Source of the DNA: Escherichia phage AV109
Reading direction: 5' to 3' (one strand)
DNA: 64,000 nt
Sequence record: OR352939.1
The position numbers and the translations under genes are program-made. Positions within the stretch are counted from its first letter, which is position 1, and each line of letters begins with the position of its first letter. Shown piece after piece: positions 1 to 64,000 of this stretch. The notes under the pieces are model-generated. The model was given only the letters and a program-made list of their open reading frames with translations. It made no database searches and was not told the DNA's origin.

Positions 1-73
1 GTTTTGTAATATAGACTATATGATGGGAACCGTCTTCAAGTGTAATCAGAATCTCTTGAATGACATTTTCCAT
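1..73 (-). CDS. 5' end of a minus-strand ORF running off the window start (MENVIQEILITLEDGSHHIVYITK...); position corresponds to T4 gene 40 region
   Basis: ATG at 73..71, open frame to position 1; no clear SD; position downstream of uvsX. Confidence 0.3.
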   Translation of the reverse strand, partial: MENVIQEILITLEDGSHHIVYITK

Positions 74-128
74 TGCTGAACGGATAATTTTAAGAGATTC
101 ATTAAACACTCGTTCTTTGCGAATGTCC

Positions 129-148
129 TCCCCTTCCGAAGAAGGGGA
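129..148 (-). other. RNA stem-loop, 8-bp stem with UUCG tetraloop on the minus-strand transcript, 35 nt downstream of uvsX stop
   Basis: tccccttc-cgaa-gaagggga perfect inverted repeat; no U-tract so not a classic terminator. Confidence 0.4.
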
Positions 149-182
149 TTCATCAACGATTTCTAGATTTAAATCATCGAGA

Positions 183-1355
183 TTATTCATCGAAATCTTC
201 CATTTCGTCAAGGTCGTTTTCTATATCTGCTGCAGACGGAGCATCAGAAGTTTTAACCGGAACTTTAGTTGTTGCTTTGCAATTAATAAGGTCGTTAACA
301 GCGTCATCAACTTCTTTAATAGAAGAGATAGCACCTAGTTTATATTTAGTTTCAATTGCATCTCGGAAAGGTTTGTGTTTAAACAAAGGTCCCCAGAATT
401 CTACACAATCAGTAGCTTTAGCACGCCATGATTTTTCTTCACGAATCATTTCACCTGTTTCTTCGTCAAGGAATTCGCGAGCATACCAACCGGCTTTAGG
501 CTTAACTACAAAACCAATTTCAGTTGCCATTTCTAACAAGCCACTGAATGGGTCAATACCGCCATCAAAATTAACCGTGATTGGGAAAGTAGATTTTTCT
601 TTAACGGTGCGAGATTTTTCTGCTTTCAACGTGAAGTCATAACCGGTCAATTCTGTACCTTCTTTAACCTGACGTTTAGAGATAAAGAATACAGTGTTAG
701 CAGAATAAAGAATACCTGTACCACCACCCATAATCTCTTTAGGATACAATCCGCCGATTTCCATTGCTGTATGGTTGATTGCAACACACGGAATATCTTT
801 AATAGTCAGATAAGGAGTCACAATACGGAAAAGAGATTTAAGTGCCTTAGCACGAGACATATCACCTACAACTTTCTCGTTCAATGCATCTTCAGTTTCT
901 TTCTTAGATGCAGTATTACCGATTGAATCGATAAAGATAATAACTTTATCACCCCGTTCAATCGCGTCAAGCTGATTAGTCATATCAACTTTAAGTTGTT
1001 CGACGGATTGAATCGGAGTATGAACTACACGGTCTAAATCAACACCCATTGAACGAAAATAAGATTCTGAAGCACCAAATTCTGAATCATAGAACAAACA
1101 AATTGCATCTTTATATTTCTTCATATATGCTGCAACCATGGTCAGTCCAAACAACGTTTTAAAGTGTTTAGAAGGAGCAGCAAAAATAGTCAAGCCTGAT
1201 TGCAATCCTGCATTCAGAGCACCACCTAGTGCAATATTCAACATTGGAATACGAGTAGGGACTTCATCACGATTATTAAACAGCTTAGACTTAGTCAAGT
1301 CTGCAGTCATTTTAGAAGTAGAAGCTTTAATCAGACGAGATTTTAAATCAGACAT
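183..1355 (-). CDS. uvsX: UvsX RecA-like recombinase
   Basis: 390 aa; N-terminus MSDLKSRLIKASTSK and overall sequence match T4 UvsX as I recall it; T4 gene order. Confidence 0.97.
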   Translation of the reverse strand: MSDLKSRLIKASTSKMTADLTKSKLFNNRDEVPTRIPMLNIALGGALNAGLQSGLTIFAAPSKHFKTLFGLTMVAAYMKKYKDAICLFYDSEFGASESYFRSMGVDLDRVVHTPIQSVEQLKVDMTNQLDAIERGDKVIIFIDSIGNTASKKETEDALNEKVVGDMSRAKALKSLFRIVTPYLTIKDIPCVAINHTAMEIGGLYPKEIMGGGTGILYSANTVFFISKRQVKEGTELTGYDFTLKAEKSRTVKEKSTFPITVNFDGGIDPFSGLLEMATEIGFVVKPKAGWYAREFLDEETGEMIREEKSWRAKATDCVEFWGPLFKHKPFRDAIETKYKLGAISSIKEVDDAVNDLINCKATTKVPVKTSDAPSAADIENDLDEMEDFDE

Positions 1356-1453
1356 TGTATTTTTCCATAGGCATCATTATATTTTACTCATGTTTAAAAG
1401 ATAAGATGATTATATACTAAGGGTTATACAGCATTTAAAACTTTAAATGGCTC

Positions 1454-2002
1454 TTAACGAGCCCATTTGATAATTTCTGTAATCAAATAATTACGTTCGC
1501 TTGCATTAAATCCTATAACTTTGTTAGCACCATCATGATTAAGTAATTGATACGTTTGGATTTTGTTATGAATTGCAAACTCTTCAAAATGTGAAATGAC
1601 TGTATTAAAACCGAATGAAGACAAAGTAATAAGGTCGTCTTCAAAACTTTCAGTCATTTCGTTACGTGTTAAAATAATTGTGAACACATCATGGTTTTGG
1701 CAAAGACGAACATAATCCTGTTCATAAACGTCAAGAACCGAGTCCGCATCTTGTCGAATACGTCCATAAACCCAGTTACTAATATATCCACGGTCTAACA
1801 GATAAATCTTAGTAGGGTCTAAATAATTCAACATCGTTTCGAAACAGCCAACTTCATTTCGAGACTTAACATCGAAACGTCCATCAACTGTTCGTTTAGG
1901 GAAATCAATTTTTACATATCTTTCACTAATTTCCATTATGTCATTAATGAAAGTTGTTTTACCAGCATTATCCGGTCCATCTACTAAAATAATTTTAGCC
2001 AT
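1454..2002 (-). CDS. P-loop kinase, thymidylate-kinase-like fold (nucleotide/nucleoside kinase candidate)
   Basis: 182 aa; Walker A GPDNAGKTT near N-terminus, DRGYISNWVYG resembles TMPK DRY..S motif; start abuts stop of upstream ORF. Confidence 0.55.
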   Translation of the reverse strand: MAKIILVDGPDNAGKTTFINDIMEISERYVKIDFPKRTVDGRFDVKSRNEVGCFETMLNYLDPTKIYLLDRGYISNWVYGRIRQDADSVLDVYEQDYVRLCQNHDVFTIILTRNEMTESFEDDLITLSSFGFNTVISHFEEFAIHNKIQTYQLLNHDGANKVIGFNASERNYLITEIIKWAR

Positions 2003-2003
2003 T

Positions 2004-2903
2004 TTATTCCTCGATTACGACATCTTCATATTTAGGTATATTATATGGTGAAGAAATTAAAGCATTAAAGTAGATGAACTCACCAAGACCTGGATGAAAT
2101 ACTTCTTCAGGATTTTCGAAATATTGAATCTTCGGACGTCCTTTAAGAATTTGATAGTACTCAGTTTTAGTTGGTTTAAAAATTCGAATCAACGCTTCTT
2201 CAGGATACTTATTTCTGTCAAAGCTATTATTTGGATCGGTTATATAAAGCGGTTGACCTAATTGAATTGCGCATTCAACAACTTGTTCAAAACGATAGCA
2301 TGGGTCACTAATTCGAAATGGATGAAAAATACCATCTAGATGAATAGGAGCCAAATCACCTACAAGACGCTGCATGATGGAAGGACGTATAACTTTCTGC
2401 GTTACGATAATCTTATTACCATCTGCACCTGCGTTAACCAGCACTTCTTTTTGACGTTCATTCAACACAGTTGTTTGGATTGAACGATTAACCGACAATA
2501 TGTCGGTTTTTAAGAATTCGTCAATATAAAAACGTGGTTTATTAGGGTCTGCGGTGATATTGAAATTGAATTCTACATCAAAAGCGCCGTCATATCCAGT
2601 GATATCTGTGATTAGAAAATCACAATCATAATAAGCAATTAATGAATCAACCACAAATTCATTTTCAGACCAGAAATATTTACGAGTGTTATACGCGTTA
2701 TCTTTATACCATAATGGAACAAACTTAAATTCTGGAAAAAGACGTTCGCATTCTTTAATATCAGATGCATTACGTGGATATGTAATCACATCACCCGGAT
2801 TAGCACGGTGCAAATGAAGTTGGAAGTTGCCATCCTTAAGGATAGCATACTGTCCAGTTTCATAAGACCGCATACTCAAGATAGGTACGCGGAAAATAGC
2901 CAT
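2004..2903 (-). CDS. hypothetical protein occupying the position of T4 beta-glucosyltransferase
   Basis: 299 aa ORF; start overlaps gene 42 stop by 1 nt (TAATG); no motif I can assign. Confidence 0.55.
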   Translation of the reverse strand: MAIFRVPILSMRSYETGQYAILKDGNFQLHLHRANPGDVITYPRNASDIKECERLFPEFKFVPLWYKDNAYNTRKYFWSENEFVVDSLIAYYDCDFLITDITGYDGAFDVEFNFNITADPNKPRFYIDEFLKTDILSVNRSIQTTVLNERQKEVLVNAGADGNKIIVTQKVIRPSIMQRLVGDLAPIHLDGIFHPFRISDPCYRFEQVVECAIQLGQPLYITDPNNSFDRNKYPEEALIRIFKPTKTEYYQILKGRPKIQYFENPEEVFHPGLGEFIYFNALISSPYNIPKYEDVVIEE

Positions 2904-3619
2904 TAGTCAAGGAATCCTTTAACATAATCAAAATCACGTTCAAACACATGGGCACTTACCATGGTATGAGTATAATCACCAACTTCTACACCACATTCGT
3001 TAGCGATATAATGAAGTAATTTTCCTTGGAGATAAAAATCCAACTGCATAACAACAGCACAGTTCTGGGAACGCATATGACAGTGGGTATAAAGCTTACC
3101 GTCACGAATATAATAGGTCACTGAGTCAGTACATGGATATTCAAGCGTTTCGTCTGAATCAAGCAAAGCCTGATCAGAACTTTCTAGAATTTGGAACACA
3201 ACTCTTCGGGAGTTAGGCTTCTCTTTAAGTTCTTTTAGAAGAGCTGGTAATTGAGCCGCAATGCGAGGACCATAGAAAGTGTTGAAGTTCGCCGGCAAAA
3301 CATCTGATTTTGGTTTAGAAATAAATTTAGCGACATTAGGATATGCCTTAAACGCTTCTTCTGCGTTGGTACCACCAGAAATCATAAACTTCCAGAAGTC
3401 TTCGGCATATTCATAAGAGATGCGGTTAATACGTGGGTCGGTCATTTTGAATGATGATGGAGTGTCAACAACTACTGTCATAGACCCAATTTCATTACAA
3501 CGTCCAATACGAGAATCAGTTACGAATTCCGGGTTTTCTAAAATTTCACGATTGACTGCTTTAAATGCGGCTTGAAAATCTGCGGCTTTGATATATTTCA
3601 TTGTGTTATGTTTTCCCAT
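2903..3619 (-). CDS. 42: dCMP hydroxymethylase (thymidylate-synthase fold)
   Basis: 238 aa; CTDSVTYYIRDGKLY...HMRSQNCAVV region resembles T4 gp42 catalytic core; position between uvsX and 43. Confidence 0.85.
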   Translation of the reverse strand: MGKHNTMKYIKAADFQAAFKAVNREILENPEFVTDSRIGRCNEIGSMTVVVDTPSSFKMTDPRINRISYEYAEDFWKFMISGGTNAEEAFKAYPNVAKFISKPKSDVLPANFNTFYGPRIAAQLPALLKELKEKPNSRRVVFQILESSDQALLDSDETLEYPCTDSVTYYIRDGKLYTHCHMRSQNCAVVMQLDFYLQGKLLHYIANECGVEVGDYTHTMVSAHVFERDFDYVKGFLD

Positions 3620-3661
3620 GTTTACCTCAATACAATTTATTATATACTCAATTTGTAAAGC

Positions 3662-3901
3662 TTATTTGAATTTCTTGGCAATGTTGATATAACGTAAAGC
3701 TTCAGTATCAATACTTCCAAGAACACTATGAAGAAATGCATCAGCGTAGTATTCCAATTGAACAGGTTCTTTAATCACTTTAGCCGCTTTGGTTTCAAAC
3801 AGGCCCATCAGGGCCTTTTTAAGAATTTGTTCGTTAGTGTTCAGTTTAATAGTCAAAATCTCTTCGTTAAGTTTATAATTAAAAGTTTTTCTAGAAATCA
3901 T
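3662..3901 (-). CDS. hypothetical protein (79 aa)
   Basis: ORF; start overlaps stop of upstream 389-aa ORF (ATGA). Confidence 0.5.
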   Translation of the reverse strand: MISRKTFNYKLNEEILTIKLNTNEQILKKALMGLFETKAAKVIKEPVQLEYYADAFLHSVLGSIDTEALRYINIAKKFK

Positions 3902-5067
3902 TCCGGGTACCTCAAAGCGTCATCAGAGTTAGTTATATCAATAATAGATATAGAGTTTTCTGCTAACCCGTTTTTAGATAATTGACGTTTATAATATCTT
4001 TCACAATATGTACACGTCGTCCCGCAGATTTCATTAGCACAATCGAAATCTGGATGTCTGAACCACCTTTTTTCTAAAAAGCCATCTAACAAAGAGGTTT
4101 CAATATTTACTGTATGTGAAAACTCAGTTTCGTTTTCAAGAGTGAAAATGGTCTCTAAAGGCTTCCACAGTTCTAACAAATTACCTTCAAACTTTTCAGA
4201 AGCGTATGCTTCAAGAACTTTCAAAATGTAGTCTGTGCTACCTGTACGTCCTGAAACTTTGAATTGAGTGATACCAATATCATTATAAAGTTTCAAATCT
4301 TGAGGACGAACAAAACGAGTTCTCAACCAGTTAAATGGGTCTGTATCACGAGCTTTAATACAGTGCTGCATAGGATATCCGTTTAAGGATTTAGCATCAT
4401 CAGCTGTAACATCAGTACTATGGAAAATATAGCAAGAGTCACGATAGCTACAATGTGTTGTATACCCTTTACCAGCATTAGAACAGAACTCATTTACAAG
4501 AACTTCAAATATTATATTGTTCTTATTGCAAAACTCTGCTGCACGCTTCAGGAAAGAAACTGAACGGTTCTTATGAATTCCGCAGCAGACCTTTTTGATA
4601 TTATACTGGTCATGCAAGTATTTGATTTGAGTTACAGCATCGACATGTAGAATTGTTGAAACTTCAATCTCAATGTCTTTATTGACTTCACGAACAATTT
4701 CCATAACAACAGGGTTAGCGATAGTAATACGCCATACGCCTATTGACCAAAGATACTGAACATAATCCTGAATAGCTTTCTTCTTCCACTCAACTAGTTC
4801 TCTTTTTGAACCAGGATTTATCGTGTTGAGTGTATAGTTAAAGCAAATACCTAATTCGTTACAACGTTTAACGTAGTCTTCTAACATCTTTTTGTCAACG
4901 TCAGGAAGCCTAAAATCAGGTCTGGCTGCTACAAAAGCCATTTCTCTTGTAGAGCCATATACTTCGTTTATCAAGCTATTAGGATAGGTTTTATTGAGCT
5001 CTACGATTTTATCAAGAAGAGCTAAATCAAAATTCGTTCCGATTTTAAAAGTATTCATTTTTTGCAT
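3898..5067 (-). CDS. hypothetical Cys-rich protein; candidate transferase or Fe-S enzyme of the sugar-modification module
   Basis: 389 aa; EVLVNEFCSNAGKGYTTHCSYRDSC and C-terminal CANEICGTTCTYC cysteine clusters; loosely reminiscent of U32-family signature but not a strict match. Confidence 0.55.
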   Translation of the reverse strand: MQKMNTFKIGTNFDLALLDKIVELNKTYPNSLINEVYGSTREMAFVAARPDFRLPDVDKKMLEDYVKRCNELGICFNYTLNTINPGSKRELVEWKKKAIQDYVQYLWSIGVWRITIANPVVMEIVREVNKDIEIEVSTILHVDAVTQIKYLHDQYNIKKVCCGIHKNRSVSFLKRAAEFCNKNNIIFEVLVNEFCSNAGKGYTTHCSYRDSCYIFHSTDVTADDAKSLNGYPMQHCIKARDTDPFNWLRTRFVRPQDLKLYNDIGITQFKVSGRTGSTDYILKVLEAYASEKFEGNLLELWKPLETIFTLENETEFSHTVNIETSLLDGFLEKRWFRHPDFDCANEICGTTCTYCERYYKRQLSKNGLAENSISIIDITNSDDALRYPE

Positions 5068-5113
5068 CTCGCGTTAATTGATGCGATGGTTTTTGCAGGT
5101 CTTACTTAAATTA

Positions 5114-5500
5114 TTATAGATTCGGTTTATACGATTTAAATGTTTCGAATTCGCCTTTATTCATAAGAGCTTTGAATTCGTCAGGACGCATAGCTTTGTC
5201 GTCGATAATCCAATCATATACTGGTTTATGTGTTAGCAAATTATGGTACTTCAAGCCAATGTTTGCCAAGTTCTGAATCAGACTTGGGAGAATGTCAATT
5301 GCTATACGACCAGGACCTACTGACTTCATACCGCGAGCAGTGTAAAGCGTTATGGTATGCCCTGCATCATACAGGGCATTAATGGCAGACACCATTTCGA
5401 CGTCTGGTTTGAAGTTCACGTAATCACGATTGTTATTCCACTCTGTTATACAATCATCGACATCAAAACAAAGATTAAGCATGTTTTCTACACGGTGCAT
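5114..5500 (-). CDS. HAD-like phosphatase (putative sugar-phosphate phosphatase)
   Basis: Motifs FDVDDCIT, TLYTARG, conserved K, WIIDDKA consistent with HAD motifs I-IV; probable start at the ATG overlapping upstream stop (TAATG); track ORF extends to 5515. Confidence 0.5.
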   Translation of the reverse strand: MHRVENMLNLCFDVDDCITEWNNNRDYVNFKPDVEMVSAINALYDAGHTITLYTARGMKSVGPGRIAIDILPSLIQNLANIGLKYHNLLTHKPVYDWIIDDKAMRPDEFKALMNKGEFETFKSYKPNL

Positions 5501-7185
5501 TAGATTCGTTCCCATTGATGAGTGATATCGCCACCGATTGGACGATAGGAAACACCAGTTTCTTTATCAGTTAGTACCCATTTACCAGGATTTTTTGTAA
5601 TCAGAGTAGCCGTTACAGGTTCTGCTACGTCATAACTAATAGAGCCGTCCTGAAGTACACGGCCCATGTTACGTAATTGCTTAGTCAGAAGTTCCATACC
5701 TTTATAATATGCGGCTACCGCTTTAAGTGGATTATTCTTGAAATAACCACCTAATGCAATCCAGATAATTGCCACAGCCAAATGATGATATTCATTAAAC
5801 GAACTCAGCTTTCCATATTTGTAAACTAATGGATTGATGTTAATAGTCACATTACAAGTTGTTTCATCAATAGTAAACTGTCCCCAGGTCGGATTAGCAT
5901 TGAATTCATCATAACCTGAAACAGCATAAAGCACTTTAGCTTCATCATACAATTTTGGCCCGTAAATCTTGGTTTCACCAAAATATCCACGAGGGTCGAT
6001 AAATTTGACTTCGCCGTTATCAGTAATCATAGTATTACTGAAGTTCGGGTCACCATGAATAACAGAGTACTGTCCCTGAGAACGGTTATGATAACGAATA
6101 AGGTGTTCTAAAGCTTGTTTCAGCATTGGCTTCAGACGTCCAATCTTAGTGTAGTTCACATGTGTGATTTTACCAAATGAATCAATCAACGGTTGAATGC
6201 TTTCACAACGATCAATAACTTTCGTATAGAATTCTTTAGTGAAATCACGACGAACAGTTTCAGGACTTACAAAATAAGTGTCTGTGCTGAATTTCAGTGC
6301 ATCTAAAATTGCATCAACAATTTGTGGACGAGCAAGACTTGATTTGGATTTAATATATTCAAATGCCGGCTTACCTTTAATGCGTTCCATTTCAAAGTTA
6401 TTTTCATTAACAGAAACTAACTGAGGAACTGAATCTGATTTCACTTTAAGATACCATGAAATCTCATCTTTCTGAAGAGCTCGACCTTGTTCAGTTAATG
6501 CGAATTTAGTTACAGTTTCTTCACCAATTTCAACTGCATTAAAACTACGATTAAGTTCACGAACTTCATGAGCCTTTTCAAGTTTAGGCATATCACCAAG
6601 GTCGATGATATTCATAAGCTCTGATTTATTGAATGCGCCGCTGTAAAGGAATTCTACGAAATCACGTCCTTTGCAGTATTCATGAATTTCCTCATCGGTA
6701 GAACCCATGTAGAATTCCCAGTCTTTGAACTGGTAAATTCCCACAACATTACCACCTGTTGAACCTACGTTAGTGATATTTTCACCATCGAAATTATATC
6801 GACATTCGTCACCCTTAACATAGATTGCGTTAACATTCCAAGACCATGAACCAAAATCAGGAATAATATCACACCAGTTAACAATTACGTTATGGCCGTC
6901 TAAATCTTTGTGTAATTTAGCAAGAGCATAAGCAGAACCATACGCTTCATCGACTGTACGAATAGTCACATTGAACCCTTCTTGCTCACAATAAGCTCGA
7001 ACAGTTTCAGCAAATTTTGAATGAACTACTACAATAATTTCATCTGCGCCAAGGTCAGAATAAATTGTATACAAATTGCTCAGAATAGTGTCTTGTTTAT
7101 AGTTAACAAGCACCTTAGGAATATGGTGAGTAATTGGATATAAACGAGTTGCCAATCCAGCACCAAGAATAACAGCTTTTTTCAT
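5500..7185 (-). CDS. bifunctional sugar-1-phosphate nucleotidyltransferase (N-terminal) / sugar kinase (C-terminal, APH/choline-kinase fold)
   Basis: 561 aa; N-terminal ILGAGLATRL nucleotidyltransferase glycine loop; C-terminal HGDPNFSNTMI...FIDPRGYFG kinase catalytic loop; SD GAGGA upstream. Confidence 0.8.
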   Translation of the reverse strand: MKKAVILGAGLATRLYPITHHIPKVLVNYKQDTILSNLYTIYSDLGADEIIVVVHSKFAETVRAYCEQEGFNVTIRTVDEAYGSAYALAKLHKDLDGHNVIVNWCDIIPDFGSWSWNVNAIYVKGDECRYNFDGENITNVGSTGGNVVGIYQFKDWEFYMGSTDEEIHEYCKGRDFVEFLYSGAFNKSELMNIIDLGDMPKLEKAHEVRELNRSFNAVEIGEETVTKFALTEQGRALQKDEISWYLKVKSDSVPQLVSVNENNFEMERIKGKPAFEYIKSKSSLARPQIVDAILDALKFSTDTYFVSPETVRRDFTKEFYTKVIDRCESIQPLIDSFGKITHVNYTKIGRLKPMLKQALEHLIRYHNRSQGQYSVIHGDPNFSNTMITDNGEVKFIDPRGYFGETKIYGPKLYDEAKVLYAVSGYDEFNANPTWGQFTIDETTCNVTININPLVYKYGKLSSFNEYHHLAVAIIWIALGGYFKNNPLKAVAAYYKGMELLTKQLRNMGRVLQDGSISYDVAEPVTATLITKNPGKWVLTDKETGVSYRPIGGDITHQWERI

Positions 7186-7226
7186 GTTGTGGTCCTCATT
7201 GGTAAGTAGGAGTATTGTACACTATT

Positions 7227-7370
7227 CTAGTTAAAGCATTCATACTTTGCTTGTAGTCCAATCATAATCCATCCAATTACAAGTGTTGGAATCATTACCG
7301 GAGCCGTTAAGCTCCAGTAGATAGTCATGACAAGCATCAATAGTAAAAGTCCTATTGTTATTGCTTTCAT
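7227..7370 (-). CDS. small hydrophobic membrane protein (47 aa), not in ORF track
   Basis: MKAITIGLLLLMLVMTIYWSLTAPVMIPTLVIGWIMIGLQAKYECFN; ATGA overlap with SIS gene stop; SD GAGG 8 nt upstream. Confidence 0.45.
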   Translation of the reverse strand: MKAITIGLLLLMLVMTIYWSLTAPVMIPTLVIGWIMIGLQAKYECFN

Positions 7371-8002
7371 TGTTCGCCTCGTAACATGGCACCTAGTGCA
7401 CCGCCTGGATGGAACTTAAGGAAATCATTAGAGGTAAATCCACGTTCAGACGAAAGGTTGATAGCAAACGTATCGATAAGCGCTAACAACAATGTAGTGG
7501 ACATTGTCGGAGCTAAAGAGTTCTCGTCAACTTCTACCGCGATACCAGTACAGAACGTATAATCAAAAAGAGCTTCGTATTCTTGTGGAATGTCAGGGTT
7601 ACAATGTAACAGAATCTGTTTAACCTGAGGACGAATCATACGAAGATGTTTAGCAACACCTATCATTTCTTCAGTCTTACCAGAACGACTAATATGAATC
7701 AACACGTCATTAGGTGCAATAAATCCTGCGTCACCATGAGAATAATGCCCAGTGTTCAAATACATGCTAGGAATACCTAGTGAAGCAAATGTCTCGGAAG
7801 CTTTAGTTGCGATATTAGCATTCTTACCAACACCTGTAATAATTACCCGGCTTTCATAATTACTAAGTCCAGGGCGTCGAAGAGTTTCTAGAATAGCATT
7901 ATAACGAGCAGGGTTTTGACTAATTACTTTGGCCATAGCGGCCAAAGAAGAAGCTTGTTTTATGATTGCGTCAATAGCGATAGTAATAGGAGTAGTTTTC
8001 AT
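7367..8002 (-). CDS. SIS-domain sugar-phosphate isomerase, arabinose-5-phosphate isomerase (KdsD/KpsF) type without CBS domains
   Basis: 211 aa; GVGKNANIATK, SRSGKTEE, LAPTMSTT and HPGGALG motifs characteristic of API SIS domains. Confidence 0.8.
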   Translation of the reverse strand: MKTTPITIAIDAIIKQASSLAAMAKVISQNPARYNAILETLRRPGLSNYESRVIITGVGKNANIATKASETFASLGIPSMYLNTGHYSHGDAGFIAPNDVLIHISRSGKTEEMIGVAKHLRMIRPQVKQILLHCNPDIPQEYEALFDYTFCTGIAVEVDENSLAPTMSTTLLLALIDTFAINLSSERGFTSNDFLKFHPGGALGAMLRGEQ

Positions 8003-8042
8003 ATTTCTCTCATTTAATTAGTTTACCGTCCATGGCATTATA

Positions 8043-10754
8043 TCAAAAATCGAACATATCGAACAGAGATGCTTTCTTCTCGTAATCGAGTTTCGCTGCT
8101 GATGTGAATCCTTCAAGTGGTTTAATAAATGTCTTCTCAAGGAGAACAGTGTAGTCCATCCAATGAAGTACGTCGTCTTTAATTAAATCTGTGATTTCAG
8201 TACCAGAAGGCCATGCGATACATTTATCACCGAATGGGTTTCCTTCACGTAAAGGCAGAACATATACTTTTTCACCTTCTACAACTTGTGGTGCATCAAT
8301 ATTACCTTTGATAGCTCGGTTATATGTCAGAATTCCACGAATATGAAACGGGCATTTAGGACCAGGGAATCCACCGACATCATATTTAGCAATGTTATTC
8401 GCAGAAGATACCGACGCGATGCTAATATAATTCAATTGACGGAATTCTTTTTCAAACTCTTTAAAATATTCTTGTAATGATTCTTCACCTTCTTGAAGCA
8501 TACGACGAATACATTCTTTAAGAGCTTTCTGTACTGCTTTAGGAGTCGAAGATTTCTGAGTCTCTAGACCCATGATTTTGAGTTTAGGCTCAGCATAACG
8601 AGTGCCTTCCATATCCCACACGTTTAATGCATAACGTTTCTTACCAGTCCAGAATCCACCAATACCTTTAGAACCGAGCGGAGGGCCAGCAATAGCTTCT
8701 CGGTCCATGAACATTAAGTGTTGTTTATTGTTCATGTATTCACACATTTCACGGAAACCTCTATCAATAGCTGGTTCCATACGTTCACGTGCAAACTTAT
8801 CTAAGAAGTCTACCCAATGGTTTGTATCACGGAATTTAGATTCACCAACCTTATCGATAATTTTATCAGCAGATACGTAAATAGAGTCTGTATCACCATA
8901 AAGAACGAAAGCTTCACCTTCTGTACCACAAACTTCATTCAGATATTCATTAACTTTACGTTCAATCCACTGTAAAGCCATTTGACCAAATGTTGTGATT
9001 GCAGTTGCATTACGCAAATCATAATAACGGAACCAAACGTTTCCAAGTGCACCATAAAGTGAGTTGATAAGCAATTTACGGTTAATTTGGGCAGTCATAC
9101 CCGCAACTTCAGTACGTTGAGCTCTAAACAACATTTCATTAAGAGATTTAGCAGACAACTTTTTAATCTTTTCTTTAATCTCATCGCTGAAGTCGAAACG
9201 ATAATCAACATCTAATGGTTCGTCAACAGAAAGATTAGGATTATGCAATGCCTCTTTAATTATTTCACCATTACGTTGAGCTGCAAGCATGTAACCTTTA
9301 TGTTCTTTACGTTGATTAAAGACCTTAGTGATTTCAGTTGGAACTACACCATCACGGTCTTTATAATACATCATGCCGTTAGGAGAACAACTGTACACAT
9401 CTGAAGGACGTTCAGCGATTGCGTTAATATAATCATGTAATGGAGCTACTTTAAACGTTCCTGCTATTGTTTCTGGGCTAATATTCACTTGGCGAATGAT
9501 GCTTGGATACAGAGATGTAAGGTCGAAACTCATTACATATTTGTATCGATTTGGAATAGGTTCCTTAACAAAAGCGCCAGGATAAGGTTGAACCGGGTGA
9601 GAACGACCTTGTGGAATCACCTTGTTCTGCTCTTTAAGGCTATTAAAAATAATAGCATCCCAAGTTTTAATTGGACTGAACACAGATTGAATCTGAATTT
9701 TAGCATAATAACCCATGTCCAAGCTCAAGTTGATGAACTGACGCTTAGAATCAATTTGCAATACACGATACACGTCGATAATGTTATAAGAAATATATCG
9801 TTGGTGATTGCTTTCACGAAGCTTAGAAATAGGGCCGTCATATTTCAGTTTACCAACGTTCAATTCAAATTCTGAAATGTAATCCAGAGAATACGACGGT
9901 TGATTGGTAAAAGAGAATTTTTTGTAAAGGTCAATGTAATCAAGAACAGAGATACCGAACAATGTAATGATTTCACGAGAACCATACATGTTTTCGATAA
10001 CTTTAACACGAGTTTTACGATGTGGCGATAAACGTTTCGCAGTAGATTCGCCAAAAATATTCTTGATTCGGTTATACACATATGGAATATCAAATGACTC
10101 AACGTTCCATCCAGTCAAAATGACAGGAGTTTTCTGTTGCCAGAAGTTGAGATATTCCATCAACAATTCTTTTTCGTTATCGAACGGCATATAAATGATT
10201 TTATCGATAATTTCAGATGGAACTTCATCACCGCCTTGTTCTTGAAGCTTAGCAGCGATTTCAATAGACCATTCTTCTACATTACCATACGGAGAATTCA
10301 ATAGATCAAATACGTAGAACCTGTCGTCAATTGAGTCATAATGGGTGATAGCATCAATAGGATGCTTTGCTTGTGCCGGCTCAGGGAACCCGTCCGGAGA
10401 TGTTACTTCGATGTCGAAGTTAGCCACACGAATTTTTGTATGGTCGTATTTGATTTCATAGTTATAAGTGTCAGACAAATACGCCAATTTGAAATCGTCC
10501 ATGCCAAGTGCTTCAAGTCCGATATCTTCCATGCGTTTAATCCATTGGGAGGCATCACGCATATTAGCGAACAACTTACGAGTACACGGCTTACCGTAGA
10601 TATCGAAATATTTCGTAGCCTGACTTTCCGGACAATGAGCAAACAGTGATGGTTTATATTCTACTTCACGAGTACGTTCACGGCCATTAGAATCGATGTA
10701 ACGTTCAAAAATTGAATCACCAATCTGTTCAACCGTTAAGTAAAATTCTTTCAT
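8043..10754 (-). CDS. 43: DNA polymerase (family B), RB69-type gp43
   Basis: 903 aa; sequence from MKEFYLTVEQIGDSIFERYIDSNGRERTREVEYKPSLFAHCPESQATKYFDIYGKPCTRKLF onward matches the RB69 polymerase as I recall it. Confidence 0.98.
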   Translation of the reverse strand: MKEFYLTVEQIGDSIFERYIDSNGRERTREVEYKPSLFAHCPESQATKYFDIYGKPCTRKLFANMRDASQWIKRMEDIGLEALGMDDFKLAYLSDTYNYEIKYDHTKIRVANFDIEVTSPDGFPEPAQAKHPIDAITHYDSIDDRFYVFDLLNSPYGNVEEWSIEIAAKLQEQGGDEVPSEIIDKIIYMPFDNEKELLMEYLNFWQQKTPVILTGWNVESFDIPYVYNRIKNIFGESTAKRLSPHRKTRVKVIENMYGSREIITLFGISVLDYIDLYKKFSFTNQPSYSLDYISEFELNVGKLKYDGPISKLRESNHQRYISYNIIDVYRVLQIDSKRQFINLSLDMGYYAKIQIQSVFSPIKTWDAIIFNSLKEQNKVIPQGRSHPVQPYPGAFVKEPIPNRYKYVMSFDLTSLYPSIIRQVNISPETIAGTFKVAPLHDYINAIAERPSDVYSCSPNGMMYYKDRDGVVPTEITKVFNQRKEHKGYMLAAQRNGEIIKEALHNPNLSVDEPLDVDYRFDFSDEIKEKIKKLSAKSLNEMLFRAQRTEVAGMTAQINRKLLINSLYGALGNVWFRYYDLRNATAITTFGQMALQWIERKVNEYLNEVCGTEGEAFVLYGDTDSIYVSADKIIDKVGESKFRDTNHWVDFLDKFARERMEPAIDRGFREMCEYMNNKQHLMFMDREAIAGPPLGSKGIGGFWTGKKRYALNVWDMEGTRYAEPKLKIMGLETQKSSTPKAVQKALKECIRRMLQEGEESLQEYFKEFEKEFRQLNYISIASVSSANNIAKYDVGGFPGPKCPFHIRGILTYNRAIKGNIDAPQVVEGEKVYVLPLREGNPFGDKCIAWPSGTEITDLIKDDVLHWMDYTVLLEKTFIKPLEGFTSAAKLDYEKKASLFDMFDF

Positions 10755-10812
10755 TTAATTTCCTTTAGACGAGTTATTGTCTTTTGTTTGTTGATGAACT
10801 TATTATACTCCA

Positions 10813-10832
10813 AATGGGACCGAAGTCCCATT
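10813..10832 (-). promoter_or_regulatory. UUCG-tetraloop hairpin in regA-43 intercistronic region (candidate translational operator or RNA stability element)
   Basis: aatgggac-cgaa-gtcccatt perfect 8-bp inverted repeat, 3 nt after regA stop and about 58 nt upstream of gene 43 ATG. Confidence 0.4.
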
Positions 10833-10835
10833 GCT

Positions 10836-11213
10836 TTAATTACCAATTGTATATTTTGCTTTCAAAGTCCAGTCATCTTTCTGTTTAAAAGAGATAACAC
10901 GGAAGTTATTAGTAAGGCCAAATAGATCTTCACGAGCAGAGTCTTCAATAACAATCAAGCCCCAGTCTTCAAGCAACTGAGCAATCGAATCACGTCGTTG
11001 GTAGTCTTCACCATCAATATCAACCTGACGTCCGTCCATACGCAGCATTTCTTTAAAGTGGACGATGTAGTATTTACCTTGCTTTTGGAGGATATGACAA
11101 GACTGATAAAGAACTTTATCCTTGTTATTAGCGATGCCCATACGGGTCAGAGTCTCTTTGACTTTCAGAAAATCTTCAGGGTTCTTCAATTTAATTTCAA
11201 TCATTTTTACCAT
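10836..11213 (-). CDS. regA: RegA translational repressor
   Basis: 125 aa; [41 protein letters not shown] resembles T4 RegA; overlaps gene 62 end. Confidence 0.9.
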
Positions 11214-11770
11214 TCCAATGCTAATTTTTTAAATTGTTTTTGTTCTTTCACATTTTTTGTAACTTCTTTGAGAAACTCATCAGTGACCATGGCCTTCAGT
11301 TCTTTAAGGACTATTGGCAACTTGTTATTTTTTTCAAGGAGCCGCTTATACTCGGTAGCATCATTCATGTTGATTGTGTAATGTTTCATCAACAGTTTGA
11401 TAACTAGTAACTCTGAAGTGTCTTCAACTAGTTTAGCCCATTTAGAGAATCGACGACCACGCGGAATTGCAGCCATCATATAGTTGAAGTGCGCTTCATC
11501 ACTTAATTCAGAACCGACTAAGTTCATCATGTAAACAGCTGGCATACATTCCGGGAACTGGGATAATGAGTTCTCAACCATAAATTTTGAGTAGTCGACC
11601 TGAGCAATTGACGTAGATTTCTTTTCATTAATAGCATTAATGATTTTAAAGAATTCATTCTCAGGTTTTTCTTTAAACATGTCAGCACATTTTTGAATCG
11701 CATCAGCGTCGTTAGACTTCCATGCAATTTGGTGCTCGTTAAGTTGGACGTCATCATCAAATAAGTTCAT
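11207..11770 (-). CDS. 62: clamp loader subunit gp62
   Basis: 187 aa, same length as T4 gp62; position between 44 and regA. Confidence 0.85.
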
Positions 11771-11771
11771 A

Positions 11772-12734
11772 TTATTTCCAAGTCAGTTCGCAGGTCAGTT
11801 GAAGAAGCATATACATAACATGTAATTCAATATTACTTGCTAATCCATGAAACTTATTGTTTTCGCCTGCAATTTCATAAAGCGAAATAATACTTTTACC
11901 AGGTGCAACTTGGTCATAACATTCTGAAACTAATTTATCGATGAACCATGAATAATCTGCGGCATATTTTGGAGCTAATGCACGAAGTTGTTTGATATCT
12001 TTATTTTTCATTGCTTCTATGACATCATCTACCGTGCCACGGTCATTAGTTACGATAGACAAAATACCCGCATCAAGAACACCTTTAGACGAGTACTGGT
12101 CTAATTGACCAATTGTACGACGAAAGTCCGGGAAGTTCTTTTTAACCAGAGCTGCAACAACTTTCATATCAGCGATTTCGATATTTTCGTTCTTACAGAT
12201 TTCAACCATACGATGAATCATTTTCTTCATCATCGAGATTTTATCTTCTTCGGTTGGACGTCCGAATTCGATAACTCGACAACGACTACGTAACGGTTCG
12301 ATAATTCCATCGATGTTGTTAGCAGTAATAATAATAGAACAGTTACTAGAGAATTCTTCCATAAACGTACGAAGGTGACGTTGTGATTCGGCGAGGCCAC
12401 TACGGTCAAATTCATCGATAACGATAACTTTCGGCTTGCCTTCCATTGAGACTGAACGAGCGAATGCAGTTAATGGACCACGCACAAAATCAATCTTACA
12501 ATCAGAACCGTTGACGAACATCATTTCGGCATTAATATCATTACATAATGCTTTTGCTACGGTTGTTTTACCTGTACCAGGAGAAGGAGAGTGTAAAATA
12601 ATATGAGGAAGTTTTCCTTTAGATACTAAAGACTTGAATGTTTCATGGTCATACGCAGGCAGAATACATTCGTCAATGGAAGAAGGACGATATTTCTGTT
12701 CTAGAATGTGTTCTTTGGAATTGATAGTAATCAT
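11772..12734 (-). CDS. 44: clamp loader ATPase gp44
   Basis: 320 aa; Walker [20 protein letters not shown] motifs; matches T4 gp44. Confidence 0.95.
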
Positions 12735-12809
12735 GTAATTTTCCTCATTATCATTAAACTGGAGGATTTCTCCTCCATAATCGTATCACAATAAACGTAA
12801 AGCTTTGAC

Positions 12810-13496
12810 TTAGAAGTCGTGAGTAGAATCGGCTTCCATCGCAATAACATAACTTACTTGAGAGCTTTCAAACTTGGCTGCAACTTTATCACCAGCTCCC
12901 CACAACATTACTTTATAGTTACCTGGCTGGATTTTCATATTAGCCATATTGATTACGAAGTTAAAGTTGTTAGAACCATCATAATCGGTAAGAGTCAAAG
13001 AATACTTAGGACGAGTTAGTCCTGAATCTTCAACTTTATTATAGCCATTGATAACAATTTTACCATCTTTATTTGTAATAGCAATTGTATCAATCTGAAG
13101 ACCACGTGAAACTCGAAGCAATTGTTGAAGGTCTTCAGCTTTAATTTCAGTAATCACAGAAGCTACTGGGAATTGAATTGGCTTATTAGGAAAAACAATT
13201 GTGCTCTTGTCAGCGGCAGGCCAATAAACTGTGGAACGTGTATCTGCAATTTTAATATTGCCATCAGTGTGCATTGAAATTTCAGCATCATCAGACACTA
13301 GACTCAAAATGCTTAAGAAGCTATTCAAATCATAAAGTGCTACGTCAAAATCAATTTCATCAGAGATATTTGCTTCCGCATAAGTGGTGCCATTAACTGC
13401 ACGAGTCATAATAAATTTACCTTGACTCAGCAGAATGCCAGAGTTAATAGAAGCGAAGTTTTTCAGAATATTTACGGTTTCACGGCTAAGTTTCAT
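12810..13496 (-). CDS. 45: sliding clamp gp45
   Basis: 228 aa; MKLSRETVNILKNFASINSGILL... matches T4 gp45. Confidence 0.95.
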   Translation of the reverse strand: MKLSRETVNILKNFASINSGILLSQGKFIMTRAVNGTTYAEANISDEIDFDVALYDLNSFLSILSLVSDDAEISMHTDGNIKIADTRSTVYWPAADKSTIVFPNKPIQFPVASVITEIKAEDLQQLLRVSRGLQIDTIAITNKDGKIVINGYNKVEDSGLTRPKYSLTLTDYDGSNNFNFVINMANMKIQPGNYKVMLWGAGDKVAAKFESSQVSYVIAMEADSTHDF

Positions 13497-14392
13497 TTAG
13501 GTTTCCTATTAGCATAATAATTTGTCCAAGACCGGATAGCACCTTGGTATGATTCATCATTAAAACCATGCTGAATTGCATGTTTTCTAAATGTAATATA
13601 ACTTGGTTTTCCTAAAGCAATCCACAATTCCTTTAATTTTTGTTCATGAAATATCCATGTACCTCTAGCTTTAGATTTTCTGAATTTATCCTTAAATTCT
13701 TTGGTTGCATTTCTTTTCGAAGCTGCGATAGAGGCCTTTGCTCTATTTTCAGGTTTAGACCAATACAATGTTTTAGATATTTTTATTTTATCTTTAACAT
13801 TAGGAGAATTCATTATATCTTTAAATTTTAAAGCAAAATCTCTATCGCTAAACATTTTTTTAGAAAGAATAGAAACTTTCTCTCTTCGTTCTTTGGTCCA
13901 ATATGTTTTTTGAAATTCTCTAATTGCGTTTAAATGATTCTCCGACAATTTGCAATTTTTTCTAACACCGACGTAATCTTCGTTTATTTCGTTTTTAGAA
14001 AGTTTTACTATTTTGCCTGTTTTTAAATTTTTATACGGTGCATATCCTTTAGCTGATATTCTAGACTTCTCGTTAGCATAAGCCTTATTAAAATATTTTT
14101 CATTTGAAACGGCTTTAACATTGAGTTGGAATAGTCTTTCTATTCTTCTAGGGTCTAATGTGGTTTCGCCTAAAATTTTTACAGAATATTCGCCTTGGTC
14201 TATTAATCTGGTATATAAAGGAGAATACGAGGAATTAACACTACCGGTATATATTTTACCGGTAGAATCTTCAATAATATCCTTTCCATTAAAATGACAC
14301 GAAACTTTAGAACCTATATAATAACACGGGTATTCATTTTTAATCTCACGATTATAAAAGGTTATAAGATATATTAAATTCATAATTATCAA
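13493..14392 (-). CDS. GIY-YIG-like seg-type homing endonuclease inserted between rpbA and 45
   Basis: 299 aa; N-terminal LIYLITFY...CYYIGSK GIY-YIG-like motif; basic C-terminal region; paralogous to ORFs at 18245 and 25374. Confidence 0.55.
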   Translation of the reverse strand: MIIMNLIYLITFYNREIKNEYPCYYIGSKVSCHFNGKDIIEDSTGKIYTGSVNSSYSPLYTRLIDQGEYSVKILGETTLDPRRIERLFQLNVKAVSNEKYFNKAYANEKSRISAKGYAPYKNLKTGKIVKLSKNEINEDYVGVRKNCKLSENHLNAIREFQKTYWTKERREKVSILSKKMFSDRDFALKFKDIMNSPNVKDKIKISKTLYWSKPENRAKASIAASKRNATKEFKDKFRKSKARGTWIFHEQKLKELWIALGKPSYITFRKHAIQHGFNDESYQGAIRSWTNYYANRKPK

Positions 14393-14805
14393 GCAGCAAC
14401 CATCTGCTTTTTAATAGTTTCAGGCAGTGATTCAATATATTCTGGAATTTTAGAAGCAACAATTTCGCCAGCTGCAATTAGTTGTTCGTCGGCATCAACA
14501 CAGTAGGAATCTTCCAGACGCTCAGAACCGTCTTTATCAAGAACGATTTTTGCGCCAGCTTCAATAGAATCGTTATAGTGCTTACGCATCAGATGAATCC
14601 ACATATCAGATACATCGTTATCAATAAAACCATAAATCATAAAACGAGTTTCTTGTGGCAAAGATTGGAGTTTTTTAGCACTTGCGTCATCACAATGCAG
14701 GACCCATGCTTTACGAACACGATTATGGTTATGTGGGTTAGCGTCAGTACGGATAGAAGTAACTTTCAGATCAGCAGCAGTGAAACCTTTAGCAGTAGTA
14801 AACAT
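14389..14805 (-). CDS. rpbA: RNA polymerase-binding protein RpbA-like
   Basis: 138 aa; location between 46 and 45 as in T4; assignment mainly positional. Confidence 0.5.
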   Translation of the reverse strand: MFTTAKGFTAADLKVTSIRTDANPHNHNRVRKAWVLHCDDASAKKLQSLPQETRFMIYGFIDNDVSDMWIHLMRKHYNDSIEAGAKIVLDKDGSERLEDSYCVDADEQLIAAGEIVASKIPEYIESLPETIKKQMVAA

Positions 14806-14817
14806 ATTATTTCTCTC

Positions 14818-15018
14818 TTATTCGTAGAAGTCGGTAACTGTCCATGCAGAATTGCGATTAGACATTATTTTATTATACTCGTCTTTAAAAGCAGATTTGA
14901 GCATTTGTTCAGTAACAATATGTTCTTCACCTGAAAACGTATTGGTCAGAACATATTTTTTAATTTCAGGGACAACAAGAAGATGTTGTCCGGTTGAATA
15001 CTCCATGTTGTTCTCCAT
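14818..15018 (-). CDS. hypothetical protein (66 aa)
   Basis: ORF between gene 46 and rpbA. Confidence 0.4.
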   Translation of the reverse strand: MENNMEYSTGQHLLVVPEIKKYVLTNTFSGEEHIVTEQMLKSAFKDEYNKIMSNRNSAWTVTDFYE

Positions 15019-15060
15019 TTAATTTGATGTGGTCATTATAACCACATCGTGTTAAAGCGT

Positions 15061-16749
15061 TTATGAAACAGTCATTACCGTAAATCGTCCAACTTTGCTC
15101 ATTTGAAGATGTTGTCCATAAGCTTGTGGGTCATGGTCTCTGTGACTAATTATAAACACGTTTGCATCGGTTAGAGAGTTAAGAATTGTTGAAATAGCTT
15201 TAATACCTTCAGAATCAGTCGCGGAATCCATGACTTCGTCCATAATTAATGTATTGATTCTAACACCAGAGACCTTTTCAGCAATATCTCGCCATGTAAA
15301 CAACAACGCGATATCGATACGTGCTTTTTCACCTTGACTAAATGAAGCATAACTGAACTCTTCACGACCACGTGATTTTATAGATTCATTGAATTCTTCG
15401 TCAATAGAAAACACGTAATCAGCTTCCATGATTTTAAGATAATGGTTAATCTGCTTGTTGAACAGAGGCACATATTTTTTAATGATAGCACCTTTAATAC
15501 CAGAATCTTTTAACATATCTGTGATAATACCACGATGGTATTTTTCAAGAACGATATCCGATTTTGTTTTAATGATTTTATCAAGTTCTTTTTGAAGCAA
15601 AGCTATCTCATCGGCATGGTCGATAAATTCCGCTGAGGCTTGTTCTATTGCAGCTTTAACTTTCTTAGCTTTATCAATAGTGGCAATCATTGCTTGTTTC
15701 TTGGTACGAATATCAGATGCAAGGTCCTGTTTAGTCTTAACATTAGCTCTATATTCGTCCACTAGGACACTCAGATTATCTCTGTGGCAGGTAAGTTGCT
15801 CGAATGAGTGATTACATTCATGAAGCTTATCGGTAATCTTAGAGACAATAGGATCACCCTGGTGCAACTGTGATGCGCAAGTAGGACATGTACCGCCATC
15901 ATGATACATCTTAATAACTTTGTTGTATGAGTCAATTTTAGATTTAATCAAGAATGCTTCTTGTCCTATCTTGTTGAATGCCTCAGTAGGGTCTTCATCA
16001 AGAACGATATTAAGTAGTCGCTCATTAGCTTCTTCGATTTCTGCTTTTAATGAACGAGCTTCTTTAGCTAGGTCGTCATACATATTCTGTAGACGCGCTA
16101 CATTATCACCAGATAATTTCTTTTGACGTTCGATATTCTCGTTATAAATCTTAATTTGTTGGATAACACCATCTTTCTTGGCATCGAGAACTTGTCCCTG
16201 GGAATTAAGTTCTCGAACTTGAGACTTATTGATTTTATCCATTTCAGCGAGTGTGCCGACTTCTAAAAGGTCTTCGACAAGTTTTCTACGAGCAGGGGTG
16301 CTAAGAGCCATGAAAGGGGTATACCCTGCCGTCCCAAGCACAACGATCTGTTTAAAAGACGCGTATGACATTCCGATGCTACGTTCAAATTCTTCTTGGA
16401 AGTCACGACTGCTGGCAGATTCATCAAGACGAACACCGTCAACGGAGATTTCGAAAATATTGGGCTTTTGGCCACGTTTAATGAAGTATTTTTTATCATC
16501 GAATTCCATCCAAAGCTCAACTAAGAGCTCTTTCTTGTTCGTGCTATTAATGATTTGTCCTTTCTTAACATCACGAAATGGTTTACCGAAAAGTCCGAAA
16601 GTAATGGCTTCTAACATCGTAGATTTACCACCGCCATTTTTACCAGTGATTAATGTCTTTTGAACTTTATCTAATTGGATATCAATAGGATTCCCACCTA
16701 CCGACATGATGTTTTGATAACGAACACGATTTAATTTAAATGATTTCAT
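15061..16749 (-). CDS. 46: recombination nuclease subunit gp46 (Rad50/SbcC-like ATPase)
   Basis: 562 aa; Walker A GKNGGGKST, coiled-coil middle, CPTC zinc hook, Walker B LIMDEV; matches T4 gp46. Confidence 0.95.
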   Translation of the reverse strand: MKSFKLNRVRYQNIMSVGGNPIDIQLDKVQKTLITGKNGGGKSTMLEAITFGLFGKPFRDVKKGQIINSTNKKELLVELWMEFDDKKYFIKRGQKPNIFEISVDGVRLDESASSRDFQEEFERSIGMSYASFKQIVVLGTAGYTPFMALSTPARRKLVEDLLEVGTLAEMDKINKSQVRELNSQGQVLDAKKDGVIQQIKIYNENIERQKKLSGDNVARLQNMYDDLAKEARSLKAEIEEANERLLNIVLDEDPTEAFNKIGQEAFLIKSKIDSYNKVIKMYHDGGTCPTCASQLHQGDPIVSKITDKLHECNHSFEQLTCHRDNLSVLVDEYRANVKTKQDLASDIRTKKQAMIATIDKAKKVKAAIEQASAEFIDHADEIALLQKELDKIIKTKSDIVLEKYHRGIITDMLKDSGIKGAIIKKYVPLFNKQINHYLKIMEADYVFSIDEEFNESIKSRGREEFSYASFSQGEKARIDIALLFTWRDIAEKVSGVRINTLIMDEVMDSATDSEGIKAISTILNSLTDANVFIISHRDHDPQAYGQHLQMSKVGRFTVMTVS

Positions 16750-17000
16750 ATGTATTCTCTTCGAATGAAGTCCTCTACATATTTTAACATGTCATCCCTA
16801 TCAGCAAAATATTCATCTAGTTCTGCATACATAACAACACCTGGTGCATACTCACAGGTAACATACATTGTTCCAAAGAAACGAGGAGTTGATTCCTCGT
16901 AATTCTCAGTCCATTCAACGATACCAATATAACCGTCACCAATACTAAATTCATGACGATGGATTTCATAATCAGTCTTCGTCATTATACGCATCCTCAA
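16746..17000 (-). CDS. hypothetical protein (84 aa)
   Basis: ORF, 4-nt overlap with gene 46 start. Confidence 0.5.
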   Translation of the reverse strand: MRMRIMTKTDYEIHRHEFSIGDGYIGIVEWTENYEESTPRFFGTMYVTCEYAPGVVMYAELDEYFADRDDMLKYVEDFIRREYI

Positions 17001-17229
17001 TACACGCTTCAGCCATTTTAAGAATAGAGCCAGGAGTATCGTTGTCCATTATATTAAAGCTAAATTCAATAGCCCAGTCGGTGCAGACATGAACTGCTTT
17101 AACTTCATTGCCTTCAACGCGTAATGGCTCAATCCAATACTTGATAGTGTTCTCGAATCCATCGTCATCTTTAACGTCCATTTCAACTTCAAGCCTGAGT
17201 CCAGCATTGTTAAATTCATCTAAAGTCAT
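16972..17229 (-). CDS. hypothetical acidic protein (85 aa)
   Basis: ORF between 47 and 46. Confidence 0.45.
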   Translation of the reverse strand: MTLDEFNNAGLRLEVEMDVKDDDGFENTIKYWIEPLRVEGNEVKAVHVCTDWAIEFSFNIMDNDTPGSILKMAEACIEDAYNDED

Positions 17230-18248
17230 TGTGTTGCCTCAATATAAAGTTCGTTGGAATATTTGACCAGCGCTTCTCTGTCTTCATCTGAGATATCTGG
17301 AATCGCGTCAATATATTCTTTAATGATATCTTGAAGTGATTTAATCTCGATTTCCTGGTCGTCATCAGATTCAACACTGTTATCAACTTTAGAAACCATA
17401 CGAAGAGAGTGAACTACTTTTTCAAGTTCAGATTCAAACTTAGTCAACTCTGAATCAATTTCTGATACTATAACACGTACGGCTAGATTAGTATAATCAG
17501 AATAATTGATTTTGCCTTTAAATGGATAAGTGATTCGTCGATGCCATGTTGTTTCATTAGGAATAAATTCCATACGTTCAACATCAGTGTCAAATACCCA
17601 GAATCCGCGAGGGTCGTTCTCATCACCTGCAGTAAGGGTCCATGGTGTCCCAATATATTTGACGTTAGCAGCTTCAGAGATTGTGTGGAAGTGGCCAGAC
17701 CAGACTTGTTTATAGGTCTTTAAGAAATCAGGTTCAAGCCCATGAGACTTCATTCCTTTATAGAAATAGAAGCCATTTAATTCCCAGTGCCCAACACAAT
17801 ACGCTGCAGAAGAAGTCTTGATGTGCTCTAAGATTTCACCTGTATTTTCTTCACACATCCATGGAATCAAATCAATCAAGCACCCATCAAAATCTACTGT
17901 AGTTGGCTTATCATAAATTATTACGTTTTTACGATGGCTCAATAATTCTTGAACAGTGTTAGGATATAAGGTTGTTTTATAAAAGAGATCATGATTCCCA
18001 AGTATTGTATGGACTGTTATACCAGCGGCTTCCACCAAATCAAACATTTCACGCGTGAATTCCATACAACGTTGTGTGGTGTGGGCTCTGACATCAAATG
18101 TATCACCATATTGAATCCATGTTGTTATTCCATTTGCGACGGAATAGTCGATCATTTGTCTGAAACCGTCACGTTGTATAGCTTGAATCCAATCGTCGTC
18201 TTTTTTGACGCCTAGATGCAAATCGCCTATATTAAGTATTTTCATCAC
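17226..18248 (-). CDS. 47: recombination nuclease subunit gp47 (Mre11/SbcD-like phosphoesterase)
   Basis: 340 aa; GDLHLG, GNHD, GHFH metallophosphatase motifs; T4 gene order. Confidence 0.92.
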   Translation of the reverse strand: MMKILNIGDLHLGVKKDDDWIQAIQRDGFRQMIDYSVANGITTWIQYGDTFDVRAHTTQRCMEFTREMFDLVEAAGITVHTILGNHDLFYKTTLYPNTVQELLSHRKNVIIYDKPTTVDFDGCLIDLIPWMCEENTGEILEHIKTSSAAYCVGHWELNGFYFYKGMKSHGLEPDFLKTYKQVWSGHFHTISEAANVKYIGTPWTLTAGDENDPRGFWVFDTDVERMEFIPNETTWHRRITYPFKGKINYSDYTNLAVRVIVSEIDSELTKFESELEKVVHSLRMVSKVDNSVESDDDQEIEIKSLQDIIKEYIDAIPDISDEDREALVKYSNELYIEATQ

Positions 18249-19048
18249 ATACCTTTAAATTTGGAGTAAATTATATTGTGGTACGATATATCAGGAAACC
18301 CTTTATCGACCGCAATTTTTCTAAACTTATTAGGACTTATTTTACCACACTCCATCCATAATGCAAACAACTCGTCAAAATGCTCATATGCTGGACCTCG
18401 ACGAGCTTTTGACACAGCAGCACTTATGCGAGCCTTTTTCTCAGAATCAAGGTTTTTAAGAGAATTACTTATTTTATTTTTTTGCTCTTCTGAATTGAAG
18501 GTGCCTTTTTCCCAGCCTAAAGGTTGGCTTCCTTCATGGAACATTTTTCTTGAAGTTCCATTGGTATACCATATTTTACCTTTATTGTGCCCTGATGCTT
18601 TATATTTTGGTGAGCGTCCTTTTATAAATCCTTCAGGTATAGTAGGAGCAAATGTTTGTTCAAGGGTTTCTGGGTTATACGAATGTATGTTATTTTTGGC
18701 GTTATGAGACCCATATAATGGGTGATTTTTACCAGAAACATCACGCCCAAAGAAACCAGTTGGTGATGCCAAAGACATATTCATATACAAAGGATTTTTA
18801 TGAGCTTGAACTCTAATTTGATAGTCCTTTTCCACCTTTAAAGCTTCTTCTCGTGTTGGATGTTCGCTCAAAATACAAGAATCAAACAACGTAGGATTTT
18901 CTAAAAGTTCTTTGTTATAAATTTTACGATAGGCTTTAGATAGAATAGTACCATGATACCCGTTTAAATGTTTTTCTAAGCTAGTCGAACCTATGTAAAA
19001 AGGTGGTAGCTTATCTCCAGAATAAATTGTCAAATAGACTATAAACAT
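18245..19048 (-). CDS. GIY-YIG-like seg-type homing endonuclease at the position where T4 carries alpha-glucosyltransferase
   Basis: Probable start MFIVYLTIYSGDKLPPFYIGSTS at 19048 with AAGGAG SD 7 nt upstream; track ORF extends to 19117. Confidence 0.55.
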   Translation of the reverse strand: MFIVYLTIYSGDKLPPFYIGSTSLEKHLNGYHGTILSKAYRKIYNKELLENPTLFDSCILSEHPTREEALKVEKDYQIRVQAHKNPLYMNMSLASPTGFFGRDVSGKNHPLYGSHNAKNNIHSYNPETLEQTFAPTIPEGFIKGRSPKYKASGHNKGKIWYTNGTSRKMFHEGSQPLGWEKGTFNSEEQKNKISNSLKNLDSEKKARISAAVSKARRGPAYEHFDELFALWMECGKISPNKFRKIAVDKGFPDISYHNIIYSKFKGM

Positions 19049-19072
19049 ATATTTCTCCTTTGATTTAAGGAG

Positions 19073-19102
19073 ATTATAACACGCCTTTAATGAAGCGTAA
19101 AC
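19073..19102 (-). promoter_or_regulatory. T4-type early promoter (GTTTAC -35, TATAAT -10) driving the seg-like gene
   Basis: Minus strand GTTTAC, about 17-18 nt spacer, TTATAAT, then SD AAGGAG. Confidence 0.45.
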
Positions 19103-19127
19103 AAAAAAAGGAAGCACTAGGCTTCCT
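19103..19127 (-). terminator. rho-independent terminator (minus strand)
   Basis: aggaagc-actag-gcttcct hairpin followed on the minus strand by a run of seven T. Confidence 0.5.
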
Positions 19128-19193
19128 TTTGATATCGCCTAAGGCTTATAGGTCCTTAGAAATCTGGATGTTCATCTTCAACAAAGCTAGTAT

Positions 19194-19409
19194 TCATCGC
19201 TGCCACCATTTTTTAAGTTGATGTGAATCTACCCATACCTTCGCTACAGGCTCAATATTAAAAATACCATCGGACGTACGTCCAATCATTTTGTATTCGG
19301 TTTCAGATTGCTTGATACAAATATCACCATAAGAGCGAAGTCTAAAAGCGGCTCCTACTAGAAGCCGTTTAAACTTTGTTTGAACTAGCGCCATTAATGA
19401 TGTCCTCAA
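19194..19409 (-). CDS. hypothetical protein (71 aa)
   Basis: ORF; overlaps next ORF, start uncertain. Confidence 0.35.
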   Translation of the reverse strand: MRTSLMALVQTKFKRLLVGAAFRLRSYGDICIKQSETEYKMIGRTSDGIFNIEPVAKVWVDSHQLKKWWQR

Positions 19410-19692
19410 TAGCCTGACGAGTAGTAACCCACTGGATTTTAATTAACTTGTCATTATATGGTTGTCTTAGAATATCCCGAGATTTCTTAATAGCATATTC
19501 GTAAGCTTCGAAGTTGTTTTGAATTGCTGCTTCTTGAGCATGAGCATAAAGACGGTTTAGTTCAAAACGATTCTTTTTAAGAATCTTTTCGGATTTTTTA
19601 CGTGCTTCAGCTTCATTTTTCTTTTGGATTTCTTGTAGCATTTTAGCTACTGCATCTTCTGCTTCTTTATTTTCAATAATCTCGGTAGTCAT
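19369..19692 (-). CDS. hypothetical protein (107 aa), Lys/Glu-rich helical
   Basis: ORF. Confidence 0.45.
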   Translation of the reverse strand: MTTEIIENKEAEDAVAKMLQEIQKKNEAEARKKSEKILKKNRFELNRLYAHAQEAAIQNNFEAYEYAIKKSRDILRQPYNDKLIKIQWVTTRQAIEDIINGASSNKV

Positions 19693-19693
19693 A

Positions 19694-19909
19694 TTATCTC
19701 ATTAAATTAAAATAAAAACGTCCGTCCTCTTCAATACAGAACTCATACTCAACCGGAGTCCCATTTATCGAAAATAACACGTCATGTGGGTTCAAAGGGT
19801 CGATGTCAAAATTAATTTTAAATTCACGACCCAACAGTTTTACCAAATAAGGGATTGCTTCGTCAAAAGGTTCTTCTAAGTAGTTAGAGATGTCAATTGT
19901 CATCCTCAT
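19694..19909 (-). CDS. hypothetical protein (about 71 aa)
   Basis: Track ORF 19694..19987 overlaps gene 55; internal Met [14 protein letters not shown] is the likely start. Confidence 0.4.
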
Positions 19910-20468
19910 ATAAAAAATCCAAACTAGGCGAATCGCTAACAACTTCCTTCTTTTCAGCCCCAGGAGCTTTATAAGCGGATTCTTCATAATGCGTCATTTT
20001 ATCGTAGATGTCTTGAATAAACGTTTCATCTACCAACGCTACCATATCATCGTCATGACTGTCGTAGACATTATGAACGAAGTAACTATATTTCTTTGCA
20101 ACTTCCTTACGTTCTTTTTTGATACGTTGGACAAAAGCATTAAAACAAGCTCGAGTTATGTATGCATGTGGGTTATTGTACTTAGTTTCGTCGAAATTAT
20201 GAAGTCCCTTAATAGAGGCTTCAATCCCATCTGCAATCATCTCCTGCTTCCAAGACTGGGTATATCCTGAAAAGTTGAAACGTTTGGACAGGCCTTCGGC
20301 GATAAGCATAATTGCTAAACCGATGGTATCATTCTGACGAATAATTTTGTTTGGGTCTTTATTATTTAAGAGCTCCTTTTTCCACTCGATTATAGCGGCG
20401 AGAAGCTCTTTATTATTCACATAGTTATTTTTAGGTTTTTGTTCAGTCATAAGTACCTCTTGGCTCAA
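19893..20468 (-). CDS. 55: late sigma factor gp55
   Basis: 191 aa; [70 protein letters not shown] matches T4 gp55. Confidence 0.96.
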
Positions 20469-20605
20469 TTCATAGGTCTATTATATCATAATATTTAGAG
20501 ACCTATCTTAAAGCACGAGATACTATCAAAGATACGTAACTTTCATAAAGTTGTCGACTTAAAATTCACCAAACTTTTCTTCGGTTATAGCGATTCAAGA
20601 TAGTT

Positions 20606-20833
20606 TCATTCTATTTCCTTTGCTGCAAATAAGGCAGCATCCAACGAATCAAATTGGTCAACAAAATCAATATTTAACGCATCGTCAACCGTAGCATATA
20701 ACCACCATTGTTTGAATTCATATTCAAGAATAAATCCAGGCCCTTCAATCTGAGGAAGACCTAGGCTATTTGTACCAACTTCGTAACCAGCTAGACGGAG
20801 GTCATTAATCAAAGTTTCTGTTAATACGCTCAT
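20606..20833 (-). CDS. hypothetical protein (75 aa)
   Basis: ORF. Confidence 0.45.
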   Translation of the reverse strand: MSVLTETLINDLRLAGYEVGTNSLGLPQIEGPGFILEYEFKQWWLYATVDDALNIDFVDQFDSLDAALFAAKEIE

Positions 20834-21162
20834 TTTACCGCCTTAACAATTTTCAAGTCAACGAATTTTTTCTTACGTTGATTTTTCATACGACGGATAG
20901 TCTTTTCAGAGATTTCATGTTTCTGATAAGCTTTAGATTCAACACCAAATGCAGCAACGTCAAATTCAGAAAGAATATATTGTACTAGAATTTCACGAAT
21001 AGAATTACGTCCAATTTTCTGGTCGTGTTTTTGCATGATTTCATAAAGACGGAATTCCCACGCGTCAAGAACTTGAGGAGTAACAATATTGCCGGATTCC
21101 AGAAGAGCAACAACTTTATCGAAAGCGAAAGAATTAACTACGTTTTTGATTTTAGTAGACAT
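20830..21162 (-). CDS. hypothetical protein (about 110 aa)
   Basis: Internal Met MSTKIKNVV at 21162 has strong SD GAGGAAAA; track ORF extends to 21201. Confidence 0.5.
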   Translation of the reverse strand: MSTKIKNVVNSFAFDKVVALLESGNIVTPQVLDAWEFRLYEIMQKHDQKIGRNSIREILVQYILSEFDVAAFGVESKAYQKHEISEKTIRRMKNQRKKKFVDLKIVKAVK

Positions 21163-21199
21163 ATTATTTTCCTCGGTTATTTTATTATCCAATGAGAGC

Positions 21200-21229
21200 A
21201 TTATACTCTGCTCTCAAGAGTTTGTAAAT
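21200..21229 (-). promoter_or_regulatory. early-promoter-like element (ATTTAC -35, TATAAT -10) overlapping a 7-bp inverted repeat
   Basis: Minus strand GATTTACA, 18 nt, TATAAT; gagagca...tgctctc inverted repeat spans the -10. Confidence 0.35.
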
Positions 21230-21231
21230 CG

Positions 21232-21432
21232 TTATCCGAACTTTTTAGCGCCTTTCCAGCCTTCGTACATAACTGCACAAGTCAGTAGTACAGCGTGCTG
21301 GCATTCTTTGTATTTGTAAATCCAGAACCAGCGTAAGAAGTCTTCATCCTCAACGCCGTTGAGTTTCATATTGGCAAAGAATTCGGCACGTTCTTCACGA
21401 AGCTTTTGCGATAACATAGATTCAGGATTCAT
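21232..21432 (-). CDS. hypothetical protein (66 aa)
   Basis: ORF. Confidence 0.4.
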   Translation of the reverse strand: MNPESMLSQKLREERAEFFANMKLNGVEDEDFLRWFWIYKYKECQHAVLLTCAVMYEGWKGAKKFG

Positions 21433-21656
21433 TTTGCGTTCCAGGCCCCATTTTCATCGATGAACTTAATCCAGTCATTTACAGACCATTTAGTTGTATC
21501 ACCCTTTGGATTAACATTTAAAGTATATAATCCCTGCTTAAAAAGCATTCGTTTGATATTCATAATTTCCTCAACTATAACGATAACATTCGTTAGCTTT
21601 ACGTTTGGCTTCAGTATGAGAAGTATTATAATCATACTCTTCTTTACTGTAAACAT
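21429..21656 (-). CDS. hypothetical protein; start uncertain
   Basis: Track ORF overlaps the next ORF by 86 nt; internal Met at about 21563 would remove the overlap. Confidence 0.35.
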   Translation of the reverse strand: MFTVKKSMIIILLILKPNVKLTNVIVIVEEIMNIKRMLFKQGLYTLNVNPKGDTTKWSVNDWIKFIDENGAWNAK

Positions 21657-21891
21657 CTTTTTTCAACTTACGAACTTCTTTGCGGAGTTGTCGATTCATT
21701 TCGTTCTTGACTTCAGAATCAACGCCTTTCATACGTTTCCATTTATCTGAGCGGAAGATGTTTTCAACCATGTCTTTGTGGCTAACACCGTCAGGAGCTT
21801 TACGCTTACCAAAATAGTCGTAATCGCGAACTTTCAAATCTTTACGACGATATGTTTTACCCATAAGTACCTCAGAGGTTGATTGATACAA
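21571..21891 (-). CDS. hypothetical basic protein (106 aa)
   Basis: ORF, Lys/Arg-rich. Confidence 0.45.
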   Translation of the reverse strand: MYQSTSEVLMGKTYRRKDLKVRDYDYFGKRKAPDGVSHKDMVENIFRSDKWKRMKGVDSEVKNEMNRQLRKEVRKLKKDVYSKEEYDYNTSHTEAKRKANECYRYS

Positions 21892-22120
21892 TGCGTTTGA
21901 TAAAATTCACTTCACTTACTGAAAGGTCTTTAAGACCGATTGATTCTAAACGCTGAATAAAAGTCAACATTGGGATATAGTCCCAATGTGTTTTAGACGT
22001 TTGATAAGTACGGACGCCATTAGCAATTTCAACGTTCAAATCGGAAATGGTAATGAATATCAGACGTTCGTTATTTACATTAAGAGATAGAACAACTTTC
22101 TTTGAATCTAAACTAATCAC
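21872..22120 (-). CDS. hypothetical protein (82 aa)
   Basis: ORF. Confidence 0.4.
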   Translation of the reverse strand: MISLDSKKVVLSLNVNNERLIFITISDLNVEIANGVRTYQTSKTHWDYIPMLTFIQRLESIGLKDLSVSEVNFIKRIVSINL

Positions 22121-22419
22121 GGCTTAATTTCCTTCGCAATTGAACAGAAGATACCACGGTCACAAAGCATTTCACCAATTTCTGGATATTTGATTGAACG
22201 GTACCAAACATCCAGGCTTGAAACTCTGGTTATCTGTACTGCATTACCGTTGACAGAATAGTACTGGTCAACCTTAATTTCTTTATCTTCAATTGTCATT
22301 TTATTTTCCTCTATAGTAGATGGTTTAATCTTAACACATCTATCGAGGATGTAAACTGTTTTATGAAAATATTTTTGATTTGAGAGGGGCACAAGGAGAT
22401 AGTGAAGTGAAGATTCCAA
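22117..22419 (-). CDS. hypothetical protein (100 aa)
   Basis: ORF, 4-nt overlap with downstream ORF. Confidence 0.45.
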   Translation of the reverse strand: MESSLHYLLVPLSNQKYFHKTVYILDRCVKIKPSTIEENKMTIEDKEIKVDQYYSVNGNAVQITRVSSLDVWYRSIKYPEIGEMLCDRGIFCSIAKEIKP

Positions 22420-22464
22420 TGGATTATATTAGAAATGAGATAAAGAAGACCAGGCGGCACCTGG

Positions 22465-22773
22465 TCAATCTTCTATGATATCAGAGTCGTATCCTAATGA
22501 AATCAAGGACTTTTTAAACTCTGCAATATTCTTTTGTTTCTTATCATTTAAAAATATGACAGGATAACGAATATTAAGTGAAGTGAATCCTGCACGTTTA
22601 GCAAGAGATACGATTAAAGGACGGTCATATTCAATCTTACCATTATTAGTGAGGACTTTATAAAATGTATAAGGAGCATTGAGCTCCTTTAAAAGTTTTG
22701 TAACAGTATAACATCCTGGACAACGTCCAACTTCTTCAGGGATGCCATAAATTTCAATCTTGTTGTGTTCCAC
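22465..22773 (-). CDS. nrdH: glutaredoxin-like protein NrdH
   Basis: 102 aa; CPGC redox motif near N-terminus; adjacent to nrdG/nrdD. Confidence 0.8.
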   Translation of the reverse strand: MEHNKIEIYGIPEEVGRCPGCYTVTKLLKELNAPYTFYKVLTNNGKIEYDRPLIVSLAKRAGFTSLNIRYPVIFLNDKKQKNIAEFKKSLISLGYDSDIIED

Positions 22774-22775
22774 AA

Positions 22776-22988
22776 TTATTCCTTGCCAAGAACAGAATTC
22801 AGTTTATTAGTAATTTTGTCCAAACGTTCATTGAATTCGCTGGAGGATAAACCCTTTTCCGGAGAAATTAAACTAATCACGAAAAATACACCAGTAAAAG
22901 GAATAAGAAAAATAGCTCCAACTGCCATAAACAAAAAGAACGTTACAGTTGTAAGAAAATCAGCTAAACCTTTACGAAATTTGTACAT
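22776..22988 (-). CDS. small membrane protein (70 aa)
   Basis: Hydrophobic segments FFLFMAVGAIFLIPFTGVFFVISLI. Confidence 0.45.
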   Translation of the reverse strand: MYKFRKGLADFLTTVTFFLFMAVGAIFLIPFTGVFFVISLISPEKGLSSSEFNERLDKITNKLNSVLGKE

Positions 22989-23098
22989 ATTTACCCTTAA
23001 TTAACTAAGAATTGATAATCATTAAACTATATTGCGAATAAAATTCTGGACCAAAACGAAAAATCATATCATTTATAGTATCCATAATGTAATTCAAT

Positions 23099-23569
23099 TT
23101 AATCATGTTTCCACACCCCATCGGTATTTGACCAAAGTCGCTGATTATCTGATCCTCGCCACAGTTTTTTGGTCGGAAGATTTTTCTCATACTTCCCATC
23201 AATAATAACATCAACATATTTAAGCATTTCTAGTTGTTTAATATCTTCAAACTTATATCCTGTCCACAACCAAATGCTTTTATTGGGATAAAGATTTTTT
23301 ACTGTTTGAACAATGCAATGAATAACATCTCGGTTATCAGGATAGAGAGGGTCACCTCCGGTTATAGTTAATCCTTCTATATAATCATTATTCAAACATT
23401 CAATTAATTGTTCTAGTGTTTCACCAGTGAATGGAATACCATTTCTAGCATTCCATGTTGATTTATTATAACACCCTTCGCATTTATGCAAACAACCTGT
23501 AACGAAAAGAACGACCCTGCATCCAGGGCCATTCACAAAATCGCAAGGATAAAATCTATCATAATTCAT
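23099..23569 (-). CDS. nrdG: anaerobic ribonucleotide reductase activating protein NrdG (radical SAM)
   Basis: 156 aa; CLHKCEGC cysteine motif; 4-nt overlap with nrdD. Confidence 0.9.
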   Translation of the reverse strand: MNYDRFYPCDFVNGPGCRVVLFVTGCLHKCEGCYNKSTWNARNGIPFTGETLEQLIECLNNDYIEGLTITGGDPLYPDNRDVIHCIVQTVKNLYPNKSIWLWTGYKFEDIKQLEMLKYVDVIIDGKYEKNLPTKKLWRGSDNQRLWSNTDGVWKHD

Positions 23570-25383
23570 TGGTGTTTAACCCTATGCATTATTTCTTTAT
23601 TTTTACCGAGATTAAATCCGCGTTCGTTCGGATTTCCCAAATAACCGCATGTTCTTCTTATGGTGTTCATCTTTTTAGGATCAGTTTCTCCACAGATAGA
23701 ACAAACAAATCCGTTTTCAGTAGGAGTCATTTCATGGGTACTTCCACATGTAAAACATTTATCTACTGGCATATTAACACCAAAATAATCTAAATGCTGT
23801 GCAGCATAATCCCACACGGCCTCAAGACCTTTTAAGTTATTTTTCATATCAGGAAGTTCAACATAAGAAATGTGACCACCTGTCGCAATGAAATGATACG
23901 GCGCTTCACGAGAAATCTTTTCAAACGGAGTAATATTTTCTTCTACTGAAACGTGGAAACTGTTAGTGTACCAGCCTTTATCGGTAACATCTTTTACACT
24001 TCCATATTTTTCTGTATCAAGTTTACAGAAGCGATAACAAAGGTTTTCAGCAGGAGTAGAATACAAACTAAAAGCAAAACCAGTTCTTTCAGTCCACTGT
24101 TTAAGATGAGCATTCATTTTAGTTAAAATTTCTTGTCCAATATCACGACCGACAAGAATATTCAATTCATGAATACCGATGTATCCTAAAGACACTGAAC
24201 TTCTACCGTTTTTAAATAGCTCAATTATATCGTCATCAGGTTTAAGACGAACCCCGAATGCACCTTCTTGGTAAAGAATAGGAGCAACAGTCGCTTTAAC
24301 TCCTTTTAAGGAACTAATTCTACACATCAAAGCTTCAAAACACAGGTCCATTCGTTCATTGAATAATTCAACAAATTTCTGTTCATTGAACTGTGTTCCA
24401 ATATAAGAATCTAATGCGATACGAGGAAGATTCAGTGTTACAACGCCGAGATTATTACGACCGTCAAGAATTTCATTTCCAGTTGAATCTTTCCATACGC
24501 TCAAGAAACTACGGCAACCCATCGGAGAAACTGGAACTGAAGAACCGGTAATAGCTTTATTATTCTTAACTGAAATAATGTCAGGATACATTCTTTTGCT
24601 TGCACATTCTAACGCAAGTTGTTTAATATCATAGTTTGGATCATCTTTATAAAGATTAACACCTTCTTCAAAAAACATAACAAGCTTAGGGAAAATAGGA
24701 GTTATTCCATCACGTCCAAGGCCTTTAATGCGGTTTTTAAGAATTGCCTTCTGAATCATTCGTTCAGTCCAGTCAGTTCCCGTACCAAATGTAATTGTCA
24801 CAAAAGGCGTTTGTCCGTTTGAACTAAAGAGAGTGTTTACTTCATATTCATAAGCTTGGAATGCATCGTATACGTCTTTTTCTGTTTTAGATTGAGCATA
24901 ATTCAGAATGTCTGGTATTTGCCATTTTTCTGCATCTTCAACATGTTTAGCGTATGTGCGTTTAACATAAGGAGAAAGAACTTTATCGACATTCGCAAAT
25001 GTAGTTCCGCCATACTGGTGTGAAGCAACTTGTGCAGTAATTTGTGCCATAATTGCAGTAGCAACGCCAATAGATTTAGGCGTTTCAATTTGAGCATTGC
25101 CTAATTTAAATCCATTCTCAAGCATTCCTTTTAAATCTACTAAACAGCAATTAGTAAAAGGCAATGATATACTATAATCTAAATCGTGAAAATGAATTAA
25201 TCCGACATTATGAGCATTTACAATATGGCTCGGAAGAATACTACAAGCGATATGTTTAGAAACAATACCGGCCATTAAATCTCTTTTTGTTGGAAAGACA
25301 CGAGAATCTTTGTTGGCATTTTCGGTATTTAATTCTTTATCTTTATTTGAAATAAAATTTAAAACATCTTTCTCTAAAGACAT
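23566..25383 (-). CDS. nrdD: anaerobic ribonucleoside-triphosphate reductase NrdD
   Basis: 605 aa; C-terminal glycyl-radical motif RTCGYLG and zinc-ribbon CxxC pairs. Confidence 0.97.
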   Translation of the reverse strand: MSLEKDVLNFISNKDKELNTENANKDSRVFPTKRDLMAGIVSKHIACSILPSHIVNAHNVGLIHFHDLDYSISLPFTNCCLVDLKGMLENGFKLGNAQIETPKSIGVATAIMAQITAQVASHQYGGTTFANVDKVLSPYVKRTYAKHVEDAEKWQIPDILNYAQSKTEKDVYDAFQAYEYEVNTLFSSNGQTPFVTITFGTGTDWTERMIQKAILKNRIKGLGRDGITPIFPKLVMFFEEGVNLYKDDPNYDIKQLALECASKRMYPDIISVKNNKAITGSSVPVSPMGCRSFLSVWKDSTGNEILDGRNNLGVVTLNLPRIALDSYIGTQFNEQKFVELFNERMDLCFEALMCRISSLKGVKATVAPILYQEGAFGVRLKPDDDIIELFKNGRSSVSLGYIGIHELNILVGRDIGQEILTKMNAHLKQWTERTGFAFSLYSTPAENLCYRFCKLDTEKYGSVKDVTDKGWYTNSFHVSVEENITPFEKISREAPYHFIATGGHISYVELPDMKNNLKGLEAVWDYAAQHLDYFGVNMPVDKCFTCGSTHEMTPTENGFVCSICGETDPKKMNTIRRTCGYLGNPNERGFNLGKNKEIMHRVKHQ

Positions 25384-26195
25384 AATTCTAATTTATCCTT
25401 TTGAAATTCTTCGTCTAAATATGGGTTCCAACCCATTTTAAACCTTTTGATGAAATTATCAATTCTAAATTTCGGTAAATTTAACTCCGCAAAAATAGAT
25501 GATTTACTTTTAAAATCTGGACCTAAATAATCATATAAAATTTCTGCGTATTTTAACCATAATATATAAGTACCAGATTTAATTGCGTTCGGAGTTTTCC
25601 AAGGTTTTACACCATACATCGGATTTCCACTTCCTTTATGCCTGATAGAAGATGAAATTCCAATTTTAATTTTAGCTTCCTTTGTATGCGAAAATCCACG
25701 ATGCGGATTTTCTTTCCAGTATTTTTTAGCAGCTTCTGATATTTTCTTTCTGGCTAAATTAGTATGATGCTTTCCATAAAATCCATGATTTTTGCCTTTA
25801 TTACGATTTCTTTTAATCATGGTTATTGATTGCTTTTCTCTAGTTTCTTTAGAAGGAGAAATACCATATGTCGTAAATTTGCCATCAGCATATGCTAAAT
25901 TAAAATACTCTTTATTCCATACATCTTTTTCTATATTCTTTTGAAATTCAGCTTCAATGCTAGTTATTTGTTCATCTCCGACTAATTGAAAATATAATAT
26001 TTCAACTTTCGGCGTTTCTTTCAATAAGGCTTTTTGAAATTCGGAAGATGACGAAGACGAATAATAAAATTTACCATTTTTATCAATAATATTCGTTCCA
26101 TCAAAAGTGCAATTGGTTTTACTTCCAATGTAATAATATGGTGGGGTTTTAGCATTAATTCTATTAATAAATGATAGTTTATATACTACATTCAT
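25374..26195 (-). CDS. GIY-YIG-like seg-type homing endonuclease inserted between gene 49 and nrdD
   Basis: 273 aa; N-terminal VVYKLSF...YYYIGSK; ATGA overlap with gene 49 stop and 10-nt overlap with nrdD start. Confidence 0.55.
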   Translation of the reverse strand: MNVVYKLSFINRINAKTPPYYYIGSKTNCTFDGTNIIDKNGKFYYSSSSSSEFQKALLKETPKVEILYFQLVGDEQITSIEAEFQKNIEKDVWNKEYFNLAYADGKFTTYGISPSKETREKQSITMIKRNRNKGKNHGFYGKHHTNLARKKISEAAKKYWKENPHRGFSHTKEAKIKIGISSSIRHKGSGNPMYGVKPWKTPNAIKSGTYILWLKYAEILYDYLGPDFKSKSSIFAELNLPKFRIDNFIKRFKMGWNPYLDEEFQKDKLELCL

Positions 26196-26665
26196 TTTAA
26201 ACTCTTTCTAAGCTGCTTTTTGAATGAAGCTATTAATTGTGTTTTAGTATCAGATTCAGTATATTCAAATCCTCTTTGAAGCATCTCAGCCATCATTTCC
26301 TCTTTACCTAGTCTTGAGAACTCTTTAGTTTTGTCTGGAACAAAATTAGGATGGATATTATTATCAGAATAATCTTGTTTCAAATAAGCAAGAAGAGCTT
26401 CAAGCCATTCTAAGTAGTCAACGTTTTGACCTTTCAAACCGGAACGGTTGAACTTATGCTTCATTTGACCTTCTGCTGCGTTGCACAGATTACAGAGTAA
26501 TCCACGAACTCTACCGGCTTTTGGCCCGTTTAATTCATGGTCGTGGTCAAGATGGTTACCTTGAACATCAGGGTCTAATTCACGGTGGCAAATAGGACAC
26601 TTACCATTCTGTGCATCATAAAATTTTTGTTTTTCTTCTTTATATTTTGCGCCTGATAATAACAT
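26192..26665 (-). CDS. 49: endonuclease VII (Holliday junction resolvase)
   Basis: 157 aa; KFYDAQNGKCPICHRELDPDVQGNHLDHDHELNGPKAGRVRGLLCNLCNAAEGQMKHKFNRSGLKG matches T4 gp49. Confidence 0.96.
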   Translation of the reverse strand: MLLSGAKYKEEKQKFYDAQNGKCPICHRELDPDVQGNHLDHDHELNGPKAGRVRGLLCNLCNAAEGQMKHKFNRSGLKGQNVDYLEWLEALLAYLKQDYSDNNIHPNFVPDKTKEFSRLGKEEMMAEMLQRGFEYTESDTKTQLIASFKKQLRKSLK

Positions 26666-26706
26666 GATAAACCCTTACCTTTTAAATAGATAAGGGTATT
26701 TATAAT

Positions 26707-26904
26707 TTAGTAAACGTTATAAAAGTTACGATGAGAACGTTTAGCTTTGCGAAGCTGACGTTTAGTAGGACGAACTGTAAATGGTTGTCCAGAGAAAAAA
26801 TTCGGATCGGTTTTAATAAGCAAATACCAATCATGCTTGCCATTTTTTAATAAACGGTACAATAATTTAACTTGCATAATAATCTCTTCCCATTTCCATA
26901 TCAA
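26707..26904 (-). CDS. hypothetical protein (65 aa)
   Basis: ORF. Confidence 0.4.
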   Translation of the reverse strand: MIWKWEEIIMQVKLLYRLLKNGKHDWYLLIKTDPNFFSGQPFTVRPTKRQLRKAKRSHRNFYNVY

Positions 26905-27005
26905 TTAATTCATTTATTGAAGGTTCATCATAACATGTTTCTTCGTCGTTGTAAACTGTTTCGACGTCTGGCTCGACCGTCTCCCATCGAGCCGAATACC
27001 ACGGT

Positions 27006-27341
27006 TTAACCGCGGAGTTTATTGAGCTCTTCATAATCAACCCAGGATTCTAGCCCAGATGGCAAATCAGATTCAATTTCCCAAAGAAGCTCTTCAATGG
27101 CTTGCAGGCGATTATATTCTTCAACGGTAATGGTAACCATTGTTTCAGGCTTTTTAACCATCATGTCATTCATCAGAATATACAGGTCTTCACAAACAGC
27201 CGGGTCATCCCATGTCCATATTTCAGCATCTCGAACCAATGAAGTCGGAATCGAATTTAAAACTTCAAGCTTAGTAGGAGCGTCAGGGCCGAGAAGAGTT
27301 GCTACAAATTTATATGCTTTGGCGAAATCAATATCGTTCAT
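27006..27341 (-). CDS. hypothetical acidic protein (111 aa)
   Basis: ORF; 4-nt overlap with nrdC. Confidence 0.45.
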   Translation of the reverse strand: MNDIDFAKAYKFVATLLGPDAPTKLEVLNSIPTSLVRDAEIWTWDDPAVCEDLYILMNDMMVKKPETMVTITVEEYNRLQAIEELLWEIESDLPSGLESWVDYEELNKLRG

Positions 27342-27601
27342 TTAAAATATTCTCGCAGTTGGTCAAATCCACCAATGTGACTTCCATCAGGAGCAAACAC
27401 TTGAGGCATAGTCAATCCGACTTGTGATTCACGTCCAAGCTTAACCAGAAGCTCAGCAATTTTCTCATCATCGAACACACCTTTTTCTGGCATAACATTA
27501 ATGAATTCGAACGGCTGTTTCTTAACAGTCAGCAATCGTTTCGCATTATCACAATAAATGCATTTATGAATAGTAGAGTCATACCCGTACACTTTAAACA
27601 T
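27338..27601 (-). CDS. nrdC: thioredoxin/glutaredoxin NrdC
   Basis: MFKVYGYDSTIHKCIYCDNAKRLLTVKKQPFEFINVMPEKGVFDDEKIAELL matches T4 NrdC; track ORF has a 5-codon N-terminal extension. Confidence 0.9.
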   Translation of the reverse strand: MFKVYGYDSTIHKCIYCDNAKRLLTVKKQPFEFINVMPEKGVFDDEKIAELLVKLGRESQVGLTMPQVFAPDGSHIGGFDQLREYFK

Positions 27602-27737
27602 TATTTTTCCTTTCATCGATTAAATATGCAACGCCAAATACAATACATGTAATAAAACCTGTGATACAGATAGAAACCAACAACACCGTACCAAAGAACC
27701 AAATCAAGTTATCTTTAGTAGTTTGTTTGATATCCAT
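27594..27737 (-). CDS. possible small membrane protein (47 aa), not in ORF track
   Basis: MDIKQTTKDNLIWFFGTVLLVSICITGFITCIVFGVAYLIDERKNNV; stop overlaps nrdC start; weak SD. Confidence 0.3.
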   Translation of the reverse strand: MDIKQTTKDNLIWFFGTVLLVSICITGFITCIVFGVAYLIDERKNNV

Positions 27738-27788
27738 CTCACGAATTTCTATAGCTATCGTATCACCTTTATTCAGAAGCGTATAAAA

Positions 27789-28007
27789 CTAAGGTGATAC
27801 ATGCCTGTCAAAAACTCGTCCTTGCTCATCTTTATAGACTGCAATAAATTCTAATTTAGAATATTTTCCTGTAGATTGACCTGAAATTAATTCCACTACC
27901 TCCACAGGAATTACTTTAGTTTCCATGTAAGTATTCTGGCTGTTCCAAATGAATGGAATGATGGCAAAAACTAAAGCTGCGATAAAACAACGAAGGCTAT
28001 ATCTCAT
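27789..28007 (-). CDS. small membrane/secreted protein (72 aa)
   Basis: N-terminal hydrophobic segment CFIAALVFAIIPFIW. Confidence 0.45.
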   Translation of the reverse strand: MRYSLRCFIAALVFAIIPFIWNSQNTYMETKVIPVEVVELISGQSTGKYSKLEFIAVYKDEQGRVFDRHVSP

Positions 28008-28312
28008 TATAATGTTCTCTCAAATTTGTGGAAGCATTTACGGCATTTCAATTTCAAGTTATCGGTGGTCCAGTTAACCAGTTGGACTTGGATAGTTCCA
28101 CATTCCGGGCATGGATGTTTTGCTGCCGATTTGGCAGCATTTTCACGTCGTTCAACCATTTTCATTATTTCGTTCCATGCCGGAGGAACGAACTCTTCTT
28201 CACCGTGGATTTTATTTCTCTGAACAAATTCAATCTTTGAACTATCGTCAATAAACTTAACCAAGCGGTGATTAGTGTTCATATCAATATCCTCTAAAAG
28301 ACGTAGTTTCAT
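28007..28312 (-). CDS. zinc-ribbon protein (101 aa)
   Basis: CPECG...CRKC paired cysteines near C-terminus; TAATG overlap with upstream ORF. Confidence 0.5.
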   Translation of the reverse strand: MKLRLLEDIDMNTNHRLVKFIDDSSKIEFVQRNKIHGEEEFVPPAWNEIMKMVERRENAAKSAAKHPCPECGTIQVQLVNWTTDNLKLKCRKCFHKFERTL

Positions 28313-29262
28313 TATAAAACCTCAATGGCATTTCGTAAACCATCCGCTTTCGCATTCAGAGCTTTTAACGATTTAGTTTGTTCTGCAATCTGGGCTTCGA
28401 CTTCTTTAAGACGAGATTTGAGATATTCGCGTTCTTCTCTTAAGTTATCAACTTTTTCTGCTTTAGGTTCTTTAATAGTCTTAAGTTTATACCCGTTAGG
28501 GGACTTCAGCTTAATTCGGGTACGAGAACTGTATAACATTGAACCGTTATCTTCGGATTCGTCGAACGTTTCAACAACATCCATAGTCTCTAACAATGTA
28601 ATAAGTTTATAAGACAACGAACGAACGGTTTTGTTATGCTTATTAATTTCTTCGGCTTTCATGGTACCGAGATTACGTGAGTAGTAATAAGGAACCTGGA
28701 TATCAATTGACAATGATGCGTTACCATTACCAGTTGGTTTGAATACTGCAGTAACCCAATCTTTAACATGAACTTTATTTGTACGACCATCACCGCCTGT
28801 GAATAATTTACGAGAATGTTTAAAAAGCATATTCACTTGGTTATTGAATTCACAAGCAAATTTATCAACAAATTTAGTTTCAGGAATGGTAGATAACCAA
28901 TCAGCTAAATGAGTCTTTTTAACATCGTTAATAATAGTAAATTCAACCAAATCGGTTTTAGATGTCACAGATTTAATAAAGCTCGGCTTCATAAAGTTTT
29001 TAATGTTATCGCGAGCTACAGTAGAAGATAATAAACGAGAACGTTTGAACCATTGAAGCAGTGTCCCTAATGAATGAGAATACGCATTCTGAGTATCTTT
29101 ACAGATATGATTTTCTTGGCCTGTATATGTACCAAAATCTCGAAGAATACCACTTACTACATCTCGGTGTGGAACATCAAATCCTAGTGCACCAGAAGCG
29201 CGCTGAGCATGAACGTTAGCGATAAGACCGGCAAAGTATTCAATGTAATGTGAACGTGTCAT
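28312..29262 (-). CDS. hypothetical protein with C-terminal coiled coil (316 aa)
   Basis: ORF with SD GAGAGGAAAA; C-terminal heptad-like REEREYLKSRLKEVEAQIAEQTKSLKALNAKADGLRNAIEVL. Confidence 0.55.
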   Translation of the reverse strand: MTRSHYIEYFAGLIANVHAQRASGALGFDVPHRDVVSGILRDFGTYTGQENHICKDTQNAYSHSLGTLLQWFKRSRLLSSTVARDNIKNFMKPSFIKSVTSKTDLVEFTIINDVKKTHLADWLSTIPETKFVDKFACEFNNQVNMLFKHSRKLFTGGDGRTNKVHVKDWVTAVFKPTGNGNASLSIDIQVPYYYSRNLGTMKAEEINKHNKTVRSLSYKLITLLETMDVVETFDESEDNGSMLYSSRTRIKLKSPNGYKLKTIKEPKAEKVDNLREEREYLKSRLKEVEAQIAEQTKSLKALNAKADGLRNAIEVL

Positions 29263-29319
29263 AATATTTTCCTCTCGTTAAGATAGAAAGATTATACTCC
29301 AACCATCCTTGGTTGTACA

Positions 29320-30315
29320 TCATTCCTTAAGAAGTTTTACTACCTGAATAAGATTAGCTCGTTCTGTTTTATTTTTACCGTTTAAGCCTGCTAATCGTGA
29401 GATTTCATCGTCGGTCTGTTGAATAGTTACATTAAGTTCGTTAATCAAAGCTTCAAAGTATTTGATTTGCTCAGCATGTTTTGATTCAAATTTCTGAACC
29501 GGAATAACGTCTTGGTTTAGTTCATCAATAAGGTCTTTAAGAGCATCTTCTTGGTTGATATCATATTCAACTTCTTTTATTTCTTCAACAAGCTCGTCTT
29601 TATATCTAACGTCTTTTAGTCCTGGGATCGGGCCTAAAATCTCTTCTTTAAGAGTACAAACATATCCAATACGGTATCCAATGCCGTCTCGCTTGATATC
29701 AACTTCGTCGATAAATCCACAATGTTTAAAACCAGAGCCGATTAGGTCAAAATATCCTTGACGTCGTCCTTCAAACGTTACACGAACTACTAAGATGGTT
29801 TTGCCACCAACCTTTTGAAGCTCACATTTATAAAAGTCTGTTGAACCTGAATAACGTGGATGAGTTTTAAAGTTCATCTGACGATCTAGGCCCATTTGTA
29901 AACGTGCTGTTACGGCCAGAAAACGTGTTTGGTTCTCGTTAAGATGAGCAACAATCCATTTCAAAGGCATTTTACCATGTTCACGACCGAACAAATCAGT
30001 ACGTCCTAAATTACGCAGGATATTGTTAGAGTTAATCATCGACAGAACGTTAAGTTTATTCAGCGCGCTGAAGATTCCATCGGCCATTGATTTTCCGTAA
30101 CCTTTACATGCTTTAATAAGCGCTCGCGGTAGATTAGTATAGATTTCAGACGGCATATGAAAATCAAATTTACTAGTCAGTAATTGATGAACTTGGATAG
30201 CAATTTGTTCATAATTAAGTGCTCTGCGATCGTTATGGTCTTTAAACCACACTTTAATCTGTGAAGCACATAAACCGTTAATTTCATGTTTTACCGCATC
30301 AGATGTAATGCTCAT
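29320..30315 (-). CDS. hypothetical protein with C-terminal coiled coil (331 aa)
   Basis: ORF with SD GAGGAAA; same architecture as the preceding ORF. Confidence 0.55.
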   Translation of the reverse strand: MSITSDAVKHEINGLCASQIKVWFKDHNDRRALNYEQIAIQVHQLLTSKFDFHMPSEIYTNLPRALIKACKGYGKSMADGIFSALNKLNVLSMINSNNILRNLGRTDLFGREHGKMPLKWIVAHLNENQTRFLAVTARLQMGLDRQMNFKTHPRYSGSTDFYKCELQKVGGKTILVVRVTFEGRRQGYFDLIGSGFKHCGFIDEVDIKRDGIGYRIGYVCTLKEEILGPIPGLKDVRYKDELVEEIKEVEYDINQEDALKDLIDELNQDVIPVQKFESKHAEQIKYFEALINELNVTIQQTDDEISRLAGLNGKNKTERANLIQVVKLLKE

Positions 30316-30377
30316 AACTATTTCCTCAGATTGAATTGGAATTCAAAACCATTATAACCCGTCCTTGGGTAAAGCGT

Positions 30378-30905
30378 TTATGCGTGAACCGTCTTTAAAC
30401 GTTCTTCAAATTTCCGAAGAGTACTAATACGTTCTGCTTTCTGTTTTGTATAGTTTGCAATACGTTCTGAAGTGAGAGCGTATCGTTCGTTTACTGATTC
30501 TTTCATGAAGTCAGGGATTTCACGAGAAGCTTTAATTTCATCAAACTTATCGAGTACTGCCTGGTCTTCAGCGATTAAATTTTCGTACATCTCGATATCT
30601 TTCTTGATAAACTCGATATCTTCCTGGGTTACTTTGGATAAACGAGATGCTTTATCCTTTTTGTACTGCTCGTTAGTTTCACGAGACCAGAATAATGTAC
30701 GTTTTTTGTTAGTGTTTTTGTAGACTTCCACAATTCCAACTGAATCGATGATAACAATCCAATTCCAGCGAGATTTGAAAATCTGACCTCCGTCCACGGT
30801 AATCTCGTTACCATAAGCAATGTCATTAAAGAACTTACTTTGTGCTTCAGATTTAAATTTACCGTCGTTATAATTTACCAGGTTGAAAATATCTTTAGCG
30901 TTCAT
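30378..30905 (-). CDS. hypothetical protein (175 aa)
   Basis: ORF with SD GGAGGT. Confidence 0.55.
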   Translation of the reverse strand: MNAKDIFNLVNYNDGKFKSEAQSKFFNDIAYGNEITVDGGQIFKSRWNWIVIIDSVGIVEVYKNTNKKRTLFWSRETNEQYKKDKASRLSKVTQEDIEFIKKDIEMYENLIAEDQAVLDKFDEIKASREIPDFMKESVNERYALTSERIANYTKQKAERISTLRKFEERLKTVHA

Positions 30906-30932
30906 GTTTTACCTCCAGTAGTTGATAGGTCT

Positions 30933-30961
30933 ATAATAACATAACCATAGACCTTGTAAAC
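30933..30961 (-). promoter_or_regulatory. T4-type early promoter
   Basis: Minus strand GTTTAC, 17 nt, TATTAT, then SD GGAGGT and ATG at 30905. Confidence 0.5.
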
Positions 30962-30963
30962 AA

Positions 30964-31251
30964 CTAAAAGAAACTTTTTTCGGTATTTTTTCCACTGAAC
31001 CAAACAGACTTCGGGATTTTTTGTAATTTTTCAGATTTAAGTTTCTCTTCCTGTTCTTTCTTATATACACCCTTGTCGTACTGGAGCATCTCTATGGCAT
31101 TCTTTTGCAAACGATCTAAGGTAATTAAGGCTTTAGTTTTTCCTTTCAAGGAAGAGTCTTGGCGAACCTCCTCGCTATATTGCATCGTAGAACTAACCAT
31201 ACGATGAGCATACAGTTCTACTGCGGCTTTAATTTTTTGCATAAAATCCAT
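30964..31251 (-). CDS. hypothetical protein (95 aa)
   Basis: ORF. Confidence 0.4.
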   Translation of the reverse strand: MDFMQKIKAAVELYAHRMVSSTMQYSEEVRQDSSLKGKTKALITLDRLQKNAIEMLQYDKGVYKKEQEEKLKSEKLQKIPKSVWFSGKNTEKSFF

Positions 31252-31427
31252 AACATATCCTCTTTGATTTGTACATCATTATTTTTAAATATTTCTATGC
31301 CCTCAGTAGGTTCCTGGTGTCCTTCTTTGAGGTAAGCCATATGATTATTCATCTTTATGGCTTTTGTTACCTCAGAACTTCCTATAAAGCTTATTTCAGT
31401 AAAGTAACTTCCGAGATTTCTTCCCAA
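31218..31427 (-). CDS. possible small ORF overlapping both neighbours
   Basis: Overlaps flanking ORFs; weak. Confidence 0.25.
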   Translation of the reverse strand: MGRNLGSYFTEISFIGSSEVTKAIKMNNHMAYLKEGHQEPTEGIEIFKNNDVQIKEDMLWILCKKLKPQ

Positions 31428-32371
31428 CCATCTTTATCAGTTGAAATAAAATCTGCTACATAAAGAGCCGTACGTAATGATACATTGCGAAGACGAGATA
31501 CGTTAGCCTTCATCCAGGACAATGCTTTGTACGTTTCTGCATCCGTCAGGCCACGTTTCTGCATCATGTCAGTAGATAATATTACATCTTCAACTCGAAC
31601 CATAATCTCTTCATTAGAGTGTACTCCAAGGTCGAGATACACTGAACGAGATACTAAAGCTTGAAGGTGTGGAGCAAGTTTCGAACCCCGTTCTAACTCT
31701 TTATCGATATCAACGTTTGTAATGAAAACGATAGTACCTTCAAACTCAAATTCTTTATCAATACCCTTATCCTCGAGATAAGATGACGCAGTGCTCCAAC
31801 AAACTTTGCGTTTATCTCCGGTATCTAATGCTGCTTTAAGAAGATTCAAGATGTCCATATCTGAGAATACGTCAACGTCGTCGATTAAGAGAACGCTGTC
31901 TGCATCACGGTTGAGCCAAAGTTGTTCGTAAAGGCCAATACCAGAGATTTTACCATTAATACTTTTGTATTTGATGAAACCATTATCATTAGCATTATTA
32001 AGTGCTTTATCCAGAGAATACGTCTTACCAATACCTGCTGCACCTGAAATAATGAGTGAACGAATTTTGCCATCAATAATGCCATTCGTCATCATGTTCA
32101 TTACTTTAAAGCGTTTGTTGATACGAGTTTTCATATCTTCAGTGCTTTCAGCAACTGCAACTGGTGATGTCTCAACTCCTTCCATTACGATGTCTGATTT
32201 GAAGACCCATACTCCACGTTCAGAACCATCAATCATAACGAAAATTTTACCATCACCTAAGTGGGAACATTCAGGATTAAGCTTTGCCGGGAACCAGGTC
32301 TTTGTGGCAACATAAGAACCAGAGATTTCGTTATTACGATAGATACCTTTTTTGATTTGAACGTTGAACAT
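31391..32371 (-). CDS. P-loop NTPase with an N-terminal extra domain
   Basis: Walker A ISGAAGIGKT, Walker B VLLIDDVD; ATG at 32371 with SD GGAG (track start 32383 is TTG). Confidence 0.65.
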   Translation of the reverse strand: MFNVQIKKGIYRNNEISGSYVATKTWFPAKLNPECSHLGDGKIFVMIDGSERGVWVFKSDIVMEGVETSPVAVAESTEDMKTRINKRFKVMNMMTNGIIDGKIRSLIISGAAGIGKTYSLDKALNNANDNGFIKYKSINGKISGIGLYEQLWLNRDADSVLLIDDVDVFSDMDILNLLKAALDTGDKRKVCWSTASSYLEDKGIDKEFEFEGTIVFITNVDIDKELERGSKLAPHLQALVSRSVYLDLGVHSNEEIMVRVEDVILSTDMMQKRGLTDAETYKALSWMKANVSRLRNVSLRTALYVADFISTDKDGWEEISEVTLLK

Positions 32372-32410
32372 TTTATTCTCCAAATTTACTCATTTCGTTT
32401 CGATAGGTCT

Positions 32411-32439
32411 ATAATAACATGTTTAAAGCAAAAGTAAAC
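32411..32439 (-). promoter_or_regulatory. T4-type early promoter
   Basis: Minus strand GTTTAC, 17 nt, TATTAT, SD GGAG. Confidence 0.5.
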
Positions 32440-32441
32440 AA

Positions 32442-32660
32442 TTATTTGCGACGAGATTTTTTGGTAAGAGGTTGAAAGAACACTGCTTTACCAGCAGGAG
32501 TCAAAGTGACTCGTAATGCATTACCGATTCCCAAGGATGCTTTAACCAGACCTTTAGATTTCAGTTCACCGAATGCTTGACGTTGGTCTGCATCACGAGT
32601 GTTAACCATAAGACCTTTATCACCAGCTTCACGAATCATTTCTAACATTTTGGTTTTCAT
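32442..32660 (-). CDS. hypothetical basic protein (about 72 aa)
   Basis: Start MKTKMLEMI with SD GGAGAA; track ORF extends upstream into the promoter. Confidence 0.45.
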   Translation of the reverse strand: MKTKMLEMIREAGDKGLMVNTRDADQRQAFGELKSKGLVKASLGIGNALRVTLTPAGKAVFFQPLTKKSRRK

Positions 32661-32688
32661 TTTGTTCTCCTCTTGTTTTGATAGGTCT

Positions 32689-32717
32689 ATAATAACATAT
32701 CCTAAAAGCATGTACAC
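32689..32717 (-). promoter_or_regulatory. early promoter variant (GTGTAC -35, TATTAT -10)
   Basis: Same gataggtctataataacat core as the promoters at 30933 and 32411. Confidence 0.4.
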
Positions 32718-32763
32718 TACTTTTTAAAAATATTTGACCCCCTAAAGGGCCCGAAGGCCCTTA

Positions 32764-33753
32764 TCATTTATAGTATGAATTGTGGTTTTCTAAGTAGACT
32801 TGCTCAAGAAAGTCATCCCAGAAACTCATATCTACTTTTTGCTGCATACCATTCTTTGCGGCTTGTTCTGCCGCATGTTCAACTTGGTCAACGATATCTT
32901 CTAGGAATTCCTGTACGGTTTTAAACGTATGTTTACCAAGCTTAACATCGAGAATAAATGGAGCATCCTGAAGCGGGTAAACCAGGTCGCCAGTTTTGTA
33001 AATTTCTAAGAGCTGAAGTCCACCACGGCATGCATGACTCAATGCTTTCCAATCAATACCTTCATTGGCTTCTGCCTTACGAGCACGTTCACCATAGTTC
33101 TCTTCAAGTTTAACCAGGATGGCATTGAACTCTTTGTTAGTTAACGTATCTTGGAATTTACGGTCCAACAGACTATAAAATGTTTGCTTACCTGTTTTCT
33201 CGTTTTCGGTTTCAACCCATGAAGCAAATTCACCTATAGGCAGAACATTCTTCATATGGGATAAACGAATTACTGCACCATTATCAAAGTATTGTCCCCA
33301 TTCATTAGAACGTTTAAGGGCTTGACGAAGAACAGCCAGTCGAGAACCCTTGACACCGTATTTAGAAGCTTGCTTACGGACATACCCTAAATAAGATTTC
33401 ATGTTAGTAGTATAGAAACGAGACCTGTTATCTTGAATATACTTCCATACATCAGGCAAATCAGATTTAACTACTAGACTTTGTGGAGTGTGAAGCATAT
33501 CTAATGCGACGGTTTCACCATCCGCAGCTAGTTTAAAGAAATATTTGAGACTGTACAACTCATGGTCCACGTCGTCTTTTGTGTTCTTAGAAGATGTGTT
33601 ATTCGTGTTCTTGCTCATGTGTTCTTTAACGTTACCGGTCAAAATATCACGAGCATGAGGGACATAAATTTCTTTAAAATCGATGTCAGATTCAGGAGTA
33701 GACGTTCCATAAAGGTGGCTACCAAAGTAAGCCTTAACAATCGTTTTCATCAT
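32764..33753 (-). CDS. nucleotidyltransferase-fold protein (pol-beta superfamily signature)
   Basis: 329 aa; N-terminal YFGSHLYGTSTPESDIDF fits the G[SG]x9-13Dh[DE]h motif; ATGA coupling with upstream gene. Confidence 0.5.
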   Translation of the reverse strand: MMKTIVKAYFGSHLYGTSTPESDIDFKEIYVPHARDILTGNVKEHMSKNTNNTSSKNTKDDVDHELYSLKYFFKLAADGETVALDMLHTPQSLVVKSDLPDVWKYIQDNRSRFYTTNMKSYLGYVRKQASKYGVKGSRLAVLRQALKRSNEWGQYFDNGAVIRLSHMKNVLPIGEFASWVETENEKTGKQTFYSLLDRKFQDTLTNKEFNAILVKLEENYGERARKAEANEGIDWKALSHACRGGLQLLEIYKTGDLVYPLQDAPFILDVKLGKHTFKTVQEFLEDIVDQVEHAAEQAAKNGMQQKVDMSFWDDFLEQVYLENHNSYYK

Positions 33754-34145
33754 TTAGCCTTATATTCAAGAGTAGGACAGACTTTTTCTTTACGAACTTT
33801 AAGGTATTCGCCTATTAATGATTTCTTACGTTCAATAGGCTCCAGTCCATTTTTAATTCGTTCTTGGTTTTGTGCAATGAGCTCAATTTCTTTATAATAT
33901 TTTCTGTCGTTATATTTGTCTAACAACCAAGACGGACCAATTACTAACCCGGTAGCAATAAAAGCCATGACTGCTACACTTAAAATGCCTACACCAATTG
34001 AGGCTGGAACTAATGTCCATAGACTGCTAAAAACAAAGAATTTAGTTAAAATTTCATGGCCAATGATTGTGACTGCTGCTAAAATCGCAAATCCAATAAT
34101 TGAAGCAGCCAATACCGGGATTAACGTTTTCCAAAATAAGCACAC
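33750..34145 (-). CDS. membrane protein (131 aa)
   Basis: Hydrophobic segments IPVLAASIIGFAILAAVTIIG and VPASIGVGILSVAVMAFIATGLVIG. Confidence 0.5.
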   Translation of the reverse strand: MCLFWKTLIPVLAASIIGFAILAAVTIIGHEILTKFFVFSSLWTLVPASIGVGILSVAVMAFIATGLVIGPSWLLDKYNDRKYYKEIELIAQNQERIKNGLEPIERKKSLIGEYLKVRKEKVCPTLEYKAK

Positions 34146-34231
34146 AACGTTTTCGGACGATTCCGTGTACTATTGAACGCGGCATAAATTTTAAAATGCC
34201 AAGAGTTTTCATTGATAATCATAATAATTCC

Positions 34232-34774
34232 TTATTTCAAAGTTGGGATAATAGAATCGAGATAAGCTTTAAGAGCAACTGCTTCATCTTTGTCTAATGT
34301 AATGATATGTTGACGAAGGTCATCAATTTGGCGAATAACTACGACATCACCGTCTTCATAAGAAGGATTAACTCCCAGGACTGTTGTATAGTCAGGGCGG
34401 TCCTGATTTGTAATAAAAGCATTACGGCATTTAGCCCATTGAAGTTTGGCCTTTTTGGCTGTTTCAGATTCAATGAATTCTTTCACCTTAGCGACAAATG
34501 TTTTCCAATTATTAATAGAAAAACATTCATCTTCGGTTTCGATATTAACCCCACTATAAAGTCCGTGATAAAAACGAACTTGAAGGTCTTCATCAATGTT
34601 AATTACAGATGCATGACCGGGTGGATTGAGTTTCAAAATCTTGTCTAGTTCCATAGGAAGAATAGTAACAACATCATCTTCTTGCGTCAGAACGTACGCA
34701 TAACCACGTTTTTCGATACATAAATCACCAAACAACTCAGTCGTTTCAATTACAGTTTTCATATTATTCACCAA
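34232..34774 (-). CDS. hypothetical protein (180 aa)
   Basis: ORF. Confidence 0.5.
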   Translation of the reverse strand: MVNNMKTVIETTELFGDLCIEKRGYAYVLTQEDDVVTILPMELDKILKLNPPGHASVINIDEDLQVRFYHGLYSGVNIETEDECFSINNWKTFVAKVKEFIESETAKKAKLQWAKCRNAFITNQDRPDYTTVLGVNPSYEDGDVVVIRQIDDLRQHIITLDKDEAVALKAYLDSIIPTLK

Positions 34775-34874
34775 TTAAAGTTTCAACAAAATTCACCAAA
34801 TCATTCTGACGAGCATCAACCTGATTTCTATAAAAACTAAATAAGATCCATCAATTTATTAGCTTGTTCACGGG

Positions 34875-34985
34875 TCATTTTACCATACTCGCTTCAATAA
34901 GATTCATTACACCATTTACCATGTTATACGTAAACATCGGATAATTGTATTGTACTACAACATAAGCGATAAGCAAAAGTTTCAT
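34875..34985 (-). CDS. possible small ORF (36 aa), not in ORF track
   Basis: ATG at 34985 preceded by SD GGAGAA and an early promoter; MKLLLIAYVVVQYNYPMFTYNMVNGVMNLIEASMVK. Confidence 0.35.
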   Translation of the reverse strand: MKLLLIAYVVVQYNYPMFTYNMVNGVMNLIEASMVK

Positions 34986-35013
34986 TTTGTTCTCCATTTG
35001 TTTTTGTAGGACT

Positions 35014-35043
35014 ACTATAACATAGTCCTACCAAGTTGTAAAC
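35014..35043 (-). promoter_or_regulatory. T4-type early promoter with 9-bp inverted repeat flanking the -10
   Basis: Minus strand GTTTAC, 18 nt, TATAGT; gtaggacta...tagtcctac palindrome. Confidence 0.5.
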
Positions 35044-35252
35044 TACCGATTGTGTTTTAAATGTTGATAAAGTTCTTCAACTTGTTTAGGATCCAAAACA
35101 ATTAAGTCATTTTCTTGACGAAGATAAATCCATCCCTTATCCCCAGGGCCATTTTTACAAAACATCACCGTCGCCATATCGTCATCTTCAACGCTTTCAG
35201 GTAAAAGTTCAAGTACACCATCTTCGGATTTTCCAGTATAATCGTAAAGCAT
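35043..35252 (-). CDS. hypothetical acidic protein (about 69 aa)
   Basis: Internal Met with SD GAGGA is the likelier start; track ORF extends to 35279. Confidence 0.4.
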   Translation of the reverse strand: MLYDYTGKSEDGVLELLPESVEDDDMATVMFCKNGPGDKGWIYLRQENDLIVLDPKQVEELYQHLKHNR

Positions 35253-35326
35253 AATATCCTCACATAATCTCGTTAACATACATTTGTAATTCGGTGTGCG
35301 TATCAGCCATCTTTTTCATAGCTCTG

Positions 35327-35440
35327 TTAATGTCGATGTCTCCATCTTCGCAACCATGAGCATTTTCCCCAATCGGATACAGCGTTAGCGTACTCTTCAA
35401 TCAAAAACATTAACTTAGAAATTTTTTCTTTACGTGACAT
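35327..35440 (-). CDS. possible small ORF (37 aa), not in ORF track
   Basis: ATG at 35440 with strong SD GAGGAGAA downstream of an early promoter. Confidence 0.35.
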   Translation of the reverse strand: MSRKEKISKLMFLIEEYANAVSDWGKCSWLRRWRHRH

Positions 35441-35467
35441 AACGTTCTCCTCTAGTAAGTAAGGTCT

Positions 35468-35496
35468 ACTATAACACAACCTGAGGAGAAGTAAAC
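35468..35496 (-). promoter_or_regulatory. T4-type early promoter whose spacer carries the complement of the downstream SD
   Basis: Minus strand GTTTAC, TTCTCCTC in spacer, TATAGT, then GAGGAGAA SD. Confidence 0.5.
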
Positions 35497-35505
35497 TGCT
35501 AAATG

Positions 35506-35534
35506 CAAAAAAGCCCCAACCTTTCGGAAGGGGC
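35506..35534 (-). terminator. rho-independent terminator, copy 1 of a repeated GC-hairpin family
   Basis: Minus strand GCCCCTTCC-GAAA-GGTTGGGGC followed by TTTTTTG; immediately after the stop of the 35540 gene. Confidence 0.55.
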
Positions 35535-35539
35535 TTTGA

Positions 35540-36097
35540 TTAGTTTTTGTAATATCGTAAAGGGTTGATATGGAATGAAAGCATTGCGCGTGGAATAGGA
35601 CGACTCAAAAGACTCTTAAGTTTCCAACCACAGTAAACACGCAGATAAAATGTAATACCACCGACCTTAAGATAAGGTATAGCAGCGAATAATCCCCATG
35701 CAGACTCGTTCCAAACTAAAAGATATCCATGATGTGCCGGATCAGGAGATCCAGATTTAGTTTCGGCGTTGCCTTTATAGTGCCATTCTGATGAAGCTTC
35801 GCGACCTAAAACATGATACGAAAAATTATATGCTTTGTTGCGCCATAGCCAAGCTACGCGTTGAGCATATTTACCTATAACAGGAATTTTACGTATTTTA
35901 GACCAACGTTCAACATGGCCGCGGTCACCATCGATAGGATTATCGTAAGTCATCATCCAGTCAAAGCCATAAGGTAGTTTACCGGTTTTTTCACTATGGA
36001 ATGGAACTACAAATGGTGCTAGAATAATTGCTAAAATCGCTGCGATCCAATCTATAGGAACAAGAACAACCCAACTTACATATTTTAAAAATTTCAT
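35540..36097 (-). CDS. membrane-anchored protein (185 aa)
   Basis: N-terminal hydrophobic WVVLVPIDWIAAILAIILAPFVVPF. Confidence 0.5.
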   Translation of the reverse strand: MKFLKYVSWVVLVPIDWIAAILAIILAPFVVPFHSEKTGKLPYGFDWMMTYDNPIDGDRGHVERWSKIRKIPVIGKYAQRVAWLWRNKAYNFSYHVLGREASSEWHYKGNAETKSGSPDPAHHGYLLVWNESAWGLFAAIPYLKVGGITFYLRVYCGWKLKSLLSRPIPRAMLSFHINPLRYYKN

Positions 36098-36129
36098 ATA
36101 TCCTCTCTTAGTTTACAAGGATATTTATA

Positions 36130-36157
36130 CAAAAAGCCCCAACCTTTAGGAAGGGGC
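36130..36157 (-). terminator. rho-independent terminator, copy 2
   Basis: Same gccccaacc...ggaaggggc hairpin plus U-tract, downstream of rI. Confidence 0.55.
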
Positions 36158-36164
36158 TAGTAAA

Positions 36165-36467
36165 TTAGATAGATGTAGGCTCTAATTTTATTTTCATGAA
36201 CTCGGCAAATTGTCTGGCAGTTTTTATGCCTTGTTCATGACATTCAAATGCATCATCACAGGGGCTATTTTTGTAATGCTTTGCCATATACTTATAGAAT
36301 TTTTCAGAATTCTCGACATTTTGAATTTCAAACAAAGTATATACGTTTTTAATCCCTGATTCCATAAAGTTATCAAAATATGGGTCGATATATGCAGTAC
36401 CAACGATAGGAGTTGTTGCTGCAAAAAACCCCAGCATCGCCACAATGGCTATCGCTCTTAAGGCCAT
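36165..36467 (-). CDS. rI: lysis-inhibition regulator RI (antiholin)
   Basis: 100 aa; N-terminal signal-anchor MALRAIAIVAMLGFFA; DPYFDNFMESGIKNVYTLFE resembles T4 RI; SD AGGAGG. Confidence 0.85.
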   Translation of the reverse strand: MALRAIAIVAMLGFFAATTPIVGTAYIDPYFDNFMESGIKNVYTLFEIQNVENSEKFYKYMAKHYKNSPCDDAFECHEQGIKTARQFAEFMKIKLEPTSI

Positions 36468-36479
36468 ATAGGCCTCCTG

Positions 36480-36692
36480 TTAATTTTGGCCAGTATTTAT
36501 TTTTCGCCTTTGGACGGCCTTAACATCTGCGAGGTATTTTTCCAGCTTACGCTTACGAGTATAATCTGCTTTAGAACCAGTTTGACGGATATCCTCATTT
36601 AAATGAGAAATAGAATGTCCTAATTCTCTTCGGATTTCATCCAATTGGGTTACAGTAAGATTACGAAGTTGTCTTTCGTTTAATTGCTGCAT
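36480..36692 (-). CDS. hypothetical basic protein (70 aa)
   Basis: ORF with SD GAGGT between tk and rI. Confidence 0.45.
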
Positions 36693-36719
36693 ATATACCT
36701 CTTGGTTAGATATTAGTAT

Positions 36720-37301
36720 TTATAACAACCCTGTCAAATCGTTCCAATGCTTCCGGCATAATGACACGTATCTATCGGTATCACCAATTTCAATTTGACT
36801 GCCATCTGTAATTGGAAGTCCGTCTTCCGTGACTCTAGCTACCATTGTGGCTTTTTTACCGCAATGACAGACACCTTTAAGTTCAACAAGCTTATCGGCA
36901 ATAGCCATTAATGCTTGAGAACCTTCAAATAGATTACCTTTAAAATCCGTTCGTAGTCCATACGCCATTACCGGCACATTGTATACGTCAACAATACGAC
37001 TAAGTTGATACACCTTTTCAGTAGTTAAGAACTGAGCTTCGTCAACAAATACACAATGAATATCCTTTTGTGCTGCAGCCCATTTATAAAATTCAAAGAT
37101 ATCCATGTCTTTTGTAATTATATTGGCGTCCTGACGAATACCAATACGAGAGACTATTTCACCTTTTGAATCGCGAGTATCAATAGCCGGTTTAAGAACT
37201 AATACACCCATGCCACGTTCTTTATAGTTGTGTGCGGCAGTAAGTAATGAAGCAGACTTACCAGCGTTCATAGCGGCATATGTAAAAATTAAACTAGCCA
37301 T
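36720..37301 (-). CDS. tk: thymidine kinase
   Basis: 193 aa; Walker A AAMNAGKS, zinc-binding CHCGKKA...LCRKHW; matches T4 tk. Confidence 0.95.
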   Translation of the reverse strand: MASLIFTYAAMNAGKSASLLTAAHNYKERGMGVLVLKPAIDTRDSKGEIVSRIGIRQDANIITKDMDIFEFYKWAAAQKDIHCVFVDEAQFLTTEKVYQLSRIVDVYNVPVMAYGLRTDFKGNLFEGSQALMAIADKLVELKGVCHCGKKATMVARVTEDGLPITDGSQIEIGDTDRYVSLCRKHWNDLTGLL

Positions 37302-37310
37302 AAGAGTCCC

Positions 37311-37493
37311 TTATAGTGAATTCACGTAGTCAATGAGTTCTTGTTCTTTCCTGTCAAATGATTCCATCAATGCGTGATATTCTTCGTCCGTCAAAGGAGC
37401 ATATTCATCATACGCATTGGTGGCTGCTTGTTCATCCAATAGGTCATGGATAAGTTCGAACAGTTTAGCTTTCTCTTCTTTAGTTAATTTCAT
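37311..37493 (-). CDS. hypothetical acidic protein (60 aa)
   Basis: ORF. Confidence 0.4.
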   Translation of the reverse strand: MKLTKEEKAKLFELIHDLLDEQAATNAYDEYAPLTDEEYHALMESFDRKEQELIDYVNSL

Positions 37494-37984
37494 TTAGGTT
37501 CCCAATCAACAATCACAATTTCTAGTTTAGTGGAATACGTATCTAAAATCTCTTCGATGACATCCCAGTTTCCACCACCAATACCTGCACCAATTCTTGG
37601 CATATAAATTACAGGCTTTGTTATCTTATTCTTTCCGAATTCATTTAATTCTATTATACAATTCATTAAAGCAGAGTACTCAAAATTAGGTCCCGGCTCA
37701 AACTGTGTATAAAGATTAAAGCAATAAGCTTTATGGGTCTTAAAATATTTTTCATAAACCGAATAAGTCCCGAGTTTAGACTTGTCTCCGAATTCGGTTT
37801 GAAGTTTATCGGCTTCCAGAATTTTTGGATAAGCCTTTGCTAATTGTCCTGCCACACCAGCGCCCATTGTATGAAAACAATTACACCCGTGAGCAATATT
37901 ATTACCTTTAGAAAACAGGGCGACAATATCGCCCTTGATATAGTTTTTAATCACTTGCTGCAAGTCCTCTAGTATAAGAGTCAA
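37490..37984 (-). CDS. macro-domain protein (ADP-ribose binding/processing)
   Basis: 164 aa; GNNIAHGCNCFHTMGAGVAGQLAKAYP and GAGIGGGNW motifs typical of macro domains. Confidence 0.7.
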   Translation of the reverse strand: MTLILEDLQQVIKNYIKGDIVALFSKGNNIAHGCNCFHTMGAGVAGQLAKAYPKILEADKLQTEFGDKSKLGTYSVYEKYFKTHKAYCFNLYTQFEPGPNFEYSALMNCIIELNEFGKNKITKPVIYMPRIGAGIGGGNWDVIEEILDTYSTKLEIVIVDWEPK

Positions 37985-38294
37985 CTAGACGGTCCACCAT
38001 AGAATTGCATGCTGCCTTATCTTTAGGTTCCGCCACCGAGCATTCTAATATTTGCCATTTTTTATAGTATCTTTTAATTAAGGTAGATGCCTTGAACCTA
38101 CTAGACACCCCATCTTTTTCTCCGTCTTTATACGCATATAACAATTTTTGTGAAAAATCTACTTTACACTCTCGACTTTTACCACAATAATCAGACGCCG
38201 TTCTGTTTGTATACTCCGTTACATCAGTATATGTAGTATTAGCAAGAGCGTTAAATGAAACCAAGCCAACTATTAAAGCCAACATTTTGGTCAT
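37947..38294 (-). CDS. secreted/periplasmic protein with signal peptide (115 aa)
   Basis: N-terminal MTKMLALIVGLVSFNALA; four Cys. Confidence 0.45.
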   Translation of the reverse strand: MTKMLALIVGLVSFNALANTTYTDVTEYTNRTASDYCGKSRECKVDFSQKLLYAYKDGEKDGVSSRFKASTLIKRYYKKWQILECSVAEPKDKAACNSMVDRLVDSYTRGLAASD

Positions 38295-38833
38295 TCTTTT
38301 ATTTCCAGTAGTTTATTTGATTTAAGGTAATTAGCCTTTTCTAGGACTTCAGAAGCATATTTACTTCCAGCACTTGTCTTCCATCCTGCATTATATGAGG
38401 ATATAGCTTTTCTTATATCCCCATTATGTATATTTAACCAATAAGAAAATTCGATATAAGCCCATCTGGCTGAATTAGACCGCTTAGATAGCATTTTCTT
38501 AATTTGGGCATCAGACATATTATAACCAAGCTGGTTAATTCTTGCCCTCATTGTTGGTAGATAATTTTGGAACATTCCATACGCATGGTGACCTTTCTTA
38601 TCTTTAAGATTAATACCGGCAGATGATTCCTGCCATAGTATTGCGGCCATTATGTATCCAAGTCCTTTCTTATGCATATTTTCATGCGTTTTAAATTTTC
38701 CGTCCTTAGAAAACTGTTCCCCAAACTGATAAGCATAATTCAAGTTATCGAGTTGGACATTACTAAAAGTATGCTCGGAGCTATGTGCTGATAACGAAAG
38801 AGCAAATAGACCAGCGAGTAGTGCTTTTCTCAT
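38291..38833 (-). CDS. secreted lytic-transglycosylase-like protein (SLT-type motifs)
   Basis: Signal peptide MRKALLAGLFALSLSAHS; WQESSAG, GMFQ and SYNAGW resemble SLT catalytic motifs. Confidence 0.5.
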   Translation of the reverse strand: MRKALLAGLFALSLSAHSSEHTFSNVQLDNLNYAYQFGEQFSKDGKFKTHENMHKKGLGYIMAAILWQESSAGINLKDKKGHHAYGMFQNYLPTMRARINQLGYNMSDAQIKKMLSKRSNSARWAYIEFSYWLNIHNGDIRKAISSYNAGWKTSAGSKYASEVLEKANYLKSNKLLEIKE

Positions 38834-38841
38834 GTTTACCT

Positions 38842-39300
38842 CTAGATTTTAATCACTGCTTTAGAAGCTTTTCCTGGTAGTCGTTTACTGTTAATAATAG
38901 CCATTCTACATTGAAGAGTCTTCATTTTGAATGCCGGATTTTCGCGACAAACTGTAAGTCCTAACCAAAGATTTCCGTCAGTTATTTCTAAACGGCCTGG
39001 GCGATATTCGACACCTTCGACAAAATCTTCATCAACATCCGGACGTGCCGGCATTGATAAAAATTCTGCAACTTCTTTAACGTGATTTTTTACTTTATGA
39101 AATAATTCAAAAACGTAATTCTCATCTATTTCTCTCTGGATGGCACGATCTAAGAGATGTTGAGAATACTTGATATGAAAGCCTGGTAGTCCAAGAGACT
39201 TTGCAGCATCTTTTATACCGGCATTTATTTTGCGGAACTCCGTTTCAAAGATTCGACGGAGTTTATTACGGCGGATAAAAACATCCGAATTGATAGTCAT
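38842..39300 (-). CDS. regB: RegB sequence-specific endoribonuclease
   Basis: 152 aa; MTINSDVFIRRNKLRRIFETEFRKINAGIKDAAKSLGLPGFHIKYSQHLLDRAIQREIDENYVFELFHK matches T4 RegB. Confidence 0.92.
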   Translation of the reverse strand: MTINSDVFIRRNKLRRIFETEFRKINAGIKDAAKSLGLPGFHIKYSQHLLDRAIQREIDENYVFELFHKVKNHVKEVAEFLSMPARPDVDEDFVEGVEYRPGRLEITDGNLWLGLTVCRENPAFKMKTLQCRMAIINSKRLPGKASKAVIKI

Positions 39301-39328
39301 TTTGATTTCTCCTCTAGTTGACAGGTCT

Positions 39329-39357
39329 ATAGTAACACAACTAGAGGAGAAGTAAAC
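39329..39357 (-). promoter_or_regulatory. T4-type early promoter for regB with 12-bp inverted repeat spanning spacer and SD
   Basis: Minus strand GTTTAC, TTCTCCTCTAGTTG in spacer, TACTAT, then CAACTAGAGGAGAA. Confidence 0.5.
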
Positions 39358-39361
39358 TACT

Positions 39362-39577
39362 TTATTGATAAAATGGAGTTAAAGCCCAGGATTCTTTAGA
39401 TACTATATTGGCGAAATGCCTCATCTCTTCGATTTGGCGACGACGCTGGTCAGCATAGTCTTCTTCGCCTTCTTCCTTACAGTCTTCAAGGTCTTCTTCA
39501 AGATACTTTAAGTATTCACTACAAATTTTGTTGACCTTTTCTTGGAAGTCCAATAACCCAGTAATAGTAGAAGCCAT
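39362..39577 (-). CDS. hypothetical acidic protein (71 aa)
   Basis: ORF. Confidence 0.4.
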   Translation of the reverse strand: MASTITGLLDFQEKVNKICSEYLKYLEEDLEDCKEEGEEDYADQRRRQIEEMRHFANIVSKESWALTPFYQ

Positions 39578-39843
39578 TAGTATTTTTCCTCAGGTCGAAA
39601 TACCGCACGACATGCCCACATGCTGGCTTCTTTTAGATGTTGCTTAGCATACTTAAGAGCCTGCACTGCATCCATATCTTCTTTGGTTTGTTGCTCTGTT
39701 TCATTTTCTTTCAAGATATATGCTTCTTCAATCAGAGCATCAAACATCAATCCAAGACGGACTTCGGCATCTTTAATAGCGTTCACTTTACTGATTTTAT
39801 CATCGGTATGCGGCTTGTAGCCTTTGATGTCTTCAATCGACAT
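39577..39843 (-). CDS. hypothetical protein; start uncertain
   Basis: Track ORF 39577..40011 overlaps the next ORF; internal Met MSIEDIKGYK is the likely start. Confidence 0.35.
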   Translation of the reverse strand: MSIEDIKGYKPHTDDKISKVNAIKDAEVRLGLMFDALIEEAYILKENETEQQTKEDMDAVQALKYAKQHLKEASMWACRAVFRPEEKY

Positions 39844-40057
39844 AAGGAATTTCCTCATCAGTGGCAAGGTCATATTCGACCAATTGGATAGGCTCATTAA
39901 TACCATATCCACGTACAGTGATATCGGTTGACGGATAGTTTCCAGTAATATCACCCATTCTAAATGCTTCAATGAATGATTGCTCGCCTGAGCAACTAAA
40001 CCAGGCGGCAAAACATTTTAAAACATCTTCAGACCCTTCTATAATCAATTTAGCCAT
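39833..40057 (-). CDS. hypothetical acidic protein (74 aa)
   Basis: ORF; start abuts stop of GrcA-like gene. Confidence 0.4.
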   Translation of the reverse strand: MAKLIIEGSEDVLKCFAAWFSCSGEQSFIEAFRMGDITGNYPSTDITVRGYGINEPIQLVEYDLATDEEIPYVD

Positions 40058-40419
40058 TATAGACTCTCAGTAAAGGTACGAGCGATAACGTCGCGCTGCT
40101 GTTCCGGAGTCAGAGAGTTAAAGCGAACTGCATAACCGGATACACGGATGGTCAGCTGCGGATATTTTTCTGGATGCTTAACTGCATCTTCTAGAGTTTC
40201 ACGACGCAGAACGTTAACGTTCAGATGTTGACCACCTTCAATTTTAACTTTAGGTTGATGTTCAATTTCAATTTCACGGGCATTCAAACCGTAGAAAATT
40301 TCCGGGTCTACAATAGCGTCTTCTTTAAAAGTCTTAGAGACAATAATCCGGGCTTGAGTACCGTCTTCAAAATAAATAGTGCCTTTATGTGCACCTTCAA
40401 GAATTTGATATGCTTTCAT
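40057..40419 (-). CDS. autonomous glycyl-radical cofactor GrcA/YfiD-like protein
   Basis: 120 aa; C-terminal [63 protein letters not shown] carries the glycyl-radical RVSGYAV motif and closely matches E. coli GrcA as I recall it. Confidence 0.85.
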
Positions 40420-40425
40420 ATAACC

Positions 40426-40734
40426 TCAGTTAGAAAATAAATTTATCCAAGTTTTTTCTTTAATCAAAAATGGGTCGGAATTAAACGCCATTAAACTTTG
40501 AGTGATTAATCCCTTAAATGGCCCATCAATAAATTCCATTTTGAAATGCGGAATACTAGTCATCAACCGTGCATTAGGAGCAGTACAAAGAACCTGCTGC
40601 CCTGCGAACGGTCCTTTAGTCAAACGGTATCGTTTAGGTTTAAAATGGTAAATCTCGTAATTTTCTACAAGAGCCATTTTATTGCATACTTGGCTGTTAT
40701 AACAATATTCAAAAACTTCAATAGTGGTCATCAT
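40426..40734 (-). CDS. hypothetical protein (102 aa)
   Basis: ORF. Confidence 0.45.
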   Translation of the reverse strand: MMTTIEVFEYCYNSQVCNKMALVENYEIYHFKPKRYRLTKGPFAGQQVLCTAPNARLMTSIPHFKMEFIDGPFKGLITQSLMAFNSDPFLIKEKTWINLFSN

Positions 40735-41270
40735 TGCATTCCAATCACAAAAAATTGAGGACGAGCATTACCGCCGATGCAATATTTGCTTTTGCAACAG
40801 TGTTGGACTGTTTTAATATGTACATTGTAAATCTTATCCATATCAGGAGCTTTAATAGGCTCGTCAATTATGTACAGAATACGAGAAAGCGTTAATCCAC
40901 GGAATTTAGAACCTTCATTGCCAATAAAACTACGAACAGAATCAGTAAATAAACGGAATCGAATATCGTCGCTAGAATAACGAGAAAATTCTTTTTTAAT
41001 GTTGCCGGCAGAAATTTTAGCATAAGCTGAAGTATTAGAAAGAACAATAACTGTTCCACCATCATACAGCCAATTAACAGCAAAATTAGTTACTGCGGTC
41101 GATTTACCTGATTGTCTGCCGCCGTCTAAACGAAGTGTACAGTACTGCTTGAGTACGTCTTCAAATGGTGGGACATAACCGTTCTTACAAATTTCTTCTA
41201 CTCTAGCATCAGAATGGTGTGTAAAAGCATTCATCAGGGATAGATAAGGACCAGTTAAAAATGTTCTCAT
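40731..41270 (-). CDS. P-loop protein (179 aa), function unknown
   Basis: Walker A-like GGRQSGKST; 4-nt overlap with downstream ORF. Confidence 0.5.
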   Translation of the reverse strand: MRTFLTGPYLSLMNAFTHHSDARVEEICKNGYVPPFEDVLKQYCTLRLDGGRQSGKSTAVTNFAVNWLYDGGTVIVLSNTSAYAKISAGNIKKEFSRYSSDDIRFRLFTDSVRSFIGNEGSKFRGLTLSRILYIIDEPIKAPDMDKIYNVHIKTVQHCCKSKYCIGGNARPQFFVIGMQ

Positions 41271-41351
41271 TTAGTTTCTCTTTTAGGTTGGGCCATTCCG
41301 TGGCGCATGAATTGTCCATTTCTGTATTTACCCCTCCAAGTAATTATGAAT

Positions 41352-41381
41352 ATACTATCACAATTCTAGGAGAAAGTAAAC
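41352..41381 (-). promoter_or_regulatory. early-promoter-like element
   Basis: Minus strand GTTTAC, about 18 nt, TAGTAT. Confidence 0.35.
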
Positions 41382-41383
41382 TG

Positions 41384-41686
41384 TTATTTACCTTTAATTA
41401 CTTTAGCTGCTTCGATAGCCGCTTGCTGAAGGTCATCCATAGACATACCGAATTTAGAAGCAAAGTTATCAATTTTCTTTTCGACAGCATTCAAAGGCTT
41501 GGCCTGTTTACCTTCATTAGCGCCAGGAAGAGCGAGAATACGCTCTTTGTCAATATAAAGGCTTACAAGTTTCTTACGGTCTTTATCGGACAAATCATGA
41601 AATGAATGGGCCTTTTTATTTATAGCGGCTTCTAATTTACCTGCACTCACTCGCGCTTCAGTAATAAATTCTTGATATGTTTTCAT
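41384..41686 (-). CDS. internal-protein-like, N-terminal capsid-targeting leader MKTYQEFITEA
   Basis: 100 aa; leader matches the T4 IP capsid-targeting sequence. Confidence 0.6.
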   Translation of the reverse strand: MKTYQEFITEARVSAGKLEAAINKKAHSFHDLSDKDRKKLVSLYIDKERILALPGANEGKQAKPLNAVEKKIDNFASKFGMSMDDLQQAAIEAAKVIKGK

Positions 41687-41727
41687 ATGTTTCCTTTAAA
41701 TGTAAATAGGCCTAAGTATTGGCCTTA

Positions 41728-42306
41728 TTAATTACCACGGGCTGCATTAGCAACGGCATAAGCATACTGAACATTAGCGTCCTTAAACGTACCTTTAGAG
41801 GTATCTATTTCTGCCTTAAAGCCGCCTTTAGTCATAACATCGGCAAATTCTTTACGGAAAGCCATTGCATCAAGACCTTTCCATGACGATTTATGCTTGG
41901 CAAATTCAAGACCGGCGTAGTTGACAGCCTTAGCTAATTTATTATCAATAACCCATTTACCTGCTTTAGGCACAAACTTCGGGCCTTTTTGTTTAGAGAA
42001 CAGTTTTAAATTCCAGCGACGAAGATCACTGTCGGCTTTAACAAAAGCTGCGTCTAAGTTACTAGCAACAACATCTTCAATATGAGCAAATTTAAGACCG
42101 TCAACTTCAATATTTAGATCGTTACGCCAACGAAGTCCTTCCCAAGCGAAGGCTTTAAAATCAGAAGCTTTTGTGGCTAGATATCGTTCAAGTGGAGCAG
42201 TTTTAGGGTCAAAGCCGTTTCCGCCACGATAAGTCCACTCGTCCTTATTAATGCCTTGAGCTTTTCCTGCAAAGGCCTCGGCGATAAATTCTTTATATGT
42301 TTTCAT
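41728..42306 (-). CDS. internal protein, IPIII-like size, leader MKTYKEFIAEA
   Basis: 192 aa; SD AGGAAAC; basic protein. Confidence 0.65.
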   Translation of the reverse strand: MKTYKEFIAEAFAGKAQGINKDEWTYRGGNGFDPKTAPLERYLATKASDFKAFAWEGLRWRNDLNIEVDGLKFAHIEDVVASNLDAAFVKADSDLRRWNLKLFSKQKGPKFVPKAGKWVIDNKLAKAVNYAGLEFAKHKSSWKGLDAMAFRKEFADVMTKGGFKAEIDTSKGTFKDANVQYAYAVANAARGN

Positions 42307-42327
42307 TTTTGTTTCCTTGTTTGTTTT

Positions 42328-42366
42328 GATAGAGTAATTATACCATATTAATACTTAAGCGTAAAC
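42328..42366 (-). promoter_or_regulatory. T4-type early promoter (GTTTAC / TATAAT)
   Basis: Minus strand GTTTAC, 18 nt, TATAAT, SD AGGAAAC. Confidence 0.5.
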
Positions 42367-42369
42367 AAT

Positions 42370-42630
42370 TTAAGCTTTACCGCCAGAAATAATTCCGAAG
42401 TTGTTAAAATCGTACCCAATATCGTCAACATCTACTTTAGGACTTACTACAACATAAGCAATTTCACTACGTTTTGCATAGGTGTTGATTTCTTTACCAT
42501 CGCCACCTAAGAAAGAATACCCATTACGTTTTAATGAGCCAAAGTCTTCGGCATCACCAATGAAAGCTTTAACTTTAAATTTAGGACCTTTGGCATCTGC
42601 TTCAGCGATAAATTCTTGATACATTTTCAT
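42370..42630 (-). CDS. internal-protein-like, leader MKMYQEFIAEA
   Basis: 86 aa. Confidence 0.6.
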   Translation of the reverse strand: MKMYQEFIAEADAKGPKFKVKAFIGDAEDFGSLKRNGYSFLGGDGKEINTYAKRSEIAYVVVSPKVDVDDIGYDFNNFGIISGGKA

Positions 42631-42636
42631 TTTTCC

Positions 42637-43050
42637 TTAGTAAATTGATTTACCATAGTATTTGTACCAAGTCGGACGTTGAGCAATTTTTTCATCTAAG
42701 CGTGCTTGACTTATCGCAATGGACGCTTCAGACGGGACGTAATTATTACGAAATTCTATAGGAATGTCGGAAATATCCTGGACAGTCGTGTCCTTGATTT
42801 TGAAACCACGTTTCAAGCATTCAGCGATTAGTTCGATTTGACGTAAACGTAAAAATTCGAGTTTGTCGTAAAAGAATGTTACGTGACCTGTGCCTAAGAT
42901 AAATGTTGGAGAGATTTTAAAATCCTTTACACGTTTACCGTTTTGAACATGTTTACGGACTGCACCAAATACGCGTGGTAATTCACGATACTCAGCCATA
43001 AGATGTTGGTCGGTCAGTTCAGAAACAAGTGTTAAATTGATACGGGTCAT
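42637..43050 (-). CDS. denV: endonuclease V (pyrimidine-dimer DNA glycosylase/AP lyase)
   Basis: [41 protein letters not shown] matches T4 DenV; ATG at 43050 with SD GGAGGAA (track start 43062 is TTG). Confidence 0.96.
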
Positions 43051-43077
43051 AATTTCCTCCAAGTAGTTGATGAATGT

Positions 43078-43107
43078 ATAGTATCAAAGTCCTTGGAGGA
43101 AGTAAAC
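43078..43107 (-). promoter_or_regulatory. T4-type early promoter with 10-bp SD/anti-SD inverted repeat
   Basis: Minus strand GTTTAC, TTCCTCCAAG in spacer, TACTAT, then CTTGGAGGAA SD for denV. Confidence 0.5.
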
Positions 43108-43108
43108 A

Positions 43109-43390
43109 CTATTTTTCTGAAGCGCCTGAAATATATTTTTCAAGACGTTGTTTCATTAGCGAGCCGTTCTTAGCGATTTCTTCCGGTTTATCGCACATAC
43201 GTAACAAGGCTTCAAGCTTAGCGATATCGCTGGTACGTTCAAATTTGCGAGTATCTATCTTACTAGCAAGTTCAGAAATACGTGCTAATAGACTTTCAGC
43301 TTCAACCAAAGCTGCACCTAGCTTAGTTGCAAATGTGTCAGTAGCTTCATTAAGAATAGATTCTGATAAAAATTCATTGTATGTTTTCAT
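43109..43390 (-). CDS. internal-protein-like (IPII-like position), leader [11 protein letters not shown]
   Basis: Start at internal Met of track ORF 43109..43405. Confidence 0.6.
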
Positions 43391-43875
43391 ATATACGCTT
43401 TCCAAGTTCCTGTTTTAAATGTTGAGATTACGCGTTTCGCGCGATTAGGTGTCTGACGATACCATTTAGATTGGGCTAGATTTACTGCCGCTTCGTCCCA
43501 ACGTTTCTGTTGAAGCATACGAAGAGAATTAGTAAAACCGGCGACGCCTGCTACACCCATTTGGAAGACCATATTGACCAATGCACATCGACGAACCGCA
43601 TCTAAAGAATCATATACCGGTTTAAGTTTAGCATTACCCAAGATTCCGCGAACGGCTTTATCAACGTCTTCATTAAATAGCTTTTCAGCCTCATCGAGGG
43701 TAATTGTACCGTTGCATTTACGTCCGATCATTCTGTCAAGTTCAGCTTTAGCTACGGCTAAAGACGGGTTCTTTGTTACTAAATGGCCTATGCCAATCGT
43801 CCAAAAGCCTTCAGTGTCTTTGTATAAAGTTAGTCTAAGACCTTCGTCATTACGAAGCATTTCAAATATATTCAT
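43387..43875 (-). CDS. e: lysozyme (endolysin)
   Basis: [59 protein letters not shown] matches T4 lysozyme; track ORF has 4 extra N-terminal codons. Confidence 0.97.
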
Positions 43876-43903
43876 AATACCTCCCACATTTATAGGAGGT
43901 ATT
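43876..43903 (-). promoter_or_regulatory. SD-sequestering hairpin with embedded late-promoter-like box upstream of gene e
   Basis: Minus strand AATACCTCC-TATAAATGTG-GGAGGTATT then ATG; 9-bp stem pairs the SD, loop carries TATAAATG. Confidence 0.5.
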
Positions 43904-43909
43904 TATTAC

Positions 43910-44368
43910 TTATAGGAGGGTAGTGAGCACCTTATATAATGATTTGCCCATTACATATTCCCATTGAGAAGGTTTAATTAAAGCGAATGCATCAAATTCA
44001 GGAATCTGACGTCCGTCTGGGAATGTATGATAGGAATTACAAACACTGTTTCTGAATTGCTCGTGCTCTACAGGGATGGTATATAGGAACAGATGAATAT
44101 TCTTATTATCTGAGTAATGATGTTCACCTAGGTCTTTCAGGAAGGCAGGGTCATATTGTGTAAACCCAGTTTCTTCTTCGCATTCACGAATAGCGGCTTC
44201 AATAGGAGATTCGCCAGGTTCGACATGGCCTTTAGGAATATCCCACCGATGAGCTAAAGAACCTTTAGGACGAGAACCAGTTACACGCCCCATGAATAAT
44301 TCTTTATCTTCGGTAAGGAAAATAATACCGGCTGATAGTTCTTTCACTTTATTTTTCTTACTCATCAT
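43910..44368 (-). CDS. nudE: Nudix hydrolase NudE
   Basis: 152 aa; Nudix box GHVEPGESPIEAAIRECEEETG. Confidence 0.88.
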   Translation of the reverse strand: MMSKKNKVKELSAGIIFLTEDKELFMGRVTGSRPKGSLAHRWDIPKGHVEPGESPIEAAIRECEEETGFTQYDPAFLKDLGEHHYSDNKNIHLFLYTIPVEHEQFRNSVCNSYHTFPDGRQIPEFDAFALIKPSQWEYVMGKSLYKVLTTLL

Positions 44369-44609
44369 CTCGGTCCCATGATTTGGCCATTAATTCGGAC
44401 ATAAATTCTTCAATGCGCGTTTCTTTAGATGGACTTTCACTATTAGAGACCGCAAGTTTGTAATCTGCAATAGGACAGAACATATCAAGGTCCATATTAA
44501 GGTCGTCTTTGATTTTTTCTTCTGACACATCTTTATCGTATGTGTACAGATAACTATCACATGATTCTGATTTAATGTAAATTGCTATACTCATCTCAAA
44601 TTCCTGCAT
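44358..44609 (-). CDS. hypothetical acidic protein (83 aa)
   Basis: ORF. Confidence 0.4.
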   Translation of the reverse strand: MQEFEMSIAIYIKSESCDSYLYTYDKDVSEEKIKDDLNMDLDMFCPIADYKLAVSNSESPSKETRIEEFMSELMAKSWDRDDE

Positions 44610-44827
44610 TCGGTAATAAAACGTTCAACTTCATTATTCTTGGCTTTTATCTTGTCTTTATGTTCTTGTAAACTACTTTTAATAAGATTAATAATGATAG
44701 CGACAGTGCCGCCGCCAATGATGCCACCAATAATACTTACGATAGTAGATGCTAATAAGATAGCAATAATATCAACAAAACCGAAAGAACTCACCTTAGT
44801 ACTAAAAAAACCATATAGACGGTACAA
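44591..44827 (-). CDS. small membrane protein (78 aa), non-ATG start likely
   Basis: Hydrophobic FGFVDIIAILLASTIVSIIGGIIGGGTVAIIINLI. Confidence 0.4.
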   Translation of the reverse strand: MYRLYGFFSTKVSSFGFVDIIAILLASTIVSIIGGIIGGGTVAIIINLIKSSLQEHKDKIKAKNNEVERFITECRNLR

Positions 44828-44922
44828 ATATAATCCATCCTGTTATCCATTGGCACTTATTGAAAAACTTTTCAAGCTCAGCTTGAGTTGTTCGTATTAC
44901 TTCATCGATAGGTTGATATCCG

Positions 44923-45072
44923 TTAATGTATCTGTTCACGATAATACCTGCTGACTGGTCCGATTTTAAATTCTTGGCAAATATGTTTCACTAAGTATGA
45001 TGGACATCCTGTCCAATCTACTGAATAGTATGAAATACCTTCATTGCCGTCGTCTATATTATTGTTAATCAT
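44923..45072 (-). CDS. possible small ORF (49 aa), not in ORF track
   Basis: ATG overlaps stop of upstream gene (TAATG); MINNNIDDGNEGISYYSVDWTGCPSYLVKHICQEFKIGPVSRYYREQIH. Confidence 0.35.
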   Translation of the reverse strand: MINNNIDDGNEGISYYSVDWTGCPSYLVKHICQEFKIGPVSRYYREQIH

Positions 45073-45758
45073 TACCAGCCTTCCATAGGGAATTCCAGAT
45101 AAACTTGAGCATTGACACGAATTTCATTGGTAATCTTTTTAACTCGGTCTGTATTACGAGATACACGTCCGAACCAACGCCATCCGTTACTAATTGCACG
45201 AGAACCAGTGTGCCATGTTTGCCAATCAAATTGAAGAAGAGTACGGTCTGGAGCTTCCCATTTCTCTAGTTCGCCTTTTTCGATTTTTTCGAGGACTTCT
45301 TTGTGCCACTGGCGATAGATAAGTTCGCCATCAGGAATCTGACTGAACTCTGCAGTTCCTGTTGCAAAATGAGTAGGACACACATCAGCGTTAACAAGAC
45401 CAAGAATATGTTCAGACAAATAGCGAGGATTGTCATAGTCAGGTTGTCCTGCAGTAATAAAGTGTTGACCAACTGGAATATCAGGGCGTGGAACATCGTC
45501 ATGGTGATATCCAGGAATAGCAGGGTACCAGCCAGGCATCAGCATGTGGACTCGTGAATCAAATACAACATCCGAGTCTTTCCAATCGTCAGGGAGATTT
45601 TGGATAAAGCTACGAGTAATTGGACCGCCATTATCAAAAGCAAAATTCAAATCGCAATTAAAGAACATAGGCTCGTTTTTAATCTGGCCATTTTTAATCG
45701 CATGAGCAAAACCACCTACTGCACGAGCTTGACTATTAAACACTTTAGAACTATTCAT
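45072..45758 (-). CDS. hypothetical protein (228 aa)
   Basis: ORF; 3-nt gap to upstream ORF. Confidence 0.5.
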   Translation of the reverse strand: MNSSKVFNSQARAVGGFAHAIKNGQIKNEPMFFNCDLNFAFDNGGPITRSFIQNLPDDWKDSDVVFDSRVHMLMPGWYPAIPGYHHDDVPRPDIPVGQHFITAGQPDYDNPRYLSEHILGLVNADVCPTHFATGTAEFSQIPDGELIYRQWHKEVLEKIEKGELEKWEAPDRTLLQFDWQTWHTGSRAISNGWRWFGRVSRNTDRVKKITNEIRVNAQVYLEFPMEGW

Positions 45759-45759
45759 A

Positions 45760-46065
45760 TTATTTTCCTCGGCATTCTTTAATGAAATTTTCTAGATTGG
45801 TAGATTCAATAGCTTTTTTACGAGCTTCTGCATGTTCTTCTTCGGACAATTTACATTTATAATTGACCCAGACATTATGGTCGAAACTAGTCGTGGCATA
45901 TAATAACAATGCTCCAACGAATAGCAAAAACGGTGATAAGAATACAAAACCAGGAACACCATCCATACTGTAAGCCTTTTGTAATACTGCAACAGAAAGA
46001 GCTGCGTAAAAAGGTGATGCAAATATTGTTAAAAGACCAATTCGGTTGGTTTCGCCTAATTTCAT
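45760..46065 (-). CDS. membrane protein (101 aa)
   Basis: Hydrophobic segments; SD GAGGAG. Confidence 0.5.
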   Translation of the reverse strand: MKLGETNRIGLLTIFASPFYAALSVAVLQKAYSMDGVPGFVFLSPFLLFVGALLLYATTSFDHNVWVNYKCKLSEEEHAEARKKAIESTNLENFIKECRGK

Positions 46066-46093
46066 AATATTCTCCTCATGTTTTAATAGGACT

Positions 46094-46123
46094 ACTATAA
46101 CATAATCCTATAATTATGTAAAC
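46094..46123 (-). promoter_or_regulatory. T4-type early promoter with ataggacta palindrome
   Basis: Minus strand GTTTAC, 18 nt, TATAGT. Confidence 0.5.
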
Positions 46124-46135
46124 AGTTTTGCGAAA

Positions 46136-47092
46136 TTATTTGAAAGGTTTTACCATATGAAAATTTTCTTTAAACCGTTTGATGTAATCATTTTTGCCGA
46201 GCTTATGATACATAGCCACTACTTCATAATAGTTCTCGTATGCGTACTCACGGAACCAACCGGAGGTGATGCTTGTGCAGACTTTTTCTAATGCCATCAT
46301 GAAACTGGCTTCAGGGTTAATTTTAAAGTCATTAGGAATTTGAGAACGTTCTAATGCTAGTACACATGATTCTTCATATACACCAGCCAGTTTAATCATT
46401 TCGGGTAACGATTCGAACTTCTCGCGTGAGGTCATGACTTCAGAACCGTCTTTCATATAAAATGTATACGCTGGACGGTCTGTTAGTGCAATGGCTTCAT
46501 GAATAGTATCATGGTCATATGTATAGATGTCATCTTTAAAGAACGCACTTTTAGAAGTGTCAAGAACTGGGTGAGCATAGTTCAAGGTTTCTTTCTGGCG
46601 TTTCAGCATAATTTCAGTAAGTTCATCGTTCAGTGTAACACCTTTACCACGAAGATACTGAATATGGTTCATAGTCTTTAAAAAGAATGGATTATTTTTC
46701 TTGAAACGATGAGACATCTTAATTGCAAGACCTATCTCAGGAGTTGCCCAGTAAAACCCGTTCAAACGGTCTTTAGACAAATTTTTCTTGGCGTATTTTA
46801 AAAGGTCATAAGAAGACGTGAAATCTTCAGGAGTGAGTTCACCGACTAATTCACGGACATTAGTGATTGCCGGAACAATATATGCTTCAAAATGAGTTTC
46901 GCGTCCATTATGGAAGCATTTGAAAACTTGGACATCAGGGTTATCTTGGTGAACATATACACCCATCATTTGATTTTTGAATGCATTCCAAGAACCTTGG
47001 TCCGCAATAAAGTCCCAATCGCTATTTTTGATAGCGCTAGAATCAATAAGACCATGATAGTGAAGTGCACGAGAACCAATAACTAACATCAT
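46136..47092 (-). CDS. hypothetical protein with N-terminal nucleotidyltransferase-like signature (318 aa)
   Basis: VIGSRALHYHGLIDSSAIKNSDWDFI fits the GS...DxD pattern; weak. Confidence 0.4.
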   Translation of the reverse strand: MMLVIGSRALHYHGLIDSSAIKNSDWDFIADQGSWNAFKNQMMGVYVHQDNPDVQVFKCFHNGRETHFEAYIVPAITNVRELVGELTPEDFTSSYDLLKYAKKNLSKDRLNGFYWATPEIGLAIKMSHRFKKNNPFFLKTMNHIQYLRGKGVTLNDELTEIMLKRQKETLNYAHPVLDTSKSAFFKDDIYTYDHDTIHEAIALTDRPAYTFYMKDGSEVMTSREKFESLPEMIKLAGVYEESCVLALERSQIPNDFKINPEASFMMALEKVCTSITSGWFREYAYENYYEVVAMYHKLGKNDYIKRFKENFHMVKPFK

Positions 47093-47120
47093 AATATTTT
47101 CCTCGGATTAATTCATTAAC

Positions 47121-47360
47121 TTAAATTTCACGACATGCGATATTATATTCGTCCCAGAGGTCATCGTGTGAAGCCTCTACCAATGGAACGATTGTACCGT
47201 TTATGTCTTCATTATAAGGGCAAATTGTACAGTGCGCATCTTCGAATCGGATGCCTTTGTGTTCAGATTTTTTATAACGCATATCGAATATCTTTGCAAA
47301 CTTTTCACGAGTAATGGTTTTAGCAACCACTTTGGTTCCGATACTTTCGTAATAAATCAT
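47121..47360 (-). CDS. hypothetical protein (about 79 aa)
   Basis: Second ATG with SD GGAG is the likely start; track ORF starts at 47372. Confidence 0.4.
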   Translation of the reverse strand: MIYYESIGTKVVAKTITREKFAKIFDMRYKKSEHKGIRFEDAHCTICPYNEDINGTIVPLVEASHDDLWDEYNIACREI

Positions 47361-47388
47361 TGTGGACTCCATTTGTTTTGATAGGACT

Positions 47389-47418
47389 ACTGTAACATAG
47401 CCCTATCTTGTTGTAAAC
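47389..47418 (-). promoter_or_regulatory. T4-type early promoter
   Basis: Minus strand GTTTAC, 18 nt, TACAGT; ataggactactgtaacatagccctat core. Confidence 0.45.
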
Positions 47419-47422
47419 TGTT

Positions 47423-47620
47423 TTAGCAAGAATAACTAGATGATACCCAGCCTTGAACAGTGATACTATTGTGGGATAATGAGATCGCGTCCTGGAGATT
47501 CAGACCTGCGTTATCTTCAATCCATAATGTAACTTCTTCGCGTTCTTCTGTTGCAATTTGGAACAGGTTTTCCAGAGCAGCTACTGCCGTACGTACAGCA
47601 CAATCTAATTCACGAGACAT
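47423..47620 (-). CDS. small protein, member 1 of a tandem paralog trio with C-terminal GxWVxSSxxC tail
   Basis: 65 aa ending VQGWVSSSYSC. Confidence 0.5.
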   Translation of the reverse strand: MSRELDCAVRTAVAALENLFQIATEEREEVTLWIEDNAGLNLQDAISLSHNSITVQGWVSSSYSC

Positions 47621-47629
47621 ATGGTTTCC

Positions 47630-47902
47630 TTAGCAAGTGTGAGAAGATGCGACCCAACCGCCATCTTCAAGGCTCAGGTTGTAGTCGTATTGGTAAACGT
47701 CAGCCCATTCAGCCTGGCCGTTTTTTGTACAACGTTCAAGATCGGCTTTAAGATGTCCGGGTGAATGATAGGTTCCACCCATACCATAAGCTGGATACAA
47801 GTCAAATGTTGTGTTTTGTTTATCAGCAATTTCTTTGGCAGCCTCAATAGCTGCATAGATTTTTGCTACAGCTTCAGCCAGTTCGGTTTGTTCTTTAGAC
47901 AT
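47630..47902 (-). CDS. small protein, member 2 of the tandem trio
   Basis: 90 aa ending DGGWVASSHTC; stop followed by AAGGAAACC SD of next gene. Confidence 0.5.
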   Translation of the reverse strand: MSKEQTELAEAVAKIYAAIEAAKEIADKQNTTFDLYPAYGMGGTYHSPGHLKADLERCTKNGQAEWADVYQYDYNLSLEDGGWVASSHTC

Positions 47903-47911
47903 AACTATTCC

Positions 47912-48223
47912 TTAGCACAACGCAGAAGACGAAACCCAAGCACCATCTTTCTCTTCTACCCTTGATTTATCCCAAGAAATACTAATATATGATTCGCCAT
48001 CAATAGAAGTCGCCGGGTTTTTCTCTACTGTAAGACCTTCACTTTCCAGCCATTCAATAGTATTTGCGCATAAATCTGAAGAACACCTCATCGGAAACCG
48101 GCAAGATTTTTCACCTTTAGATGCTGCATCGTACATCTTTTCCAAAATACGCTTTTGCACGTTTTTAAAAATAGTTTCAGCAGATTCTTCAGATTTTTTA
48201 TTCAGTTCAGTGTAAAGACTCAT
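47912..48223 (-). CDS. small protein, member 3 of the tandem trio
   Basis: 103 aa ending DGAWVSSSALC; SD AGAGGAAAA. Confidence 0.5.
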   Translation of the reverse strand: MSLYTELNKKSEESAETIFKNVQKRILEKMYDAASKGEKSCRFPMRCSSDLCANTIEWLESEGLTVEKNPATSIDGESYISISWDKSRVEEKDGAWVSSSALC

Positions 48224-48251
48224 AACATTTTCCTCTATGGTTGATAAGTCT

Positions 48252-48280
48252 ATAGTATCATGTCCTTAGAAGAAGTAAAC
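48252..48280 (-). promoter_or_regulatory. T4-type early promoter
   Basis: Minus strand GTTTAC, 17 nt, TACTAT, SD AGAGGAAAA, ATG 48223. Confidence 0.5.
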
Positions 48281-48312
48281 ATCTTTATGAAATATTTTTA
48301 TGCCCTAGATAC

Positions 48313-48340
48313 CAAAAGGCCCCAACCATAAGGAAGGGGC
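48313..48340 (-). terminator. rho-independent terminator, copy 3
   Basis: ggccccaacc-ataa-ggaaggggc hairpin with minus-strand U-run, downstream of the 48347 gene. Confidence 0.5.
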
Positions 48341-48346
48341 ATTCTA

Positions 48347-48811
48347 TTATTTAATTTGTTTAGCAGACCAGATACGGTCTTTAATAAGTTTTTGGATATC
48401 TTCAACATACTCAAGGCTATGAGCGTGAGGATTATCTTTGAAGCTATGTGCTCGTGCCAGTTTCTGTCCTTCTGTTTTGATTACTAAAAGCTCTTTAAGA
48501 ATTGCTTCATACTTAGAAATAATTCCTTTGGCGATATTTTTTTCTTGAGCTGCTTTAGGGTCCACTTTTGGCGCAGGTGCTTTACCTGTAGCTTTCTGGA
48601 ACAATTCACCTGATGCAGCTAGGCTTTTAAAAACTCGGCTAACAGTATTAGCATTAGTAAAACCTTCGGCTTTAAAATCTCTAATAAAACGGAAACGTTC
48701 TTCATCAGAGGCGTCTTTGTAAGAATATTTACCTGCTTGAATTGCTGCAATCGCAGCGGCTTTTACATCTGAACTAGATTGTTCAGTCAAAAATTCAGCG
48801 TATGATTTCAT
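48347..48811 (-). CDS. internal-protein-like, leader MKSYAEFLTEQ
   Basis: 154 aa; Ala/Lys-rich. Confidence 0.55.
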   Translation of the reverse strand: MKSYAEFLTEQSSSDVKAAAIAAIQAGKYSYKDASDEERFRFIRDFKAEGFTNANTVSRVFKSLAASGELFQKATGKAPAPKVDPKAAQEKNIAKGIISKYEAILKELLVIKTEGQKLARAHSFKDNPHAHSLEYVEDIQKLIKDRIWSAKQIK

Positions 48812-48854
48812 GTTGCTTTTCCTAAGTTAATTAACTTATCTATTTATTATTATG

Positions 48855-48883
48855 CCAAAAAGCCCCGACCTTTCGGAAGGGGC
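48855..48883 (-). terminator. rho-independent terminator, copy 4, downstream of the tRNA region
   Basis: gccccgacc-tttc-ggaaggggc hairpin with minus-strand U-run. Confidence 0.55.
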
Positions 48884-48894
48884 TAAGCCTTGCG

Positions 48895-49010
48895 GCAACC
48901 TTGTCGGGGTTCCACCTGCTAAGGCAAGTGTTTGTACGAAACGCCGGGATTCGAACCAAGATAAAGGAGTTAACAGCTCCCAGTAATAACCTTTATACGA
49001 TGCACCATTT
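48895..49010 (-). other. tRNA-like remnant or small stable RNA candidate adjacent to the tRNA
   Basis: Minus strand has canonical T-loop GGTTCGAATCC and an anticodon-like stem-loop GGGAG-CTGTTAA-CTCCT, but I could not fold a clean acceptor/D/T cloverleaf. Confidence 0.25.
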
Positions 49011-49013
49011 GTT

Positions 49014-49088
49014 TGGTGGCCCTGGCTGGTTTCGATCCAGCTACCTATCAGTTATGAGCTGACAGCTCTCCCATTGAGCTACAGGGCC
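49014..49088 (-). tRNA. tRNA with CAT anticodon (Met or lysidine-type Ile)
   Basis: Hand-folded cloverleaf: 7-bp acceptor GGCCCTG/CAGGGCC, D-stem GCTC/GAGC, anticodon stem GTCAG/CTGAT with loop CTCATAA, T-stem GCTGG/CCAGC, encoded CCA. Confidence 0.85.
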
Positions 49089-49184
49089 TAAATAACTTTC
49101 TATTATGAAAGGCACTTGAGGGAGCACCTTTGGTAATAGAGGGTAGATTAATAATAACACATAATTCTTAAAGCAAATTACGTT

Positions 49185-49475
49185 TTACCGTACCATATTA
49201 ATGTAGTTATATTCAATGCAACGTAATTTCAAAGGGTTCTTGAAAATATCATATTCAAGAGGGCCTTTTTCTGTTTCAATAAAGAAATCAAAGTTAACTG
49301 TGTTAAATTTAACGTCTTCACAGAGTAATTTAACTTGTGAAGATGAACGGTCGATATAAACCTTTTCAACCTCAAAGATAGTCAGAATACCGTAGTCATT
49401 AACCAGTGCTTTAGCTGCACGTTGGTCGCTTTCATATCCGTTCTCAATGGACGATACTTTAGCATAAAGAATCAT
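49185..49475 (-). CDS. hypothetical protein (96 aa)
   Basis: ORF. Confidence 0.45.
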   Translation of the reverse strand: MILYAKVSSIENGYESDQRAAKALVNDYGILTIFEVEKVYIDRSSSQVKLLCEDVKFNTVNFDFFIETEKGPLEYDIFKNPLKLRCIEYNYINMVR

Positions 49476-49834
49476 GAATGTTCCACCATTTCAAAGGTAT
49501 GAGCATCAACAATATGATACCAGTCAAAATTTTCTTCCGCGTTTTTATAAATTTCGCGAAGAGCTTCAACAGTTTTTCCTGTAGCAACAAGATCGTCAAT
49601 ACCACCAAGAGGATAACAGTAATAACCAGCAAACAGAAGGAAATTAATAGTTTCTGTAGGTTCTGGATGCAGAACACCGTTATCATCTACCACTTCAAAG
49701 AAAGTGTAAGAAGGAGTACAAGTTTTAATCCAAGCCCATGCTTGGGCTGCTGAATCAAATGGTCTGCGTATCAAACGACAATCAGGGTCTTTAGAAGGAT
49801 TTGCGTCAAAATCTGCATATACATGATATTTCAT
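49472..49834 (-). CDS. hypothetical protein (120 aa)
   Basis: ORF; 4-nt overlap downstream. Confidence 0.5.
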   Translation of the reverse strand: MKYHVYADFDANPSKDPDCRLIRRPFDSAAQAWAWIKTCTPSYTFFEVVDDNGVLHPEPTETINFLLFAGYYCYPLGGIDDLVATGKTVEALREIYKNAEENFDWYHIVDAHTFEMVEHS

Positions 49835-50020
49835 TTACTCACCTTTTGCAATTTTATCCATAACGATAGCGATTAAGCCGATTAGAAATGCTACTACCAA
49901 TGAGATAGAATTTTCTGTTGTTGTCAGTAGTCCACAAATGAATCCTACAAACATCGAAAAACTAAAAGCCATTGAAGCAATTACTACAGCAACATTACGA
50001 ATCAGTTCAGCGCGTTTCAT
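49835..50020 (-). CDS. small membrane protein (about 61 aa)
   Basis: Internal Met with SD GGAG; hydrophobic VAVVIASMAFSFSMFVGFICGLL. Confidence 0.45.
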   Translation of the reverse strand: MKRAELIRNVAVVIASMAFSFSMFVGFICGLLTTTENSISLVVAFLIGLIAIVMDKIAKGE

Positions 50021-50057
50021 TTTATTTCTCCATTTACTCATTTGTTTTGATAGGACT

Positions 50058-50087
50058 ACTATAACATATCCCTATAGGCTTGTATAC
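50058..50087 (-). promoter_or_regulatory. early promoter variant (GTATAC -35, TATAGT -10)
   Basis: ataggactactataacatatccctat core. Confidence 0.45.
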
Positions 50088-50089
50088 CT

Positions 50090-50353
50090 TTATTTCAAAT
50101 ATATTGCGTATTTTTTATAGCCACCAGGCTCGTGTCGAAGACCTTTATCATTCGCAAAACGTTGAATGTTATTGAACTGATTTTCATCAAGTTCGGATGT
50201 GTCAAATACGAAAAAGTTTCGTTTGTTACCAAGCGTGATATGCGGAGTTAAGTCAATATTATACAAATTAAGAATATCAGCAATAACCTGATTGACCGCT
50301 TTGTTAATTTTCACACCAGATGATTCTGAGATGAATTCGTTGAAAGTTTTCAT
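50090..50353 (-). CDS. internal-protein-like, leader MKTFNEFISES
   Basis: Start at internal Met of track ORF 50090..50365. Confidence 0.55.
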   Translation of the reverse strand: MKTFNEFISESSGVKINKAVNQVIADILNLYNIDLTPHITLGNKRNFFVFDTSELDENQFNNIQRFANDKGLRHEPGGYKKYAIYLK

Positions 50354-50385
50354 TTTAGGTTCCATTTGGTTGTTTTGATAGGACT

Positions 50386-50415
50386 ACTATAACATAGTCC
50401 TATCGTGTTGTAAAT
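50386..50415 (-). promoter_or_regulatory. early promoter (ATTTAC -35, TATAGT -10) with ataggacta palindrome
   Basis: ataggactactataacatagtcctat core. Confidence 0.45.
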
Positions 50416-50726
50416 TATTTTATGCCTTTAGAAGAAATGGTATTTTGGCGTTTAACCCCTGTTTGTGAAAAATCGTGGTTATCGATTTGGTCGACTCGCA
50501 TAACACCAAATGCAGATTTAATTTTAGCCTTTGAACCTTTTTTGATACTAATTATCATATAAGTATCATTTTTCTTATATTCGAAATTTGTTACTTCAAC
50601 GCCTTGATTAGAAATTGACTTAATAATAGCATTAGCGTATTCATCATCTAACGGACCGGTGGTGTTAATAATAAAATTTTTATCGGCTTTAGTAGCTTCA
50701 GCGATAAACTCTTGATAAGTTTTCAT
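50415..50726 (-). CDS. internal protein (IPI-like position), leader MKTYQEFIAEA
   Basis: 103 aa; located just before 57B as ipI is in T4. Confidence 0.6.
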   Translation of the reverse strand: MKTYQEFIAEATKADKNFIINTTGPLDDEYANAIIKSISNQGVEVTNFEYKKNDTYMIISIKKGSKAKIKSAFGVMRVDQIDNHDFSQTGVKRQNTISSKGIK

Positions 50727-50763
50727 TTGTTTTTTCCGTTTGGTTTGTGATTTGATATGATGA

Positions 50764-50792
50764 TAGTATCACACCATCATCCTTATGTAAAC
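50764..50792 (-). promoter_or_regulatory. T4-type early promoter
   Basis: Minus strand GTTTAC, about 18 nt, TACTAT. Confidence 0.45.
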
Positions 50793-50805
50793 TGTTTTGT
50801 GAAAA

Positions 50806-51491
<686 letters not shown>

Positions 51492-51495
51492 TTTA

Positions 51496-52230
51496 TTACC
51501 TTAAGATTGTTTCAATTTTAGAATAAAGCTCTTCTAAAGAGCCGTCGTTTGTAATAACTAAATCGCCTTCTTCAATAGGCAACCCAGCTTCTGTAATATG
51601 TTTATCAGTGGATTCCGTACCAGAGCGAACCACATGAATAACTGTAGCACCCATCGCTCTAGCGGTTTCCATTTCATGGACTTGACGTGTATCGGTTACA
51701 ACATAGTAATCGAAATCACTTCCAATATAATCCATATAGTTTAATGCAAAAAGCTTAACCCAATACATACGGTCAAATAAATTAACGACAACATCCGTAC
51801 CGAGGGCTTGCATAAGACGGCGGATTGACCATGTGTCGTTGATATTATTTATAGCTTCACGCAGGGCTTCATATGGTTTAATATCTAGATACGAATATCC
51901 ACCTTCTAACGATGATAATACTTTAACATTATTAATTGGTAAATATTGACTTTGCAAATAAATTAGCGCTTCTTCCAATAATTCAATAACATCCAACTTA
52001 TTGATATTTAATGGCGTTTCACGGTCATATCCGATACCTTCAAAGTATTCGTATTTCAACTCTGTGAATACATCAGGATTTTCAGCATGCCTACGTCCCC
52101 AGGCTATTGCTAGAGAGTCTTTAATTGGATATGCTAATTGGTATTTTACGGATTTAAAGTTTGAATTGATGTAATCAGCAGTAGTGTCTTTACCACTACG
52201 TTTGATGCCACTTAAAAAGATTAGCTCCAT
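51496..52230 (-). CDS. 1: deoxynucleoside monophosphate kinase gp1
   Basis: 244 aa; MELIFLSGIKRSGKDTTADYI... WSIRRLMQALGTDVVVNLFDRMYWVKLFAL matches T4 gp1. Confidence 0.95.
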   Translation of the reverse strand: MELIFLSGIKRSGKDTTADYINSNFKSVKYQLAYPIKDSLAIAWGRRHAENPDVFTELKYEYFEGIGYDRETPLNINKLDVIELLEEALIYLQSQYLPINNVKVLSSLEGGYSYLDIKPYEALREAINNINDTWSIRRLMQALGTDVVVNLFDRMYWVKLFALNYMDYIGSDFDYYVVTDTRQVHEMETARAMGATVIHVVRSGTESTDKHITEAGLPIEEGDLVITNDGSLEELYSKIETILR

Positions 52231-52283
52231 AGGTTTTCCTCATATAATTTATGAGTGATTATAACATACGGAGCTAGAAGCGA

Positions 52284-52868
52284 TTAACGCAAGGAAGGGT
52301 GTCTAGAAATGGATTTAGATTCGACCGCTTGACGTGGTTGTTGAGATACAATGACTTCACCATCCTTTTCTATCGTCATATACGCATAGTGAATAGTTGC
52401 TACGCACGTAACGGCAGGGTCAGAATCTTCAGTGTAACTAAATTCAATTTCACTCAAATCAGAAATCCATGGTTTATAGAAATTTGCCGTCAAAACTACT
52501 TCTGTCTTATTGTTATTTAAAATGTGCAAAGTAACAAACTCAGGACCATCGGAGTGGGCCGTATTATGTCCGGTTATATAGTTATTAGTGCTGAGCATCC
52601 ATTTATACATGTTCATCCAGGACGTCATGTCTTCATCAACTATAAATCGTACAACAAAAGGGTCATATTCAAATGTGGTGCCTGCACGCATTGCACGTCC
52701 TAACCCCATCGTGCCTGTCACAGTTTCAACAACAGGAATTCTCACACCTGGCAACGGTGCCGTTTGGGCATTGAGCACAAAACCTGAAGTTCGTGTACTA
52801 TCTGGGATATCCACAACAAAGTTTGTTATATTTGTTTGGTTAAAAATCTGTCTCGTTGGACGAGTCAT
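52284..52868 (-). CDS. 3: tail completion/sheath stabilizer gp3
   Basis: MTRPTRQIFNQ start with SD GAGGTG; T4 gene order 1-3-2-4. Confidence 0.8.
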   Translation of the reverse strand: MTRPTRQIFNQTNITNFVVDIPDSTRTSGFVLNAQTAPLPGVRIPVVETVTGTMGLGRAMRAGTTFEYDPFVVRFIVDEDMTSWMNMYKWMLSTNNYITGHNTAHSDGPEFVTLHILNNNKTEVVLTANFYKPWISDLSEIEFSYTEDSDPAVTCVATIHYAYMTIEKDGEVIVSQQPRQAVESKSISRHPSLR

Positions 52869-52970
52869 AAGCACCTCAAAAACGCTTTAATAAAAATGCA
52901 GTATAATGGTTTTAGGTCTCTTCCATTAATCTGGTTCAACAGAATATCAGAAGAACGGAAGAGAATAGAA

Positions 52971-53792
52971 TTAAGATTTCCAAACAGTATTCGCAGAGAA
53001 ACGTTTTCCTTTTGACATAAACTGCTGAGTAGGTAACATGATTATGTTAGCCCAGTCTTTAGGAGCTATTTCTGTTATTGTTCCTCTAATGTGGCCTGGC
53101 AGGTATGCTTTAATCATTTTGTCAGCACCTTGAAATCCTTTCACCTTGCTCCAGTCTATCTTCAACTTTGTGTTATTAGTAATAGTAGTTGTGCTAGCAT
53201 ATTGCTTCAGCAATTCTTCAAGAAACTGTTGTCGTGCTTTAGGTGGGATATAGTGCAAGTTTAACCCATACATCAAATTATGTTTACCTAATCCTAAATA
53301 AATAATCAAAGGATAACGGTCCCAGTATGGCAGAGTATCTTTATGTTTAGCATCATACACGTAAGTATAAATTTTGCCTGGCGTAGGCTTGACTACTTTA
53401 TGACCTTTTACACTTTTCTTAATTGTTTCAACAAACCACTTAGATGATTTGTTGTTTACTGCTGCGCCTTCATTTCTAATCTTTTCTCGTATTGAACTGC
53501 GAAACGAGTTTATCATCAGAAGTTGACGTTCTTGCTTATTGAGTTTATTTTTAGGTTTAGATTCAAGCGTTTCAATTTTCTGTGCAGTCTTAATAGATGA
53601 TGCATATCTAGACATTGCAGATGTAAACGACGAGTATTTTATTCCTTTTGATTCTGCAAATGCTTTTGCAGTGATTCCTTTCTCTTTAGCTTTCTTGTAT
53701 TCTAATCCTATCTCAATCCATTTTCTTTCATTCATAGACTGAGCAATCTTAGGGGCTTGTGCGCCTTCAGATATAATTTGGAATATGCTCAT
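52971..53792 (-). CDS. 2: DNA end-protector protein gp2
   Basis: 273 aa; size and position match T4 gp2. Confidence 0.85.
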
Positions 53793-53794
53793 AA

Positions 53795-54244
53795 TTACCC
53801 CTTGTATCCGAGTTTTCTAAGTCCGTCTTCGGTTAGAACTCGAAATTTTATATTTCTCTTTTCAGCAACAGCTGAGGCAGCTTTCCATTTGTCACAGTTC
53901 ACAGACCAGGTATATATTTCATTCATATAACGTTTCTTTGCTGCGGTCGTAAGATTTGCGGGCTTAATAGGTGGCTGAGTTTCTTTCTTTGGTTTTATTT
54001 CTACAAAAAACTCTTGACCTGATGCATCTTTCATCCATATGTCCATATAGTATCGACGTTTCTTACCTTCAGCATTACAAAAATATGGAATTACTGCTGT
54101 TTCACTACCCCATGCAATAATTTCTGGATTTTTATCCAACCATTCGAAAAAGAATTTTTCCCAGTTTGAACGATACGTTATTTTGGTATGGTCTCCACGG
54201 TATTTTTTTAAATTTTTTGGGACCCATTTACCAGAGTAGGCCAT
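53795..54244 (-). CDS. 4: head completion protein gp4
   Basis: [48 protein letters not shown] matches T4 gp4; SD AAGGAGG; track ORF extends upstream. Confidence 0.88.
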
Positions 54245-54255
54245 GTTGTCCTCCT

Positions 54256-54263
54256 TATAAATA
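54256..54263 (+). promoter_or_regulatory. late promoter TATAAATA for gene 53
   Basis: Exact TATAAATA about 43 nt upstream of gene 53 start. Confidence 0.5.
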
Positions 54264-54270
54264 GTATTAT

Positions 54271-54278
54271 TATTTATA
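54271..54278 (-). promoter_or_regulatory. late promoter TATAAATA for gene 4 (divergent from the gene 53 promoter)
   Basis: Exact TATAAATA on minus strand about 27 nt upstream of gp4 ATG. Confidence 0.5.
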
Positions 54279-54305
54279 CCAATTTCATATTGGAAGGAGA
54301 CTATC

Positions 54306-54881
54306 TTGTTATTTACATTCTTCGACCCAATAGGATATAGTGCTAAAACAGTTAATAAGAATGCACCTACTATTCCTATGACAGACATATTTCGTAACTA
54401 TAAAGAGTACTTTAAGCGTGTGGCTGCCAATTATAGATTACGTTCTTATTACATTAAAGGCTCTCCACGTCCTGAAGAACTAGCGAATATCATTTATGGC
54501 AACCCGCAATTATACTGGGTTCTTTTGATGTGCAACGATAACTACGACCCGTATTATGGTTGGATTACATCTCAGGAAGCAGCGTATCAAGCTTCTATTC
54601 AGAAATATGCTAATGCAGGCGGCAACCAAATTCTTTACCATATTAATGAGAACCGTGAGAAATTTTACAATTTAGTTTCATATCCAGACGAGCCTTTAGT
54701 GTGGTACGATAAAGGTGATGAAGCTCGTAAGTATCCGCAATATAAAGGACCTTTAGCTGCAGTAGATACTTATGAAGCGGCAGTATTAGATAATGAAAAA
54801 CTTCGTAAAATAAAAATTGTTGCAAAAGAAGATATAAACTCGTTTATCACAGATTTGATTCGTGAGATGGAGATTGCATAA
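54306..54881 (+). CDS. 53: baseplate wedge protein gp53
   Basis: 191 aa; MLFTFFDPIGYSAKTVNKNAPTIPMTDIFRNYKEYFKR matches T4 gp53; start codon appears to be TTG with SD GGAGA. Confidence 0.9.
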   Translation: MLFTFFDPIGYSAKTVNKNAPTIPMTDIFRNYKEYFKRVAANYRLRSYYIKGSPRPEELANIIYGNPQLYWVLLMCNDNYDPYYGWITSQEAAYQASIQKYANAGGNQILYHINENREKFYNLVSYPDEPLVWYDKGDEARKYPQYKGPLAAVDTYEAAVLDNEKLRKIKIVAKEDINSFITDLIREMEIA

Positions 54882-56614
54882 TGGAAATGATTAGCAGTAG
54901 CCTTAATTGGTTCGTGGGTGTTGTCGAGGACAGAATGGACCCATTAAAACAAGGGCGAGTTCGAGTTCGAGTCGTTGGTCTTCATCCGGCACAGAGAGCA
55001 CAAGGTGATGTACAAGGTATTCCTACAGAAAAACTTCCATGGATGACTGTTATTCAACCTATTACGTCTGCATCAATGTCAGGTATTGGTGGTTCTGTTA
55101 CAGGTCCTGTTGAAGGAACTCGAGTATATGGTCATTTCTTAGACAAATGGAAAACAAACGGGATTGTACTTGGTACGTATGGCGGAATTGTACGTGAAAA
55201 GCCTAATAAACTTGAAGGTTTTTCAGACCCGACAGGCCAGTATCCGCGACGTTTAGGTAATGATACGAACGTATTAAACCAAGGTGGTGAAGCTGGTTAT
55301 TATTCGAACTCTAACGTAATTCAAGATAACAACTTGGATTATGGTATAAACCCAGACGATACAGATTTAGCAAATATTCCAGAAGATGATGACCCTAATT
55401 TTACAATAACAGAAATGTTACGTCGTGACGAAGGTCTTCGTGATAAAGTGTATTGGGACCATCTCGGATATCCTACCGTAGGTATTGGTCACCTTATCGT
55501 AATGGAAAAGACCCGAGATATGTCTCGAATTAATAAATTGTTATCTGATCAAGTAGGGCGTGAAGTAACAGGAAATCCCGGAACTATTACATTAGAAGAA
55601 GCAACAGCGTTATTTGAGAAAGACCTTGCTAAGATGCAGAAAGACATTCGTTCTAATTCTAAAGTAGGTCCTGTTTATGCTAAAATGAACAGGTCTCGTC
55701 AAATGGCATTAGAAAACATGTGCTTCCAAATGGGTGTTGGTGGTGTAGCAAAATTCAATACTATGCTTAAAGCAATGGCCACAGGCGATTGGAAAACTGC
55801 ATACAAATCTGGACGCGATTCATTATGGTTCCAACAGACTAAAGGACGCGCTTCACGTGTAACAACAATTATTTTAACCGGTAATATGGAATCATACGGT
55901 GTTCCTGTTAAAACACCGCCTTCACCAGGAGTTGGTGCCGATTTAGTTACTAGAAATACCTATCCAGAAGACCCGGCCGGTCCTCCTGTTCCATTAGATT
56001 CACGTATCCTTTTTAAAGAACCAGAATCAAGTTATCGTGGTGAGTATCCATACGTTCATGCTATGGAAACAGAAAGTGGTCATATCCAAGAATTTGACGA
56101 TACTCCAGGTAATGAACGTTATCGCTTAGTTCATCCAACAGGGTCATATGAGGAAGTTTCTCCGTCTGGGCGTCGTACTCGTAAAACTGTAGAAGACCTT
56201 TTTGACATCACTAATGGTGATGGGAACTTCTTGATTTCTGGCGATAAGCTTGTTAACGTTGGTGCTAATGAAATATATTATAACATGGCAGACCGCCTCC
56301 ATCAAATAGACGGCAATGACACAATCTTTATTCGTGGTAACCAATCTAAAACTGTTGAAGGCGATGGAACTCTTTACGTTAAGGGTAATATCAAAATAGT
56401 TGTTGACGGAAATGCAGATATTCTTGTTAAAGGTGATGCTAAAACTCAGGTCGAAGGGAATCATGATTACACCGTCAACGGAAACGTTAAATGGACTGTT
56501 AATGGTAATGTTGATATGACTGTTGCCGGGGATTGGGCAGAAACAATGTCTACAATGAGCTCAGTAGCTTCAGGACAATACACTGTTGACGGATCTCGTA
56601 TTGATATTGGGTAA
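54881..56614 (+). CDS. 5: baseplate hub/tail-associated lysozyme gp5
   Basis: 577 aa; central lysozyme domain and C-terminal VxGxxxxx beta-helix repeats. Confidence 0.97.
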   Translation: MEMISSSLNWFVGVVEDRMDPLKQGRVRVRVVGLHPAQRAQGDVQGIPTEKLPWMTVIQPITSASMSGIGGSVTGPVEGTRVYGHFLDKWKTNGIVLGTYGGIVREKPNKLEGFSDPTGQYPRRLGNDTNVLNQGGEAGYYSNSNVIQDNNLDYGINPDDTDLANIPEDDDPNFTITEMLRRDEGLRDKVYWDHLGYPTVGIGHLIVMEKTRDMSRINKLLSDQVGREVTGNPGTITLEEATALFEKDLAKMQKDIRSNSKVGPVYAKMNRSRQMALENMCFQMGVGGVAKFNTMLKAMATGDWKTAYKSGRDSLWFQQTKGRASRVTTIILTGNMESYGVPVKTPPSPGVGADLVTRNTYPEDPAGPPVPLDSRILFKEPESSYRGEYPYVHAMETESGHIQEFDDTPGNERYRLVHPTGSYEEVSPSGRRTRKTVEDLFDITNGDGNFLISGDKLVNVGANEIYYNMADRLHQIDGNDTIFIRGNQSKTVEGDGTLYVKGNIKIVVDGNADILVKGDAKTQVEGNHDYTVNGNVKWTVNGNVDMTVAGDWAETMSTMSSVASGQYTVDGSRIDIG

Positions 56615-56617
56615 TAT

Positions 56618-57133
56618 ATGGCACAAATACTTCCTTTAAATACCGACTTAGGAGAAGACATGGAAGGGGCGTCTATTGACGTCCTTTTTACTCCGCAGTT
56701 AGAAACAACCGAAACTTTAGTGTCAATAAATATAACAGATTATGAACCGACACAAGGCATTACGGTAGATGGTAATCGTTTATATGGAACATATGAAAGT
56801 GTGTTTAGCTTTTCTTCGGACGCATTGAAATACCGATTAAATGATGATTTTGAAACCGCATCTTCATGGGATGATTTACCAAAAGATGAGTCCACGCAGT
56901 TATATTTGTGGAGAGCTCCTCAGAATCTTCGTAAAGTGTTTAGTTATACGGTTGAAATGATTTATAACTACCAAGAAGAAAGTTCATCAGGCGGTTCTAG
57001 AAGTGACTCTGGTACAGAACCTCCACCGGCTCCAGTACAAAAAACTCTTACTAAGGTTTATACAAAAACTATAGTAGGAAATTGGAGCAAATGGGCTCAT
57101 CAATTACGAAACTATGTTTATGAGAGGCCGTGA
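56618..57133 (+). CDS. gp5.1-like protein
   Basis: 171 aa ORF between 5 and 5.4. Confidence 0.6.
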
Positions 57134-57429
57134 AAATGTCTGGCTTAAGTTACGACAAGTGCGTTACAACAGGTCATGAAGCATGGCCTCCTACTGTAAT
57201 AAATGCTTCCCAATCTAAAGTGTTCACCGGCGGTATTCCTGTTCTTGTGGCAGGAGACCAAATAACACCTCATACAGAAATTAAAAAACCATACGAGACT
57301 CATGGAGGTGTTACTGAACCTCGTACATCTAAAGTATACGTCACCGGTAAAAAGGCCGTTCAAATGGCTGACCCAATTTCATGCGGGGATACTGTTTCTC
57401 AGGCCTCGTCAAAAGTCTTTATAAAATAG
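57130..57429 (+). CDS. 5.4: PAAR-repeat spike-tip protein gp5.4
   Basis: [58 protein letters not shown] matches T4 gp5.4. Confidence 0.85.
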
Positions 57430-57437
57430 GAATTAAA

Positions 57438-59411
57438 ATGGCAAACACTCCTGTAAATTATCAATTAACCCGAACAGCGAATGCTATTCCCGAGATTTTT
57501 ATCGGGGGCACATTTGCCGAAATCAAACAGAACATTATCGAATGGCTTAATGGGCAGAATGAATTTCTTGATTATGATTTTGAAGGTTCACGCTTAAACG
57601 TATTGTGCGACCTTTTAGCATATAACACTCTTTACATCCAACAGTTCAGTAATAGTGCAGTGTATGAAAGTTTTATGCGTACTGCAAACTTGCGTAGTTC
57701 TGTTGTACAAGCGGCTCAAGATAACGGATATCTGCCTTCATCTAAATCAGCAGCACAAACAGAAATTATGCTAACATGTACAGATGCATTAAATAGAAAC
57801 TATATCACCATTCCACGTGGCACTCGTTTCTTAGCATACGCTAAAGATACTTCTGTTAACCCGTATAACTTTGTTTCTACTGAAGATGTCATTGTAGTTA
57901 AAGACAAAAATAACCAATATTTTCCACGTCTTCGATTAGCTCAAGGACGTATTGTTCGCACTGAATTAACATTTGATAGATTAAAACCTATCATTATTCG
58001 TGATAAGAATATTGACCGTAATTTGGTTAAGTTGTATGTTGACGGAGCAGAATGGATTAACTGGACTCGTAAGTCGATGGTTCACGCTGGTTCTACGTCA
58101 ACAATCTATTATATGCGTGAAACAGTTGATGGGAACACCGAATTTTATTTTGGTGAAGGCGAAATCTCTATTAACACGTCAGAAGGTGCGTTAACATCTA
58201 ACTATATTGGTGGCCTTAAACCTGTTCAGGGTTCTAAAATCGTAATTGAGTATATTTCTACTAATGGCGCAGATGCTAACGGTGCTGTAGGATTTTCTTA
58301 TGCTGATACATTAGCTAATATCACGGTAATCGATATTAATGAGAACCCTAGCAATAACCCAGACTTTGTTGGGGCCGACGGCGGTGGTGACCCTGAAGAT
58401 ATTGAACGTATCCGCGAATTAGGCACAATTAAACGCGAAACTCAACAACGTTGTGTAACCGCTTCCGACTATGACACATTCGTTTCTGAGCGGTTTGGTT
58501 CTATTATTCAAGCGGTTCAAACATTCACAGATTCATCTAAACCAGGGTACGCCTATATTGCTGCTAAGCCTAAATCTGGATTGTATTTGACTTCTGTCCA
58601 ACGTGATGATATCAAAAACTATTTGAATGATTATAACTTAGGGACTATTACACCTGTTGTTATTTCGCCTGATTATTTGTTTATCAAAATGAATATCAAA
58701 GTTACATATGCGTTGAATAAACTCCAAGAATCAGAACAATATCTTGAAGGGCAAATTATTAATAAAATTGACCGATATTATATTGAAGATGTAGAAATTT
58801 TTAACTCATCGTTTGCAAAATCTAAAATGCTAACTTATGTCGATGATGCAGATATTTCTATTATTGGTTCTTCAGCTACTATTCAAATGGTTCGCGAAGT
58901 ACAAAACTTCTATAAAACGCCTGAGGCCGGTATTAAATACAATAATCAGATTAAAGATAGATCGATGGAATCTAATATATTCTCGTTTGATTCGCACAGA
59001 CCTAATCCGGAAAATGCAAACGAAACTATTAAATACGGTGTTCGCATAGTATCTTCTGACCGTAATGACCGTGGCATAGGTCAAGTTATTATTGGTCCAT
59101 TTGCAGATGGTGATGTTGTTGAAAACGAAAATATACAACCTTATACGGGTAATGATTTTAATAAACTTACTGTTACTGACGGACGAAACAAATACTATTC
59201 AATTGGTGAAGTGAATTATCCTGCCGATTCGATTTATTGGAACATTGCTAAAATTGACCTCACTTCAGACCGTTTTGAAGTTCAAACAATTGAACTTTAT
59301 TCCGACCCTGCAGATGATATTATTTTTACAAAGGATGGTTCTTTAATCGTATTCGAAAATGACTTACGTCCTCAGTACTTAACTATAGATTTGGAGCCTA
59401 TTTCACAATGA
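57438..59411 (+). CDS. 6: baseplate wedge protein gp6
   Basis: Start MANTPVNYQLTRTANAIPEIF at 57438 with SD AGGAA; track ORF begins upstream at 57381. Confidence 0.9.
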   Translation: MANTPVNYQLTRTANAIPEIFIGGTFAEIKQNIIEWLNGQNEFLDYDFEGSRLNVLCDLLAYNTLYIQQFSNSAVYESFMRTANLRSSVVQAAQDNGYLPSSKSAAQTEIMLTCTDALNRNYITIPRGTRFLAYAKDTSVNPYNFVSTEDVIVVKDKNNQYFPRLRLAQGRIVRTELTFDRLKPIIIRDKNIDRNLVKLYVDGAEWINWTRKSMVHAGSTSTIYYMRETVDGNTEFYFGEGEISINTSEGALTSNYIGGLKPVQGSKIVIEYISTNGADANGAVGFSYADTLANITVIDINENPSNNPDFVGADGGGDPEDIERIRELGTIKRETQQRCVTASDYDTFVSERFGSIIQAVQTFTDSSKPGYAYIAAKPKSGLYLTSVQRDDIKNYLNDYNLGTITPVVISPDYLFIKMNIKVTYALNKLQESEQYLEGQIINKIDRYYIEDVEIFNSSFAKSKMLTYVDDADISIIGSSATIQMVREVQNFYKTPEAGIKYNNQIKDRSMESNIFSFDSHRPNPENANETIKYGVRIVSSDRNDRGIGQVIIGPFADGDVVENENIQPYTGNDFNKLTVTDGRNKYYSIGEVNYPADSIYWNIAKIDLTSDRFEVQTIELYSDPADDIIFTKDGSLIVFENDLRPQYLTIDLEPISQ

Positions 59412-62400
59412 CAGTAAAAGCGCCAGCAGTCACAAGTCTCAGAATATCCAAGTTGTCCGCTAACCAAGTTCAAATACGCTGGGATGACGTTGGTGCTAAT
59501 TTCTACTATTTCGTAGAAATCGCTGAGACTAAAACGGCAGACGGGGGAATAATTCCCACTGCCAGCTACAGATGGATAAATTTAGGATATACTCCTAATA
59601 GCAACTGGTTCGAAAGTAGCTTAGACCCATTAACTTCTTATATTATTCGTGTATCAACTGCCGCCGAAGGCTTCGAGAGATCTGATTGGGTATATACCGA
59701 AATATTTGAATCATTTCAGACTAACGCGTATACATTTCAACATATGATTGAAATGCAATTGGCTAACACTTTTATTAGAGAAAAATTTACAAATAACAAC
59801 ATGTCTTATGTCGATTTTAATAACGACACTATAATGGCAGCTCTAATGAATGAATCGTTCCAATTTAGCCCTGCTTATGCGGATATTTCATCTATTAAAA
59901 ATTTCATTATTGGCGAAAATGAGTATCATGAAATTCAAGGTTCGATTCAACAGGTGTGTCATGATATAAACCGTGTTTATTTGATGGAATCCGAAGGAAT
60001 TCTTTATTTGTTTGAACGGTATCAGCCTGTGGTTAAAGTCTCTAATGATAAGGGACAAACCTGGAAATCGGTTAAATTGTTTAATGACCGTGTAGGGTAC
60101 CCTGTATCAAGAACAGTGTATTACCAGACAGGTTATACCACGTATGTTCTTGGGTATGATAAATTATTTTACGGCCGTAAATCAACTGACGTTCGTTGGT
60201 CTGCTGATGATGTGAGATTTAGTTCTCAAGATATAACATTTGCTAAAATTGGTGACCAGTTAAATTTAGGATTTGATGTAGAAATATTTGGTAACTACGC
60301 ATCATTACCTGCTAACGTATCACGTATTGCAGAAGCTATCGTTTGCAATGACGATTATGTATACGTTGCTGCTCGAGATAAAGTTCGTTTTATTAAAACT
60401 AGTAATGCCCCTATTGATTCAGACCCGTTATCTCCGACATATTCCGAACGTTTGTTTGAACAAGAAACATTTAACATCACAGGTAACCCTAAGGCCGTTT
60501 GCTATAAAATGGATTCTGTCGGTGGTAAAATATTTGCACTGATTATCGGTGAAGTTGTTAATCTTAACGATGACCCGAGGACTACTCCTATTGTTGATTC
60601 TGCTGATAAGGGTATTTACGTTCTAGACCATGATGCTGGCACATTTAAACGTGTGTTTGGTAATACTGAAGAAGAACGCCGTCGTATTGAACCTGGGTAC
60701 ACCAGTATGTCTACTGATGGTGTTGAGTTATCTATTTCATCTAGTAATTTTAAATTTCTAGAATCGGATATTGTTGACGACCCAAAAACACAAGTCAAGT
60801 ACGGTTTAATCGGTGCTGTTAAATATGAGTATCCTCGTGAATGGCTGGCTGATAAACATTACCATATGATGGCATTTATTTCAACTGAAGACTCTCAATG
60901 GGAATCGTTCACTCCCCAACCAATGGAATACTATGCTGAGCCATTCTTTAGTTATTCTAGAAAGTCTGGTACTCGTTGTTGGATTAATAACTCAGACAAG
61001 GCTGTTGTAATTTATTCTGATTTACTTTACACTAAGGTTATTGAGAATCATCCACTTAGTTCTTCAGACCGTGAAGTTCATGAATACTGGAAAGACGGTG
61101 ACTGTACAATAGTGATGCCTAACGTAGATTTCACCGGATTTAAAAAATATGCATCCGGCATGATTTTCTATAAATCATCAGGTGAGATTATTTCTTATTA
61201 TGATTTTAGTTATCGTGTTAGAGATAATGTTTCTATAATTTGGAAGCCTACTAATATATTCTTAACAGCATCGTTACAAAACCAAGAAAAAGATACCACA
61301 TGGACTCCTGTAGAAGAGAACGGCATTGCAGACCCAGATTTACGACCATTGCTCACTACAATGATGCCGGAGTCTTATCTTTTAGATAATACAAACTTCG
61401 AAGCATTCTGCGAGGCTTATATTCAGTATCTTTCTGACGGTTATGGGACCCATTATAACAACCTTTTGAATCTTATTAAAAATCAATATCCGCGCGAAGA
61501 ACATGCGTGGGAATACTTATGGTCTGAGATTTATAAACGAAACATTTACTTAAACGCCGAAAAACGCGATTTAGTGTCTCGTTTCTTTGAATCAAGAAGT
61601 TATGACTTCTATTCAACTAAAGGAACTGAAGCATCATATAAATTCTTGTTTAAAGTGCTTTATAACGAAGATGTTGAAATTGAAATTGAATCTAGTTCCG
61701 GGACTGAATATGATATCATCATTGAATCTGATTCGTTGACAGAAGATTTGGTCGGACAAACCATATACACCGCGACAGGGCGTTGTAATGTGACGTATAT
61801 CGAGAGAAGTTACTCTAAAGGTAAATTACAATGGACAGTAACAATTCACAACCTCTTAGGTCGTTTAATCCAAGGACAGGAAGTTAAAGCTGAAAGACTC
61901 CCTGGTTTTGAAGGTGAAATTGTTCGTGGTATTAAAGGTAAAGAGCTTTCTCAGAACAACATCGATTACATAAATCGTGGTAGAGCATACTACGTAATGA
62001 AGATTAAATCTAAACTTCCATCATCTCGTTGGAAATCAGACGTATTACGTTTTGTTCATCCGGTTGGATTTGGATTTATCGCAATTACACTTCTCACAAT
62101 GTTTATTAACACCGGATTAACACTTAAACATGTTGAAACCATTATTAATAAATACAAAAACTATAAGTGGGATTCTGGATTACCGACTAAATATGCAGAC
62201 CGAGTGGCTAAATTAGACCCACAAGGAAATGTTGAGTTTGACCCTATTACAGGTAAAGCGATATATGAAATAGGCCCTATGGCTGGTCAAGATTATCCAT
62301 TACCTGAAGATTATAACGCTGAAAACAATAACTCCATATTTCAAGGTCAACTTCCATCGGAACGACGTAAACTGATGAGCCCATTATTTGATGCGTCCGG

Positions 62401-62506
62401 AACAACATTCTCTAGATTTAGAGATTTGGTTGAACAACGGTTAATCGATAATGTAGGAAATCCAAGAGACCCCGTGAATCCACCACAGGTTAAATTAGAT
62501 GAATGA
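59408..62506 (+). CDS. 7: baseplate wedge protein gp7
   Basis: 1032 aa, same length as T4 gp7; 4-nt overlap with gene 6. Confidence 0.9.
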   Translation: MTVKAPAVTSLRISKLSANQVQIRWDDVGANFYYFVEIAETKTADGGIIPTASYRWINLGYTPNSNWFESSLDPLTSYIIRVSTAAEGFERSDWVYTEIFESFQTNAYTFQHMIEMQLANTFIREKFTNNNMSYVDFNNDTIMAALMNESFQFSPAYADISSIKNFIIGENEYHEIQGSIQQVCHDINRVYLMESEGILYLFERYQPVVKVSNDKGQTWKSVKLFNDRVGYPVSRTVYYQTGYTTYVLGYDKLFYGRKSTDVRWSADDVRFSSQDITFAKIGDQLNLGFDVEIFGNYASLPANVSRIAEAIVCNDDYVYVAARDKVRFIKTSNAPIDSDPLSPTYSERLFEQETFNITGNPKAVCYKMDSVGGKIFALIIGEVVNLNDDPRTTPIVDSADKGIYVLDHDAGTFKRVFGNTEEERRRIEPGYTSMSTDGVELSISSSNFKFLESDIVDDPKTQVKYGLIGAVKYEYPREWLADKHYHMMAFISTEDSQWESFTPQPMEYYAEPFFSYSRKSGTRCWINNSDKAVVIYSDLLYTKVIENHPLSSSDREVHEYWKDGDCTIVMPNVDFTGFKKYASGMIFYKSSGEIISYYDFSYRVRDNVSIIWKPTNIFLTASLQNQEKDTTWTPVEENGIADPDLRPLLTTMMPESYLLDNTNFEAFCEAYIQYLSDGYGTHYNNLLNLIKNQYPREEHAWEYLWSEIYKRNIYLNAEKRDLVSRFFESRSYDFYSTKGTEASYKFLFKVLYNEDVEIEIESSSGTEYDIIIESDSLTEDLVGQTIYTATGRCNVTYIERSYSKGKLQWTVTIHNLLGRLIQGQEVKAERLPGFEGEIVRGIKGKELSQNNIDYINRGRAYYVMKIKSKLPSSRWKSDVLRFVHPVGFGFIAITLLTMFINTGLTLKHVETIINKYKNYKWDSGLPTKYADRVAKLDPQGNVEFDPITGKAIYEIGPMAGQDYPLPEDYNAENNNSIFQGQLPSERRKLMSPLFDASGTTFSRFRDLVEQRLIDNVGNPRDPVNPPQVKLDE

Positions 62507-63503
62507 TTCAAGTGTTATCTATCGTGCAATAGTTACATCAAAATTTAGAACAGAGAAAATGCTGAATTTTTATAATTCAGTTGGGGATGGAGATGATAAG
62601 AACTCCATTTATATTACGTTTGGACGTTCAGAGCCTTGGGCGTCAAATGAAAATGAGGTGGGCTTCGCCCCACCTTATCCTACAGATTCTGTTCTTGGTG
62701 TTACTGATATGTGGACCCATATGATGGGTACCGTTAAAGTTTTACCTTCAATGTTAGATTCTGTTATTCCTAGACGTGATTGGGGAGATGTGCGATATCC
62801 AGACCCTTACACGTTTAGAATTAACGATATAGTCGCATGTAATACTGCTCCGTACAACGCGACAGAAGTTGGAGCTGGTTGGTTAATTTACCGTTGTTTA
62901 GATGTCCCTGACGTAGGGCTCTGTTCAATAGAATCTTTAGATAATAAAGATGAATGTCTTAAATTGGGTGGTAAATGGACTCCGTCTGTTCGTTCTATGT
63001 CTCCTCCTGAAGGCAGAGGCGATGCTAATGGGGTTATCGAAACCGGTGATGGATATATTTGGGAATATCTTTATGAGATTCCTGCCGATGTGTCAATTAA
63101 CCGTTGCACTAATGAATATCTTGTAGTTCCATGGCCGGAAGAAATTAAAGAAGACCCCACCCGTTGGGGATATGAAAATAACTTAACTTGGCAACAAGAT
63201 GACTACGGCTTGATTTACCGTGTTAAAGCCAATACGATGCGGTTTAAAGCATATTTTGATTCTGTTTATTTCCCTGAGGCAGCTTTGCCTGGTAACAAGG
63301 GTTTTAGACAGATATCAATTATCGCAAACCCGTTAGAAGCTAAGAAAAATCCAAATGACCCTAATGTTAAAGCAGAAAAGGATTATTACGACCCTAGAGA
63401 CCTGCAACGTCATTCTGGTGAAATGATTTATATGGAAAACCGACCACCTGTTATTATGGCAATGGACCAAACAGAGGAAATTAACATTTTGTTTATGTTT
63501 TAA
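62499..63503 (+). CDS. 8: baseplate wedge protein gp8
   Basis: 334 aa; MNDSSVIYRAIVTSKFRTEKMLNFYNS matches T4 gp8. Confidence 0.95.
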   Translation: MNDSSVIYRAIVTSKFRTEKMLNFYNSVGDGDDKNSIYITFGRSEPWASNENEVGFAPPYPTDSVLGVTDMWTHMMGTVKVLPSMLDSVIPRRDWGDVRYPDPYTFRINDIVACNTAPYNATEVGAGWLIYRCLDVPDVGLCSIESLDNKDECLKLGGKWTPSVRSMSPPEGRGDANGVIETGDGYIWEYLYEIPADVSINRCTNEYLVVPWPEEIKEDPTRWGYENNLTWQQDDYGLIYRVKANTMRFKAYFDSVYFPEAALPGNKGFRQISIIANPLEAKKNPNDPNVKAEKDYYDPRDLQRHSGEMIYMENRPPVIMAMDQTEEINILFMF

Positions 63504-63506
63504 TTA

Positions 63507-63531
63507 GGGAGCCTTCGGGCTCCCATTTTTG
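63507..63531 (+). terminator. rho-independent terminator after gene 8
   Basis: gggagcc-ttcg-ggctccc perfect hairpin followed by ATTTTTG. Confidence 0.6.
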
Positions 63532-63535
63532 TATC

Positions 63536-63543
63536 TATAAATA
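63536..63543 (+). promoter_or_regulatory. late promoter TATAAATA for gene 9
   Basis: Exact TATAAATA 33 nt upstream of gene 9 ATG. Confidence 0.5.
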
Positions 63544-63575
63544 GAATATAATATCGGACAACAAAAGGCAGAATT

Positions 63576-64000
63576 ATGGCATTTTTTAAGCAAACTCCTA
63601 AACAATTAATCGATACCGGCGAAATTGGTAATGCCTCAACAGGTGATATCTTATTCGACGGTGGTAATAAAATAAATGACGATATCAACGCTATTTACAA
63701 TGCATTTGGCGATCAACGTAAAATGGCCGTAGCAGATGGAACCGGACCTACAGGTCAAACTATTCATGCCACAGGCTATTATCAAAAAGGAAAGGCGGTC
63801 GATTATCAAACTCCTATTAAACCAGGCACTATGCATGATATTGATGCTTCTGATGGTGGTGTGATTGTTATTATTGACCATCCTGAATTAGGTGACTCGG
63901 TAGAATTCATAAACTCTAATGGGTCTATTTCTGTTAACAATCCTTTAAGTATCCAAGTAACTGATGGTTCAATTAAAGGTGTTCTTAATAATCTTGTTAT
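63576..64000 (+). CDS. 9: baseplate wedge/long-tail-fibre connector gp9 (partial, continues past window end)
   Basis: ATG at 63576; MAFFKQTPKQLIDTGEIGNASTGDILFDGGNKINDDINAIYNAFGDQRKMAV resembles T4 gp9; no stop before window end. Confidence 0.85.
   Translation, partial: MAFFKQTPKQLIDTGEIGNASTGDILFDGGNKINDDINAIYNAFGDQRKMAVADGTGPTGQTIHATGYYQKGKAVDYQTPIKPGTMHDIDASDGGVIVIIDHPELGDSVEFINSNGSISVNNPLSIQVTDGSIKGVLNNLV

Follow-up and report, generated by a model that had tools for sequence, protein, structure and literature searches.

A tRNA-Asn/rnaC hybrid pseudogene, probably left by a deletion, beside the single intact tRNA gene of a T4-type tRNA region

Beside the only tRNA gene called in the window, i.e., the whole 64-kb stretch of DNA that was analysed, lies a 72-nt tRNA-like element that is very probably a chimera left by a deletion. 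Judged from its alignment to both putative parents, nucleotides 1–57 of a tRNA-Asn gene are fused in it to nucleotides 117–139 of rnaC. The element is best regarded as a hybrid pseudogene, the scar of a deletion that ran from a tRNA gene into a tRNA-like gene for a stable RNA; it is a neat example of T-loop-mediated rearrangement, but an ordinary kind of genome scar. The features, all on the minus strand, are listed below with the basis of each.

49014–49088: intact tRNA with anticodon CAT and encoded CCA (ARAGORN, Rfam)
49008–49013: 6-nt spacer AACAAA between tRNA(CAT) and the hybrid; the same spacer precedes the intact tRNA-Asn of WFL6982, G2285 and AV111
48936–49007: 72-nt hybrid pseudo-tRNA, 5' part of tRNA-Asn plus 3' end of rnaC (Rfam, ARAGORN, cloverleaf energies)
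48958–49007: segment matching tRNA-Asn(GTT) only, with the acceptor 5' strand, D arm, anticodon arm (48965–48981), variable loop and start of the T stem (alignment to WFL6982)
48951–48957: 7-nt junction microhomology GGTTCGA, in T-loop DNA (three-way alignment)
48935–48950: segment matching rnaC only, with the remaining T-loop bases, the 3' strand of the T stem and the terminal 3' strand CGUUUCGUA (identity to T4 rnaC)
48884–48934: former 3' trailer of rnaC, with a 7-bp hairpin (48913–48930) and a small GCAA-loop hairpin (fold z = -1.96)
48857–48883: intrinsic terminator, GCCCCUUCCGAAAGGUCGGGGC followed by UUUUU (terminator scan, fold)
For comparison, T4 locus L004, 2909–3047: T4 rnaC (species 1 RNA), 139 nt (annotation)

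The locus and its relatives

The 601 bases around the hybrid are 100% identical to Escherichia phage AV114 (OR352944.1) and 99.8% identical to the sister phage AV115. AV114 belongs to the Straboviridae, subfamily Tevenvirinae, genus Mosigvirus, i.e., to the RB69-like phages. Over 6.6 kb around the locus the window and AV114 differ at two positions, and elsewhere they share 98.3% identity; by these figures, the window is a third, very close genome of the small AV114/AV115 clade. The neighboring genes are homologs of T4 trna.2, trna.3, trna.4, ipI, 57B, 57A and gene 1, and the locus is therefore the classical T4 tRNA region.

The same locus is longer in other Mosigviruses. AV111 and WFL6982 carry, in this order, tRNA-Ile(CAU), tRNA-Asn(GUU), a homing-endonuclease-like ORF, tRNA-Arg(UCU), ORF150c, rnaD, rnaC and a terminator. 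PhAPEC2 has tRNA(CAT), tRNA-Asn, tRNA-Arg and ORF150c, followed by sequence matching T4 rnaD and rnaC and by a terminator, and ATK47 carries an explicit rnaC annotation. The order in T4 is tRNA-Arg, rnaD (species 2 RNA), rnaC (species 1 RNA) and terminator.

Comparison of these loci also revealed variation in the tRNA-Asn slot itself. The slot is filled, in different Mosigviruses, by two tRNA-Asn(GTT) alleles that look unrelated, one in PhAPEC2 (L003, 2795–2869; 74.6 bits) and one in WFL6982 (L007, 2507–2578; 53.6 bits). AV118 (L005, 1788–1887) and mogra (L006) hold in this slot, between tRNA(CAT) and tRNA-Arg, a 100-nt non-tRNA sequence that gave no Rfam match and no fold signal (z = 0.02). 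In the tRNA-Asn of AV111 (L009, 2507–2578), an A replaces a C in the 3' strand of the T stem; this change disrupts the G51–C61 pair and lowers the T-arm pairing probability from 0.90 to 0.007, and on these predicted pairings this allele may also be losing function. A different, independent deletion is present in G2285 (L008, around 2640), where the sequence that directly follows tRNA-Asn runs into the final ~25 nt of ORF150c; this deletion removed the endonuclease-like ORF, tRNA-Arg and most of ORF150c, and rnaD and rnaC are kept. In addition, a conserved hairpin, AAAGGUGCU...AGUGCCUUU, lies at window positions 49115–49140 (minus strand), about 30 nt upstream of tRNA(CAT), with a loop in AV114 and AV118 unlike that of PhAPEC2 and ATK47; it may serve in processing or termination after trna.2.

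The intact tRNA(CAT) gene

ARAGORN called exactly one tRNA in the whole 64-kb window, at 49014–49088 on the minus strand with anticodon CAT. It scored 62.4 bits against the Rfam tRNA model, every pair is standard and the CCA is encoded, which bears out the clean tRNA that the first-pass annotation had described here. ARAGORN names the gene Met, from its anticodon; the product is probably the AUA-reading, lysidine-dependent tRNA-Ile2 rather than tRNA-Met, because the acceptor and D arm are those of T4 tRNA-Ile, the E. coli matches are tRNA-Ile and the acceptor resembles that of ileX. Specifically, the acceptor stem GGCCCUG/CAGGGCC, with C4–G69 and C5–G68, and the D arm are identical to T4 tRNA-Ile, and the best E. 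coli matches are prophage genes, all annotated as tRNA-Ile. The gene aligns with E. coli ileX in preference to metT; its acceptor start is GGCCC, as in ileX, where metT has GGCTA. C4–G69 and C5–G68 are determinants for TilS, and tRNA-Ile2 needs the TilS of the host. With the CAU anticodon, both of these pairs and homology to known tRNA-Ile(CAU), the gene has the features of tRNA-Ile2, and lysidine formation and charging with isoleucine are predicted from them.

Two parents and one junction

A BLAST search with the 78-nt remnant retrieved an intact tRNA-Asn(GTT) allele at the same place, behind the same AACAAA spacer, with 97% identity over the first 67 nt. This intact allele, referred to here as type B, is found in WFL6982, G2285, AV111, STP4-a, F2 and others. 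The 61 nt at 49007–48947 match the intact tRNA-Asn of WFL6982 (L007, 2507–2567) at 59 positions (96.7% identity, E=9e-24), and the 105 nt at 48957–48853 agree at every position (100%) with the end of rnaC and its terminator in AV118; given these two identities, the hybrid is not a chance resemblance. Read along the minus strand, the window follows the tRNA(CAT)–tRNA-Asn region of WFL6982 up to ...CTTGGTTCGA, with one difference in each gene, and follows the rnaC end of AV118 from GGTTCGAATCCCGG... (GGTTCGAATCCCGGCGTTTCGTACAAAC...) through the terminator T-run without any difference.

The two parental matches overlap in GGTTCGA (48957–48951), and if one mismatch is allowed the shared stretch extends to 11 nt, GGTTCGA(G/A)TCC (10/11). 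Upstream of the overlap, the 5' 57 nt of the hybrid differ from AV115 and from the intact genes by one substitution, G26T (48982). Downstream, the 3' strand reads CGUUUCGU, and the microhomology together with the rnaC-only segment (48957–48935) equals nt 117–139 of T4 rnaC at 100% identity. The trailer at 48884–48934 does not differ from that of AV118 (100% identity) and hardly differs from those of T4, PhAPEC2 and ATK47, and PhAPEC2 has a terminator annotated at the site homologous to 48857–48883. The former rnaC terminator would now end the tRNA(CAT) transcription unit.

A terminator module almost the same as that at 48857–48883, GCCCCTTCC.AAAGGT.GGGGCTTTTT, occurs on the minus strand at window positions ~35504–35535 and ~36130–36159, with 93% identity over ~30 nt. 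The module at ~35513 also reads as a hairpin on the plus strand and may be bidirectional.

The hybrid lacks an acceptor stem because a deletion with its junction in the T-loop exchanged the 3' strand, and not because of point-mutational decay. Of the two suggestions made initially for this sequence, a decayed second tRNA and one of the T4 small stable RNAs, the former stands in that the 5' 57 nt are near-unmutated tRNA-Asn(GTT), but the three-way alignment leaves no room for decay by point mutation. The latter stands in that the last 23 nt of rnaC, the trailer and the terminator are unmutated, but neither the window nor AV114 has an intact rnaC or rnaD. With homology over 23 of ~139 nt, and nt 1–116 absent, the hybrid is therefore not an rnaC gene, although it has kept the conserved trailer and the intrinsic terminator. 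The range 48895–49010, within which the remnant had been placed, does contain a second element, but 48895 falls in the middle of the rnaC trailer and the unit reaches the terminator T-run at 48857.

Structure of the hybrid

The hybrid has an anticodon arm, GGGAG-CUGUUAA-CUCCU (5 bp and a 7-nt loop; 48981–48965, with GTT at 48974–48972), and a T-loop, GGTTCGAATCC (48957–48947), whose sequence GGUUCGAAUCC agrees with the T-loop consensus. In a sensitive Rfam search of 601 nt, the tRNA model aligned to 48936–49007 end to end with 24.3 bits (E=0.011), below the gathering score of 29 bits of this model (RF00005), and ARAGORN, run on the whole 64-kb window, made no call at this position. The intact tRNA-Asn allele scores 53.6 bits and is called by ARAGORN. 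No 7-bp acceptor stem stacked on a 5-bp T stem is present in the hybrid: the acceptor has the mismatches U4.U68 and A7.C65 and three G.U pairs, and the T stem has the mismatch U50.C62. The anticodon-like stem-loop (GTT) and canonical T-loop without a pairable acceptor, as described in the first-pass annotation, are confirmed by the Rfam alignment and by this check of the pairs.

When the cloverleaf was imposed and mismatches were opened, the energy was -4.6 kcal/mol for the hybrid vs -19.1 for the intact tRNA-Asn. Pairing probabilities taken from the ensemble were 0.008 vs 0.95 for the acceptor and 0.002 vs 0.90 for the T stem. Taken as a whole, the hybrid, trailer and terminator fold no more stably than shuffled sequence (z = -0.26). 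At its 3' end, the hybrid has U at the discriminator (position 72 in 72-nt numbering), followed by ACAAAC, where the intact allele has G; CCA is not encoded and the 3' flank is the rnaC trailer. G73 is an identity element for AsnRS, and the hybrid thus lacks both the G73 discriminator and the 3' CCA of a tRNA-Asn.

Function of the hybrid and competing readings

The hybrid is most likely a transcribed but functionless trailer, as far as its predicted structure tells. Transcription from tRNA(CAT) would run on through the hybrid, as a 3' trailer, and stop at the old rnaC terminator. Because it has no stacked acceptor/T-arm helix, a U discriminator and no CCA, it is expected not to be aminoacylated, to be a poor RNase P substrate at best and to have no function of its own.

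An improbable reading, and the best of the competing ones, gives the hybrid a function as a new, chimeric stable RNA. In it, the T-arm/3'-end module of rnaC, which could direct 3' processing or stability, would display the anticodon arm of an uncharged tRNA-Asn, e.g., as a decoy that draws off a host anticodon nuclease or as an entry site for RNase P or RNase E in the maturation of the upstream tRNA-Ile. The module that it would use comes from a genuine RNA, since rnaC and rnaD are real late RNAs in T4 and abundant ones (PMC9697503; PMC3014915), and phage tRNA loci act as anti-defence loci (PMC13096335). T4 rnaC folds well (z = -4.57), and in its predicted minimum-energy fold, which is tRNA-like, the 5' end (CGA..CG) pairs with the 3' end (CG..UCG) beside a canonical T-arm, and T4 rnaC is accordingly predicted to have a tRNA-like acceptor/T-arm minihelix. 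In its GGTTCRANTCC loop, positions R and N differ from phage to phage, which is also the case in true tRNAs. Neither rnaC nor rnaD was assigned to an Rfam family when the local region and the T4 rnaC/rnaD region were searched at sensitive settings; T4 rnaC gave only a weak tRNA-Sec-like match of 17.5 bits, by way of the T-arm and the end pairing. That the 3' module of rnaC, its trailer and its terminator have been retained without a change (100% identity) would also suit a functional RNA, as would the persistence of the hybrid, with intact anticodon and D arms, in three near-identical genomes (the window, AV114 and AV115), which are too close to one another to show constraint. However, the helix that joins the two ends of rnaC is broken in the hybrid, the fold signal does not rise above that of shuffled sequences, and the junction is confined to one very small clade in the comparison with IMG/VR, JGI and 16 loci.

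That the hybrid is a functional, unorthodox tRNA-Asn(GUU), as the GenBank records of AV114 and AV115 annotate it, is less probable still. The end-to-end alignment to the tRNA model and the intact anticodon arm agree with the annotation, phage tRNAs are often weak-stemmed, and even the intact tRNA-Asn allele has a U.U pair in its D stem. But the score below gathering and the lack of an ARAGORN call speak against it, as do the two mismatches and three G.U pairs of the acceptor, the U.C mismatch of the T stem, pairing probabilities below 0.01, a 3' strand that is foreign (rnaC 117–139), a discriminator U in place of G and the rnaC trailer in place of CCA. The annotation as tRNA-Asn does not survive inspection. 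In a formal sense, the AV114 and AV115 records do supply the second intact tRNA that had been named at the outset as evidence against a remnant; the sequence so annotated is the one that ARAGORN passes over and Rfam scores below 29 bits.

An assembly artefact, with contigs mis-joined at the T-loop motif, is very unlikely. The junction does lie within a repeated motif, but this repeat, 7 nt exact or 11 nt with one mismatch, is far below read or k-mer length, and the junction occurs in three non-identical genomes, AV115 having G26 and the window differing from AV114 elsewhere. Decay in situ of a tRNA by accumulated point mutations would agree with the exact slot and 6-nt spacer of the intact sister tRNA-Asn, but has a negligible probability and is refuted by the sharp switch of parentage in the three-way alignment, since the 5' 57 nt differ at one position and everything 3' of GGTTCGA equals the end of another gene at 100% over 105 nt.

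Extent, direction and age of the deletion

In AV111 and WFL6982, the T-loop motifs of tRNA-Asn and rnaC are 1,424 bp apart, and an ancestor with their architecture would have lost this length. Relative to an AV111-like ancestor, these 1,424 bp comprise the 3' end of tRNA-Asn, the homing-endonuclease-like ORF, tRNA-Arg, ORF150c, rnaD and rnaC nt 1–116. When parental segments were compared to the window by local BLAST, only tRNA-Asn 1–61 (49007–48947) and rnaC 117–139 (48957–48935) matched; tRNA-Arg, ORF150c, rnaD, rnaC 1–116 and the 221-aa endonuclease-like ORF were absent from the window. The remaining 104 kb of the AV114 genome contain no further tRNA and none of the lost genes. If the ancestor was a G2285-like intermediate, the last step would be a deletion of only 348 bp. 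The rnaC T-loop of G2285 is GGTTCAAATCC, with only 5 nt shared.

Both halves of the hybrid have full-length parents in many phages, and canonical rnaC lies upstream of the rnaC 3' motif in all 16 other loci compared (8 from GenBank, 8 from IMG/VR). A scan of these IMG/VR and GenBank loci found no other fusion of a T-loop to rnaC, and the junction 33-mer had no exact match in IMG/VR or JGI metagenomes. AV115 has the same junction with the ancestral G26, and the window and AV114 have T26 (48982). The presence of the junction in AV115, the 16 canonical loci and the absence of the 33-mer therefore identify the fusion as a derived, clade-specific event. On the distribution of these alleles, G26T arose after the fusion.

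Proposed origin of the junction

We propose that the ancestral locus had the AV111/WFL6982 order, from tRNA-Ile(CAU) to rnaC and its terminator, and that recombination took place between direct copies of the T-loop, one in tRNA-Asn (GGTTCGAGTCC) and one in the 3' domain of rnaC, which is tRNA-like (GGTTCGAATCC), removing ~1.4 kb. The product would be tRNA-Asn nt 1–57 joined to rnaC nt 117–139, with the rnaC trailer and terminator behind. It is highly likely that such a single deletion in the Mosigvirus tRNA region made the chimeric pseudogene.

The T-loop motif is also the recognition core of a nuclease. T4 SegB is a GIY-YIG homing endonuclease encoded within the T4 tRNA cluster; its 27-bp site contains the core GGTTCRANTCC, usually followed by CCAR just before the cut, and it cuts many T-even tRNA genes, with a preferred site in a tRNA-Asn gene of the T2L type (PMC2330249). 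A 2026 study found that SegB breaks lead, through UvsX and UvsY, to rearranged tRNA loci whose junctions show microhomology (PMC13096335). In our sequences, the 11-bp core fits GGTTCGAGTCC of tRNA-Asn, GGTTCGAATCC of rnaC and the junction, and the junction is the only occurrence of GGTTCRANTCC in the 64-kb window. The intact type B tRNA-Asn reads GGTTCGAGTCCAAGTGCGCCAG, i.e., the core and CCAG. The PhAPEC2-type tRNA-Asn matches five of the five preferred-site nucleotides named in the SegB paper (our own comparison with PMC2330249); this preferred-site allele, T2L/PhAPEC2-like, is not the one involved in the present deletion. The T-loop DNA of tRNA(CAT) is an unusual GGATCGAAACC (A54, A60) that does not fit the core; the T-loop of T4 tRNA-Ile likewise does not fit, and the misfit of tRNA(CAT) could reflect immunity to SegB.

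The trigger might thus have been a double-strand break, introduced by a GIY-YIG homing endonuclease of the SegB type that a co-infecting T-even phage supplied. Had the DNA been cut at the 3' end of tRNA-Asn, resected and then annealed at the motif's next copy, which lies in rnaC, removal of the flap would have left exactly the observed junction. This trigger is plausible but unproven, and we hold it only tentatively, with the balance somewhat against it; a spontaneous short-repeat deletion without a nuclease explains the junction equally well. AV114 encodes no SegB orthologue, its best GIY-YIG matches being 35–41% identical.

When the tRNA-Asn gene was compared to the 1.5 kb downstream, the T-loop repeat was one of the three longest direct repeats with one mismatch (11 nt). 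It is not uniquely the longest in the deleted interval, since two AT-rich 11-mers are as long when one mismatch is allowed and there is an exact 8-mer; several other exact 7–8-nt repeats are also present. The ties and the exact 8-mer mean that microhomology alone does not single out the T-loop repeat.

WFL6982 carries a 221-aa ORF (L007, 2653–3318) between tRNA-Asn and tRNA-Arg, with its 3' end overlapping the start of tRNA-Arg. Considered as a SegB candidate, it was rejected, having no similarity to T4 SegB and only weak matches to NUMOD3, DUF559 and RAP (Vsr-like nuclease). From these matches and its location, it is likely a free-standing homing endonuclease in the position of SegB.

Implications

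These results correct the public records of AV114 and AV115, in which a truncated hybrid is entered as tRNA-Asn; these phages encode one tRNA instead of two. The AV114 clade consists of natural T4-like phages without tRNA-Arg(UCU), rnaD and essentially all of rnaC, i.e., a natural knockout. The functions of rnaC and rnaD have, to our knowledge, gone unexplained for decades, and comparison of AV114 or AV115 to the near-isogenic AV118, which has kept rnaC/rnaD and tRNA-Arg, is a ready-made natural test. The position of the breakpoint in the SegB motif suggests that the tRNA-like T-arm of rnaC joins in the same recombination as true tRNA genes. If true, this would help explain the very variable gene content of the T-even tRNA locus.

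Comparison with known systems

The intact tRNA(CAT) resembles T4 tRNA-Ile and bacterial tRNA-Ile2 in the acceptor stem (C4–G69, C5–G68), the D arm and the anticodon loop, and this likeness extends to the tRNA-Ile of E. coli prophages. It differs from T4 tRNA-Ile in the anticodon stem and the T arm, and its CCA is encoded, in contrast to that of T4.

Compared to type B tRNA-Asn, the hybrid occupies the same slot, 6 nt after tRNA(CAT), and is identical at positions 1–57 except for G26T. Its 3' 15 nt, corresponding to the rest of the T-loop, the 3' strands of the T stem and acceptor and the discriminator G, are replaced by rnaC sequence, however, and it is predicted no longer to fold as a cloverleaf. 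With the 139-nt T4 rnaC, it shares the last 23 nt, the ~50-nt trailer and the terminator at or near 100%, as well as the distal position in the tRNA transcription unit, whereas rnaC nt 1–116 and all of rnaD are absent.

As at the SegB sites and in the rearrangements already described (PMC2330249; PMC13096335), the breakpoint lies in the 11-bp core, the parental tRNA-Asn has the CCAR element, and the outcome is a microhomology-bounded change of the tRNA locus. The published SegB-driven events are homing, co-conversion and tandem amplification, whereas the event described here is a deletion, in a phage without a SegB gene.
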